Shown here: in pieces, positions 1 through 37,024 of the stretch
How the letters are laid out: each line of letters opens with the position of its first letter
Numbering within the stretch: position 1 is the stretch's first letter
Source: a virus
Taxonomy: Duplodnaviria > Heunggongvirae > Uroviricota > Caudoviricetes
DNA length: 37,024 nt
Reading direction: 5' to 3' (one strand)
IMG/VR virus record: IMGVR_UViG_3300028422_001686
The notes under the pieces: generated by a model
Databases searched by the model: none
What the model was told of the DNA's origin: nothing
Seen by the model: only the letters and a program-made list of their open reading frames with translations
Position numbers and translations under genes: made by a program

Positions 1-140
1 GGAAGACTTTCTTTATAATAGTGTCCCGATTCCATATGGCACCCTTTCACTTACATTTCAAGACTTATGTTTTCTTTTAAAAATTAATAAAAGAAAAATT
101 TATAAGTACATCTCAGAAAATTTCAAAGAATTTTAAAAAT

Positions 141-212
141 GGGAGCTATGCTCGTAGCAGCTAGTAGTTGATCGGATTAGTGTAGGAGGTTCGACTCCTT
201 CGGCTCCCGCCA
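141..212 (+). tRNA. Atypical tRNA-like element (canonical acceptor and T arms, aberrant D and anticodon arms)
   Basis: GGGAGCT(141-147) pairs with GGCTCCC(202-208), then G discriminator and encoded CCA (210-212). T arm GGAGG-TTCGACT-CCTTC (185-201). D stem TGCT/AGCA has only a 3-nt loop. The anticodon-position stem GCTAGT/ATTAGT closes a 10-nt loop, so no anticodon can be assigned. Confidence 0.6.
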
Positions 213-228
213 TTTATAAGGAGGCCTT

Positions 229-1290
229 ATGGCTAAAAAGAAATCTAAACCTGATTTAACTGAAGGTGGAGATAAAGCATTGGATATTGCTCTTGCTGCT
301 ATTGAAAAGCAGTTTGGTAAAGGTTCAGTAATGCGTATGAGTGCAGAAGACTGCTATGAAGATGTAGAATGTTGGGGTACAGGAATCTTAGGTATTGACC
401 TAGAGGCTGGAAAAGCTATCCCTAAAGGACGTATTATCGAAATTTTTGGGCCTGAATCTTCAGGTAAGACAACTCTAACTCTTCATATTGCGTCTAATGT
501 TCAACAACAAGGTGGGAAAGTTGCCTTTGTTGATGCAGAACATGCTTTGGACGTTACTTATGCTACAAAGCTAGGAGTTGATGTTCCTAGTATGATTATT
601 TCTCAGCCTGATTGTGGTGAACAAGCACTTGAAATTACTGATATGTTGGTACGTTCTGGAGCTGTGGATCTTCTTATTGTCGACTCTGTTGCAGCCCTTA
701 CTCCTCGTGCAGAGCTTGAAGGAGATATGGGGGATTCGCATATGGGACTTCAGGCTCGTCTTATGAGTCAGGCTTTGCGTAAATTGACCGGTTCTATTTC
801 TCGTTCCAATTGTACTGTTATTTTCATCAATCAATTGCGTATGAAAATTGGTGTGATGTTTGGAAATCCTGAAACGACAACAGGTGGAAATGCTCTTAAA
901 TTTTATGCATCACAAAGATATGATGTAAGGCCAGCTGGATGGATTAAAGATGGAGAGCAGATTATAGGCGCAAAGTCTAAGGTTAAAATTATTAAGAATA
1001 AGGTTGCCCCTCCTTTTGGAACAGTAGAGTTAGACGTAGATTTTGGTTACGGTTTCTCTAAAACATCTGATCTTCTTAATCTTGGGCTTAAGTATGAGAT
1101 AATAAATAAAGCTGGTGCTTGGATCTCTTATAATGGCTCAAATATAGGTCAAGGAAGTGAAAAAGCTAAGCAGTATTTAGCTGAAAACCCTGATGTTTAT
1201 AATGAGATAAAAGAGAAGATTATCCGTGCTAAAAGTGGTCTTCCACCAGAGAATGTAGATGAAGAAACAGGGGAAATAATAGATGTATAA
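229..1290 (+). CDS. recA: Recombinase RecA
   Basis: Walker [89 protein letters not shown] upstream. Confidence 0.98.
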
Positions 1291-1606
1291 TTTAGTAGAT
1301 ATTGTCCATCTTAAAACAGGTAAGCATCGTGAAGATATCACTGATATATTAACTTCTGCTATGGAAGTGACTAAAGAATATATGAATGAAGGTCACGATG
1401 TGCTTTGGGCAAATTTCTGCTTATTTACTCAAAAGAAAAAGGCTAAAACCAAGAAAGAAGCTAAGGAGTGGACAGAATTTCCTTATTTAGCTCTTGGTGA
1501 TAAAGCTAGATGTATTTTTACTGACTATCAAACTGACAGTGAAGGTAAGGTTTTATTTGACTTTACTTCTGCTGCAGCGCAATCAAAAGATACGCTTGAT
1601 CAATAA
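1283..1606 (+). CDS. Hypothetical protein, possibly HU/IHF-like DNA-binding protein
   Basis: N-terminal pattern [45 protein letters not shown] resembles the HU helix-helix/G-x-x-V-x-L-x-x-F-x-x-F pattern. Overlaps the recA stop. Confidence 0.45.
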
Positions 1607-1647
1607 TTGGCTTTGGAATATACTTATGGTGACAAGTGAGGTTCATT

Positions 1648-1872
1648 ATGAGCATATTAAATGCCAATAAAGCTATTAGGACTGGACTTGGAGCAGCCTC
1701 TAAGGCGCTAGCTAAAGAGGGGCGAAGAGCTCAGTCATTATCAGGTGTAGTAGATAAAGCAGATCCATTAAAAAAAAGCTGGCAAGCTTTTGGATCTGAA
1801 GTCACAAATAAAAGTACTGGCGTAAATTATCTTAAAGAAATGCGTAGACAGTTAAAAGCTGAGGGTAAATAA
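1648..1872 (+). CDS. Hypothetical basic protein
   Basis: ORF in gene-dense run. ATG at 1648 preferred over GTG 1636 because GAGG (1638-1641) is a suitably spaced RBS. Confidence 0.6.
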   Translation: MSILNANKAIRTGLGAASKALAKEGRRAQSLSGVVDKADPLKKSWQAFGSEVTNKSTGVNYLKEMRRQLKAEGK

Positions 1873-1873
1873 G

Positions 1874-2500
1874 ATGGATATTTTAAAGCGTTTTTATTTT
1901 AATTCTATTACTTCATGTATTAGGGGTGCGTCTAAAGTTATCAGTAAAGTAAGATCTCCTAACTCAGTAAAAGAAACATTTTATAGTGATGTTGAGAGGG
2001 TGTCGGCAGAATTACTTCCTGGTGATATTATTCTTACAAGAACAGAAGGTGAATTATCTACTGGATTAATACCTGGCTACTGGAAGCATTGTGCTATGGC
2101 GATTAATGATAAAGAAGTAATTGAAGCCTCTACTCATGGTGTAAGAATTAATCATCTTGCTAATTTAATTATGAAAACAGATAATTATGCTGTTCTTCGT
2201 ATTAATTTTGAGTACTTAAAAGCTAAAGGTTATGACTGTTCTGGTGCTGAGAAAAAGGCAGACATTATTAACATGATTAATTTTTTAATTGATAAAATGG
2301 GACTACCTTATAACTACTCAATGGATATTTCTAGTAATGACAAGGAGTTCTGCTCTGGGCTATTATTTAAAGCGATTAGTTCTGTTTGGCCTTGTAACTA
2401 TTTAGAATTAAGGTATCGACTAGGATTTCCTACTTTTACCCCAAATGACTTTTATGAAGCTAAAAATAAGTTTGATTTAATTTTAGAAAAAAGAGATTGA
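1874..2500 (+). CDS. Permuted papain-like NlpC/P60 enzyme (YiiX/YebB-like)
   Basis: LLPGDIILTR, early His in YWKHCAM, VIEAS, YAVLR, GLPYNY and late catalytic Cys in EFCSGLL: the His-before-Cys order of permuted NlpC/P60 proteins. Confidence 0.8.
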   Translation: MDILKRFYFNSITSCIRGASKVISKVRSPNSVKETFYSDVERVSAELLPGDIILTRTEGELSTGLIPGYWKHCAMAINDKEVIEASTHGVRINHLANLIMKTDNYAVLRINFEYLKAKGYDCSGAEKKADIINMINFLIDKMGLPYNYSMDISSNDKEFCSGLLFKAISSVWPCNYLELRYRLGFPTFTPNDFYEAKNKFDLILEKRD

Positions 2501-2524
2501 TTAATAATCTTTTTTATATATAAT
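2497..2524 (+). promoter_or_regulatory. Sigma70-type promoter
   Basis: TTGATT-N16-TATAAT upstream of the 2573 ORF. Confidence 0.55.
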
Positions 2525-2527
2525 ATT

Positions 2528-2556
2528 GGGCTCAGGTTTATCCTGGGCCTTTTTTT
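2528..2556 (+). terminator. Rho-independent terminator
   Basis: GGCTCAGG-TTTAT-CCTGGGCC hairpin followed by a T run. Confidence 0.7.
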
Positions 2557-2572
2557 ATTTTAAGGAGTTCTT

Positions 2573-2839
2573 ATGGCAAAACAGTCAAAAGCAGCTGAAG
2601 AATATCAGGTAATGGAGAATATCTATGATGGATACACAGAAGCTACGTTAAAAGAAGAAGTATTAAGACTATTTGATATGATTCAAGACACTAAAGAGAA
2701 TAAGTCAGCTCAAGTGAAATCGTACAATGAGTCTTTAAAAGATTTTAAAGCAAGACTAAAATACTGTGCTGAAAAGATTCATTATTTGAAATCAGCAGCA
2801 GCAACAGAAGCAGTACTTAGCGGTACTAATCAAGATTAA
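2573..2839 (+). CDS. Hypothetical protein (coiled-coil-like)
   Basis: RBS AAGGAG, 88-aa helical charged ORF. Confidence 0.7.
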   Translation: MAKQSKAAEEYQVMENIYDGYTEATLKEEVLRLFDMIQDTKENKSAQVKSYNESLKDFKARLKYCAEKIHYLKSAAATEAVLSGTNQD

Positions 2840-3248
2840 ATTTATATCTGAGCATGGTATTAATTGCCTCGCTCTGATAAATTCTGCCCTCTCTCAACTC
2901 AGTAAATAATTCATATTCTACTGGGTTAAGTCTGTCTCGAATACTATAGTGTTCGGGCCATAAATTTTCCTTGGAGTTTGAACCTCCGATAGATAGGGGG
3001 ATTATATGATCAATTATATAGTCCCCTCTATCTTCCTTAGGAATATTATAGAGGTTATAGATTTGAGTTTTAGTCTGCTTTGATACATTCCTACGACAGT
3101 AAACTATTCTTTCAGGATACCTATATTCTTTGAAGTCAGGATCAGACATAGTGCATATGTCACCTGGAGAATAGTTCTGCATAGGGACACGTGGGTAATC
3201 AAAGGAAACTAATAAAAATAAAAAGAATAAAATAATTAGGTTTTTCAT
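2826..3248 (-). CDS. HNH-motif protein with N-terminal hydrophobic signal/anchor
   Basis: DHIIPLSIGGSNSKENLWPE is a beta-beta-alpha-Me (HNH) core. N-terminus MKNLIILFFLFLLVSF is signal-peptide-like. Confidence 0.7.
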   Translation of the reverse strand: MKNLIILFFLFLLVSFDYPRVPMQNYSPGDICTMSDPDFKEYRYPERIVYCRRNVSKQTKTQIYNLYNIPKEDRGDYIIDHIIPLSIGGSNSKENLWPEHYSIRDRLNPVEYELFTELREGRIYQSEAINTMLRYKFNLD

Positions 3249-3285
3249 ATAAAAAATATAACATTGATGTAAGAAAGGTGCAACT

Positions 3286-3483
3286 ATGAAAAAAGAAAAA
3301 TGTAAAAATTGTGCACATTGGATAGGACATAAAGAGGCTGGTTATCCAATCTCTGGAAGTGCTAAACTTGGGTTTTGTAAGCAAGTTGTTGAAAGTAATA
3401 TTGCCATGACAGAGGCCGGATATAGCTGTAGTAACTACTTAGAGTCTAAATTAAAAAAGGATAAAAAAGATGGAATCAATTAA
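3286..3483 (+). CDS. Small Cys-rich hypothetical protein
   Basis: CKNCAHW...GFC...CSNY, possible Zn-binding. RBS AAGGTG. Confidence 0.6.
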   Translation: MKKEKCKNCAHWIGHKEAGYPISGSAKLGFCKQVVESNIAMTEAGYSCSNYLESKLKKDKKDGIN

Positions 3484-3778
3484 TTCTGGAACTTCCATTC
3501 ATTTATATGGAGATAGTGCTGTAAACTACTCAGAGTCTATTAATTTAGAAGCTAGCTATACATTAGAAATTAAAGACAAGGTAAAAGTAACTCTATCTTA
3601 TTTAGAGGCAAAAGCTCTATATGATAAGTTAAACTCTTATTTTGGATGCCAAATCACTACCTATCCTCCTAATATCTACCCTTATTATGGGACTCAGATA
3701 GCCATAAATAACACAGAAAATATTCCTGATAATCTAAAAGTTTATTGTAGTACAGATACAGAAAGGACAGAGAAATGA
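3470..3778 (+). CDS. Hypothetical protein
   Basis: Overlap-coupled ORF within a + strand run. Confidence 0.6.
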   Translation: MESINSGTSIHLYGDSAVNYSESINLEASYTLEIKDKVKVTLSYLEAKALYDKLNSYFGCQITTYPPNIYPYYGTQIAINNTENIPDNLKVYCSTDTERTEK

Positions 3779-4092
3779 AAATAAGAAATGGTTTTGTTAG
3801 CAATAGTAGTTCAAGTTCTTTTTGCATTTTTGGCGTTGAAATTAAAAGTGATGAACTAAATAAGTTAAGAGAAAAATATGGTGAACCTAGATACTCCGAT
3901 GGCATTTCTGCTCTAGGGCTAGATGTAGAAACAGGAGAATGGGATGATAAATTTATCGGTATCTGCCCTCAAAATTTTGACAGAAACAAGACTATAAAAG
4001 AAATTGAAAATGGTATTGTTGAAACTCTAAAAAAAGAGGGTCTTGATATAGAAAAATGTTACTTTGAGACTCAAGGATGGTATGAAGGATGA
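3775..4092 (+). CDS. GFVSNSSSSSF-motif protein 1
   Basis: Begins MKIRNGFVSNSSSSSFCIFG. ATGA overlap with upstream ORF. Confidence 0.75.
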   Translation: MKIRNGFVSNSSSSSFCIFGVEIKSDELNKLREKYGEPRYSDGISALGLDVETGEWDDKFIGICPQNFDRNKTIKEIENGIVETLKKEGLDIEKCYFETQGWYEG

Positions 4093-4433
4093 AAATAAGA
4101 AGTGGATTTGTTTCAAATAGTAGCTCAAGTAGTTTTTGTATGGTTGGTGCTTTTCTAGATACCTATAATGACGCAAAAAAAATCATAAACGAATATGATA
4201 TTGATACTGGAGATGTAGATGTAGAAGACAGCTATTATATTCGTGAAGTTATCGCAGAGCACTTTAGAAAGTTAGGTTTTGATGCTATAGAAGGCGAAGA
4301 CGTGGTTATCGTTGGGTATGATGTTGAATTAGACACCTCAATTAATGACCAGATTAAAGCCCTTAAAAAAAGATTTGAAGAACTTGGAATTAAAGAAAAA
4401 GTTCTTTTTGATTATGGTGAGATTAGCTATTAA
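4089..4433 (+). CDS. GFVSNSSSSSF-motif protein 2
   Basis: Begins MKIRSGFVSNSSSSSFCMVG. ATGA coupling. Confidence 0.75.
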   Translation: MKIRSGFVSNSSSSSFCMVGAFLDTYNDAKKIINEYDIDTGDVDVEDSYYIREVIAEHFRKLGFDAIEGEDVVIVGYDVELDTSINDQIKALKKRFEELGIKEKVLFDYGEISY

Positions 4434-4444
4434 AGAGGTTTTAA

Positions 4445-4699
4445 ATGAAAGTAAGAAATGGGTTCGTAAGTAATAGTTCAAGTTCATCTTTTGTTATAGC
4501 TAAAGCATATATGACAGAAGATCAAATAACAGAGTTTAAAGAATTTATTAGAGAAAACAATGATGACGATAGTGAATTCTATATTAGAGAATCAAAGTAT
4601 TATTTTTCTGGTTCAGGCGAAATGTATGATGGAGAGAAATACGAAAATAAAATATTTAATATGGGATTAAACCCAATGACTATTAAGGAGTGTTCATGA
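4445..4699 (+). CDS. GFVSNSSSSSF-motif protein 3
   Basis: Begins MKVRNGFVSNSSSSSFVIA. RBS GAGGT. Confidence 0.75.
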   Translation: MKVRNGFVSNSSSSSFVIAKAYMTEDQITEFKEFIRENNDDDSEFYIRESKYYFSGSGEMYDGEKYENKIFNMGLNPMTIKECS

Positions 4700-5367
4700 A
4701 AAAACGATTAGGGTTTGTAAGTAATTCAAGCAGCTCTAGTTTTGTTTGTGATATTTGCGGTAGAATTGAGACTGGATGGGATGACTCATATGCTGACTTA
4801 GGCTTTGTTGAATGTCAAGCTGGTCATGTTTTTTGTGATACAGAAAAACTTGATATCGATAATATTACTGCAAGTAACTATCTTCTTGGCTATTATGAAG
4901 AGCAAATAAAAAGATACGAAGAATATGTTAAAGAAGGTGAAAGCGATAAGGATGGCTATTACGGAAGAAACATTGAGCGTTATAGTAAATATATTGCTGA
5001 ATTTAAAGGGTATATAGATACTATTAATGCTGAGGGGTTGGATATAGATAGGTCTGATATTTTATCTCAACTTGATTATATTCCTTCATGTCAATGTCCT
5101 ATCTGCACTTATTCTGAGCCAAGTATGTCGGATATGTCTCGTTTTCTTAAGGCAAAGTTAAACTATGAGAATATGGAAGTATTAAACGAAATCAAAAAGG
5201 TTAATAAGAGACGTAAGGTGGTTCGTGATCATGAAGTTATGGAGTATGGCCTTAAAAAGATAGGAAAGAGTGCTGATGAGCTTCTTGCAGAGATTAAAGA
5301 AGAGTTTCCGCTGTATGATGACTTTTTAAAACATACTATTGACTTAATTAGTAAGAAGAAAAAGTAA
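4696..5367 (+). CDS. GFVSNSSSSSF-motif protein 4 with Cys clusters
   Basis: Start moved to ATG 4696 (RBS AAGGAG 4685-4690): MKKRLGFVSNSSSSSFVCDICG. Further Cys groups ECQAGHVFCD and CQCPICT suggest Zn binding. Confidence 0.75.
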   Translation: MKKRLGFVSNSSSSSFVCDICGRIETGWDDSYADLGFVECQAGHVFCDTEKLDIDNITASNYLLGYYEEQIKRYEEYVKEGESDKDGYYGRNIERYSKYIAEFKGYIDTINAEGLDIDRSDILSQLDYIPSCQCPICTYSEPSMSDMSRFLKAKLNYENMEVLNEIKKVNKRRKVVRDHEVMEYGLKKIGKSADELLAEIKEEFPLYDDFLKHTIDLISKKKK

Positions 5368-5385
5368 AGATAAGCGAGGTTTATT

Positions 5386-8064
5386 TTGAGTGATTTTATT
5401 CATATTCATACACATACTGACCTATCTCTTTTAGATGGTCAGATGAAGACAAAAGATCTTATAGCGAGATGTAAAGAGCTTGGAATGAGTAAGATCGCTG
5501 TGACAAATCATGGGAACATGATTAATATGCCAAAAATAATTAATGAAGCCGCAGCAGAAGGGATACAGGTTATTCCTGGCTGCGAGTTTTATATTACATG
5601 GGACTATGCTTGTACATTAAAGGATACTGACCATGATCAAAGATATCATTTTATAGCATTAGCGACTAATACAACTGGTTATAAAAATCTTTCAGCACTA
5701 TGCTCTATAGGTCATGTTGTAGGTAAATATAATAGACCAAGAGTAGATAAAGAGCTTATTGAAAAATATAAAGAAGGACTGATTTTTACTACGGCATGTA
5801 TCAGCGGTGTTATTGGTAGAAGACTTAAAGAAGGTATCTCGGAAGATCAAATCCTTGAAGAGCTATCTTGGTTAAAGGAAGTTCTTGATGGTCAAATATA
5901 TTTTGAACTTCAAAGACATCCAGATGTTGAGTTTGAAAAAGAAGCTAATGATCTTACGATTAAAGCCTCAAAACTTTATAATATTCCTTTAATTGTGGGT
6001 GGAGATGCCCACTATGCATCACCTAATGACCATGAGGCTTGGTCTATTATGATGAAACTAGCTACTGGTGGTAAGATGGGAGTTTCAATCCCAAATGACT
6101 ACTATTTAAAAAGTGAAGAAGAGATGAGAAAGCTCTTCTCAGATGTCCCTGAAGCCATAGAAAATGCTATTGCTCTAGGGAAACGATGTGAACCAGTTGA
6201 GTTTAATAGAAAGTATATCTTACCTCAATATTCTGAAAATGATCCTTCGATAGATTTAAGAAATCTTATGGAAGAAGGGTTTCAGTATAGAGTTTCAAAG
6301 GGCGAGATTCCAGAAGAGAAGATGCAAGAATATAAAGATAGAATGGAAATGGAATACAAAGTAATTTGTGATATGGGGTTTCCAGGATATTTTTTAATCG
6401 TCGCAGACTTTTTGGTATGGTGTAAGAAGAATAAGATTCGAGTTGGTGAAGGCAGAGGCTCAGCTGCTGGCAGTTTAGTCTGCTGGTTAATGAGAATTAC
6501 TGAAGTAGATTCAATTAAGTATGGCTTAATGTTCGAGAGATTTTTAAATCCATTTCGAGTTACAATGCCAGATATTGATTGTGATATCCAAGATGATAAA
6601 AGAGACTTTGTAAAGAAGTATTTAGAAGAAAGGTATGGAGAAGACAAGGTTGCTTCTATTATGACCTTGGGTACAATGGCTGCAAAAGGAGCCATTAGAG
6701 ATGTCTGCAGAATGTTAGGAATTGATATTCAAGCAGCTAATACTTTAGCTAAAGCAATACCAGACGGGAAACGTGGAAAGAATGTTTTTCTTAATACTAT
6801 TGGTGATCCAAAAAGTGATAGCTATTCTGCTGATTTTATGGCTGTAGTAAATTCTAAGCCAGAATTTAAAAAGGCTTTTGAGATTGCCAGAAAGTTAGAA
6901 AAGACAACAAGGTCATTCGGTGTACATGCTTCTGGGTATGTGATTTCAGATGACAAGCCTTTAATGTATCATTGCCCTTTAATGTTAGATAAATTTAAGA
7001 ATCCTACAACACAATATACTATGGATATTTGTGAATTAGTTGGATTAATTAAGTTTGACCTTTTGGGTCTTTCTACTGAGAGGATTATAAGTGATACAGA
7101 ATCCTTTATTCATAAGCATACGCCTAATTTCAATATTGATGAAGTTCCTCTAGACGATGAAGAGACTTATAAATTAATGGCTACTGGTAATTCTGCTGGA
7201 TTATTTCAACTAGGTGGAACCTCTGGCTTTATTTCTGTTACTACGAAGTTAAGCCCTAGTAATATCGAAGAAATGGCTGACGTTTTAAGCCTTTATCGAC
7301 CCGGGCCTCTTGATAATGGATTCATAGAGTATTACTATGAATCTAAAACATCAGGTAAGATCAAATATATGATTGAAGTTGAAGAAGAGTCAATGATGGA
7401 AAAAGTCATTAATATTCTTAAACCAACTTATGGTGTTATTATCTATCAAGAACAGCTCATGGCTTTAACTCAGGTTCTAGCTGGCTTCAGTCTTGCCGAT
7501 GCTGACTTAATGAGAAGGGCTATGGGTAAAAAAGATTTAGAAAAGATGAAAAAAGAAGAGTCTTCTTTTATTTCTGGATGTTTGAAGAATGGTTTATCAG
7601 AAAAATCTGCCAAAGAAGTTTGGGCTATGTTCTTAAAGTTTAGTGATTATGGTTTTAATAAATCACATGCTGTAGCTTATGCTTTAAAGGCTTATAAGAC
7701 GGCCTATCTAAAAGCTCACTATCCTGTTGAATTCATGTCAGCTCTATTGACAGAAAGGCAGGGTAAAAGAGATGACACTATTAAGTACTTGAATGACTGT
7801 AGACATAATGGTTTAACTATTCTGCCTCCTTGTGTTAATGAGAGTGGGCTAGAATATACTCCTGTTACTGAGAGTAAGTCTATTCGTTTTGGTCTAGGTG
7901 CCATAAAAGAATTAGGTGACGTTGCGGTAAGAGTTATTCAAAAAGAAAGAGCTAAAGGTGTCTTTAAAAGCTTCTTTGATTTTATTAAAAGGATTAATCT
8001 AACTAAAGTCAATTCTGGTAAGTTAAATGCACTTATTAGAGCTGGTGCACTAGATTCATTATAG
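5386..8064 (+). CDS. dnaE: DNA polymerase III alpha subunit, N-terminal part (PHP, palm/fingers/thumb, HhH)
   Basis: HIHTHTDLSLLDG (PHP), GRGSAAGSLV, FERFLNPFR, MPDIDCD, GVHASG, KFDLLGL, LYRPGP, YQEQLM, YGFNKSHAVAY, YLKAHYPVEFM. Ends at AGALDSL*. TTG start with RBS GAGGT. Confidence 0.95.
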   Translation: MSDFIHIHTHTDLSLLDGQMKTKDLIARCKELGMSKIAVTNHGNMINMPKIINEAAAEGIQVIPGCEFYITWDYACTLKDTDHDQRYHFIALATNTTGYKNLSALCSIGHVVGKYNRPRVDKELIEKYKEGLIFTTACISGVIGRRLKEGISEDQILEELSWLKEVLDGQIYFELQRHPDVEFEKEANDLTIKASKLYNIPLIVGGDAHYASPNDHEAWSIMMKLATGGKMGVSIPNDYYLKSEEEMRKLFSDVPEAIENAIALGKRCEPVEFNRKYILPQYSENDPSIDLRNLMEEGFQYRVSKGEIPEEKMQEYKDRMEMEYKVICDMGFPGYFLIVADFLVWCKKNKIRVGEGRGSAAGSLVCWLMRITEVDSIKYGLMFERFLNPFRVTMPDIDCDIQDDKRDFVKKYLEERYGEDKVASIMTLGTMAAKGAIRDVCRMLGIDIQAANTLAKAIPDGKRGKNVFLNTIGDPKSDSYSADFMAVVNSKPEFKKAFEIARKLEKTTRSFGVHASGYVISDDKPLMYHCPLMLDKFKNPTTQYTMDICELVGLIKFDLLGLSTERIISDTESFIHKHTPNFNIDEVPLDDEETYKLMATGNSAGLFQLGGTSGFISVTTKLSPSNIEEMADVLSLYRPGPLDNGFIEYYYESKTSGKIKYMIEVEEESMMEKVINILKPTYGVIIYQEQLMALTQVLAGFSLADADLMRRAMGKKDLEKMKKEESSFISGCLKNGLSEKSAKEVWAMFLKFSDYGFNKSHAVAYALKAYKTAYLKAHYPVEFMSALLTERQGKRDDTIKYLNDCRHNGLTILPPCVNESGLEYTPVTESKSIRFGLGAIKELGDVAVRVIQKERAKGVFKSFFDFIKRINLTKVNSGKLNALIRAGALDSL

Positions 8065-8072
8065 GAGTAAAT

Positions 8073-8792
8073 ATGGCTATGAATAGAGGGGAGATGCTAG
8101 CAAGCATCCAACCTATACTTTCACTAAATAATAGTGATAAAGCACCGGTTATATTTCTTCCTAAAACTGAGAACTTATCCCAAAGAGAGATGGCTAATGA
8201 TGAGCTTTCTTTCTTGGGATTCTATGTTTCTCATCATCCGCTCGATAATTACAGAACTAGACTGTTAGAACTTACACCTCTTAATGAATTGGGAGGCGTT
8301 CAACTTCCTAGAGTTGGAGGTGTTCCAGTCGAGTTAAAAGTAATTAAAACTAAGAAAGGTCAAGATATGGCATTCTTTAGTTTTCAGGATTTAACTGGAC
8401 AGTGTGAGGTTGTTATCTTTCCAAATCTTTATCCAAAAGTTAAAGATTTAATTAAAGTTGGTGAGCCTATAGAGATTGTTGGAAAAGTTGAAGAAGTTGA
8501 TGATTTTAATAAAGAAGAAACAGAGGATGATCAAAAAAAATATAAAATACTTTTGTATGAGGCTTTTCCAATGGAAAAACAAAAACCAATTAAAGAGGTT
8601 CATCTTTTTTTAAAAGAGTGTGATGATAACGCGAAAAAAGTATTTAATGTTATAAAAGAGTGTACAGATCAACAAATTGTTGTTAGAATTTTTGTTGATT
8701 TACACCTAGAGTTAAATAAGAAGTTTTATACGTCTTATAACTCATTAAAAGAACTAGAGCGTTTAGCTCACTTAACAAAGGTAACCGAATGA
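8073..8792 (+). CDS. dnaE: DNA polymerase III alpha subunit, C-terminal part (OB-fold)
   Basis: ELSFLGFYVSHHPLD, TKKGQDMAFFSFQDLTGQCEVVIFP, IVGKVE match the DnaE clamp-binding/OB region. Has its own RBS (TAGGAG) overlapping the upstream stop. Confidence 0.85.
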   Translation: MAMNRGEMLASIQPILSLNNSDKAPVIFLPKTENLSQREMANDELSFLGFYVSHHPLDNYRTRLLELTPLNELGGVQLPRVGGVPVELKVIKTKKGQDMAFFSFQDLTGQCEVVIFPNLYPKVKDLIKVGEPIEIVGKVEEVDDFNKEETEDDQKKYKILLYEAFPMEKQKPIKEVHLFLKECDDNAKKVFNVIKECTDQQIVVRIFVDLHLELNKKFYTSYNSLKELERLAHLTKVTE

Positions 8793-9898
8793 GTAAAAAG
8801 CTAGAAAATATCATGGAGAGATTGATTGAGTTTACTGATCTTGACGTTGATACTGCAGAAGAATTTTTAGATGAGTTTGAAGAAGAGCTAGACGGGTTAG
8901 ATGAACTAGAAGAAATGGTTGATATTGAAAGTAACATTAAGCCTTCAGTAGCATCAAAGAGTCAAGCCAGAAAAGACACAAGAACATTAATAACAGACAT
9001 GTTGAGTCTGTTTTCTATTTTAAAAAAAGAGCTTCCAGAGGCAGTAGCAGAAACTGATCCTATTGTTTATACGCCAGGAAAAAGAGATCTTTCACTAGTC
9101 TTTTCTGATTGGCATATTGGAAAAGTAATTAAAGACCCTGAAGGAAAATACCTTTATAACTCAGAAATAGGAATAAAGAGAATTCAAGAAGAAATCCCAG
9201 AACAAATAAACAATTTTGTTAAATCTCTTTCATGTCTTAAAGATATTGAAAATGTTAACTTGTTGTTTATTGGTGATATTATTGATAATGATATTGTATA
9301 TTCAACTCAACGTCTTCATATTGACTCTCCAGTAGCAGTTCAATTTAAGATGGTTATCTTTGCTATTATGACACTTGTTCGTAAAATAAAAAAGATTTTT
9401 AGAGACAATGAAAGTGATGTGAAGATTAATATTAAGTATGTTCCTGGCAATCATGGTAGGTCATCAGAGTTTTCTGAAGATCCTGGTTGCTCTTGGGATA
9501 GTGCAATAGGAATGGCTGTTGATTTGGCTGTTCAAAACTCTGATTTAAAAGATGATGTTAAGGTTGATATTTCTACAGAAAAATATTCAGTTGTAAATGT
9601 TCGTGGATTTAAAGGTTTAATTAGGCATACCGCACCACCACAGGCAGAAACACCTTCCGCTAAGTCTAAATTTGGAGGGTGGAATGACATTTTTAACTAT
9701 GATTTTGTTGCTTTTGGCCACTATCACCATTGGGGAATTAATACGTGGAATAGCAAACCATTATTTCGTAATGGTTCCTTATGTGGAACTGATGGATTGG
9801 CTGTCGAATTAGCGGCAAGAGATGCTGCTTCACAAATAGCATTTATATCTAGTGATAATAGAGTTGATGAAATAGTAAAAGTTTTACGTTTTAATTAA
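8789..9898 (+). CDS. Calcineurin-like metallophosphoesterase / putative exonuclease
   Basis: FSDWHIG, GDIID, PGNHGR, FGHYHH motifs. Acidic N-terminal extension. Confidence 0.85.
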   Translation: MSKKLENIMERLIEFTDLDVDTAEEFLDEFEEELDGLDELEEMVDIESNIKPSVASKSQARKDTRTLITDMLSLFSILKKELPEAVAETDPIVYTPGKRDLSLVFSDWHIGKVIKDPEGKYLYNSEIGIKRIQEEIPEQINNFVKSLSCLKDIENVNLLFIGDIIDNDIVYSTQRLHIDSPVAVQFKMVIFAIMTLVRKIKKIFRDNESDVKINIKYVPGNHGRSSEFSEDPGCSWDSAIGMAVDLAVQNSDLKDDVKVDISTEKYSVVNVRGFKGLIRHTAPPQAETPSAKSKFGGWNDIFNYDFVAFGHYHHWGINTWNSKPLFRNGSLCGTDGLAVELAARDAASQIAFISSDNRVDEIVKVLRFN

Positions 9899-9907
9899 GG
9901 ATTTTTT

Positions 9908-10093
9908 ATGATGATTAAAGAAATGGGTGTTTATAGCACCATGTTAGATTTAGAAGATGAGTATTTTTATGGGCCAGCTACAGGTGTAATTAAAATTGAA
10001 CATGCAGCAAAAGAGTTTGAAGTCTGTGTGTCACCAAAAGTTATCCATGATATCTTTGATAATGTGGATAAAATTGAGAGAGGAGAACAATAA
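9908..10093 (+). CDS. Hypothetical protein
   Basis: RBS AAGGA, coupled to next ORF. Confidence 0.55.
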   Translation: MMIKEMGVYSTMLDLEDEYFYGPATGVIKIEHAAKEFEVCVSPKVIHDIFDNVDKIERGEQ

Positions 10094-10428
10094 TGAGTAC
10101 TGAGAATATGGATACTAATAAAGTGACTGAAATTGATATTACAGATCTCATTAAAGAAATAACAGATGGTGTCCAATTAAATTTGAAGAAAGAACTGGAA
10201 GCATATGATGTTGAGATTGGTAAAGCTATTACTACACTCTACCATATGAGTCAGACTATGGGCATTAAAGTTGCGGCTTTAGAAAGAGTTCTTATGAATA
10301 AAAACTTGGTATCTGGAGAAGAAATTCTTGAAGAAAATGAAGTTGTTATTAAGGACTATCAAGAAGCTATGAGCGGTCTTGGAGTTCATCACTCTGATGA
10401 AAACGCTTCACAAAGCCTAGGTGATTAA
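10093..10428 (+). CDS. Hypothetical acidic protein
   Basis: RBS AGGAG, TAATG overlap. Confidence 0.65.
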   Translation: MSTENMDTNKVTEIDITDLIKEITDGVQLNLKKELEAYDVEIGKAITTLYHMSQTMGIKVAALERVLMNKNLVSGEEILEENEVVIKDYQEAMSGLGVHHSDENASQSLGD

Positions 10429-11032
10429 TATACCTAGGCTTTCCTTGCCATCTTAATATCTCACTGATATTTAATTCTTCAGTTCTTATCCTTTCAAATA
10501 ATTCATCTAGAACGCTGCCGTCTATTCTTGAACTTAGACTAGAAAAAGTATCTATTTCTTCTGTATCTGCAATATCTAATAGTTCTTCTTCACTATAGAT
10601 TTGATTTAAAAGTTTTGAATCATCTGCTAGATACTGTAAAATTAAATATGAAAATATTGAATTAATATTTATAAAACCTCTTTGAGAGTTGTTAATCGGA
10701 TTGTTCTTAACAGCGGTGATTAGCTCTAAATGGTTATTGGATAAAATCTGAATGAAGTCTATAAAGTTGTCTCTTTCCTCATCTGGTAGATCTTCGAGGT
10801 GAGAGGCAACTAATTTATCTAGCCTTTCTGGTAGTAATGGCCAGTTAGGATAGAAGAACTCTTTATATATGTGCTTGAGGGTTGGTCTTTTAAAAATAAC
10901 TTGAAGTTTTTCCTCAAAAGGTAGGCTCTTGAAGTTTATAGATGATAAGCTTTGAGCCGGGCTGGTCTTTTCTAAAATGTTTTTCAATCGTGACTTTTTG
11001 TATAAGCGAGTCATCTGTATATACCTTTTCAT
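10367..11032 (-). CDS. Hypothetical helical protein
   Basis: 221-aa ORF. The true start may be the ATG near 11014. No family recognised. Confidence 0.6.
   Translation of the reverse strand: MKRYIQMTRLYKKSRLKNILEKTSPAQSLSSINFKSLPFEEKLQVIFKRPTLKHIYKEFFYPNWPLLPERLDKLVASHLEDLPDEERDNFIDFIQILSNNHLELITAVKNNPINNSQRGFININSIFSYLILQYLADDSKLLNQIYSEEELLDIADTEEIDTFSSLSSRIDGSVLDELFERIRTEELNISEILRWQGKPRYINHLGFVKRFHQSDELQDRS
10412..10442. terminator. Probable bidirectional terminator / perfect inverted repeat at convergence point
   Basis: AAAGCCTAGGT-N9-ACCTAGGCTTT (11-bp perfect arms) where + and - gene runs meet. Confidence 0.6.
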
Positions 11033-11339
11033 TTAAAATATCTAATTCTAATTTTCCCATATTTTGAATATCTTTTCTGCGTTTAGTACCAAAATAGCAT
11101 ATTAGCTTTACTTCCAAAGGAAAATCGTAAGGATCCTTAGTGTTAATTTGAGATTCAATTTGCTCAAGGTATTCTTTTTGGTAGTTTTTAAATTTAGCAG
11201 GAAGATAAACCATTGCGGTTAATTTACCACTTTTTGTCTTCATTGCTCTAGCTGCATAACCATTTATTGGACTAATCGGTTCCAGATTGCTTTCTAGACT
11301 TTCTAAGGGCTTTTGCTCGTTCTCTAACTTGTTTTGCAT
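10914..11339 (-). CDS. rusA: RusA-family Holliday junction resolvase
   Basis: LEVKLICYF...RRKDIQNMGKLELDILNEKVYTDDSLIQKVTIEK matches RusA D-x-x-N-x-x-K-x-x-x-D...DD-x-x-(I/V). Confidence 0.8.
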   Translation of the reverse strand: MQNKLENEQKPLESLESNLEPISPINGYAARAMKTKSGKLTAMVYLPAKFKNYQKEYLEQIESQINTKDPYDFPLEVKLICYFGTKRRKDIQNMGKLELDILNEKVYTDDSLIQKVTIEKHFRKDQPGSKLIIYKLQEPTF

Positions 11340-11994
11340 ATTCTTTTTGCCTTTCTTTAAGATCTTGATATTGTTTAGTTTCTTTAAACTCTTTTTGTTT
11401 CTGTCTTTTTAATTGAGAGAATCTTTTACGCTCTTCTCTTCGCTTTTCTTTTGAAGTTTTATAGCCATCTTTAATTTTACCTGAGCCTTGGCCAACTTCA
11501 TTTATTTTTTGTTTCAATAAATCTATAGTTAGATCTTCTTTATATGATATTCTGACTAGGTTAATTCCTCTGCCTGCACAAAGCTCTTCTTTTAATTTAT
11601 CCTTCTGTTTAGCGTCAGCAAAATCCTGAAAGCTATTGTGAAATCCAGGTGTATATTCAGAATGTTGTTTCCCATCAAATTCAAACCCTATATTTAAGGG
11701 TTCACCAATATATAAGTCTAATCTCAATCGCTGACCCACTGAAAACTCTTCTTCAATTTTATATTGAGGAAAAATTTCTTTTAGAAGCTTTTTCATAATT
11801 GAATTGCCTCTTGAGTTTTCTTTTCTTATTTTTTTCTTAATGCTATCAGGTTGCTTCTTTATAAAGTTAGAAACCTGATTTAATGAGTATTTATTATTAA
11901 AGTGATTGACTAACTCCTGACGAGAGTATAAAGTCGTCATGATTAAAGTCTTAATTTTTTCTGAATCAGTTTCGTTTATTTTTGTTCTTCTCAT
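11272..11994 (-). CDS. Vsr/DUF559-like PD-(D/E)XK endonuclease
   Basis: EEF...LRLDLYI...IGFEFDGKQH...DKLKEELCAGRGINLVRISY. Basic C-terminal coiled coil. Confidence 0.75.
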   Translation of the reverse strand: MRRTKINETDSEKIKTLIMTTLYSRQELVNHFNNKYSLNQVSNFIKKQPDSIKKKIRKENSRGNSIMKKLLKEIFPQYKIEEEFSVGQRLRLDLYIGEPLNIGFEFDGKQHSEYTPGFHNSFQDFADAKQKDKLKEELCAGRGINLVRISYKEDLTIDLLKQKINEVGQGSGKIKDGYKTSKEKRREERKRFSQLKRQKQKEFKETKQYQDLKERQKEYAKQVRERAKALRKSRKQSGTD

Positions 11995-12039
11995 AATAAA
12001 ATTATATTTTTTTTGGGATCATATTACAAGGAGTTTTTT

Positions 12040-12996
12040 ATGGCTGAACGCGGTAGTTTTATAAATAGCATCAATTTAAAAGATGCAACATTGAAGTGGA
12101 TGGGACGTTCACAATTTAGATCTAAAAGTAAGGGTACATTTTGGCCCTCTGAGGCTAGTGCTGAGTATATTAATGAATATGGTGAACAGTGTATTATGGG
12201 AAAATGCCATAGAGCAGTTTACTATAGGCATAAAGGTTATGAAGTAACAGATCCACCTTCACCTAAGTCTCAAATTATTTTTGAACTAGGTCGCCAGATA
12301 GAGAATGCAATGGTTGAAATCTGGAAACAGATGGGGATTTGGGAGAATAATTCGCTTAAATGGGAAAATAAAGAAAGGAACATTTCAGGTGAATACGATG
12401 TTATTCTGAAAGTAAATGGAAGCCCAATAGGTGTTGAATTAAAGTCTTTTTATGGATACTATGCTAACAAGCAAATTGCTGGTCATTCTTCTGGTAGAGG
12501 GGCCAATAAAATTTGGATTCCTGGTAGACCAAAAGATGAAAATTTAATGCAGGCCGCATTGTATTGCTGGAACGAGTTTGATAGAATTGACGGATTCAAA
12601 CTATATTATGTCTCTAGAGATAAAAGTGATATGTATGAATTTAATATTCATGTGAATGAAGATGGGTCTATCTTTATTAATAACTTAAAAGATTCTCGTA
12701 TTACAATGCATAGCATATTAAACAGATATATTAGAATGGCTTCATATATTGATAATGATATTAAGCCTCCTCGAGAATTTACACTCTACCCATCTGATGA
12801 AAGAGTAGAGGTATTAAAAAATCGTGGAGATATATCAGACTCAGCTTATAAGGCTCATATAACTGGTAAATGTAAAATTACAGATTTTCACTGTAGTTAT
12901 TGTGACTATAAAAGATTGTGCTGGAACATAGATACTGATGATCTAGAAGAAATTCCAGTGATAACGGAAGGGGATGAGGAGAATGAGCAGGGTTAA
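12040..12996 (+). CDS. Cas4-like / RecB-family PD-(D/E)XK exonuclease
   Basis: WPSEAS...KCHRAVYY, ISGEYDVIL...VELKS, QAALY, C-terminal CSYCDYKRLC (4-Cys Fe-S staple pattern). Start set to ATG 12040 (RBS AGGAG 12029-12033). Confidence 0.8.
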   Translation: MAERGSFINSINLKDATLKWMGRSQFRSKSKGTFWPSEASAEYINEYGEQCIMGKCHRAVYYRHKGYEVTDPPSPKSQIIFELGRQIENAMVEIWKQMGIWENNSLKWENKERNISGEYDVILKVNGSPIGVELKSFYGYYANKQIAGHSSGRGANKIWIPGRPKDENLMQAALYCWNEFDRIDGFKLYYVSRDKSDMYEFNIHVNEDGSIFINNLKDSRITMHSILNRYIRMASYIDNDIKPPREFTLYPSDERVEVLKNRGDISDSAYKAHITGKCKITDFHCSYCDYKRLCWNIDTDDLEEIPVITEGDEENEQG

Positions 12997-15454
12997 AAAT
13001 TTTGACGATGTAGTTGAGCAATTAAAGCTTAAACTTGTTGATTATCTTGAAATGTCTGGAATTAATACACGACAGAACTTTAGTTGTATTCATCCAGATC
13101 ATGATGATGAGAAGCCATCTTGTAGTGTTAACCCTCATAGCAGGTTTACACAATGGAGATGTTTTAGTTGTAATGCTACCGGTGATATTTTTGATGCTTG
13201 TGCCTTCTTAGAAGGAAAGCCTTCATCTGGTCCTGATTTTATTAAGGACACTGTTCTTTATTTGGCTGATAAATTTGGTATTGATGTCCAGATGGAAGAG
13301 CCTACTGAAGAAGAAAAATATAGGCAAGAAATGTTTAATGCCTATAAACATGCTGCGGGATATGTTTCTACCCATACTAGTCCTGCGGCACACGAAGAAA
13401 TGGTGAATCGTGGATGGTCTGTAGAAGGCTCAAATTCAAGGCTTATTGGAAGTGTTGATTCTTTTGATAAGTATAAGGCTTTTATGAAAAGTAAAGGCTA
13501 CTCAGTATCATTTCTCGAAAGTATAGACCTGTTGCGTCCAGCTTTATTTAGTGAAAATAATTTAATTTTTACTGTATGCGATGAATATGGTCGTCCTTGT
13601 GGTTTTAGTGCTAGAAACCTTTTATGGTCGAAAGATAATAAAGATGTTGCTAAGTATCAAAATACAGCAACTAAGTGTCCTATTTATGAAAAGTCTAAAA
13701 GACTTTATAATATCCATAATGCAAAAAAAGGTGCTGGACCTGTTTATATTATGGAAGGTTGCGGTGATGTTGAGGCCAGTGTTCAAAATGGCCTTGAAAA
13801 CGCAGCTTGTGTATGTGGTATTGCTTTTACAGAATACCATGTAATTGAGCTTCTTAAGCTTGGAAAAACAGACATTTGTCTTTGTATGGATGGAGATGCT
13901 AAGGGAGTTGAAAGTATTGATAAGATACTTTCTAAATTTGCGCAGCATCGTGAGTTCAATGTTCATATTATCTTGCTTCCTGAAGGTAAAGATCCTGATG
14001 AATATCTAAGAACTTATGGAGCTCAAGCATTTAGTACATTAAGAAGGTGGACTCCTTTTGAATGGAAACTAAATAAGTATGACGATGAAGTAGATGTAGA
14101 GCTAATTAGAAAAGAAGTAGTTCCACATATTGCTACAGAGATTTCACCAATTATTAGAGAAGAAATGTGTAAAATTCTTTCTAATAAAATTGGTATTTCA
14201 GTTAATGCAATTAAGGATGAAGTTAGTCAAATTCTTGATCAAGCTGATGCTAAAAAAGCTCAAGATCAACAAGTTGTAATTTCTTCATTGATTGCAGACC
14301 TAAGGACATCTCCGACTGAATGGAGAGCCTCTATTACAAAGGCCGAAAAAGAGTTGGATGGCCTAGCTAAAAGTTATAATGATGAATGTTTTAGCGCTGC
14401 CTCTTACTTAAAAGATATTGATGTTATTGAAAGAGAGGAAGAGGAAGGCGATTCTAATACTCATTACTATAACTTTTCTGGTTGGAATGAATTCACTAAT
14501 GCTGTAAAAGGTGATTGGAGATCAACTCTTTTAGTTATTGGTGGTCGTGCCAACGTTGGAAAGACAGCCATTATGGCAAACTTAGCTGAAAGATTAGCTT
14601 CTGATGATGAGAACGATAAGGTAACTGTACTTTTTCATACCATAGACGATACTGTTAAACAATTTACTAATAGAATCGTATGTATTAAGGCACAAGAAAT
14701 TATGCCTGATATAACCTTGAATATGATAAAACAACCTCATGATTATTCTAATTCAAAGCAGATTATGGAAGCCCGTAAATATGCTTATGGAAAATTAAGA
14801 GAACTTGTGTCTTCAAATAGACTTATCATTAAAGGTGGAGAAGGTGAAGGTGCTCCTACCTTAGACTATCTAAGAAGCCTTATTAAGTACTATAAAACGA
14901 ACTACCCCGATAGGGACATAGTCGGCTTTCTTGACAACTTTCATAGACTTAGAGATTTTGCAAATAAAGAGGAAAGAATTAGATTTAAACTTCTTTCTAA
15001 TGGAATTAAAGATATCTCTAAAGAATTTGAAATGCCAATAGTTTGTACTATGGAATACACTAAAGGCTCAGCTCTTGGTGGTAAACCAGATAATGGTTCT
15101 ATCTCTGAATCTGCCGCTATGGAATATGATGCCAATTTAATTTGCCATCTATACAATGAGCTGCATGAAAAAAGAGATATGGCCGAAGTCTTCTTTAATA
15201 GAACAGATAAATTTGGTAGAGCCTATAAGGCTCCAAGAATTGAAATGATTTTTGGTAAGAATAAAATTAATGAGTTTAAAGGTGAATTATATTTTGATTT
15301 CTACACTGAACAATCAAGGTTTGTTCCTGTCCCATTCTCTGTCGTTAAAGATGATATTGAAAAGATAAGAAGTCTTAGACAAGAGGATAAGAAGGCCAAA
15401 ACAAATAACAATTCTTATACTTTAAATAACAGTAATCGTCAGCAGAGGAGTTAG
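12974..15454 (+). CDS. Primase-helicase fusion (Zn finger, TOPRIM, SF4/DnaB-like helicase)
   Basis: CIHPDHDDEKPS...WRCFSC (CHC2-type), GFSAR, KYQNT, MEGCGDV, CMDGDAKG, LPEGKDPDEY, Walker A GGRANVGKT, FLDNFH, SISESAAMEYDA. Confidence 0.92.
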   Translation: MRRMSRVKNFDDVVEQLKLKLVDYLEMSGINTRQNFSCIHPDHDDEKPSCSVNPHSRFTQWRCFSCNATGDIFDACAFLEGKPSSGPDFIKDTVLYLADKFGIDVQMEEPTEEEKYRQEMFNAYKHAAGYVSTHTSPAAHEEMVNRGWSVEGSNSRLIGSVDSFDKYKAFMKSKGYSVSFLESIDLLRPALFSENNLIFTVCDEYGRPCGFSARNLLWSKDNKDVAKYQNTATKCPIYEKSKRLYNIHNAKKGAGPVYIMEGCGDVEASVQNGLENAACVCGIAFTEYHVIELLKLGKTDICLCMDGDAKGVESIDKILSKFAQHREFNVHIILLPEGKDPDEYLRTYGAQAFSTLRRWTPFEWKLNKYDDEVDVELIRKEVVPHIATEISPIIREEMCKILSNKIGISVNAIKDEVSQILDQADAKKAQDQQVVISSLIADLRTSPTEWRASITKAEKELDGLAKSYNDECFSAASYLKDIDVIEREEEEGDSNTHYYNFSGWNEFTNAVKGDWRSTLLVIGGRANVGKTAIMANLAERLASDDENDKVTVLFHTIDDTVKQFTNRIVCIKAQEIMPDITLNMIKQPHDYSNSKQIMEARKYAYGKLRELVSSNRLIIKGGEGEGAPTLDYLRSLIKYYKTNYPDRDIVGFLDNFHRLRDFANKEERIRFKLLSNGIKDISKEFEMPIVCTMEYTKGSALGGKPDNGSISESAAMEYDANLICHLYNELHEKRDMAEVFFNRTDKFGRAYKAPRIEMIFGKNKINEFKGELYFDFYTEQSRFVPVPFSVVKDDIEKIRSLRQEDKKAKTNNNSYTLNNSNRQQRS

Positions 15455-15456
15455 TT

Positions 15457-16158
15457 ATGGTTTTTTCTGCATCAGAACTAGAACGCAAACAATTGTGTGA
15501 AGTTTTATACAGAAATAAGCTAGACTATAACCATCTTGACGATGAACACTATGACGCTATTTCAAAATCTATTGAAGGACTAGCTCTGTGGACCAAAAAC
15601 AGAGGTGGACCAATTAAACAAGAGGTTTTGAATGGCGTCTTTAATAACTCTATTAAACCTAAATTAAAACGTGGTTCTAAAGGTATAGCGTATTTAGCCG
15701 CTAAATCATTGCTAATGCATGACACTTATAAGAACTCTATGACTGCAACGTCGTTTTTACCTATAGATATCCAAACGTCATCTGGTATAACTTTTACAGA
15801 TACAATTCCGGCTATTTTTACTGAATATGATGGTACGAGAAATTTTTTCTTCATAAGAAATGATGTAGACGATAAGGATGATTTTCTTTTATTATTTTCT
15901 TCCTTTATTTCTACTGTCTGGTCTTTCTACAATCTAAATAGTATTCCAGTCCTACATAATATTTCTTATAATAAAAATGATGGAATAAACATATTAACTG
16001 CTAAAATTAGTGGGGACTATATAATGCAATCTAGAAGGATACTTATTGACATAGCAAAAAAGCTAAGACATAATATCCCTACATTGCAATCATCTCAAAT
16101 CTGTAAATACTGTGATAATAAAACAGATTGCAAAAGAAGGAAATTTACAAAAGGGTAA
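15457..16158 (+). CDS. Degenerate Cas4-like/PD-(D/E)XK-fold protein
   Basis: N-terminal FSASEL...LC and C-terminal CKYCDNKTDC bracket the protein as in Cas4/AddB-like nucleases, but no clear D...(D/E)xK catalytic motif. Confidence 0.5.
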   Translation: MVFSASELERKQLCEVLYRNKLDYNHLDDEHYDAISKSIEGLALWTKNRGGPIKQEVLNGVFNNSIKPKLKRGSKGIAYLAAKSLLMHDTYKNSMTATSFLPIDIQTSSGITFTDTIPAIFTEYDGTRNFFFIRNDVDDKDDFLLLFSSFISTVWSFYNLNSIPVLHNISYNKNDGINILTAKISGDYIMQSRRILIDIAKKLRHNIPTLQSSQICKYCDNKTDCKRRKFTKG

Positions 16159-16161
16159 CCT

Positions 16162-16302
16162 ATGATGAAGTTTAAGGATAGTAAAAACAATAAAGAACTT
16201 GTTATTGATGATGAAGGAAATCAGTCTTCTCTTAATATCAAAGATAAAAAGGATGAAAAAAATGATCAAGTGGATAAAGAGCCTATTCAAGAAGAAAAGT
16301 AA
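16162..16302 (+). CDS. Small acidic hypothetical protein (46 aa, not in ORF track)
   Basis: Hand translation MMKFKDSKNNKELVIDDEGNQSSLNIKDKKDEKNDQVDKEPIQEEK*. AAGGGT upstream. Fills the gap after 16158. Confidence 0.5.
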   Translation: MMKFKDSKNNKELVIDDEGNQSSLNIKDKKDEKNDQVDKEPIQEEK

Positions 16303-16660
16303 GCTCATCTTAATTGATGATGATAATGTAAGACCTGCAGACTTTTTCAATATGGTTGAAAATGAAAATGTAGGGCTAACACTATGTAGCTTTTGTAAGT
16401 CATATAGTCATGACTTAGATCTAATTGGTGACGCAAAAGATAATCAAGGCTATTGTCTAATAAAAAAAGAGATAGTTAATTTTTCAGACAGTTGTAGATC
16501 CTTTTCTCCAAAATTTAAAGGATTAAAACTTATGAAATCATCTAATACTTTTTATACTTATGATACATCTGTCAATCCATATACTGCTGGAGCAAATGAA
16601 AGTGGAGTAATTGATGGTAAATCTATTAAGACTGTTGGAGAACAAGAATGGTCAGACTAA
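16262..16660 (+). CDS. Hypothetical protein with CxxC...C...C cluster
   Basis: ATG 16262 has RBS AAGGA. Contains CSFCKSY...GYC...CRSF. Confidence 0.6.
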   Translation: MIKWIKSLFKKKSKLILIDDDNVRPADFFNMVENENVGLTLCSFCKSYSHDLDLIGDAKDNQGYCLIKKEIVNFSDSCRSFSPKFKGLKLMKSSNTFYTYDTSVNPYTAGANESGVIDGKSIKTVGEQEWSD

Positions 16661-16905
16661 ATACGTGTTGTGCAAAAGATTGTGAGTGCACTCTTTTTGA
16701 AGAAGTTAATGTTTCAAAATATAATGGAAGAACTATGTCTATCCACACTCAACTGAAGGGTGTTGTCGAAAAAATAGTTTTATATAGATGTCTTTCATGT
16801 GGCCAACTTCATTTTGCTGGTGGTGGATCAGTTATGTCTACCTCAGAAGAAAGAGAACTTGTAGCAGAACTAGAAAAATTTAATGTAAAGACGTTTAATG
16901 CTTAA
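16648..16905 (+). CDS. Small Zn-ribbon-like hypothetical protein
   Basis: CCAKDCEC...YRCLSCG. Confidence 0.6.
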   Translation: MVRLNTCCAKDCECTLFEEVNVSKYNGRTMSIHTQLKGVVEKIVLYRCLSCGQLHFAGGGSVMSTSEERELVAELEKFNVKTFNA

Positions 16906-17212
16906 CTATAAGATCTCCTATAGAAGCCCAATAGCCAATGTCAGAGAGTTGCCTGATAAGTACGGCAACTCTACTGGCTATTATTTGTTAGCCATAATTG
17001 ATGGTGGGAACAAATTTAACCCAGACAGATATATCGTCTTTATAAACAACGAATTTAATTCTATCTGGATTGAAAAACATGCTAATCCATTATCTAGCTT
17101 TCTCAATATGAACGATCTAATAAAGATCGAAAGCGATGATGAATGGCAAAGTGTTTTTAACTATGCAGTTCAAGAAAAAATATTAGAAAGTAAAGTCTCT
17201 ATTAATACTTAG
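16898..17212 (+). CDS. Hypothetical protein
   Basis: Overlap-coupled ORF. Confidence 0.6.
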   Translation: MLNYKISYRSPIANVRELPDKYGNSTGYYLLAIIDGGNKFNPDRYIVFINNEFNSIWIEKHANPLSSFLNMNDLIKIESDDEWQSVFNYAVQEKILESKVSINT

Positions 17213-17226
17213 TTAAAGGTGTCTTA

Positions 17227-17655
17227 ATGAATATCTCCATCGATTTTCTTTATGAAAGAGTTAAGATTATATCTGTAGTTTACTCTAGTAGACAAAAGAT
17301 AGATGGTGGTATTTGCAAACCTCTTGCACATGGAACAGAAGATACATCAAGACATTTCCTTACTTTACTATCAAAACATTATAAAAAAAACCAAATACCT
17401 AATTTTACTGTAGATATATCAGAAGATGGAACAATAGAATTTAGTTTACTTAAAATAAAAAGTGCCAATGATCAGTTCCTTACAGATACTTATAAAAAAG
17501 AATGGTTTGCTGACGTTCTTTTTCTTACATTGATGCCAGATAATTTAGTCAAAGCAGATGTATTTTTTTCTACAATAGACCTTGCAAAGTCTTACACTTT
17601 TAGGTTAAAATCTGATCTCCAAAGTGAGTTATTAGATCTAATTAACCATTTCTAA
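17227..17655 (+). CDS. Hypothetical protein
   Basis: RBS AAGGT, 142-aa ORF. Confidence 0.6.
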   Translation: MNISIDFLYERVKIISVVYSSRQKIDGGICKPLAHGTEDTSRHFLTLLSKHYKKNQIPNFTVDISEDGTIEFSLLKIKSANDQFLTDTYKKEWFADVLFLTLMPDNLVKADVFFSTIDLAKSYTFRLKSDLQSELLDLINHF

Positions 17656-17697
17656 TTTCTTTTTTATTTTTCTATTTTTACATAAGGAGCTTTCAAC

Positions 17698-18186
17698 ATG
17701 AATTCATTAGCTGGTATTGCTATGCATTTAGACGACAAACTCAAAAAGATTTTGTCAGAGAATAACGTCGAAACCTATGGTCCTGCATATAATGGAGAGT
17801 CAGTAGGTCTTGATCTCTATTATACAGGCGACACTGCCGTCACTCTAGTTAAAGAAGTATGGGAGAAAAAACTTCTATCTACTGGCGTTAGAGTCGTTCT
17901 TCCACCAAATACTGTAGGTCTTTTAATGGAAAGAGGTAGTATTGTAAAGACTCCCTTGAAACTTAGAGCAGGCGTTATTGATCCCGGATATACAGGAGAA
18001 ATTTTCGTTAACTTAATTAATCCATATAATGAGCCATATACTATCTCTCCTGGAGATAAACTTCCTGTTCAGCTAGTTAGTATTGCTAATGTAGTGACTA
18101 CTTATAATGAAGTCAGTACTGATGACTTTAATGTTTTAACTTCTCTTTCTAATCGTAAGGAAGGCAAAATTGGGAGTTCAAACTAA
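17698..18186 (+). CDS. dut: Trimeric dUTPase
   Basis: SVGLDL, TGVRV, ERGS, AGVIDPGYTGEI, RKEGKIGSS (dUTPase motifs I-V). Confidence 0.9.
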   Translation: MNSLAGIAMHLDDKLKKILSENNVETYGPAYNGESVGLDLYYTGDTAVTLVKEVWEKKLLSTGVRVVLPPNTVGLLMERGSIVKTPLKLRAGVIDPGYTGEIFVNLINPYNEPYTISPGDKLPVQLVSIANVVTTYNEVSTDDFNVLTSLSNRKEGKIGSSN

Positions 18187-20072
18187 TGGAAGAACAAGAT
18201 TTAAGTAAAATCGGAAGAGACTTATTAAGTAAGATTATTATTTTTACAAAATATTCTAGATATATGCCTCATGAAAAAAGAAGAGAAATCTACGATGAGA
18301 TTATTGATAGAAATCTTAAGATGATGATCGCTAAATATAGAAATAAGCCCGAAGTAATTAAGTACATCAATCAAGCCTATTCAATGGTTTATTCAATGAA
18401 GGGGCTTCCTAGTATGAGGGCATTGCAGTTTTCTGGAGCCGCTATTGAAACATGTCCTTCAAGAATATTCAATTGTGCTGCTCTACCTATGGACCACTAT
18501 AAAGCCTTTTCAGAAATTATGTTTCTGCTTTTAGGTGGAACTGGAGTCGGCTTTAGTGTCCAGAAACGACATGTAGAAAAACTTCCTCCAATTAATAAAC
18601 CAACTAAAAATCGTAGATTTTTAATCAACGACACTATTGAAGGTTGGTCAGATGCAGTTAAAGCTCTAATTGAAGCCTATCTTAATGGAAAATCTAAACC
18701 TATTTTTGATTTTAGATCTATTAGGGCAAAAGGAACTCCACTAAAAACATCTGGGGGTAAAGCTCCAGGGCCAGAGCCATTAAAACATTGTCTTCATGTT
18801 ATTGAGCTTATGCTTGAGAGAAAAGAGAATGGTGAACAGCTTCGTCCTATTGAAGTACATGACATCAACTGTCATATTGCGAACGCAGTAAGGGCAGGTG
18901 GTATTAGACGTGCTGCTACTATATCCTTATTCGATATGGATGACAACGAGATGCTTGCTGCTAAATCTGGTGACTGGTATATCTCAAATCCTCAAAGACA
19001 ACTAGCGAATAACTCTGCAGTTATTCTTCGACACAAGATTAAAGAAGATGAATTTAAAGCTTTTATGGAGCGTGTAAGAGCTAGTGGATGTGGTGAGCCT
19101 GGCTTTCTACTTTCAAATGATCCAGAAATGCTTGTAAATCCGTGTGCTGAAGCCTCTCTTCGCCCTTTTACATTCTGTAATTTAGTTGAAGGAAATGCTG
19201 CATCAATTGAATCCCAAGAGGATTATAATGAGATGTGTAGATCGTTGTCTGTTATCTCTACTCTTCAATCTACTTTTACTGACTTTCACTATCTCAGAGA
19301 TGTATGGAAAAGAAACACAGAAAGAGACGGGCTTATTGGTGTCTCCATGACAGGGATTGGCTCAAATAATCTAGAACTTAAAGGTATAGATGTAGCTCAA
19401 GGCGCAAAGATAGCTAATGAGACTAATGCCGAACTCGCAGAACTCATTGGTGTAAATCCAGCCGCTAGATGCACTGTTTTAAAACCAGCAGGAACTACAT
19501 CAGCAGTTCTTGGAACTTCTTCTGGTATCGGATCCTGGTTTGCAGAATACTTTTTAAGACGTATTCGTATTGGCAAAGATGAGCCTATCCATGATTATTT
19601 ACTTAAAAAGGTACCTAATCTAATTGAAGATGACTTTTTTGATCCAGAGAGACAAAGTGTTCTAGCTGTTCCAATGAAAGCACCAGATGGAGCAATTCTT
19701 TCTACTACAGAAGGCCCCATTGATTACCTAGAGAGAATTAAAAGATATTACTTATCCTGGATTCTACCCGGTCACAACCGAGGAAGTAACACTAATAATA
19801 TATCAGCTACGGTATATATCGGTGAGGATGAATGGGATAAGGTGACATCTTGGATGTGGGAAAATAAAGACTATTACACTGGCCTTAGTGTTCTCCCTAA
19901 AGACAACAAGGTTTATAAGCAAATGCCTTTTGAAGAGATTTCAAAAGAAGATTATGAAAGATTCTTAACATATCTTAACCCAATTGATCTTACTGAGGTT
20001 ATTGAGATTGATGATATGACTGACCTAACAGGTGAAGCTGCTTGTTCGGGTGGAAAATGTGAAATCTTATAA
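18186..20072 (+). CDS. nrdJ: Class II (adenosylcobalamin-dependent) ribonucleotide reductase
   Basis: PSMRALQFSG, IFNCA, GGTGVGFSV, NPCAE, FCNLVE, KPAGTTS, C-terminal ACSGGKC. No beta subunit gene nearby. Confidence 0.92.
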   Translation: MEEQDLSKIGRDLLSKIIIFTKYSRYMPHEKRREIYDEIIDRNLKMMIAKYRNKPEVIKYINQAYSMVYSMKGLPSMRALQFSGAAIETCPSRIFNCAALPMDHYKAFSEIMFLLLGGTGVGFSVQKRHVEKLPPINKPTKNRRFLINDTIEGWSDAVKALIEAYLNGKSKPIFDFRSIRAKGTPLKTSGGKAPGPEPLKHCLHVIELMLERKENGEQLRPIEVHDINCHIANAVRAGGIRRAATISLFDMDDNEMLAAKSGDWYISNPQRQLANNSAVILRHKIKEDEFKAFMERVRASGCGEPGFLLSNDPEMLVNPCAEASLRPFTFCNLVEGNAASIESQEDYNEMCRSLSVISTLQSTFTDFHYLRDVWKRNTERDGLIGVSMTGIGSNNLELKGIDVAQGAKIANETNAELAELIGVNPAARCTVLKPAGTTSAVLGTSSGIGSWFAEYFLRRIRIGKDEPIHDYLLKKVPNLIEDDFFDPERQSVLAVPMKAPDGAILSTTEGPIDYLERIKRYYLSWILPGHNRGSNTNNISATVYIGEDEWDKVTSWMWENKDYYTGLSVLPKDNKVYKQMPFEEISKEDYERFLTYLNPIDLTEVIEIDDMTDLTGEAACSGGKCEIL

Positions 20073-20079
20073 AAAAGTA

Positions 20080-20108
20080 TTTACATCTTAAAATTATCTT
20101 TCTATAAT
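20080..20108 (+). promoter_or_regulatory. Sigma70-type promoter
   Basis: TTTACA-N17-TATAAT directly after the nrdJ stop. Confidence 0.65.
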
Positions 20109-20114
20109 TAAGTA

Positions 20115-20227
20115 AATTAGCTCCCCACCTCAGTATCCAAAATACTGTATGCGTTCAAGTGGTATATGTTGGAGTTGGTTTCCTCCTTTGTTACGCAGGC
20201 CCCATATTCTTTGGGGTCTGCTTTTTT
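20115..20227 (+). ncRNA. Candidate structured small RNA or attenuator leader
   Basis: Bounded by a promoter and a strong terminator. Nested stems TAGCTCC/GGAGTTG, CCAC/GTGG, CAGTAT/ATACTG. Unpaired TCCTCCTT. Confidence 0.45.
20195..20227 (+). terminator. Rho-independent terminator
   Basis: GCAGGCCCCA-TATTCTT-TGGGGTCTGC followed by T6. Confidence 0.8.
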
Positions 20228-20241
20228 ATTTGGAATATAAT

Positions 20242-21024
20242 ATGAATTGTTTAAAAAAACTTTTTGGATTAGATAAAAAGAAAGAAAAAGATACATCTCC
20301 TATTTCAAGTTCTGCTTTAGAAGAACGAAGAACGGATCCTGGAATTGTTCCTCCTCCAAACTATATTCCAGGTGAATCTGATACACTAGAACAACCTAAG
20401 GTGACAGTTAACTACTATCCTCCAGCTGTCCATAAGGGTAGAGGTATGGTCTATCAAGGCACATACAAAAAGGGGTATCCAGAAGGGGCTGTAGTTCATT
20501 ACACAGCTAGCGGGAACAGCGTAAGTGGTCTCATGGATCATGCACGTAATTCCCGCTTTCTTTATTTCTTGATTGATAGAAAAGGTGAAGTCTATCAGGA
20601 TTTTGTTTTAAGTAACTGGGGCTATCATGCCGGTAGAAGTACTTGGATTGACTATGAAAATGTCAAAACATTAAATGATAAATTCATTGGGATAGAAGTA
20701 GTTTCTGCGGGCAAGGTTGAAGCTGTTGATAGCGAAGCAAATCCTCCCCTCTACTATAAGACTTGGTTTGGAAAAACACTAAATAAAGAAGAGGTTAGAG
20801 AGATTAATGGTGAGTACTTTCATAAGTTTACAAAAGAACAAGAGAAGTCTCTTATTGATCTTCTAGTCTGGCTGTATAAACAAAACCCAGAAGTATTTAA
20901 GATTGAAAACATTGTCGGACACTGTGAGGTTTCTCCAGGAAGAAAGGTTGATCCTGGTGGATCCTTGTCACTTTCTATGAATGAACTTAGAAAAGTTGTA
21001 GAAAATTTGTCACAAGACTCTTGA
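20242..21024 (+). CDS. N-acetylmuramoyl-L-alanine amidase (Amidase_2 type), probable endolysin
   Basis: AVVHYTA, YFLIDRKGEVYQ, WGYHAG, IGIEV, IVGHCEVSPGRKVDPG. Start moved to ATG 20242 because the ORF-track 5' extension runs through the terminator. Confidence 0.85.
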   Translation: MNCLKKLFGLDKKKEKDTSPISSSALEERRTDPGIVPPPNYIPGESDTLEQPKVTVNYYPPAVHKGRGMVYQGTYKKGYPEGAVVHYTASGNSVSGLMDHARNSRFLYFLIDRKGEVYQDFVLSNWGYHAGRSTWIDYENVKTLNDKFIGIEVVSAGKVEAVDSEANPPLYYKTWFGKTLNKEEVREINGEYFHKFTKEQEKSLIDLLVWLYKQNPEVFKIENIVGHCEVSPGRKVDPGGSLSLSMNELRKVVENLSQDS

Positions 21025-21049
21025 CATTTCTTTTTCTAGACACATATTA
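21021..21049 (+). promoter_or_regulatory. Possible promoter for Hsp20 gene
   Basis: Perfect TTGACA -35. The -10 is weak (CATATT/ATATTA). Confidence 0.35.
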
Positions 21050-21085
21050 CATCTATAAGAAAAAAAATATAACAAGGAGAAAGTA

Positions 21086-21484
21086 ATGAAAAGCTTATTT
21101 AATGATCTACAAAAACTTGCTGTCATCGGTGGTGATTCATGGAAATGGGATAAGAAAAGTCCTTCTGTTTTTGATGACCCCTTCACTGGACTCTCATCTT
21201 TATTAGCTCAGAATAAAGGGTATCGATTTAAGGGTGACTATTTATTTATTGACATCCCTGGTCATGCAAAAAAAGATGTCTCAGTAACTCTTGATGGCCA
21301 CACTATTGAAGTAACATCAAAAGGTGAAGATGAATTTATAGAAAATGTTCACTATATTATTGACCTCAATAGAAAGTTGAATCATACTATTTCTATTGAG
21401 GATGCAAAAGTAGAGAACGGACTTCTATCTATGAAGATCGTTTATAAAGAAAACTCAACACGTGTAAGCGTTGAGATTCAGTAA
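21086..21484 (+). CDS. Small heat-shock protein (Hsp20/alpha-crystallin domain)
   Basis: IDIPGHAKKDVSVTLDGHTIEVTSK...IEDAKVENGLLSMKI. RBS AAGGAG. Confidence 0.85.
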   Translation: MKSLFNDLQKLAVIGGDSWKWDKKSPSVFDDPFTGLSSLLAQNKGYRFKGDYLFIDIPGHAKKDVSVTLDGHTIEVTSKGEDEFIENVHYIIDLNRKLNHTISIEDAKVENGLLSMKIVYKENSTRVSVEIQ

Positions 21485-21498
21485 TAATGGGGCTCTTC

Positions 21499-21527
21499 TT
21501 GATTGAAGAGAAAAAATATACTATAAT
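21499..21527 (+). promoter_or_regulatory. Sigma70-type promoter
   Basis: TTGATT-N17-TATAAT. Confidence 0.6.
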
Positions 21528-21574
21528 AACTATGACGAAAGTCGGAAACTAACAAAATTTTAAAGGAGCTTATC

Positions 21575-21868
21575 ATGGCTGAAACAACTGGAATGAAAGA
21601 ATTTATCGAACTACTCGATGCTGTTGAACTACTTGCACAATCTGCTGTAAACATGTCAAAAAACTTTGAAACATCTACAGTAATTGCTGAACTTGTTAAT
21701 CTTGGTATGAAATTTGAAACTATCAAAAATGGCTTTGCCAATATGAATCAAATTCCTTCTGAGTTCAAGAACTTCTCTGAAGAAGATGCACAAATGATTC
21801 TTGCTCGCATTTTTGCTTTGGTAAAAATCATTAAAGCAGCTTTTGAAAAAGAACAAGCTGCTGCTTAA
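21575..21868 (+). CDS. Hypothetical helical protein
   Basis: Own promoter, RBS AAGGAG and terminator. Confidence 0.7.
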   Translation: MAETTGMKEFIELLDAVELLAQSAVNMSKNFETSTVIAELVNLGMKFETIKNGFANMNQIPSEFKNFSEEDAQMILARIFALVKIIKAAFEKEQAAA

Positions 21869-21899
21869 TTTTCTGAAAAGTAAATTAAACTAATTAAGG

Positions 21900-21925
21900 G
21901 GGAGGTCGAAAGATCTCCCTTTTTT
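21900..21925 (+). terminator. Rho-independent terminator
   Basis: GGGAGGTC-GAAA-GATCTCCC followed by T6. Confidence 0.8.
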
Positions 21926-21936
21926 ATGGAGTTATT

Positions 21937-22200
21937 ATGGCAGACTATATGATAAGACACAAAGAAGAGGTTTTTAATAGAATAGCTAGGCGCTATGGCT
22001 ATAAGAATTATGGCCCGTCAAATAGCAGCAGTATAGACTTTAAGCCTTTTCTAGCATCGTTACTAGGACTAAAAGAAGAGCAGATTAATTTAAGCAATAT
22101 GGCTTTCAAAAAAAAGTGTGAAAAATTAAAGGCCCTTCTATCTCTGGAGGAGGAGACTAATCCACCAGTGGAAAAAGATCCTAAGCCAGGGTATTTTTAG
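21937..22200 (+). CDS. Hypothetical protein
   Basis: RBS GGAG, 87-aa ORF. Confidence 0.6.
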   Translation: MADYMIRHKEEVFNRIARRYGYKNYGPSNSSSIDFKPFLASLLGLKEEQINLSNMAFKKKCEKLKALLSLEEETNPPVEKDPKPGYF

Positions 22201-22202
22201 CT

Positions 22203-22231
22203 TAGACATTCTATCCTAGGTAAAATATAAT
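22203..22231 (+). promoter_or_regulatory. Sigma70-type promoter heading the radical SAM operon
   Basis: TAGACA-N17-TATAAT. Confidence 0.6.
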
Positions 22232-22261
22232 ACACTTATCACTGATAAAAAGGATAATATA

Positions 22262-22681
22262 ATGATCACTAAACATGCAATTAACATCTCTGCTCCTGCC
22301 AATGTTCTTTTAACAATGAAGACATCTAACTCCAAAATTATCTCTATTGTAAATAGTAACGGAGATGAAAAATACAATACTGTTGACATTTCATATTTAA
22401 ATAATAACGCTGAGTTATCATTCTCAGAGGCTTTTTCAGGATATGCATATGAGTATTACGCTGAGAGTACTTCTGAGCTTGAAGGCCGAATTAAAGACCT
22501 AGAAAATGCATTACTCCATGTTGCAGATATTCAGAATAAAATGCTGACACTCAATCAAGTAAAAGCATTGTTTGAAGAAAATGCTCTAGCTATTTCTGTT
22601 TTAGAAACAAAGGTTGAAACTTTATCTACAACCCTAGACGAACTTAAGGTGCAAGTAGAAAAACAAACTCAATGGAACTAG
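22262..22681 (+). CDS. Hypothetical protein with C-terminal coiled coil
   Basis: RBS AAGGA. Heptad-like C-terminus. First gene of the operon. Confidence 0.65.
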   Translation: MITKHAINISAPANVLLTMKTSNSKIISIVNSNGDEKYNTVDISYLNNNAELSFSEAFSGYAYEYYAESTSELEGRIKDLENALLHVADIQNKMLTLNQVKALFEENALAISVLETKVETLSTTLDELKVQVEKQTQWN

Positions 22682-22682
22682 T

Positions 22683-23753
22683 ATGTGTAATCTGTCTCTC
22701 TGTAAAAAAGAATTAATGATATATCTGAAAACTACAGAGTTTTGCAACCTTAACTGTCATCACTGTTATAACGGTGAAGAAGGTGTCAAATTAAGCAACT
22801 TTTTAAATACATTTAATAAAGATAAAACGGTTGAGTTTATCAAACAAATGGATGGTAAATTTGACCTAATAGACATCTCTTTTCATGGTGGAGAGCCACT
22901 TTTGGCAGATCCATTGGATATGTTTTATACCTATACGGCTATTAATGAAATGGAAACAGACATTAGATGGGGTATTCAAAGTAACCTATCAATGCAACTA
23001 GATGATGACAGAAAACAGCTGCTGACTATTCTTGCTAAAAATGGTGGCATGGGAACATCTTGGGACTATGATTTAAGATTTCATACACGAGAAATATATG
23101 ATACATGGCGTGAAAATGTTGATTTTATTAATGATATCGAAGGGGCAAGTAATACCTTAATTGTCTCTATGTCTAAACGTCTTGTGACAGAGACAAAAGC
23201 TATAGATATTATTAAGTTCGCCAAATCAATAGGGTTTGATGCAATTCTATTTGAAAGAATTACAAAGTCAGGAAACGCTTTGAATTTTAATAGAATAATT
23301 CCCACAAGTGCTGAAGTGGATAAATACACATTAGATATGTATAATGACACTGTGGAAACAGGAATATATACTGATATAAAGAATAATTATCTATCTTCTA
23401 TCCTCTATCCTTATGTGTTTGGTTCTTTTACAGGCTGTAGAAGTCGAGAATGCGCCCAGAGAGTAATGACAATTAATGCTAATGGATCTATCTCTGGATG
23501 CCCTAACTCTGCTCATAAGGTTATTTTTGGCTCAATTAATAACTCGTTTGAAGATGTCCTAAAAGCTCCTCTTAGAAAAAATGAGATTATAAAAGAGCAA
23601 GTAAGTAAGTGTATGCAGTGTGAATATCTAGACCGCTGTAATGGTGACTGCTATCAACTTACTTATGACGATGAGTGTTATTCTCCAAAGTCTCTATATA
23701 AACTGTTAGAGAAATTACCAAGTCCAGCACTTTTAAAAAAGATAGTATTATAG
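22683..23753 (+). CDS. Radical SAM / SPASM-domain protein 1
   Basis: CNLNCHHC (CX3CX2C), FHGGEPL, C-terminal GCRSREC...GSISGC...CMQCEYLDRCNGDC...C. Confidence 0.9.
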   Translation: MCNLSLCKKELMIYLKTTEFCNLNCHHCYNGEEGVKLSNFLNTFNKDKTVEFIKQMDGKFDLIDISFHGGEPLLADPLDMFYTYTAINEMETDIRWGIQSNLSMQLDDDRKQLLTILAKNGGMGTSWDYDLRFHTREIYDTWRENVDFINDIEGASNTLIVSMSKRLVTETKAIDIIKFAKSIGFDAILFERITKSGNALNFNRIIPTSAEVDKYTLDMYNDTVETGIYTDIKNNYLSSILYPYVFGSFTGCRSRECAQRVMTINANGSISGCPNSAHKVIFGSINNSFEDVLKAPLRKNEIIKEQVSKCMQCEYLDRCNGDCYQLTYDDECYSPKSLYKLLEKLPSPALLKKIVL

Positions 23754-23765
23754 CGGAGTAAGATC

Positions 23766-24446
23766 ATGACTATTTCTAGAGAAAAAATTTCAAAAGCAAG
23801 AACGGTACAAGAGTTCTTAAATAATGTCACAAACTATGTAAAGACTCACTATTTATGGCACAGACAGTCCTATCCTACAGGTGTTTACTTTCCTTACCAA
23901 TGGTTAGACTATTCATCTAATGTGCTAGGCCCAACTACATCAGAACTAGATACTGAAGCTGTTTCTGCTCAGGACTTTGCTCAAAGCTTTGAGTCATGGT
24001 GCAAGACATATACAAGAGCCAGAAAATTAAGACATGTTCTCTATAAAAGACAGTCAGGGAAGTACTATGTAGATACTCCACTTTTAGTAGAATATGATAG
24101 TACAAACTATGCTCTATTTAGTCCAAGTGCTAATATTGTCAATGAAGGAACAGCCTATGCTGTAGGAACTACAGGGTGGAGTTCTAGTGCACAATGGAGA
24201 GTTGTGTCTGGATTAAAAACAGGACTTAATACTGCTGCCTACGCAGGAATAGAAGCAATCAATGAGGCTGCCGGAGTAGATGAAGATATTCCAGCCTATA
24301 TATCTAGCTTCAATACTTTAATTTCAAACCTTAAAAGTAACTGGGTAACAAATCGCGAGACCTTAACAACAAGTGTATACTATTACTGCCATACTAATTG
24401 TTATAGTAAATGTCATAGTAACTGTCACTCTAGGAGTAGAAGATGA
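23766..24446 (+). CDS. Putative radical SAM substrate protein with C[HY]xx-repeat C-terminal tail
   Basis: Ends CHTN-CYSK-CHSN-CHSR-SRR. Only one other Cys in the rest of the protein. Embedded among rSAM genes. Confidence 0.65.
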   Translation: MTISREKISKARTVQEFLNNVTNYVKTHYLWHRQSYPTGVYFPYQWLDYSSNVLGPTTSELDTEAVSAQDFAQSFESWCKTYTRARKLRHVLYKRQSGKYYVDTPLLVEYDSTNYALFSPSANIVNEGTAYAVGTTGWSSSAQWRVVSGLKTGLNTAAYAGIEAINEAAGVDEDIPAYISSFNTLISNLKSNWVTNRETLTTSVYYYCHTNCYSKCHSNCHSRSRR

Positions 24447-25090
24447 TCCTTCCTTTAGAAGTAGATGAACTCTTAAAACTCATGGATAGTGAAGATAGTA
24501 AAAATGAAACTCTCGCTATAGATTATGAAAACTCTGAATTAAAAAGTAGAGATTTCATGAACTATGTCACTAATCTTGGATTAAAAATTAAGTTAGAGAA
24601 CTATGATAATGTTTCAAAAGAAGAGATGGCGGAGCTCATTCATGCCTACATGGGAACTAAATGCCTAATAGAACCTATTGCTGAGCTTGATGACATCATT
24701 GCTACAGCACTGGTAGCTAACCATTTAGATGACAATATCAACTATGTCTATGAGTTCAACAAGACTAGAATCGATGCTTTAGGCCAATTGATTAGAGAAA
24801 TACCACTGGCTATTGCCCTAATGGAAAGTGACATTGCAGAGTCCTTAGATCTAACAGGAGTTACAGTTTATGAAGAATTGGATGAAAAAGATACGCTTAT
24901 ATATAATGGTATCGGCGTTTTGTTACTCGATGATTTTGTTGAGCTATATATATCGATTAAAGGTATTTCTAAAGAAGTAAATAAAGAAAAATTTCTAACT
25001 CCAATCTATAAAAATAATTCTTTATATAACTTTCTCACTGCTAATGACTTTTCATTATTCCAGGTTTATACTGGCTTAATGAGTATGTAG
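24443..25090 (+). CDS. Acidic hypothetical protein (rSAM-cluster accessory)
   Basis: ATGA-coupled to the putative substrate gene. No catalytic motif recognised. Confidence 0.7.
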   Translation: MILPLEVDELLKLMDSEDSKNETLAIDYENSELKSRDFMNYVTNLGLKIKLENYDNVSKEEMAELIHAYMGTKCLIEPIAELDDIIATALVANHLDDNINYVYEFNKTRIDALGQLIREIPLAIALMESDIAESLDLTGVTVYEELDEKDTLIYNGIGVLLLDDFVELYISIKGISKEVNKEKFLTPIYKNNSLYNFLTANDFSLFQVYTGLMSM

Positions 25091-25098
25091 GAGCAAAC

Positions 25099-25986
25099 AT
25101 GATACAGATTGACAATATAAGATACCTCTGTTGGACAGAGGCCTTCCCCTCTATACCTCATAATGAGTCTTATATTCTTATTGATGAGCGTTACACAGAA
25201 GAGCAAAAGAAAAGCAACCTGAAGGTTAGACCTTTTGGCGAGTTAGAGCCTTGTTATATTTTTTCTAACACTCAAGAAATGTTCGACTATCAAAAGGTAA
25301 ATGACGTAGACTTTTGGGCTGAATGGATAGTTGCAGACACTAAGTCATTCTGTAAAATCCTTCACTCTATTGTCGATAAAACATATTATCTATGCGATCA
25401 AGATCTTAGCTATAGAGATCTTTTAAATGCCTATTTTTTAGATTTTTATAGAAAAAACTATAGGGGGATGAATAGAGAAGACGCTATATCTCTATATAAT
25501 GAATTACTTTATGGCGAAGAGCTTTTAGAGGAAAGTCTTAACCCTTATACTTTTGAGCATCAATTGCTGTGCGATCCTCCTGATATCTCTGAAGACATCC
25601 AGGATTGTTTTAATAGATGGAGGGAACAACAGCTAGGCTCTATTTATTACGATCTTATAAAACACTACAATGGTCCATATGGAAGTTTGGGATTATTTAA
25701 TGGTGAAGTTAAAGACTTAATTAACTACGAACTTAATGATGTAAATCTTACAAAGGTCGGAGTTTTTCTTTCATGGGTTACAGGTATGAGTCACAGTGAG
25801 ATTCCAATAGAAGCACTGAAGCTAGACATAGAAAAAGCTGACTTCCACTCACTCCTTAAATGTGACCATGGAACTACATCACATTTAGCCTATTTTGACT
25901 ATATGGATGCCAGTAGGCTTTGTTCTTTAAATGTTATACGTTTCCTTTATGGTGTTGGAGAATTTGACAATGAAATCAATGGCTAG
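25099..25986 (+). CDS. Acidic hypothetical protein (rSAM-cluster accessory)
   Basis: RBS AGGAG. 295 aa. No family recognised. Confidence 0.7.
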   Translation: MIQIDNIRYLCWTEAFPSIPHNESYILIDERYTEEQKKSNLKVRPFGELEPCYIFSNTQEMFDYQKVNDVDFWAEWIVADTKSFCKILHSIVDKTYYLCDQDLSYRDLLNAYFLDFYRKNYRGMNREDAISLYNELLYGEELLEESLNPYTFEHQLLCDPPDISEDIQDCFNRWREQQLGSIYYDLIKHYNGPYGSLGLFNGEVKDLINYELNDVNLTKVGVFLSWVTGMSHSEIPIEALKLDIEKADFHSLLKCDHGTTSHLAYFDYMDASRLCSLNVIRFLYGVGEFDNEING

Positions 25987-27004
25987 ACAATTACTTGGAA
26001 TGAAAATAAAAAATGATTATGAGATAGAAGTTTGCCTTACACAGTATTGCACTAAAGGGTGCCACTTCTGTTATCAAGGTCGTGACTCATCTAGCGAAAT
26101 TGAAACACAAACAATACTTAATTCAATCAATAGAACCATTGAAAAAGCACCAAAAGAAATAAACAGGTTTAAAATTAGTCTACTGGGTGGAGAGCTCTTT
26201 GACCCTTCTTTTGAGAGCTTTCAAGAGCGTTTAGATGTTTATGGGAATATTATTGAAAGTATAATAAACAAAAACCCAGGAAAACTAATCGACTTTGTTG
26301 TTGTAACAAACCTAGAAAGAAATGATTCTGAGTCAGTAAAAATGATTACAGAGTTTCTAGATAATTTAAATAAAGAAAGTTCTAGAGTTAAACTGTCTAC
26401 ATCGTATTATCCAAATGAGACCTCTGAGTTAAATAAGGACTTTATAGGAACACTTCTAGCTTATGACAAAAGGATTGATGGAGTCACTGTAGTTATGACC
26501 TCAGAAACCATAGGTCATATTATTAAAGGTGATGAAACATTTAAATGGTTATATGACTCTAACTACAACATACAATTAGATTATTATACACCTAATTCAG
26601 CTTCTGAAATGCTAATGCCATCTGACCTAGACCTGTATAATTTCTTTACCTACCTAAAGGTGACTGCCCCTAAAATAGAACTTATAGACGCACTATCAAA
26701 TGGAAATGTAAGTCATACATCATGTGCAAGTCCGAATAAATCTACGGTCCTCCCGAATGGAGAAGTTATTGCGTGTAAATATGATATTTCTGATAATGAT
26801 CGATACTTAGTTCCTATTTGCCAAAGATCAAATGAAAATATAATTCTATCTTTTATGAATCAAAATAGCTGTCTTAGTTGTGAATTCTATAAACGGTGCC
26901 CACTTGGATGCTTTGTTATGTTTAACCATAAAGACTATTTAAAAAAGAAAACACTTAGCGGTTGCATTTTTAAAAACTTTTTTAATAAATATAAGGCGGA
27001 ATAA
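25970..27004 (+). CDS. Radical SAM / SPASM-domain protein 2
   Basis: CTKGCHFC, LLGGELF, SCAS...NGEVIAC...CLSCEFYKRCPLGC...C. Start probably ATG 25970 or 25979 rather than 25931. Confidence 0.88.
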   Translation: MKSMARQLLGMKIKNDYEIEVCLTQYCTKGCHFCYQGRDSSSEIETQTILNSINRTIEKAPKEINRFKISLLGGELFDPSFESFQERLDVYGNIIESIINKNPGKLIDFVVVTNLERNDSESVKMITEFLDNLNKESSRVKLSTSYYPNETSELNKDFIGTLLAYDKRIDGVTVVMTSETIGHIIKGDETFKWLYDSNYNIQLDYYTPNSASEMLMPSDLDLYNFFTYLKVTAPKIELIDALSNGNVSHTSCASPNKSTVLPNGEVIACKYDISDNDRYLVPICQRSNENIILSFMNQNSCLSCEFYKRCPLGCFVMFNHKDYLKKKTLSGCIFKNFFNKYKAE

Positions 27005-28057
27005 ATGTATAATTTAACAGAGCTAGTAGAGATTGTTAAATATAGTCTCTTTAATATTCCTAAAAAACAAGAAGGGTCTATTGACCTAATAATCAAACCC
27101 ACTGGTAAATGTAATTTTGCATGTACTTTTTGCTCTTCTCATCTTTATTCTTTAGGGAACGATAAACTTCCTGTCTCCACTATTAGAAAATACCTACTAG
27201 ACTATAATGTTAATTCTATTATAGTCAATGGAGGTGAACCATTAATGATGGATCCGAAGTATTACTTTGATATACTCAAAGACATTCGGAGATTTTCTCC
27301 TAATACCCAGATATCTATAACGACTAATCTCTGGGACTATTGTGAGAACCCTCAAAAATGGAAGGAATTATTTATGCAGAAAGAGGTGGGAGTTATTACC
27401 TCTTTTCAGCCTGATGGAACGAGAATCATTAAGGATAGAGGTGAACCCTTTACTAAAGAAATGTTTTCATTCTGGCTTCAAGAGTTTAAGCAAGAAATTG
27501 GTTATATGCCACACTTTATAACAGTAGCTTCTAGAGATAACTTAGATGGCTGTATAGATGCAATTAAATTAGCAAAAGATCTTGGAACTATCTGTAAAGT
27601 TATTCCGCTTGATAATGCAGGTAGAAGTAGAGATCTTCTAACAACTGGTGAGCTTTTTAAATTCTATGAAAGAGTTTATGAAGAGGGGCTTTCAAAGTAT
27701 GAGGAAAATACTTCCTTAATTGTTGGTGGTAGACTGCTAGGAGCATGTCCATTCTTGCATGGAAAATGCTACAAACACATCATTGCCTTGGATCCAGATG
27801 GTGAAGAGTATAAGTGCGGGGCTATGGCTGATAAAATGCGTCAATTAACAAAGGACGCATATGTTGTTCCTCTAAAACAGGAATGTACAACTTGTAGGTA
27901 TTTCAATTATTGTAATGGTTGTGCTAATACAGTTTTTAGTATGGCAACTAAATATACTATAATAGATTCAGAAGATAAAACAATCTCTTTCTCTAATCAT
28001 ACCAATCTTAATTGTAAGTCAATGAAGTCTCTAACGACTCTTAATCAATTTCTTTAA
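27005..28057 (+). CDS. Radical SAM / SPASM-domain protein 3
   Basis: IKPTGKCNFACTFC, NGGEPL, ACPFLHGKC...DGEEYKC...CTTCRYFNYCNGC...C. Confidence 0.9.
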   Translation: MYNLTELVEIVKYSLFNIPKKQEGSIDLIIKPTGKCNFACTFCSSHLYSLGNDKLPVSTIRKYLLDYNVNSIIVNGGEPLMMDPKYYFDILKDIRRFSPNTQISITTNLWDYCENPQKWKELFMQKEVGVITSFQPDGTRIIKDRGEPFTKEMFSFWLQEFKQEIGYMPHFITVASRDNLDGCIDAIKLAKDLGTICKVIPLDNAGRSRDLLTTGELFKFYERVYEEGLSKYEENTSLIVGGRLLGACPFLHGKCYKHIIALDPDGEEYKCGAMADKMRQLTKDAYVVPLKQECTTCRYFNYCNGCANTVFSMATKYTIIDSEDKTISFSNHTNLNCKSMKSLTTLNQFL

Positions 28058-29051
28058 GAATATCGTATATTTGTCTATAGGAACACTCTTCTTCTTTTGA
28101 GTGTTCCTTTAAGGCACAGTCTACAGAGCAATGCTTTAAGTACTCACAACTAAGACATTGTTTTTTACAGGCTAAATCAAATAACATCTCATCTGGCCTA
28201 CATACTCTAGATTCAGTACAAGACATAATGTCATTCTCTGGAGTTACAACTAGGCTTTCTTTTCCACACTCCATTCTTGCTGATACTTCTTTATTAGCTC
28301 TTCCCTTCCACTCTTTTATTACACTAAATTTTGAAAATTTTGGATGATCTTTTACTAGTCTTACAAAGGATAGTAGTTGGCCTGTACTAGGAATAAGTTT
28401 CTTAAAATCGCTTCCACCAAACACACCTAAATTATTCTTTACTATACTGAAATTAACAGGATATTTTTCTAGTAGGTAGTAAAAATAAGCCGGGATGTCG
28501 CCATCTAAAAACCGGGTTATCGTATTATTAGTTAAAACGAAATTAACTCCGTCAATTAAACTCTCTAAATTCTTTTCATTTTCCTTAAATATTTCTTCCT
28601 GCTCTTCGGTTAAATTCCTGTCTGCTAAATCATATGACACAACAAGTTTCATAGGTGCACACAAACGTATAGCCTCAATAAAATACTTTACTCTTTTCCA
28701 ATTTTTAAATATCAGATTAGATGCCATATCAAAAGATACATTCTTTCCTAAAAGCTTTCCGTAATCCGCCGAGTTAACAACGAGATCCAATACGCCAAGA
28801 AGAAATTCATTTGAAATTGAGTCATCAAAAGTCTCCCCACCAAGTATAGTCGTCAGTACGTTTTCTGCCTTGATGTTTCTATAAAAATCCATTAATATTT
28901 CTTTCTTTTTAGCTAGCGATTCAAATGTTAGTCCTACATCTGACTTATGTGGTTGCTTACAGAAAGCACAATTCAATGAGCATTTGTAAAATAAAAACAC
29001 CTCCGCATCTGCAAAGTTCTCATCTTTTAATGCTGGTAAAACTAATCCCAC
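28041..29051 (-). CDS. Radical SAM / SPASM-domain protein 4
   Basis: CSLNCAFC, LGGETF, ECG...DIMSC...CLSCEYLKHCSVDC...C. GTG start at 29051 (RBS GGAGG) preferred over 29066. Confidence 0.88.
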   Translation of the reverse strand: MGLVLPALKDENFADAEVFLFYKCSLNCAFCKQPHKSDVGLTFESLAKKKEILMDFYRNIKAENVLTTILGGETFDDSISNEFLLGVLDLVVNSADYGKLLGKNVSFDMASNLIFKNWKRVKYFIEAIRLCAPMKLVVSYDLADRNLTEEQEEIFKENEKNLESLIDGVNFVLTNNTITRFLDGDIPAYFYYLLEKYPVNFSIVKNNLGVFGGSDFKKLIPSTGQLLSFVRLVKDHPKFSKFSVIKEWKGRANKEVSARMECGKESLVVTPENDIMSCTESRVCRPDEMLFDLACKKQCLSCEYLKHCSVDCALKEHSKEEECSYRQIYDILKEID

Positions 29052-29290
29052 TTGCCCTCCGAGCATCTAGCTGCCAACAATGGCACCTTTAGATTCATAA
29101 AACATCCACATGACCTACATCTATTAGATGTCTCTATTAAGTAGTCACAATCAAAACAAATAGCCCATCTTTTCTCTTGAACATCTGGTGGAGCTATAGT
29201 CTTTCCTTCAGATGCCATCTTCCGAATAACAGACCCTGCGGTAAGCAAGGCCTGCTTCATCTTAAATCCTAACCCTTTATCGTCTTCCAT
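29042..29290 (-). CDS. Small Cys-rich protein (DUF6171-like)
   Basis: KRWAICFDC...NRCRSCGCFMNLKV...ARCSEGKW pattern. Confidence 0.65.
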   Translation of the reverse strand: MEDDKGLGFKMKQALLTAGSVIRKMASEGKTIAPPDVQEKRWAICFDCDYLIETSNRCRSCGCFMNLKVPLLAARCSEGKWD

Positions 29291-29571
29291 AAATCATCAA
29301 AGTCCTTCTCTGTCTGTTTATTTCTGTCCTGATTGTCTTGGGTGTCTTTTTCTTTCTGCTTAGCTTCTTCCTTCTTTGCGTCCTCTTCCCTTTTCTTTTC
29401 ACTCTGCCCTTTTAGAATAAGCATACCAACGACACCAAAGATTGCAACTAAAGCAATACCAATAATTTTTATAATAAGCATTGGGCCTGTAGATCCAGCA
29501 ATGCCTTGAATAGCATCAACAATTCCACTAATTCCACTAACTGATTCTGTTAGAATATCCTCGGACGCCAT
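29269..29571 (-). CDS. Single-pass membrane protein with charged C-terminal tail
   Basis: Hydrophobic stretch MLIIKIIGIALVAIFGVVGMLIL followed by a K/E/Q/D-rich region. Confidence 0.7.
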   Translation of the reverse strand: MASEDILTESVSGISGIVDAIQGIAGSTGPMLIIKIIGIALVAIFGVVGMLILKGQSEKKREEDAKKEEAKQKEKDTQDNQDRNKQTEKDFDDLWKTIKG

Positions 29572-30512
29572 ACTTCCTCTCCTTTATCAACAATTGAAAA
29601 ATAGATTCTACCTGAAGCTGTAGATGTAAAGACTGATACATAGTCACTGTCTACACATAGCTTGTGGGTTCGTAATCCTTTATTTAGCTTATACTTATCA
29701 TTTAATACAGCAATCGCCACTGGATCATCATATTTAATACAAGTTCTTCCTTTCTTATATTTTATAGTTGGAGCACCTAGCTGAATATAATCATTACTAT
29801 AAACGCCAAGAGAAATTAGATATGCATCAATCATCTTCTCTTTACTTACAAAGAACATTGAATAATTACACTCGTCTTCTTTTCCTATTTCGTCTTTTCC
29901 TGTAAGTTCTTTAAGGGTAATAGTCGACTGACCTTGTGGTATTTCTTTTTCTAAATAGTAACTGCATCCTTTAATATAAAGAGTCGAGTCTTCTACAGTA
30001 TTAACAACAAGATCAAAGTTGTTTGGCGCACCCTCTTTTATTTGGATAGGTAGAACTTTTCCTTGGACCTTTTGGTTAAAAAAGAAAGATGATTCAACGA
30101 TAGACTTTTCTGACTTATCTTTAAATAAAATAAAATCGCCATTGATTGTATTGTCAAACTTACTTGGTCTTAGCTTAACATTAAAGGTACATGTTGAAAC
30201 ATCTGATGGCATTAACTCCGTCAACTTTGCTATTGGGAATGAAAGATTTTTCACATTCTCATAATAAAAGGTTGAATCATAGTTACAGTTTGCAGATATT
30301 AAAGATACAGTGCCACTGTACGGTGTTTTGATTACAAGGTCCTCTGACGATTCATTGAAGGCACATCCACCCTTACCAACATACTGTTTACCGCAGATAG
30401 TATATGGTAACAGCTTAATTCCAGCATCCCACGGCGCAGTTCCTGTATCCACAGGTAGTTGACCACAAGACAATAAAAACATTAACATAAATAAATAGAA
30501 AATTTTTCTCAT
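29550..30512 (-). CDS. Putative lipoprotein
   Basis: MRKIFYLFMLMFLLS-C lipobox. RBS AAGGAG. Beta-rich mature part with several Cys. Confidence 0.7.
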   Translation of the reverse strand: MRKIFYLFMLMFLLSCGQLPVDTGTAPWDAGIKLLPYTICGKQYVGKGGCAFNESSEDLVIKTPYSGTVSLISANCNYDSTFYYENVKNLSFPIAKLTELMPSDVSTCTFNVKLRPSKFDNTINGDFILFKDKSEKSIVESSFFFNQKVQGKVLPIQIKEGAPNNFDLVVNTVEDSTLYIKGCSYYLEKEIPQGQSTITLKELTGKDEIGKEDECNYSMFFVSKEKMIDAYLISLGVYSNDYIQLGAPTIKYKKGRTCIKYDDPVAIAVLNDKYKLNKGLRTHKLCVDSDYVSVFTSTASGRIYFSIVDKGEEVWRPRIF

Positions 30513-30547
30513 GTTTTCTCCTTTTTTCCTGCGATTATTGTAGCATT

Positions 30548-30574
30548 AAAAAAGCCGCTATAGAAGCGGCTTTT
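30548..30574 (-). terminator. Rho-independent (possibly bidirectional) terminator
   Basis: A6-GCCGCT-ATAGA-AGCGGC-T4 on the + strand. Confidence 0.75.
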
Positions 30575-30603
30575 GTATAATTCTTTAAATGTAAGACTTT
30601 TTC

Positions 30604-31221
30604 TTATGCAGCAAGAATAGCAGCACGATCAGTTCTAAATTGTTCAATGCGCTTCATTCTCCAGAGAGCATAGTTGGCAGCAGCTTCTAATCTAGTAGCA
30701 ACATAGGCAGCAACCGAGGCTGTTGTTTGAAGTTCATTTCCATCATCATCAACAATACCTTGAAAGATAAAAAGATTTGGATTCTCTTGCATTTCTTTCC
30801 ATGTTTGATGGAAGGCAGTAGCTGACTCTGCATTACTAGTGCCAAAAACATTTTTCATTTCAGCATATACCTCAGTATTCATTGTGTCATACAGAGCTTG
30901 AACTTGAGCTGTCTTAGCCAACTCTGAATCTTGAACAATATTATATTCTAAAACCATATCTCCTTGAACATAAGTATATGTTTCATCTGATGGATCTTCG
31001 TAAACAGTAGTCATACCATCTTCTGATATCCAGCTTTCATTGGGGTAGGTTTCAGATGTAGTAACAGTATCTGACGGATAAGTTACTTCTTCAGGTATCA
31101 TTACATGTACATGGGTCTGACTGTTTCCCCATGGACCACCGTAATTATATTGTTCTGGCTCATCTCCAACATACTTGTGTACAATTTTTAAACTTTCTTT
31201 ATTAATAATAGCAACATTCAT
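30604..31221 (-). CDS. Hypothetical protein, possibly tail-fibre-associated/assembly protein
   Basis: Last gene after the fibre-like array. RBS AAGGAG. Own promoter and terminator. Confidence 0.55.
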   Translation of the reverse strand: MNVAIINKESLKIVHKYVGDEPEQYNYGGPWGNSQTHVHVMIPEEVTYPSDTVTTSETYPNESWISEDGMTTVYEDPSDETYTYVQGDMVLEYNIVQDSELAKTAQVQALYDTMNTEVYAEMKNVFGTSNAESATAFHQTWKEMQENPNLFIFQGIVDDDGNELQTTASVAAYVATRLEAAANYALWRMKRIEQFRTDRAAILAA

Positions 31222-31248
31222 ATTTATCTCTCCTTATTTGTATAACTA

Positions 31249-31276
31249 ATTATATATCTAAATCTTCTAAAATCAA
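31249..31276 (-). promoter_or_regulatory. Sigma70-type promoter
   Basis: On the - strand, TTGATT-N16-TATAAT upstream of ATG 31221. Confidence 0.55.
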
Positions 31277-31288
31277 ATTAAAAAAATA

Positions 31289-32263
31289 CTACCAATCTGC
31301 ATCACATAAAAGTGTACCATAAGTTGCACCATAGTTCGTTATTGCAACAATTGTAACTGAAGTTTTTAAGGAGCTTTCGACGTTTAATATTCCATATGTT
31401 GAGGTTGTATCAATACTTGGTATTGCTCTCATTGGGGTTTGATAATACGCCGTAGTCTTCAATGTGCTAGATGATGGAGCAGCACGGATACTAAAATAAT
31501 TGCTTTGATAGTATCTTAAACACGCCATTTCTTCACCAATAAGACTTCCATGTGAATAATTGTATATTTTCATAGACTCTGCCGTATGTTCTCCTTTACG
31601 AAGTTGAATCTCACCAAAAGCAACATAGTTTGAAGCTGTTGTATGCCATTGTGTGCAAGATGCATGAGAAATAGCTGAAACAGAAGAATTCCAAGTATTA
31701 AGTTCAAGATCTGTTGCATGGTAGTCAGACCCAGCAGAAGTTCCAATATATGCATACATTCTAAAGCCAGACGCATAAGCGAGGTACCCATCTGGTAGAG
31801 TGTCTATGACTTTTGATATAAACTGTAATCCACTTACAACGTCAAATGTTGTTGTATATGTCATATAGTTTGTACCATTAAAAAGTTGTAGTGTCAGGGG
31901 CAGAGTTCCTGAGAAATTAGTTTCTAACCAAAACCCAGCTGTTGCTTTTGATCCTTCCATATCCCAGACATAAGCACCCTCAAAAGCTTGTGTCATTGGT
32001 TCAACCCAATCACCAGAAGCAATACTAACAGATGCAGTAGATGTTAATTTTGCAAAATAGTTCGGAAATCCAGACACTGCATAACTGCTAGAGGTAATAG
32101 TTTTCGATGTCGTGCCACCTATTGCAAATCTATTTCTATCTCCTGAGTAACCAGTTACTGTTCCAGTTCCAGACACACTTGAGGTCCAAGCCCTTTTTAA
32201 AACATCTAGACGACCATTCATCCATCTATTTCTTATTTGATCTAAATCACCTGTTATTCTCAT
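31289..32263 (-). CDS. Putative virion fibre/receptor-binding protein, beta-sandwich paralog A3
   Basis: NRWMNG..., EEMACLRYYQ...MRAIPS...DADW. S/T/G/Y-rich. Confidence 0.6.
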   Translation of the reverse strand: MRITGDLDQIRNRWMNGRLDVLKRAWTSSVSGTGTVTGYSGDRNRFAIGGTTSKTITSSSYAVSGFPNYFAKLTSTASVSIASGDWVEPMTQAFEGAYVWDMEGSKATAGFWLETNFSGTLPLTLQLFNGTNYMTYTTTFDVVSGLQFISKVIDTLPDGYLAYASGFRMYAYIGTSAGSDYHATDLELNTWNSSVSAISHASCTQWHTTASNYVAFGEIQLRKGEHTAESMKIYNYSHGSLIGEEMACLRYYQSNYFSIRAAPSSSTLKTTAYYQTPMRAIPSIDTTSTYGILNVESSLKTSVTIVAITNYGATYGTLLCDADW

Positions 32264-32278
32264 ATATCTTCTCCTAAA

Positions 32279-33256
32279 TTAAATAGTACCATCTGCTTCC
32301 CAGACAAATCTACAATACTGTCCAGCCGTTAATGCTCCAGCCAATGTAAATCCACCTGCACTAATATAAGCATAATACCCAAGCACTGATGTTCCTGCAG
32401 AACTTAAAAAGTATCCAGATGCACCTGTTCCTGGATTATAGACTAGTGGTGTTGGAGCCTTATACATTCTTTTTGGGAATGAAATACTGGTCATAATACT
32501 TCCAGCAGATGTTGTTACGGTAGCCCAATACATTGTATTTCCACTTGTAGTTACTGATGCCGGAGCAACATCTAAATCACAACTTTTTTGATAAAACAAC
32601 TGACATAAGTCATACTCTTTTTCATATGAATCATATTCTACAAAACGAGCATTAGGTGTTGGATTAAGCATACAAGTCGAGAAGTAAAAATAATTGGTAG
32701 TAGATGTACTCCCGTTAGTGGCCAGTACCCTTACAATATAGCCGTCACTCACATCTGGAAAGTCAATTGCAACTTCTTCCCTTGCCCATGTTCCATCTCC
32801 AGCAATAGTAATATCTTGACTAAAGAACGAGGTGATGTCACTTAGATCATCCTTTGCATTTGCTTTATATACAGTAATGTTTAAGGTTGTACAATTATAT
32901 GTCGCATGATAAAGGCTATAATACATTCTTCGATTGGATACATTCTTCGCTAGTATACTCGGAACACGGTGCTGATATTGTAGTGAGTATGAAGAGTCAG
33001 TAGGTAAACCTTGAAGTACTCCCGTATATCTTTTTTTTACAAATCCATTTTCATATTCAGTATCTTCACTATAATCAACTCTATTAAAAAGAGGACTAGT
33101 ATAAGTTCCACCCCTAGCACATCTTCCAAAATCCATCCCAACAAATGAAGTATAATTAGTTGGAATAGCAACTGATGTATTCACATATTTTTGAGAGAAT
33201 CTAAACCCACCATTAGGAAGATAGTTCTTGTTCTCTACAGCTTGTTTAGTCTTCAT
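32279..33256 (-). CDS. Putative virion fibre/receptor-binding protein, beta-sandwich paralog A2
   Basis: NYLPNGGFRFSQ..., EYDLCQLFYQ...MYKAPT...EADG. Confidence 0.6.
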   Translation of the reverse strand: MKTKQAVENKNYLPNGGFRFSQKYVNTSVAIPTNYTSFVGMDFGRCARGGTYTSPLFNRVDYSEDTEYENGFVKKRYTGVLQGLPTDSSYSLQYQHRVPSILAKNVSNRRMYYSLYHATYNCTTLNITVYKANAKDDLSDITSFFSQDITIAGDGTWAREEVAIDFPDVSDGYIVRVLATNGSTSTTNYFYFSTCMLNPTPNARFVEYDSYEKEYDLCQLFYQKSCDLDVAPASVTTSGNTMYWATVTTSAGSIMTSISFPKRMYKAPTPLVYNPGTGASGYFLSSAGTSVLGYYAYISAGGFTLAGALTAGQYCRFVWEADGTI

Positions 33257-33271
33257 TTATATCTCCTGCTA

Positions 33272-33772
33272 TTAAAATTGAGACAACGCTTTCTGTATTC
33301 TTAATTCATGCCTTAAAGCACCAGATGTTATCCTTGTAATGGTTCCTGCGGTTCCACCCATGTAAATAATCCAAGGCCTCAACATTTCTCCAGCTTCAAC
33401 CCCTTCATTAATCCAGTCTCCAACTAAAAATTCATTAGCTAAATTAGGAGTAATTTGCTCTCCCCATCTCTTAGCTCCCCAAGTTGTCCCACCGTCTAAG
33501 CTACTATAAATACACAGCGACCAATATCCACCAGTAAATGATGGCTGAATTTTGGTGTAAATATTCAGCCTGGTTTTAATTGGGCATGTGTAAATTCCAG
33601 TAGTTTCATCATACAGCAACTCTGGGTTATGAACTGGAGTAGAAAATGTAATCGGACCACTTGCGCTTGTGTACGAAAATGTATTCACATCCGTAACAAG
33701 GCATCCGATATCTTTATTGTTTTCCTGATCTTCATATCTTTGAGCCAATAAACTTTTAGCTTGAAGTAACAT
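33272..33772 (-). CDS. Putative C1q/TNF-like beta-sandwich virion protein
   Basis: ITFS...YDETTGIYTCP...AGEMLR pattern. Confidence 0.5.
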   Translation of the reverse strand: MLLQAKSLLAQRYEDQENNKDIGCLVTDVNTFSYTSASGPITFSTPVHNPELLYDETTGIYTCPIKTRLNIYTKIQPSFTGGYWSLCIYSSLDGGTTWGAKRWGEQITPNLANEFLVGDWINEGVEAGEMLRPWIIYMGGTAGTITRITSGALRHELRIQKALSQF

Positions 33773-33782
33773 CTATATCTCC

Positions 33783-34694
33783 TTAGTAAATTTCGGCATC
33801 CAATAAAGCATTCTGATACCCTGCTGTAGTAGCTGCAGTTGTGGATTGAACTAACGCCCTGTTTCCACCAGTTGCCGCCACAGTAAGAAACGTCGCCACA
33901 GTAATTCCGCTAATAGTGGGCGTAGCTCTCATATATGAAGGGATGGGTTGCATAAAATGATAGTATCCACCGCCCAAAGCATATCCAGAGGTAGCAGCGA
34001 AAACCTTCATGTAGGTTGTATATCTCCTACACATAATCCATTCAAACTCCTCTAACAATTCAGTCCATGGCAAAGCCTTCTCTCCAAAGTTAATCATTAG
34101 GTCTTTAAAGTCTACAGTACCACCATCATCAGTTACGGAGTCAAGGGTTCCTGCCCATAAATCCAAACCTAAACCATTCGCAAAAGCTTCTGTTACTTCA
34201 ATATTTTCTATCTTGTACTCATACCAAACATTTGGAGTAACCACTGATGACATATCCAGATTATCTTCTCTAACAACATCAACGGTTGTAGTGTAATCAT
34301 CTTCAGCCGTTGGATTGATTAATCCGACGACCATCCTACTCGTTATGTCCGGGGCAGAGAATCTACACTTAAAACTTAGGCTTACCTTTTGTCCAATTCT
34401 ATTTTTAAATCTTCCACCCTCTATATATTGTCTATGACTTATTCCTGCAACTCCGCCCGTCCATGTGAACGAAAACCTGTGAAAATAATTGCCTTCGTAA
34501 GTTGATCTAGGGGAGTACGTTACAGTTAATCCTGAGCTCGACCCTGTTTTTCTTGTTATCCATCTATCACAATAGTAATCATAGGATGTAGTCAAAGTTA
34601 CTGGATATGAAGATCCACCAGATGTTCTTTGGTTTATTCTACCACTGCTATTTATAAGTAAATTAGATGTTAACTCATCAATTCTATTAAACAT
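33783..34694 (-). CDS. Putative virion fibre/receptor-binding protein, beta-sandwich paralog A1
   Basis: NLLINSSGRINQR...YYCDRW, EWIMCRRY...MRATPT...DAEIY. Confidence 0.65.
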   Translation of the reverse strand: MFNRIDELTSNLLINSSGRINQRTSGGSSYPVTLTTSYDYYCDRWITRKTGSSSGLTVTYSPRSTYEGNYFHRFSFTWTGGVAGISHRQYIEGGRFKNRIGQKVSLSFKCRFSAPDITSRMVVGLINPTAEDDYTTTVDVVREDNLDMSSVVTPNVWYEYKIENIEVTEAFANGLGLDLWAGTLDSVTDDGGTVDFKDLMINFGEKALPWTELLEEFEWIMCRRYTTYMKVFAATSGYALGGGYYHFMQPIPSYMRATPTISGITVATFLTVAATGGNRALVQSTTAATTAGYQNALLDAEIY

Positions 34695-36049
34695 TAGTAC
34701 CCCTCTATTACTTTATTAGGTGTTACAGTTAAGGCGAATCTATTGTAAGAAGAAGATCCTGCATACAATGTTTTGGCTTGACCAAGATAAACCTCTAACT
34801 TAATCACATCATCTTTATTAACTGCCAAATTACCCATATCTGCCTTCATTGGAAAGTAGTAATTTGTGGCTGAAGTGGCTCCATAGTGCCTATCATACAT
34901 AATTTGTATTCTATTATATAAAGTTCCACCTCTATAAATGGCCAGATAGGTATGCTTCGCTTCATTGTATGCCCAAGCTCCTAACATTAAAGTGTACATG
35001 TTTACATGTAAATATCCATCAAAAGCTATCTTTAGACCATCATTACCATTAAATGCATTGTAGTTATCAACTGTAGCCCCCATATCAACAATTGTTTCCT
35101 GGGTATTAGCTGCTATAGACTGGTTTGACAATTTATATCCTAAGAATCTTTGGATTCTATTGTCTAGAATAACTTGAGATAGTTTAGTTTCAATACTTTT
35201 TAACAAATCCCCAAATCCTCTTCTTTCAATTTCCTGAGGAGAAGCATCTAGGATATTACTAATATCATCGCTACCATAAAAATTGTAGGCTTGTTCTTGC
35301 GCAAGTTTAATTATGGCTCCAGTTAATTTTTCAATACCACCCCATACTTGAACATCTGCACTTCCTAGCATCTTACCACCTTCTATAACGAAAGCAGTAT
35401 CTTCACTTAAAGGCTGATTTAATTTAATTTGAGTCCCATATCCATTTCCAGAATCAAGCTCTTCATAGTTTCCATCAGCGAAATCATCAGCAGTAGCATT
35501 ATTCACATTTCTAAGAAGGAGTACTCCATCAGAATAAACCTTAATAGCACCAACTTGATTGCTTGGATTTTCATTCACCTTGAAAGGCATTCCAATATTT
35601 AGGACCTGTTCTCCTGCTAAACCCTCTACAGTAACCTTAAAATCTCTTGAGTCAACAAAAACAGAGTTTGCGGCCGGCGCTGTTCGTACTGTCCCAAAAA
35701 AGATCTCACCTTCAAGAGCACCAAACTCTTTTAAAGCACCTTCAAACTGTATATAATTACCAACTATCTTCCAGTCTTTATATGGAATTAAAGTCCTGGC
35801 CGTACTACTTAAAGTAAGGTTTTTATGAAAAACAGAAAGCTTTGCTCCTAGGATTTGTTCATTTGTAGCCTGAACAAAACCATTTGAAGAAAGAATTTCT
35901 GGGGTTACAAGATTTAAAAGATCAATACTCTTGTCACCCTCAGATGCCATATGTGCAAATCTAATATCTACAGATGGAGCTAAAGGTTTTTTAGTATTGG
36001 GAAGTAAATCTTTTTTTACAAAACTAATCCCATTTTTAACTAAACTCAT
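34694..36049 (-). CDS. Putative virion structural protein with C-terminal C1q-like domain
   Basis: NQSIAANTQETIV...AFNGNDGLKIAFDGYL...VNKDDVIKLEVY...FALT. Confidence 0.55.
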   Translation of the reverse strand: MSLVKNGISFVKKDLLPNTKKPLAPSVDIRFAHMASEGDKSIDLLNLVTPEILSSNGFVQATNEQILGAKLSVFHKNLTLSSTARTLIPYKDWKIVGNYIQFEGALKEFGALEGEIFFGTVRTAPAANSVFVDSRDFKVTVEGLAGEQVLNIGMPFKVNENPSNQVGAIKVYSDGVLLLRNVNNATADDFADGNYEELDSGNGYGTQIKLNQPLSEDTAFVIEGGKMLGSADVQVWGGIEKLTGAIIKLAQEQAYNFYGSDDISNILDASPQEIERRGFGDLLKSIETKLSQVILDNRIQRFLGYKLSNQSIAANTQETIVDMGATVDNYNAFNGNDGLKIAFDGYLHVNMYTLMLGAWAYNEAKHTYLAIYRGGTLYNRIQIMYDRHYGATSATNYYFPMKADMGNLAVNKDDVIKLEVYLGQAKTLYAGSSSYNRFALTVTPNKVIEGY

Positions 36050-36060
36050 ATTCTATTTCC

Positions 36061-36849
36061 TTATGAAATTAATATAGATCTCTCTAATTGTTGGTTTCCA
36101 CCATAGTTTACTTTTGTTAATGAGAAGGATGAGTACACTCTTCCTGTATAGAATGCTAAGCTTCCACCACTACTCTGATAGGCGTTAATTTTTATAGTAT
36201 CTCCGGCATCAAACTTAACAGCTTCAAAATGGGTCTGTGATGCCATACTTGATGAATAGCTCATTGGAGAAGTTCTTGCATTATGTAATGTGCTTGCGCC
36301 TCCAATAGTTATATCGTAAGTTATTAGTCTTATTCCAGTAGTATTAGCATACCAGTATACTTGTGCAGAACTAGCGTATTCACCAGCATCTTTAATTGTA
36401 GCAATTCCAGTCGTTTTATCTAATACACATAGGTCATCCTGATAAGCATAATTCCATACAATAGTTTGATAACTTCCACTACTAGTATGAAAGTAAGATC
36501 CTGTAAAAGAGGCCATTAAAACACTTGGCCTTCCAGAAAATTCATCACATATAGCGCCAGACATAATTCCTGCATTGGAATCATTGGTTCTAAAATACCC
36601 AATAATCCTTTTCATTTTATAGGCAGCTAACTCAGTTCCTGCTTCATCAGATGAAACTCCTAAGCTAAAAGCACCATTGCTATAATAGACCCATAGAAAA
36701 TATGGAGTAAAGCTAGTTAATGAGCTTGTATCAAAAGACAAAGTTGGAGTAACTAATTGAACTCCGCCCAATGTAACAACGGATGGTTGAACTGTTAAAA
36801 GTCCAGAAGATGAAACAAAGGAAGCACTTCCTATTTTATCTTTAAACAT
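36061..36849 (-). CDS. Putative virion structural protein with C-terminal C1q-like domain
   Basis: YQTIVWN...DKTTGIATIKDAGEY...KFDAGDTIKINAYQSSG...FSLTKV. Confidence 0.55.
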   Translation of the reverse strand: MFKDKIGSASFVSSSGLLTVQPSVVTLGGVQLVTPTLSFDTSSLTSFTPYFLWVYYSNGAFSLGVSSDEAGTELAAYKMKRIIGYFRTNDSNAGIMSGAICDEFSGRPSVLMASFTGSYFHTSSGSYQTIVWNYAYQDDLCVLDKTTGIATIKDAGEYASSAQVYWYANTTGIRLITYDITIGGASTLHNARTSPMSYSSSMASQTHFEAVKFDAGDTIKINAYQSSGGSLAFYTGRVYSSFSLTKVNYGGNQQLERSILIS

Positions 36850-36850
36850 G

Positions 36851-37024
36851 TTATCCTACCTTTTCCGTATTAAGAGATCCGTCATTAAGAACTGTAATCT
36901 CCCATAATTGACCATCTAAACTTCTAAGCTTAAACCCTTTTCCTGCAGACGATCTATCTATATCAAGGTTTGCACTACCTAGGCCGTTATCAGCAAGTAA
37001 GGCGGCGTTTTTATCGCTATTATC
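36851..37024 (-). CDS. 3' end of an upstream gene (partial), fibre-like
   Basis: Hand translation ...GFKLRSLDGQLWEITVLNDGSLNTEKVG*, ending 1 nt before ATG 36849. Resembles short beta-hairpin units in phage fibres. Confidence 0.55.
   Translation of the reverse strand, partial: DNSDKNAALLADNGLGSANLDIDRSSAGKGFKLRSLDGQLWEITVLNDGSLNTEKVG

Follow-up and report, generated by a model that had tools for sequence, protein, structure and literature searches.

Four radical-SAM/SPASM enzymes in a large phage: a conserved cassette that may modify the Cys-His tail of a putatively particle-associated protein

Why would a phage encode four radical-SAM enzymes side by side? Among cellular proteins, a few are known to be matured by radical-SAM enzymes (sulfatases, QHNDH, CrpA and HxsA), and to our knowledge no virus particle protein is matured in this way. 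The locus that raises the question lies in the window, a stretch of 37,024 nucleotides forming the final 37 kb of a virus record that measures 188,132 bp and has terminal repeats. The source is an uncultured phage; replication genes, an endolysin and tail-fibre genes confirm the phage identity of the window.

The four open reading frames that a sequence-only reading of this DNA had assigned to the radical-SAM/SPASM class are all present, and each contains CX3CX2C, a GGE motif and a Cys-rich C-terminal motif. In R1, the signature enzyme (22683..23753, plus strand; family F0), the three motifs start at residues 21, 69 and 310, the last as CX2CX5CX3C; in R2 (25931..27004, plus strand; family F3), they are found at residues 40, 86 and 314. 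The start of R2 is probably at 25970 rather than 25931, judging by a GGAG upstream of the former. R3 (27005..28057, plus strand), a second F0-type member, has its motifs at residues 36 and 76 and CX2CX5CX2C at 294; R4 (28041..29066, minus strand), an F3 paralogue of R2 with 27% identity to it, has them at residues 29, 76 and 304. The enzyme class is directly supported by matches of all four to the phage radical-SAM family phrog_1802 (R1, 2e-42; R2, 2e-23; R3, 7e-30; R4, 6e-14). Curated profiles, proposed earlier as a check, bear out the assignment fully for R1, which passes PF04055 (33.2 bits, gathering cut-off 29.5), PF13186 (22.3 versus 21.5) and TIGR04085 (31.9 versus 27). For the other enzymes the outcome is mixed: R3 passes PF04055 (33.3) and has no SPASM score, while R2 (PF04055, 21.9; SPASM, 14.5) and R4 (no Pfam match; SPASM, 13.7) stay below threshold, the SPASM core motif being present in all three. 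The radical-SAM assignment of R2 and R4 thus rests on their motifs, phrog_1802 and homology to the F3 family. In the R1 family, eight auxiliary-cluster positions are Cys always or almost always; R1 of the window, which sits on a long branch (2.66), has Cys at seven of them and C252 near the eighth.

The plus-strand genes are closely packed, with intergenic spacings of 1, 12, -4, 8, -56 (-17 with the R2 start at 25970) and 0 nt. A 139-aa coiled-coil ORF (22262..22681, plus strand) ends 1 nt before R1, which is followed by a 226-aa tail protein, the putative substrate (23766..24446, plus strand; family F1). A 215-aa accessory protein (24443..25090, plus strand; family F2) overlaps the latter by 4 nt, indicating translational coupling, and a 295-aa acidic orphan ORF (25099..25986, plus strand) precedes R2 and R3. 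The tightly coupled unit described in the sequence-only reading stands for the 226-aa protein and six other plus-strand genes (spacings from -56 to 12 nt) and does not extend to R4, which is on the opposite strand as the last gene of a convergent lipoprotein/tail-fibre (late) unit. The further claim that all enzymes lie behind one sigma70-type promoter finds no support. A promoter-like site (TAGACA-17-TATAAT; 22203..22231, plus strand) does precede the plus-strand unit and, with 11 of 12 positions, is the best match in the region, so that a promoter at this position is suggested by the letters; yet the site is not evidence by itself, since the number of such sites in the region equals chance (35 observed versus 36.2 +/- 6.7 in shuffles), and R4, given its strand and its place at the end of the convergent unit, is not behind it.

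The accessory genes differ in how widely they are shared. The 215-aa protein occurs in all 53 related loci with sufficient flank and corresponds to phrog_20767, where no function is assigned; its confident model (pLDDT 88) is without a counterpart in the PDB (Foldseek, E > 1; VIA, Z <= 3.8), the sole match being one unnamed AlphaFold cluster. The 139-aa and 295-aa ORFs are orphans met in this window only. The former, located where most related cassettes have a cupin, matches no family above threshold and has no homologue in 80 related loci; the latter occupies the F7 slot of other cassettes, matches no family and is unrelated to the F7 profile. An Atlas lead for the 295-aa ORF was rejected, as its score of only 0.78 is at chance level. 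An 82-aa Cys-rich DUF6171 protein (29042..29290, minus strand; PF19668, 7e-8; phrog_13558) overlaps the start of R4; it is a common small phage protein that is absent from other cassettes, and its membership in the cassette is uncertain.

The most distinctive component is the 226-aa protein, which ends CHTN-CYSK-CHSN-CHS-RSRR; this tail, CHTNCYSKCHSNCHSRSRR, is encoded at approximately 24387-24443. Compared with 65 other tail proteins, the 226-aa protein is homologous over its full length at 16-27% identity, and C208, H209, C212, C216 and H217 are invariant. The invariance of the tail is directly supported family-wide: among 166 distinct tails, Cys and His occupy positions 1 and 2 in 502 of 502 repeats, and Ser occupies position 4 in 85%. 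The tail, 15-19 residues at the extreme C-terminus, is the fixed part of proteins whose bodies range from 126 to 364 aa, are only ~20% identical and contain a median of 0 Cys. F1, which has been given no name, comprises 877 clusters when grouped at 50% identity; in one sub-family, (CHxS)3 is followed by -I/L instead of RxRR. The tail in the window deviates from the family: it has four repeats, one His is replaced by Tyr, position 4 is N, K and N rather than Ser, and the end is SRSRR. No close relative was found by which the conservation of this variant could be judged; the idea of a decaying gene is argued against by an unbroken reading frame, close gene coupling and a complete complement of enzymes. 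A c-type-haem-like reading of the tail (CX3CH) was also dropped, given the lack of an export signal and of a haem lyase and the odd number of Cys; no signal peptide is seen in the 226-aa protein. In its model (pLDDT 67), the body is folded as alpha/beta, and confidence is low in the tail, past a strand at 200-208; the model matches no PDB fold and, in BFVD, only family members, including Atu_ph07 gp170. In some phages, short tail proteins occur as tandem duplicates, which resemble the multiple precursors of RiPP clusters.

Is the pairing of enzymes and tail protein peculiar to this phage? The 226-aa protein has no tblastn match in cultured phages, nor has the 7.6-kb block of the cassette a blastn match there; among 5.8 billion proteins, a word-based search recovered nothing beyond a 135-aa piece of the 226-aa protein itself, and a single-sequence search of IMG/VR with R1 returned nothing. 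An alignment-based search was needed and revealed more than 360 relatives of R1 in IMG/VR. An ORF ending CHxSCHxSCHxS(RxRR or I/L) is found in 73 of 80 loci located by R1, almost always as the next gene. Conversely, of 113 tail ORFs located by the DNA motif of the tail, 69 have an R1 orthologue within 1.5 kb and a further 11 another radical-SAM gene within 6 kb. Twenty tail ORFs have no such gene in their sequence chunk; R1 was present elsewhere on the contig in four of five tested. Adjacency is not universal, and in some phages the gene of the tail protein lies far from those of the enzymes. The co-occurrence of C[HY]xx-tailed proteins with radical-SAM enzymes, a synteny check suggested from the sequence, thus holds across hundreds of large phages (73/80; 80/113). 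F3 is present in 46 of 53 related loci and a second F0 gene in 48 of 53. By orthology, R1, the tail protein, the 215-aa protein, R2/R4 and R3 map to the same order in Atu_ph07, Phosso and RSL2-like jumbo phages, all of which have R1 orthologues; those of R2 are Atu gp168, Phosso 287 and SURPRISE13 gp76, and those of R3 are Atu gp165 and Phosso 284. The genomic coupling is therefore directly supported, and the order in the window is canonical: an R1-type enzyme, the C-H-x-S-tailed protein, the F2 partner and at least one further SPASM enzyme in one block. The window accordingly contains what characterizes the unnamed phage (CHxS)3-RxRR tail-protein cassette (families F0, F1, F2 and F3), in a version with neither cupin nor 2OG oxygenase that is the most divergent copy sampled. 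Only three MAG contigs, out of 185,579 species genomes, passed confirmation, for which the divergent copy of the window served as query; on present evidence the cassette family therefore looks phage-borne. In the RSL2 phage, the orthologue ORF068 is annotated as hypothetical only and the neighbouring ORF065 as a virion structural protein; fibre-type genes adjoin the cassette in the window and in other phages.

What the enzymes act on is less direct. Their best named family matches are peptide and protein maturases (DynA, anSME, PapB, CbpB and DarE), so that a QueE-like affiliation, which the sequence-only reading had named as the outcome that would speak against it, is not what is seen. Earlier papers have interpreted phage radical-SAM sets as metabolic genes (PMC2853527, PMC5332604), and the enzymes might accordingly form an auxiliary metabolic module that has nothing to do with the adjacent protein and whose chemistry concerns small molecules, cofactors, tetrapyrroles or nucleic acids. 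Matches to NirJ, AhbC, MoaA and QueE, together with dihydrofolate reductase genes inside the block of RSL2-like phages, point in this direction; yet the former are weaker than the maturase matches and cover mostly the shared radical-SAM core, the latter are lineage-specific, and the near-obligate link to an invariant peptide motif would be left unexplained, which renders a metabolic module highly unlikely. None of R1-R4 reaches the threshold of any characterised maturase family, and the type of chemistry is consequently a guess. When R1 was predicted as a complex with SAM, three clusters and segment 170-226 of the tail protein, the score was 0.02, which gives no answer either way.

The fate of the tail protein is illuminated by Atu_ph07, whose gp170 is an F1 member (E = 1e-29 to the family profile). 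In mass spectrometry of a partially purified virion preparation, gp170 (31.89 kDa) was represented by 8 peptides at 35% coverage, with its peak in gel slice 1 (top), where proteins of 127-139 kDa ran (PMC6102473 Table S5). Its cassette neighbours gp165, 168, 169, 171 and 172 are absent from the same list (PMC6102473 Table S5), which also includes non-structural proteins (RecA-like, SSB, RNR and topoisomerase), the preparation being PEG-purified (PMC6102473). This direct evidence thus consists of one PEG-purified preparation and concerns an orthologue, the phage of the window being uncultured. SDS-resistant oligomers are common for fibre proteins and could, without any covalent bond, account for the peak in slice 1. 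The presence of gp170 and the absence of the neighbouring enzymes favour a retained protein over a secreted RiPP, as had been proposed.

A released product would require that the body serves as a long leader and that the modified tail is cut off to act on the host or on competitors. The enzyme-then-precursor layout and the multiple precursor copies in some phages would fit, and the basic RxRR end might be a processing or targeting signal. The sequence-only reading had, however, noted the lack of a peptidase or exporter; this holds for 20-37 kb of the window, where no such family matched, and has to be qualified for the remainder by a Peptidase_C92 amidase at 1874-2500, ~20 kb from the cassette. 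As the conserved cassette families contain no peptidase or exporter either, as the tail comprises so few residues at the extreme C-terminus, and as the orthologue was detected at 35% coverage in the particle preparation, release of the tail appears very improbable.

The Cys/His tail could also be a metal or iron-sulfur module instead of a substrate, either an electron donor or cluster carrier for the radical-SAM enzymes or a structural metal site in a trimeric fibre, with the enzymes acting elsewhere. Invariant Cys and His are classical metal ligands, and a Cys3His3 tail might simply bind a metal; in T4, the trimeric fibre protein gp37 has iron bound by His-x-His motifs. Moreover, the eight conserved auxiliary-cluster Cys positions of the R1 family leave no obvious open iron site for a substrate thiolate, and the occasional distance between tail gene and enzymes would be in line with this reading. 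Highly variable bodies joined to a tail that alone is fixed are, however, unlike a redox carrier. Against this alternative also speak the tandem copies and the occurrence of the protein, but not of the enzymes, in the virion preparation, and a simple structural metal site leaves the genome-level co-occurrence unexplained. We therefore consider this alternative unlikely.

Modification of the tail would have parallels in several known systems. In the HXS antiphage system (HxsA, HxsB, HxsC and HxsD; TIGR03976-03979; Li et al., Nat Commun 2026, PMC13128918), the target of several radical-SAM enzymes and a small partner is a full-length protein, which they mature at a His-x-Ser motif present in repeats (SHRSS, shift +8 Da; PMC13128918); each CHxS unit of the phage consensus contains H-x-S, and HxsC is the second-best NCBIfam match of R3. 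HXS is, in contrast, bacterial, periplasmic and defensive, and its repeats recur every 3 residues and lack Cys, whereas those of the phage-encoded cassette have a 4-residue period and invariant Cys. R3 reaches 36.7 bits with HxsC (cut-off 267.9) over residues 33-108, the radical-SAM core only, and the HxsA, HxsB and HxsD profiles match no cassette protein. anSME (TIGR03942; PDB 4K36-4K39), the second-best family match of R1 and also a PDB match, is a minimal SPASM enzyme of ~350-370 aa without an RRE domain; its auxiliary clusters are fully Cys-ligated, and it acts on Cys or Ser of a folded protein. R1 scores 55.4 bits where its cut-off demands 349, the phage tail has no sulfatase motif (C/S-x-P/A-x-R), and one enzyme with one site contrasts with four enzymes and 3-4 repeats. 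Thioether-forming SPASM maturases have proteins or Cys-repeat peptides as substrates, as in the pairs QhpD/QhpC, CrpC/CrpA and PapB/PapA. In these, a radical-SAM/SPASM gene lies beside that of a protein or peptide which is rich in Cys and has them at regular C-x3 spacing. CrpC demonstrates that a genuine protein can receive cross-links of this kind (PMC13692751). PapB (NF047865) is the third-best match of R1 (47.0 bits versus 340), but no Asp/Glu acceptor follows Cys in the phage tail, the neighbours being His and Ser. Triceptide (three-residue cyclophane) and dynobactin-type maturases (XyeB, YhhB, ChlB, DynA and DarE) are SPASM enzymes; they join the ring of an aromatic residue, His among them, to a carbon at a distance of two residues, and His-x-Ser fits this aromatic-x-x pattern; DynA (NF041298) is the best NCBIfam match of both R1 (61.9 bits versus 450) and R3, and ChlB is a PDB match. 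Their substrates are short, exported peptides recognized via leader and RRE, whereas the putative substrate here is a retained protein of ~200 aa.

We consider it fairly probable that the block is a minimal, radical-SAM-only form of a conserved large-phage maturation cassette, whose enzymes modify the tail of a retained, particle-associated protein. Late in infection, the 226-aa protein would be made with a flexible C-terminal tail, (Cys-His/Tyr-x-x)4 followed by RSRR. R1, aided by the 215-aa partner, and then R2, R3 and R4 may modify this tail covalently by 5'-deoxyadenosyl radical chemistry, the likeliest products being intramolecular links, formed inside each four-residue unit, from the Cys sulfur or the His ring to a carbon of a neighbouring residue. 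The modified protein would be neither cleaved nor exported and presumably is structural or particle-associated, in keeping with its location near fibre/baseplate genes. An extension of this proposal, which we hold to be unlikely, is that a polycyclic or metal-holding cofactor derived from the protein itself is assembled by the cassette at the C-terminus of a particle protein. The virion would thereby gain a covalently stapled or redox-active element, for use at the host envelope in adsorption or DNA entry.

The cassette occupies 7-14 kb in hundreds of large-phage lineages, a cost at which it must pay for itself. It is widespread in phages yet unstudied, the window representing a divergent, oxygenase-free copy: full-text searching yielded no paper describing it, its non-enzyme components are all annotated as hypothetical, and the enzymes carry nothing more specific than the generic name radical SAM protein. 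Direct tests are feasible, as cultured hosts are available for Atu_ph07, RSL2-like phages and Phosso, and the version in the window defines a minimal set (R1 with the 215-aa partner, along with two or three more radical-SAM enzymes) for heterologous reconstitution in which no oxygenases are needed. If the cofactor proposal were true, the cassette would be a viral counterpart of bacterial HXS chemistry and provide the first radical-SAM-matured structural protein of any virus; from the outcome of such tests one would learn of a peptide chemistry new for a Cys-His-x-Ser motif, and of an additional step by which phages are assembled.

Between 22,262 and 28,057, the plus strand carries seven ORFs separated by gaps of 1, 12, -4, 8, -56 and 0 nt: a 139-aa ORF (22262-22681), the radical-SAM (rSAM) gene R1 (22683-23753), the 226-aa "tail protein", from a family with C-terminal Cys-His-x-Ser (CHxS) repeats (23766-24446), its 215-aa partner (24443-25090), a 295-aa ORF (25099-25986) and two further rSAM genes, R2 (25931-27004) and R3 (27005-28057). 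A start of R2 at 25,970, with GGAG upstream, changes the -56 nt gap to -17 nt. The fourth rSAM gene, R4, lies on the minus strand (28,041-29,066). Each of the four proteins has the motifs CX3CX2C and GGE plus a CX2CX5CX2-3C SPASM core, and each matches phrog_1802, confirming the block of four rSAM/SPASM genes proposed by the sequence-only reading. R1 passes the curated thresholds as an rSAM/SPASM protein and R3 as an rSAM protein; R2 and R4 score below them. The single promoter assumed for the whole cluster does not hold up: the site at 22,203 (11/12) outscores all others nearby, but shuffled sequence yields them equally often, and R4 closes a convergent minus-strand unit of fibre genes, a lipoprotein, a membrane protein and a DUF6171 mini-protein, which places it outside the plus-strand operon. 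The Cys-rich DUF6171 mini-protein (29042-29290, minus strand) overlaps the R4 start; its family is common in phages and is not a member of other cassettes. Both the 139-aa ORF and the 295-aa ORF are orphans.

The IMG/VR virus record is 188,132 bp long and has direct terminal repeats; the window is its final 37 kb. On the left of the window lie genes for replication (a UvsX-like recombinase, a DnaE-type polymerase, a primase-helicase, a dUTPase and a ribonucleotide reductase), followed by an amidase endolysin and Hsp20; tail-fibre-like genes occupy the right end on the minus strand. The replication module also holds a Cas4-like exonuclease (phrog_1706; 12013-12996, plus strand), a RusA resolvase (10914-11339, minus strand) and a Peptidase_C92 gene (permuted papain-like YaeF/YiiX amidase; 1874-2500, plus strand), besides which no peptidase-fold gene was seen in the window. 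Elsewhere in the same phage genome, two more CX3CX2C proteins are encoded (G000:C1:108539-109321, plus strand, and 18070-19407, minus strand): one, of 260 aa, is a relative of RlmN/Cfr-like RNA methyltransferases (69 bits), and the other, a 445-aa ORF, gave no NCBIfam match.

The tail protein ends in YYYCHTNCYSKCHSNCHSRSRR and has only one Cys outside this stretch. A comparison of 166 distinct tails shows Cys and His in all 502 repeats, Ser at position 4 in 85%, exactly three repeats in 163 tails and an RxRR end in 152. The bodies are homologous end to end at ~20% identity, with a median Cys count of zero. A profile search recovered 877 clusters (656 with E <= 1e-10) from 1.84 billion representatives, and every member whose name was looked up is hypothetical. 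In P0050 (453 aa, 12 cluster members) the tail-protein domain spans residues 271-453, behind an N-terminal extension, so the module also occurs in fused form. A sub-family found at 12 loci (L056, L058, L061, L066, L068-L071, L074-L076 and L079) ends in CHSNCHGSCHGS-I/L and lacks RxRR; its cassettes contain only two SPASM rSAMs and one B12-binding rSAM. In the structural model of the tail protein (pLDDT 67, pTM 0.61), the body is alpha/beta and its final strand (200-208) leads into a low-confidence tail; the model's BFVD matches are family members only, including Atu_ph07 gp170, and no resembling PDB fold was found. The 215-aa partner is modelled confidently (pLDDT 88), and no known fold relatives of the model were found.

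The tail protein and the rSAM enzymes keep close company in other large phages. A tblastn search with R1 reached 15 cultured jumbo phage records (Atu_ph07, Phosso, RSL2/RSF1/FLC/SURPRISE13 and pPa_SNUABM_DT01), and in Atu_ph07, Phosso and SURPRISE13 the R1 orthologue is followed by a gene whose product ends in CHxSCHxSCHxSRxRR. All-against-all BLAST pairs R1 with Atu gp171, the tail protein with gp170, the 215-aa ORF with gp169, both R2 and R4 with gp168, and R3 with gp165. A profile search of IMG/VR yielded at least 360 R1 relatives; a tail ORF is present in 73 of the 80 loci kept, nearly always directly downstream. In the reverse test, IMG/VR was scanned with a DNA pattern of the tail, and 113 of 120 loci contained a C-terminal tail ORF: an R1 orthologue lies within 1.5 kb in 69, another rSAM within 6 kb in 11, the flank is too short to judge in 13, and the locus chunk holds no rSAM in 20. 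These last encode short proteins (126-191 aa), mostly in tandem pairs, and in four of five checked contigs with short tail proteins, all fragments, an R1 orthologue is found elsewhere on the contig. Co-occurrence at the genome level is thus strong, and adjacency is not universal. Tandem-paired short tail proteins of 126-140 aa form a sub-family in L091, L127, L168, L170 and ~15 more viral loci; in these phages the tail genes lie away from the R1 orthologue, which is directly followed by a second rSAM. In a search of 185,579 species genomes, confirmation was passed by only three MAG contigs, a lower bound because this step used the window's divergent query. One of the three, 3.6 kb long and binned to a predatory bacterium (L090, Bacteriovoracia), encodes a 202-aa protein whose tail has four repeats (CHGSCHSSCHGSCHGSRGRR), adjoining two rSAM genes; it may be of phage origin or carry a cellular copy.

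ORFs of the 80 loci were clustered, and cassette composition was counted over the 53 with enough flank. The 215-aa partner family is present in all 53, the tail ORF in 50, a second rSAM of the R1/R3 type in 48, an rSAM of the R2/R4 type in 46, a cupin in 41, family F7 in 39, 2OG-Fe(II) oxygenases in 30, a B12-binding rSAM in 22 and the F11 rSAM in 20; four rSAMs per cassette is the mode (38/53). Upstream there is usually a gene for a giant DUF4815 protein and another whose product has a Peptidase_G2 intramolecular-chaperone domain; these are fibre or spike hallmarks. The window's cassette consists of R1, tail protein, partner, R2, R3 and R4 (families F0, F1, F2, F3, F0, F3) and has no oxygenase; cupin and 2OG oxygenase are both missing in 12 of the 53 loci also. 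In the R1 tree, cassettes with an oxygenase form one derived, well-supported group, and the window's R1 stands alone on a very long branch (2.66 changes per column). In an RSL2-type cassette, two dihydrofolate-reductase-annotated genes (L002 13409-14586, SURPRISE13 gp77-78) lie between rSAM genes.

Experimental support for a location in the particle comes from one preparation and one orthologue, Atu_ph07 gp170; the RSL2 orthologue is annotated only as hypothetical. Gel-slice MS by Attai et al. on PEG-purified Atu_ph07 (PMC6102473) identified gp170 (31.89 kDa) by 8 unique peptides at 35.16% coverage, in slices 1-9 with its peak in slice 1 (Table S5). The calculated mass of the 296-aa orthologue, 31.89 kDa, agrees with this entry, as do those of its neighbours gp176 and gp177 with theirs. 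Slice 1 is the zone of 127-139 kDa proteins, whereas 29-34 kDa proteins peak in slices 7-8 (PMC6102473); SDS-resistant oligomers could give the same mobility. Absent from the Table S5 list are gp165, 168, 169, 171 and 172, and the same preparation also held RecA-like, SSB, RNR and topoisomerase proteins (PMC6102473).

In the R1 family, eight Cys positions beyond the SAM cluster are invariant or nearly so, which would let two auxiliary clusters be fully Cys-ligated, as they are in anSME; the window's R1 has seven of them in place and C252 near the eighth position. The best family matches (DynA 62 bits, anSME 55, PapB 47, CbpB, DarE) all fall far below cut-offs, and the best PDB sequence matches (8VPO, ChlB, anSME) reach 29-36 bits, so that the enzymes appear to constitute a distinct SPASM lineage. 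The first-choice candidate for the chemistry is cross-linking of the ranthipeptide or triceptide kind, through Cys-S or the His ring inside each C-H-x-S unit; the second is an Hxs-like modification of the tail, and the third oxidation of Cys or Ser to formylglycine. HxsB and HxsC put +8 Da on SHRSS (PMC13128918).

The proposal that the phage cross-links its own retained protein is largely supported as regards substrate and retention, with the tail protein as the probable target, kept with the phage; its chemical part stands as a candidate only. Maturation of whole proteins by rSAM enzymes has precedents in anSME and QhpD. It is likewise already known for CrpC (PMC13692751) and HxsB/C (PMC13128918). 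In the literature searched, no paper was found on the tail motif, the multi-enzyme set, the universal orphan-fold partner or the phage and particle context, and previous papers merely list cassette genes as "radical SAM" or "Fe-S oxidoreductase". The copy of the cassette in the window is minimal, lacks oxygenases and is highly divergent, and it is useful for reconstitution.

Follow-up and report, generated by a model that had tools for sequence, protein, structure and literature searches.

Introduction

The covalent maturation so far known for phage particles consists mainly of proteolysis and a few self-catalysed cross-links (for example, the chainmail of the HK97 capsid). Among the closest described radical-SAM (rSAM) systems, the rSAM substrate HxsA has the size of a protein and carries basic His-x-Ser repeats (PMC13128918), TvgB, a sister of TigE, has a precursor with a repeating four-residue motif (TVGG; PMC10878394), and HtkB forms a link from His-C2 to Lys-Cβ, with His as the ring donor (PMC11499958). 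Here we analyse a 37,024-nt stretch of DNA from a virus of the class Caudoviricetes (IMG/VR record IMGVR_UViG_3300028422_001686; hereafter, the window), in which a protein ending in periodic Cys-His units is encoded beside radical-SAM/SPASM genes. Our literature search found no paper on this tail family or on rSAM maturation of a phage virion protein.

The tail and its protein family

An earlier note, made from the sequence alone, had described a strictly periodic Cys-[His/Tyr] tail on a protein with a single further Cys, and both descriptions were borne out by the ORF, its exact coordinates and estimates of chance occurrence. The features concerned are:

23766-24446, plus strand: Cys-His-tailed ORF of 226 aa (25.7 kDa), a putative virion protein and putative substrate
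24387-24446, plus strand: tail and stop codon; four C-[H/Y]-x-x units (CHTN, CYSK, CHSN and CHSR) followed by SRR, the basic end

The translated ORF has the C-terminus SVYYYCHTNCYSKCHSNCHSRSRR*, and the coordinates are exact, with Cys208 encoded from nt 24387 onwards and the last base of the TGA stop at 24446. The tail Cys residues lie at positions 208, 212, 216 and 220 and are followed by His, Tyr, His and His, respectively; outside the tail, C79 is the sole Cys, and Tyr makes up 19 of the 226 residues. With the phage's own composition as background (Cys 1.2%, His 1.4% and Tyr 4.7%), the ~54,000 residues of the 188-kb phage should contain about 1.5e-8 runs of (C[HY]xx)x4 by chance, and just 4 of 200,000 shuffles of the tail protein itself placed four Cys at period 4; across six frames of the 188-kb genome, no second ORF with this arrangement was found. 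Codons differ among the four DNA units, so the tail is not a simple DNA repeat. The last 20 residues have a pI of 9.25, versus 6.83 for the body, and a GGAG lies 8 nt ahead of the ATG of the gene. Searches of the protein against Pfam, PHROG and NCBIfam gave no match.

Sequence comparison places the tail protein in an unnamed family of large-phage proteins, of which the tail is the hallmark. A phmmer search of 1.8 billion representative proteins returned 17 relatives at E ≤ 1e-3, among which P0002 scores best of the full-length ones (3.8e-23, residues 8-225), and alignment A1 shows a body homologous to that of the family, with a conserved W31 and a conserved Y-T-R-x-R-K-x-R region; family bodies span 170-430 aa, with a variable central insert. 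Named members are Atu_ph07 gp170, RSL2 gp068, DT01 gp65 and Phosso 289, which bears out the mention, in the earlier note, of similar tails in other jumbo phages. The family was reached via the rSAM neighbour, and related loci via a sub-alignment of the family; megablast and tblastn searches of the phage collection with the tail gene or protein itself gave no match, for which divergence and the low-complexity filter are the probable causes.

Of the 28 homologues, 25 keep the tail, with three or more C-[H/Y]-x-x units in an unbroken run that stops 1-5 residues short of the C-terminus (in the window protein, four units that stop 3 residues short). Within the units, the residue after Cys is His 80 times and Tyr four times (His to Tyr in the window protein, P0013, P0017 and L015), the third position, x3, is Ser or Asn in 69 of 84, and the family consensus is C-H-x-S, which contains His-x-Ser. 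Tail Cys are the only Cys of the protein in 13 members, and an R-x-RR end is present in 21 of the 28 (RSRR in the window), with RRHR or RGHR in 3 more. One relative, P0014 (locus L008), is without repeats and ends in FCYTYSQWLNNRGRR, while its upstream rSAM and downstream accessory gene are kept. In another, P0017, a tail-fibre-type Peptidase_S74 intramolecular-chaperone domain (37.5 bits, cut-off 22) begins at the residue directly after the Cys-His tail. In endosialidase-type fibres this domain helps the trimer to fold and then cleaves itself; by analogy, self-cleavage in P0017 would leave the tail as the C-terminus.

These patterns bear on the main alternative to enzymatic modification. On that view, a fibre-like virion protein would carry the tail, unmodified, as a tip for binding metal (Zn, Fe, Ni or Cu), the Cys/His stripes would coordinate the ions, perhaps between the chains if the protein is a trimer, and the rSAMs would act elsewhere. 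Phage T4 fibre tips have comparable His-metal sites, no residues serve more often as metal ligands in proteins than Cys and His, the family keeps Cys almost without exception and His almost as strictly, and the S74-bearing relative suggests a trimeric fibre. However, Tyr replaces His in four units, and the constraint on x3 would be needless for a pure ligand stripe; judged from sequence, the recurrent change of His to Tyr would suit a requirement for an aromatic ring better than one for a Zn ligand. With the gene neighbourhood below also taken into account, we consider a bare metal tip unlikely.

Gene neighbourhood

The tail gene is tightly, almost universally linked to radical-SAM/SPASM genes. 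In the window, the surrounding cassette comprises:

22262..22681, plus strand: acidic 139-aa ORF (pI 4.7), its C-terminal half coiled-coil-like
22683..23753, plus strand: rSAM-A, 356 aa, a radical-SAM/SPASM protein without RRE, of the class always directly upstream of the tail gene
24443..25090, plus strand: 215-aa acidic accessory protein (pI 4.2), its ATG overlapping the tail-gene stop (ATGA)
25099..25986, plus strand: acidic 295-aa protein (pI 4.6)
25931..27004, plus strand: rSAM-B1, at most 357 aa, radical-SAM/SPASM; start uncertain, overlapping the preceding gene
27005..28057, plus strand: rSAM-C, 350 aa, radical-SAM with a Cys-rich C-terminal domain
28041..29066, minus strand: rSAM-B2, 341 aa, a paralogue of rSAM-B1; convergent with rSAM-C, with a 17-nt overlap

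This arrangement follows the family gene order, with a class-A enzyme directly upstream of the tail gene and class-B and class-C enzymes nearby. The order rSAM-A then tail gene recurs in four cultured jumbo-phage lineages (Atu_ph07, Phosso, the RSL2 group and pPa_SNUABM_DT01). Of 10 uncultured loci, all have a CX3CX2C gene no more than 5 kb from the tail gene, and in 8 such a gene is the immediate upstream neighbour. Searches by tblastn with rSAM-A and with rSAM-C retrieved the identical 15 of 50,697 phage records, in which tail homologues were recovered by tblastn in 11 and by direct reading in the remaining lineages; all homologues have rSAM neighbours. One pattern-limited scan of cellular genomes gave a sole case, in a Vicingus MAG, where a 3.4-kb contig that may be phage DNA has its rSAM, tail and accessory genes in the order seen here.

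All four enzymes carry the SAM-cluster motif CX3CX2C and a C-terminal SPASM-like Cys cluster (auxiliary Fe-S). In rSAM-A, CX3CX2C begins at residue 21, GGE at 69 and CX2CX5CX3C at 310, followed by further C-terminal Cys; Pfam Radical_SAM and SPASM both score above their cut-offs, phrog_1802 matches at 2e-42, and the orthologues (Atu gp171, Phosso 290, RSL2 gp067 and DT01 66) are 29-35% identical over the full length. The class-A profile matches, along its entire length, TigE (8VPO, 6.8e-17, chain residues 112-459, skipping the TigE RRE) and anSME (4K36-39, 5e-14). The same three motifs begin at residues 40, 86 and 314 in rSAM-B1 (phrog_1802, 2e-23; orthologues RSL2 gp072 (4e-40), Phosso 287, Atu gp168 and DT01 62) and at 29, 76 and 304 in rSAM-B2 (phrog_1802, 6e-14), the best matches of which are the class-B enzymes matched by rSAM-B1. 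In rSAM-C (Pfam Radical_SAM, 33.3 bits), CX3CX2C and GGE begin at residues 36 and 76, and Cys lie at 294, 297, 303 and 306; its orthologues are DT01 60 (4e-59), RSL2 gp075, Phosso 284 and Atu gp165. The agreement of four tail units with four rSAMs, which the earlier note had suspected of being coincidence, is just that: the second and fourth enzymes are paralogues of one class, and relatives with three tail units carry three to six rSAMs. None of the four reaches a curated cut-off for cyclophane, ranthipeptide, HXS or sulfatase maturases, so the enzyme chemistry is unreadable from homology.

The 139-aa ORF fills the slot directly upstream of rSAM-A that is held by a cupin in cultured relatives; it has no Pfam match, matches phrog_22842 weakly and, by blastp, resembles none of the cupins from Atu_ph07, RSL2, Phosso and DT01. 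In L006, the locus most closely related, the slot is likewise taken by a coiled-coil-like ORF (148 aa). A promoter-like site (TAGACA-17-TATAAT) is found at 22203-22231, such sites being no commoner here than in shuffled sequence. Among the sequencing runs listed as containing this DNA, there are no RNA runs, and the DNA runs probably represent the source samples. The 215-aa accessory protein matches phrog_20767 (function unknown) and Atu gp169 (1e-10), and its homologue lies directly downstream of the tail gene in five related loci (L006, L007, L008, L009 and L013) and nearby in two (L015 and L018); the N-terminal 125 residues of its AF2 model are confident, and the sole AFDB cluster match is an uncharacterised 245-aa protein. 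An RRE fold for this protein found no support (top PDB Z 3.8 for the AF2 model). The 295-aa protein has no match in Pfam, PHROG or NCBIfam, and no similarity was detectable to the second accessory family (300-370 aa) of other cassettes. No cupin or 2OG-oxygenase genes were found in this genome. Among cassettes, the oxygenases and second accessory protein vary and the tail gene is the fixed point; the window cassette is a stripped-down version, with four units and one Tyr for His. It lacks a cupin, 2OG oxygenases and the usual second accessory protein, which marks these parts as dispensable, and it retains all three classes of rSAM, the tail protein and the 215-aa accessory protein.

The linkage weighs further against the metal-binding tip, which leaves unexplained the perfect co-occurrence and adjacency with three rSAM classes across unrelated phage lineages; nor does the cassette offer another conserved repeat-bearing candidate substrate. 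A separate possibility is that the rSAMs tailor some other target (a sugar, lipid, DNA or other virion protein) and that the Cys-His protein is a co-inherited neighbour in a tail-fibre or host-recognition block, as might befit a cassette that adjoins tail-fibre genes in the window and in relatives, and enzymes whose phage counterparts are known from DNA hypermodification pathways (PMC8989533). The enzymes here, however, are of the SPASM type, with peptide or protein maturases (TigE, anSME and CteB) as their nearest solved relatives, it is the tail gene that is fixed while the oxygenases and second accessory protein vary, and no sugar- or nucleotide-handling genes lie between the window rSAMs, and we regard a different target as very unlikely.

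Probable virion association and predicted structure

The earlier suggestion of a structural protein holds for a distant homologue, Atu_ph07 gp170, the one family member for which presence in the virion is known; the phage of the window is uncultured. In the published Atu_ph07 virion proteome (PMC6102473), gp170 (31.89 kDa) was identified by ESI-MS/MS in bands 1-9 (8 unique peptides, 35% coverage), and it peaks in band 1, at the top of the gel, where a 127-kDa protein runs; other ~30-kDa Atu_ph07 proteins peak in bands 7-8, and gp197, gp196 and other proteins also run high. In the part of Table S5 that covers gp20-gp197, the cassette enzymes are absent (PMC6102473). The loading buffer listed for this gel includes no reductant, so gp170 could run at high mass through disulfides or as an oligomer that withstands SDS; for the metal-binding alternative, the non-reducing gel is likewise compatible with disulfide- or metal-stabilised oligomers. 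By blastp, the window protein aligns with gp170 only over the C-terminal 43 residues (30% identity). By analogy with gp170, the window protein is probably a virion protein of the tail fibres or baseplate.

Virion data also bear on whether the tail might be a scaffold, with a small molecule or cofactor built on the C-terminus and then released (compare PqqA/PQQ and MftA/mycofactocin), or might hold an Fe-S cluster that serves the enzymes. Such a role would suit a motif at the extreme C-terminus of a protein encoded beside SPASM enzymes, and the mycofactocin and PQQ maturases are themselves SPASM enzymes, with weak NCBIfam matches to such models here. But the Atu_ph07 homologue is abundant in the virion and the enzymes are not (Table S5 of PMC6102473, gp20-gp197), a body of 170-430 aa with a variable insert is unlike a scaffold peptide, and no peptidase or exporter gene is present in the cassette; we consider a scaffold role barely plausible.

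The AF2 model of the 226-aa protein (pLDDT 70.5, pTM 0.68) has an alpha/beta body, and pLDDT falls to 48 and 42 in the final two 10-residue blocks, being below 50 for residues 218-226. From this low-confidence prediction, the tail is probably flexible, and it may be accessible. Convincing fold matches of the body were confined to family members in BFVD, including Atu_ph07 gp170, with a Foldseek probability of 1.00 both to gp170 and to a 178-aa phage protein. With the body as query, Foldseek found nothing in the PDB at E ≤ 0.001, the VIA fold search gave a top Z of 5.7 that was helical-bundle noise and the ESM Atlas search yielded no usable match, while the family profile matched PDB sequences only at E > 0.1. 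Prediction of a trimer from three copies with alignment A1 scored 0.00, versus a mark of 0.42, a result that speaks neither for nor against a trimer.

Proposed maturation of the tip

We propose that the protein encoded here is a virion component associated with the tail or baseplate, and that three RRE-less SPASM classes covalently modify its flexible C-terminal tip, a reading to which we assign a probability of roughly 60%. The tail is likely the substrate of the co-inherited radical-SAM/SPASM enzymes, and we infer the type of chemistry, the particle location and the role of the tail protein. On this proposal, the tail protein would be made together with rSAM-A and the 215-aa accessory protein; the genes are tightly packed and the accessory start overlaps the tail-gene stop. 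The RRE-less, anSME-like enzymes would then act on the terminal tail of the protein, not on a leader-bearing peptide, with classes A, B and C each abstracting hydrogen atoms at defined positions of the repeat unit. The links installed would be Cys thioethers, or bonds from the His/Tyr ring to Cβ of the three-residue cyclophane type, and the outcome would be a rigid tip resistant to protease and SDS, possibly with inter-subunit links. The enzymes would remain in the cell, and the matured protein would enter the particle. Counted against modification is P0014, which has lost the repeats yet retains its rSAM neighbour.

The more specific claim, that the Cys-His(Tyr) tail of a virion protein is radically stitched by three rSAM/SPASM enzymes into a cross-linked tip of an undescribed linkage type, we place somewhat short of even odds. 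If true, virus particle assembly would gain its first radical-SAM-dependent step, a dedicated multi-enzyme pathway acting on a virion protein and a new layer of assembly. It would also define a new class of RiPP-type substrate, a folded structural protein as opposed to a leader-bearing peptide; the cross-link itself may be new, and the window version, from a vent phage and without oxygenase genes, would represent the minimal enzyme set. The cassette is present in growable phages of plant and human pathogens (Agrobacterium, Ralstonia, Burkholderia and Pseudomonas), which makes the question directly testable.

Relation to described maturation systems

The earlier note had read the tail as a RiPP-like core on what is possibly a structural protein. 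Two outcomes that the note named as refuting did not arise, as 25 of 28 homologues keep the tail and all have rSAM neighbours. What stands of that reading is carried by the conserved tail, its linkage to rSAM genes and the presence of gp170 in the virion; the part that fails is the analogy of the CX3C spacing to ranthipeptide cores. Like the substrate of the ranthipeptide maturase PapB (NF047865), which has Cys-X3-Asp/Glu repeats (PMC12373016), the tail has a Cys at every fourth residue and lies beside an rSAM/SPASM gene. The analogy breaks down at the acceptor: the tail, CHTNCYSKCHSNCHSRSRR, contains no Asp or Glu, and the i+4 position is the next Cys. Moreover, unlike PapA/PapB, the substrate here is not a leader-bearing peptide, and the PapB model matches rSAM-A over its full length but weakly (47 bits versus a cut-off of 340) and has no match in the other three rSAMs.

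The triceptide maturases (HtkB, HaaB, XyeB, YhhB and FxsB) offer a second likeness, in that the tail can be divided into aromatic-x-x triplets (HTN, YSK, HSN and HSR) with a Cβ-bearing third residue, and a cyclophane-type reading of these H/Y-x-x triplets is possible. The invariant Cys has no counterpart there, however, and the candidate substrate is a 226-aa protein with a predicted folded body, not a short leader peptide; against the XyeB, YhhB, FxsB and AmcB models, the rSAMs score 26-33 bits versus cut-offs of 370-450, across the N-terminal SAM core only. The cyclopropylglycine synthases TigE and TvgB are likewise RS-SPASM enzymes, and TigE (8VPO) is the best solved match of rSAM-A, but TigE differs in its N-terminal RRE (residues 3-85), its short leader-bearing substrates and its aliphatic targets. 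Alike in architecture is anSME (TIGR03942; 4K36-4K39), also RRE-less and, at ~350-370 aa, minimal for an rSAM/SPASM enzyme, which modifies Cys or Ser in a full-length protein and to which the class-A profile aligns over its full length. A sulfatase/anSME pair as such was rejected, with the C/S-x-P/A-x-R motif not in the tail and the phage enzyme at 55.4 bits versus a cut-off of 349.45.

On the structural side, the family resembles fibres and spikes with Peptidase_S74 (PF13884) in that P0017 has the domain and the cassette adjoins tail-fibre genes. The resemblance is partial: the window protein has no S74 domain by Pfam, its body has no recognisable fibre fold, and among the relatives P0017 alone has the domain.

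Membership of HXS itself was not supported, with no match to the HxsA model and rSAM-C at 36.7 bits against HxsC (cut-off 267.9). HXS is a bacterial (antiphage) defence system, and HxsA has a peptidoglycan-binding domain, whereas the cassette here is phage-encoded and a distant homologue of the tail protein is in the virion. The repeats differ too: those of the tail are C-terminal, at period 4 and with an extra, near-invariant Cys per unit, and the window units read H-x-N, Y-x-K, H-x-N and H-x-R rather than H-x-S. What the two have in common is a protein-sized substrate with His-x-Ser repeats (here in the family consensus), more than one rSAM (HxsB and HxsC in HXS) and a small partner protein (HxsD in HXS; PMC13128918).

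A Cys-His tail encoded in a radical-SAM gene block

The window is the final 37 kb (C1:151109-188132) of a complete phage genome (an IMG/VR record of 188,132 bp with direct terminal repeats and a GC content of 34.5%), and the sequencing runs containing this DNA, which are probably its source sample, carry the label hydrothermal vent metagenome. Its plus-strand ORF 23766-24446 encodes a 226-residue protein with the C-terminal end ...SVYYYCHTNCYSKCHSNCHSRSRR, in which Cys208, Cys212, Cys216 and Cys220 are followed by His, Tyr, His and His, respectively. The Cys208 codon begins at nucleotide 24387 and the stop codon ends at 24446, so the coordinates that an earlier note had assigned to this periodic Cys-His tail are exact, and the protein has, as also stated there, a single Cys elsewhere (C79). 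About 1.5e-8 four-unit runs would be expected in the whole proteome at the genome's own amino-acid frequencies, among 200,000 shuffled versions of the protein 4 had four Cys at period 4, and four Cys at this spacing were absent from every other ORF of the genome in all frames. Codons differ among the four units, and selection therefore targets the tail peptide rather than a DNA repeat. The protein had no match in Pfam, PHROGs or NCBIfam.

The tail gene belongs to a tightly packed block, flanked by tail-fibre-like genes (phrog_4492) and lysis genes.

Gene order of the block (window coordinates)
First in the block: acidic ORF of 139 aa
22683-23753: radical-SAM/SPASM enzyme rSAM-A, between the 139-aa ORF and the tail gene
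23766-24446, plus strand: tail protein, after rSAM-A
Next, its ATG overlapping the stop of the tail gene: acidic protein of 215 aa
Next: acidic protein of 295 aa
Next: radical-SAM enzymes rSAM-B1 and rSAM-C
Last, opposite strand, convergent: rSAM-B2, a paralogue of rSAM-B1

Endolysin/amidase-like and Hsp20-like genes lie upstream of this cassette and a weak match to an Rz-like spanin immediately past rSAM-B2 (20149-21484 and 29269-29571), which puts the cassette between lysis and tail-fibre genes. In its longest frame, rSAM-B1 shares 56 nt with the 295-aa gene (25931-25986), so its true start may be further downstream, and the convergent 3' ends of rSAM-C and rSAM-B2 overlap by 17 nt (28041-28057).

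Relatives of the tail protein and their linkage to radical-SAM enzymes

Searching the phage collection (50,697 records) directly with the tail protein yielded no relatives; with rSAM-A as the tblastn query, four cultured jumbo-phage lineages came up, represented by 15 records. In all four (one representative each), the gene right after the rSAM-A orthologue ends in the same type of tail, which bears out the earlier note's mention of similar tails in other jumbo phages.

Tails encoded next to rSAM-A orthologues in cultured phages
Agrobacterium phage Atu_ph07, gp170: CHSSCHASCHNSRSRR
Sinorhizobium phage Phosso: CHTSCHASCHSSRSRR
Ralstonia/Burkholderia RSL2 group, RSL2 gp068: CHSSCHTSCHGSRGRR
Pseudomonas phage pPa_SNUABM_DT01: CHTSCHTSCHSARGRR

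In the RSL2 group, the remaining ten records contain copies 83-100% identical to the RSL2 tail gene. With phmmer, 1.8 billion representative proteins were searched exhaustively and 17 relatives recovered, and further ones came from IMG/VR (several) and a MAG contig (one). Across the 28 sequences used for family statistics, 25 show an unbroken run of three or more C-[H/Y]-x-x units (three units in 21, four in 4). The tail Cys is followed by His in 80 cases and by Tyr in four, and Ser or Asn closes 69 of the 84 units; 21 members end in R-x-RR, and 13 have no Cys outside the tail. The runs stop 1-5 residues before the C-terminus, except in relative P0017, which has a C-terminal extension. Distinctive to the tail in the window are its four units, its one Tyr, and N, K or R as the final residue of its units. 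The central part of the family proteins is variable, with inserts of ~240 aa in two relatives and of 40 aa in the window protein. In the two relatives, P0006 and P0012 (426-428 aa), the insert separates conserved N- and C-terminal parts, a pattern that suggests a variable middle domain exposed at the surface.

Several loci depart from the common form. Locus L015 (5950-7306) carries two tandem paralogues, both ending CHSSCHSNVTCYNSRGRR, whose Tyr-bearing third unit is offset by two residues. P0014 (L008 990-1607, on a contig of only 2.8 kb) has lost the repeats (tail FCYTYSQWLNNRGRR) and is still preceded by a shortened rSAM gene and followed by the accessory gene. The sole match in the cellular genome collection, L011 (CAYRAD010000326.1, 3455 bp, from an uncultured Vicingus MAG), has an rSAM gene, followed by a tail protein (CHSSCHSSCHGSRGRR) and then the accessory gene, and may be binned phage DNA.

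Each of the four enzymes of the window carries the CX3CX2C and GGE motifs and, near its C-terminus, a Cys cluster of SPASM-like type; none came near any curated cut-off for named maturase families (top scores in bits/cut-off: DynA 62/450, anSME 55/349, PapB 47/340 and HxsC 37/268). By blastp against the cultured relatives they form three conserved classes: rSAM-A (Atu gp171, RSL2 gp067, DT01 66), rSAM-B1 with rSAM-B2 (Atu gp168, RSL2 gp072) and rSAM-C (Atu gp165, RSL2 gp075, DT01 60); the agreement between four units and four enzymes is thus a coincidence, as the earlier note had allowed. The 215-aa protein matches Atu gp169. The tblastn record sets of rSAM-C and rSAM-A were identical (15 of 50,697). 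Of ten additional loci, eight have a CX3CX2C gene immediately upstream of the tail gene, all ten have one no more than 5 kb from it, and in most a homologue of the 215-aa protein comes after the tail gene. A class-A profile aligned over its full length with TigE (8VPO; E 6.8e-17) and anSME (4K36-39; E 5e-14). Because the TigE alignment (chain residues 112-459) leaves out its RRE, the leader-peptide recognition domain (residues 3-85), the phage enzymes lack one, as does anSME, which acts on whole proteins; fold comparison found no RRE-like or other known fold in the 215-aa partner.

Virion evidence and fold

The Atu_ph07 homologue gp170 is listed among virion proteins in Supplementary Table S5 (31.89 kDa, 8 unique peptides, 35% coverage; PMC6102473), a mass in agreement with its 296-aa ORF. 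Within the gp20-gp197 range of that table, gp164-169, gp171 and gp172 (cupin, three rSAMs and accessory proteins) are absent (PMC6102473). As tabulated, gp170 spread over gel bands 1-9 with its peak in band 1, the gel top, to which a 127-kDa protein was confined, while proteins of 117-137 kDa peaked in band 2, those of ~30 kDa in bands 7-8 and those of 9-15 kDa in bands 12-13 (PMC6102473). Covalent cross-links would fit this unusual position in the gel; disulfides or an oligomer stable in SDS are also possible causes, because the gel loading buffer, as listed, is reductant-free (PMC6102473) and several other virion proteins in the table run far above their calculated mass (for example gp197, 87 kDa, in band 1 and gp196, 58 kDa, in band 2). 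To the window protein gp170 is only distantly homologous: their blastp alignment is limited to the C-terminal 43 residues of gp170, although the two predicted folds match.

The AF2 model of the tail protein (pLDDT 70.5, pTM 0.68) shows a body of alpha/beta type, with the tail modelled at low confidence. The fold matched most clearly to members of the same family in BFVD and more weakly to three larger proteins of one uncultured myovirus; the PDB search gave no convincing match. P0017 (299 aa; L009 8001-8900, on a 207-kb contig) extends beyond its tail (...CHSQCHSNCYAKCSHSF) into a Peptidase_S74 domain that begins at residue 217, next after the tail (37.5 bits, cut-off 22). In spikes and fibres of the endosialidase type, this domain helps the chains to trimerize and afterwards self-cleaves at its first Ser, so the Cys-His tail of P0017 would become the mature C-terminus; its sister P0013 lacks the domain and stops at the corresponding position. 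These features suggest a fibre-like assembly in trimers. The L009 cassette additionally has an aminotransferase, an epimerase and five rSAM genes.

Proposed function and comparison with known systems

In the best-supported reading, the tail is a putative substrate of the three rSAM classes, which would modify it before the protein enters the phage particle. This reading draws on the fixed rSAM adjacency and perfect co-occurrence, the repetitive tail with all four unit positions constrained, the His/Tyr interchange, which fits a need for an aromatic ring, the predicted flexibility of the tail, enzymes built without an RRE and, as far as the Atu_ph07 table covers them, a protein in the virion and enzymes that are not. 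The main rival, in which the tail is a metal-binding tip that stays unmodified, is weakened by the linkage data. For a modified tail, the obvious candidates are Cys thioethers, cyclophane-type links to the His/Tyr ring, or both; the homology of the enzymes does not reveal the chemistry.

The cultured relatives, in all four lineages, have a cupin gene upstream and 2OG oxygenases near the cassette, whereas cupin_2 and 2OG-Fe(II) oxygenase genes are absent from the complete 188-kb genome, and the 295-aa protein shows no relation to the usual second accessory protein of other cassettes. The window cassette is therefore a reduced version that exposes the core of the system; we speculate that an oxygen-poor habitat might have caused the loss of oxygen-dependent enzymes. 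Its contribution is this minimal, oxygenase-free form, in a phage of 188 kb whose source was probably a vent sample. Our literature search found no description of the tail family or of a phage virion protein matured by rSAM enzymes, and interest is high because cultured phages carry the system and allow it to be tested directly.

By analogy, the mode of action would resemble known rSAM maturation of proteins and peptides (HXS, anSME, triceptides and ranthipeptides), to none of which the system could be assigned, with no enzyme above any curated cut-off. Ranthipeptides require an acidic acceptor, whereas the tail has none; the sulfatase motif of the anSME/sulfatase pair is missing from it; and a leader-bearing peptide is absent. 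Published precedents are HxsA, an rSAM substrate of protein size that carries basic His-x-Ser repeats, and HtkB, which links His-C2 to Lys-C-beta.
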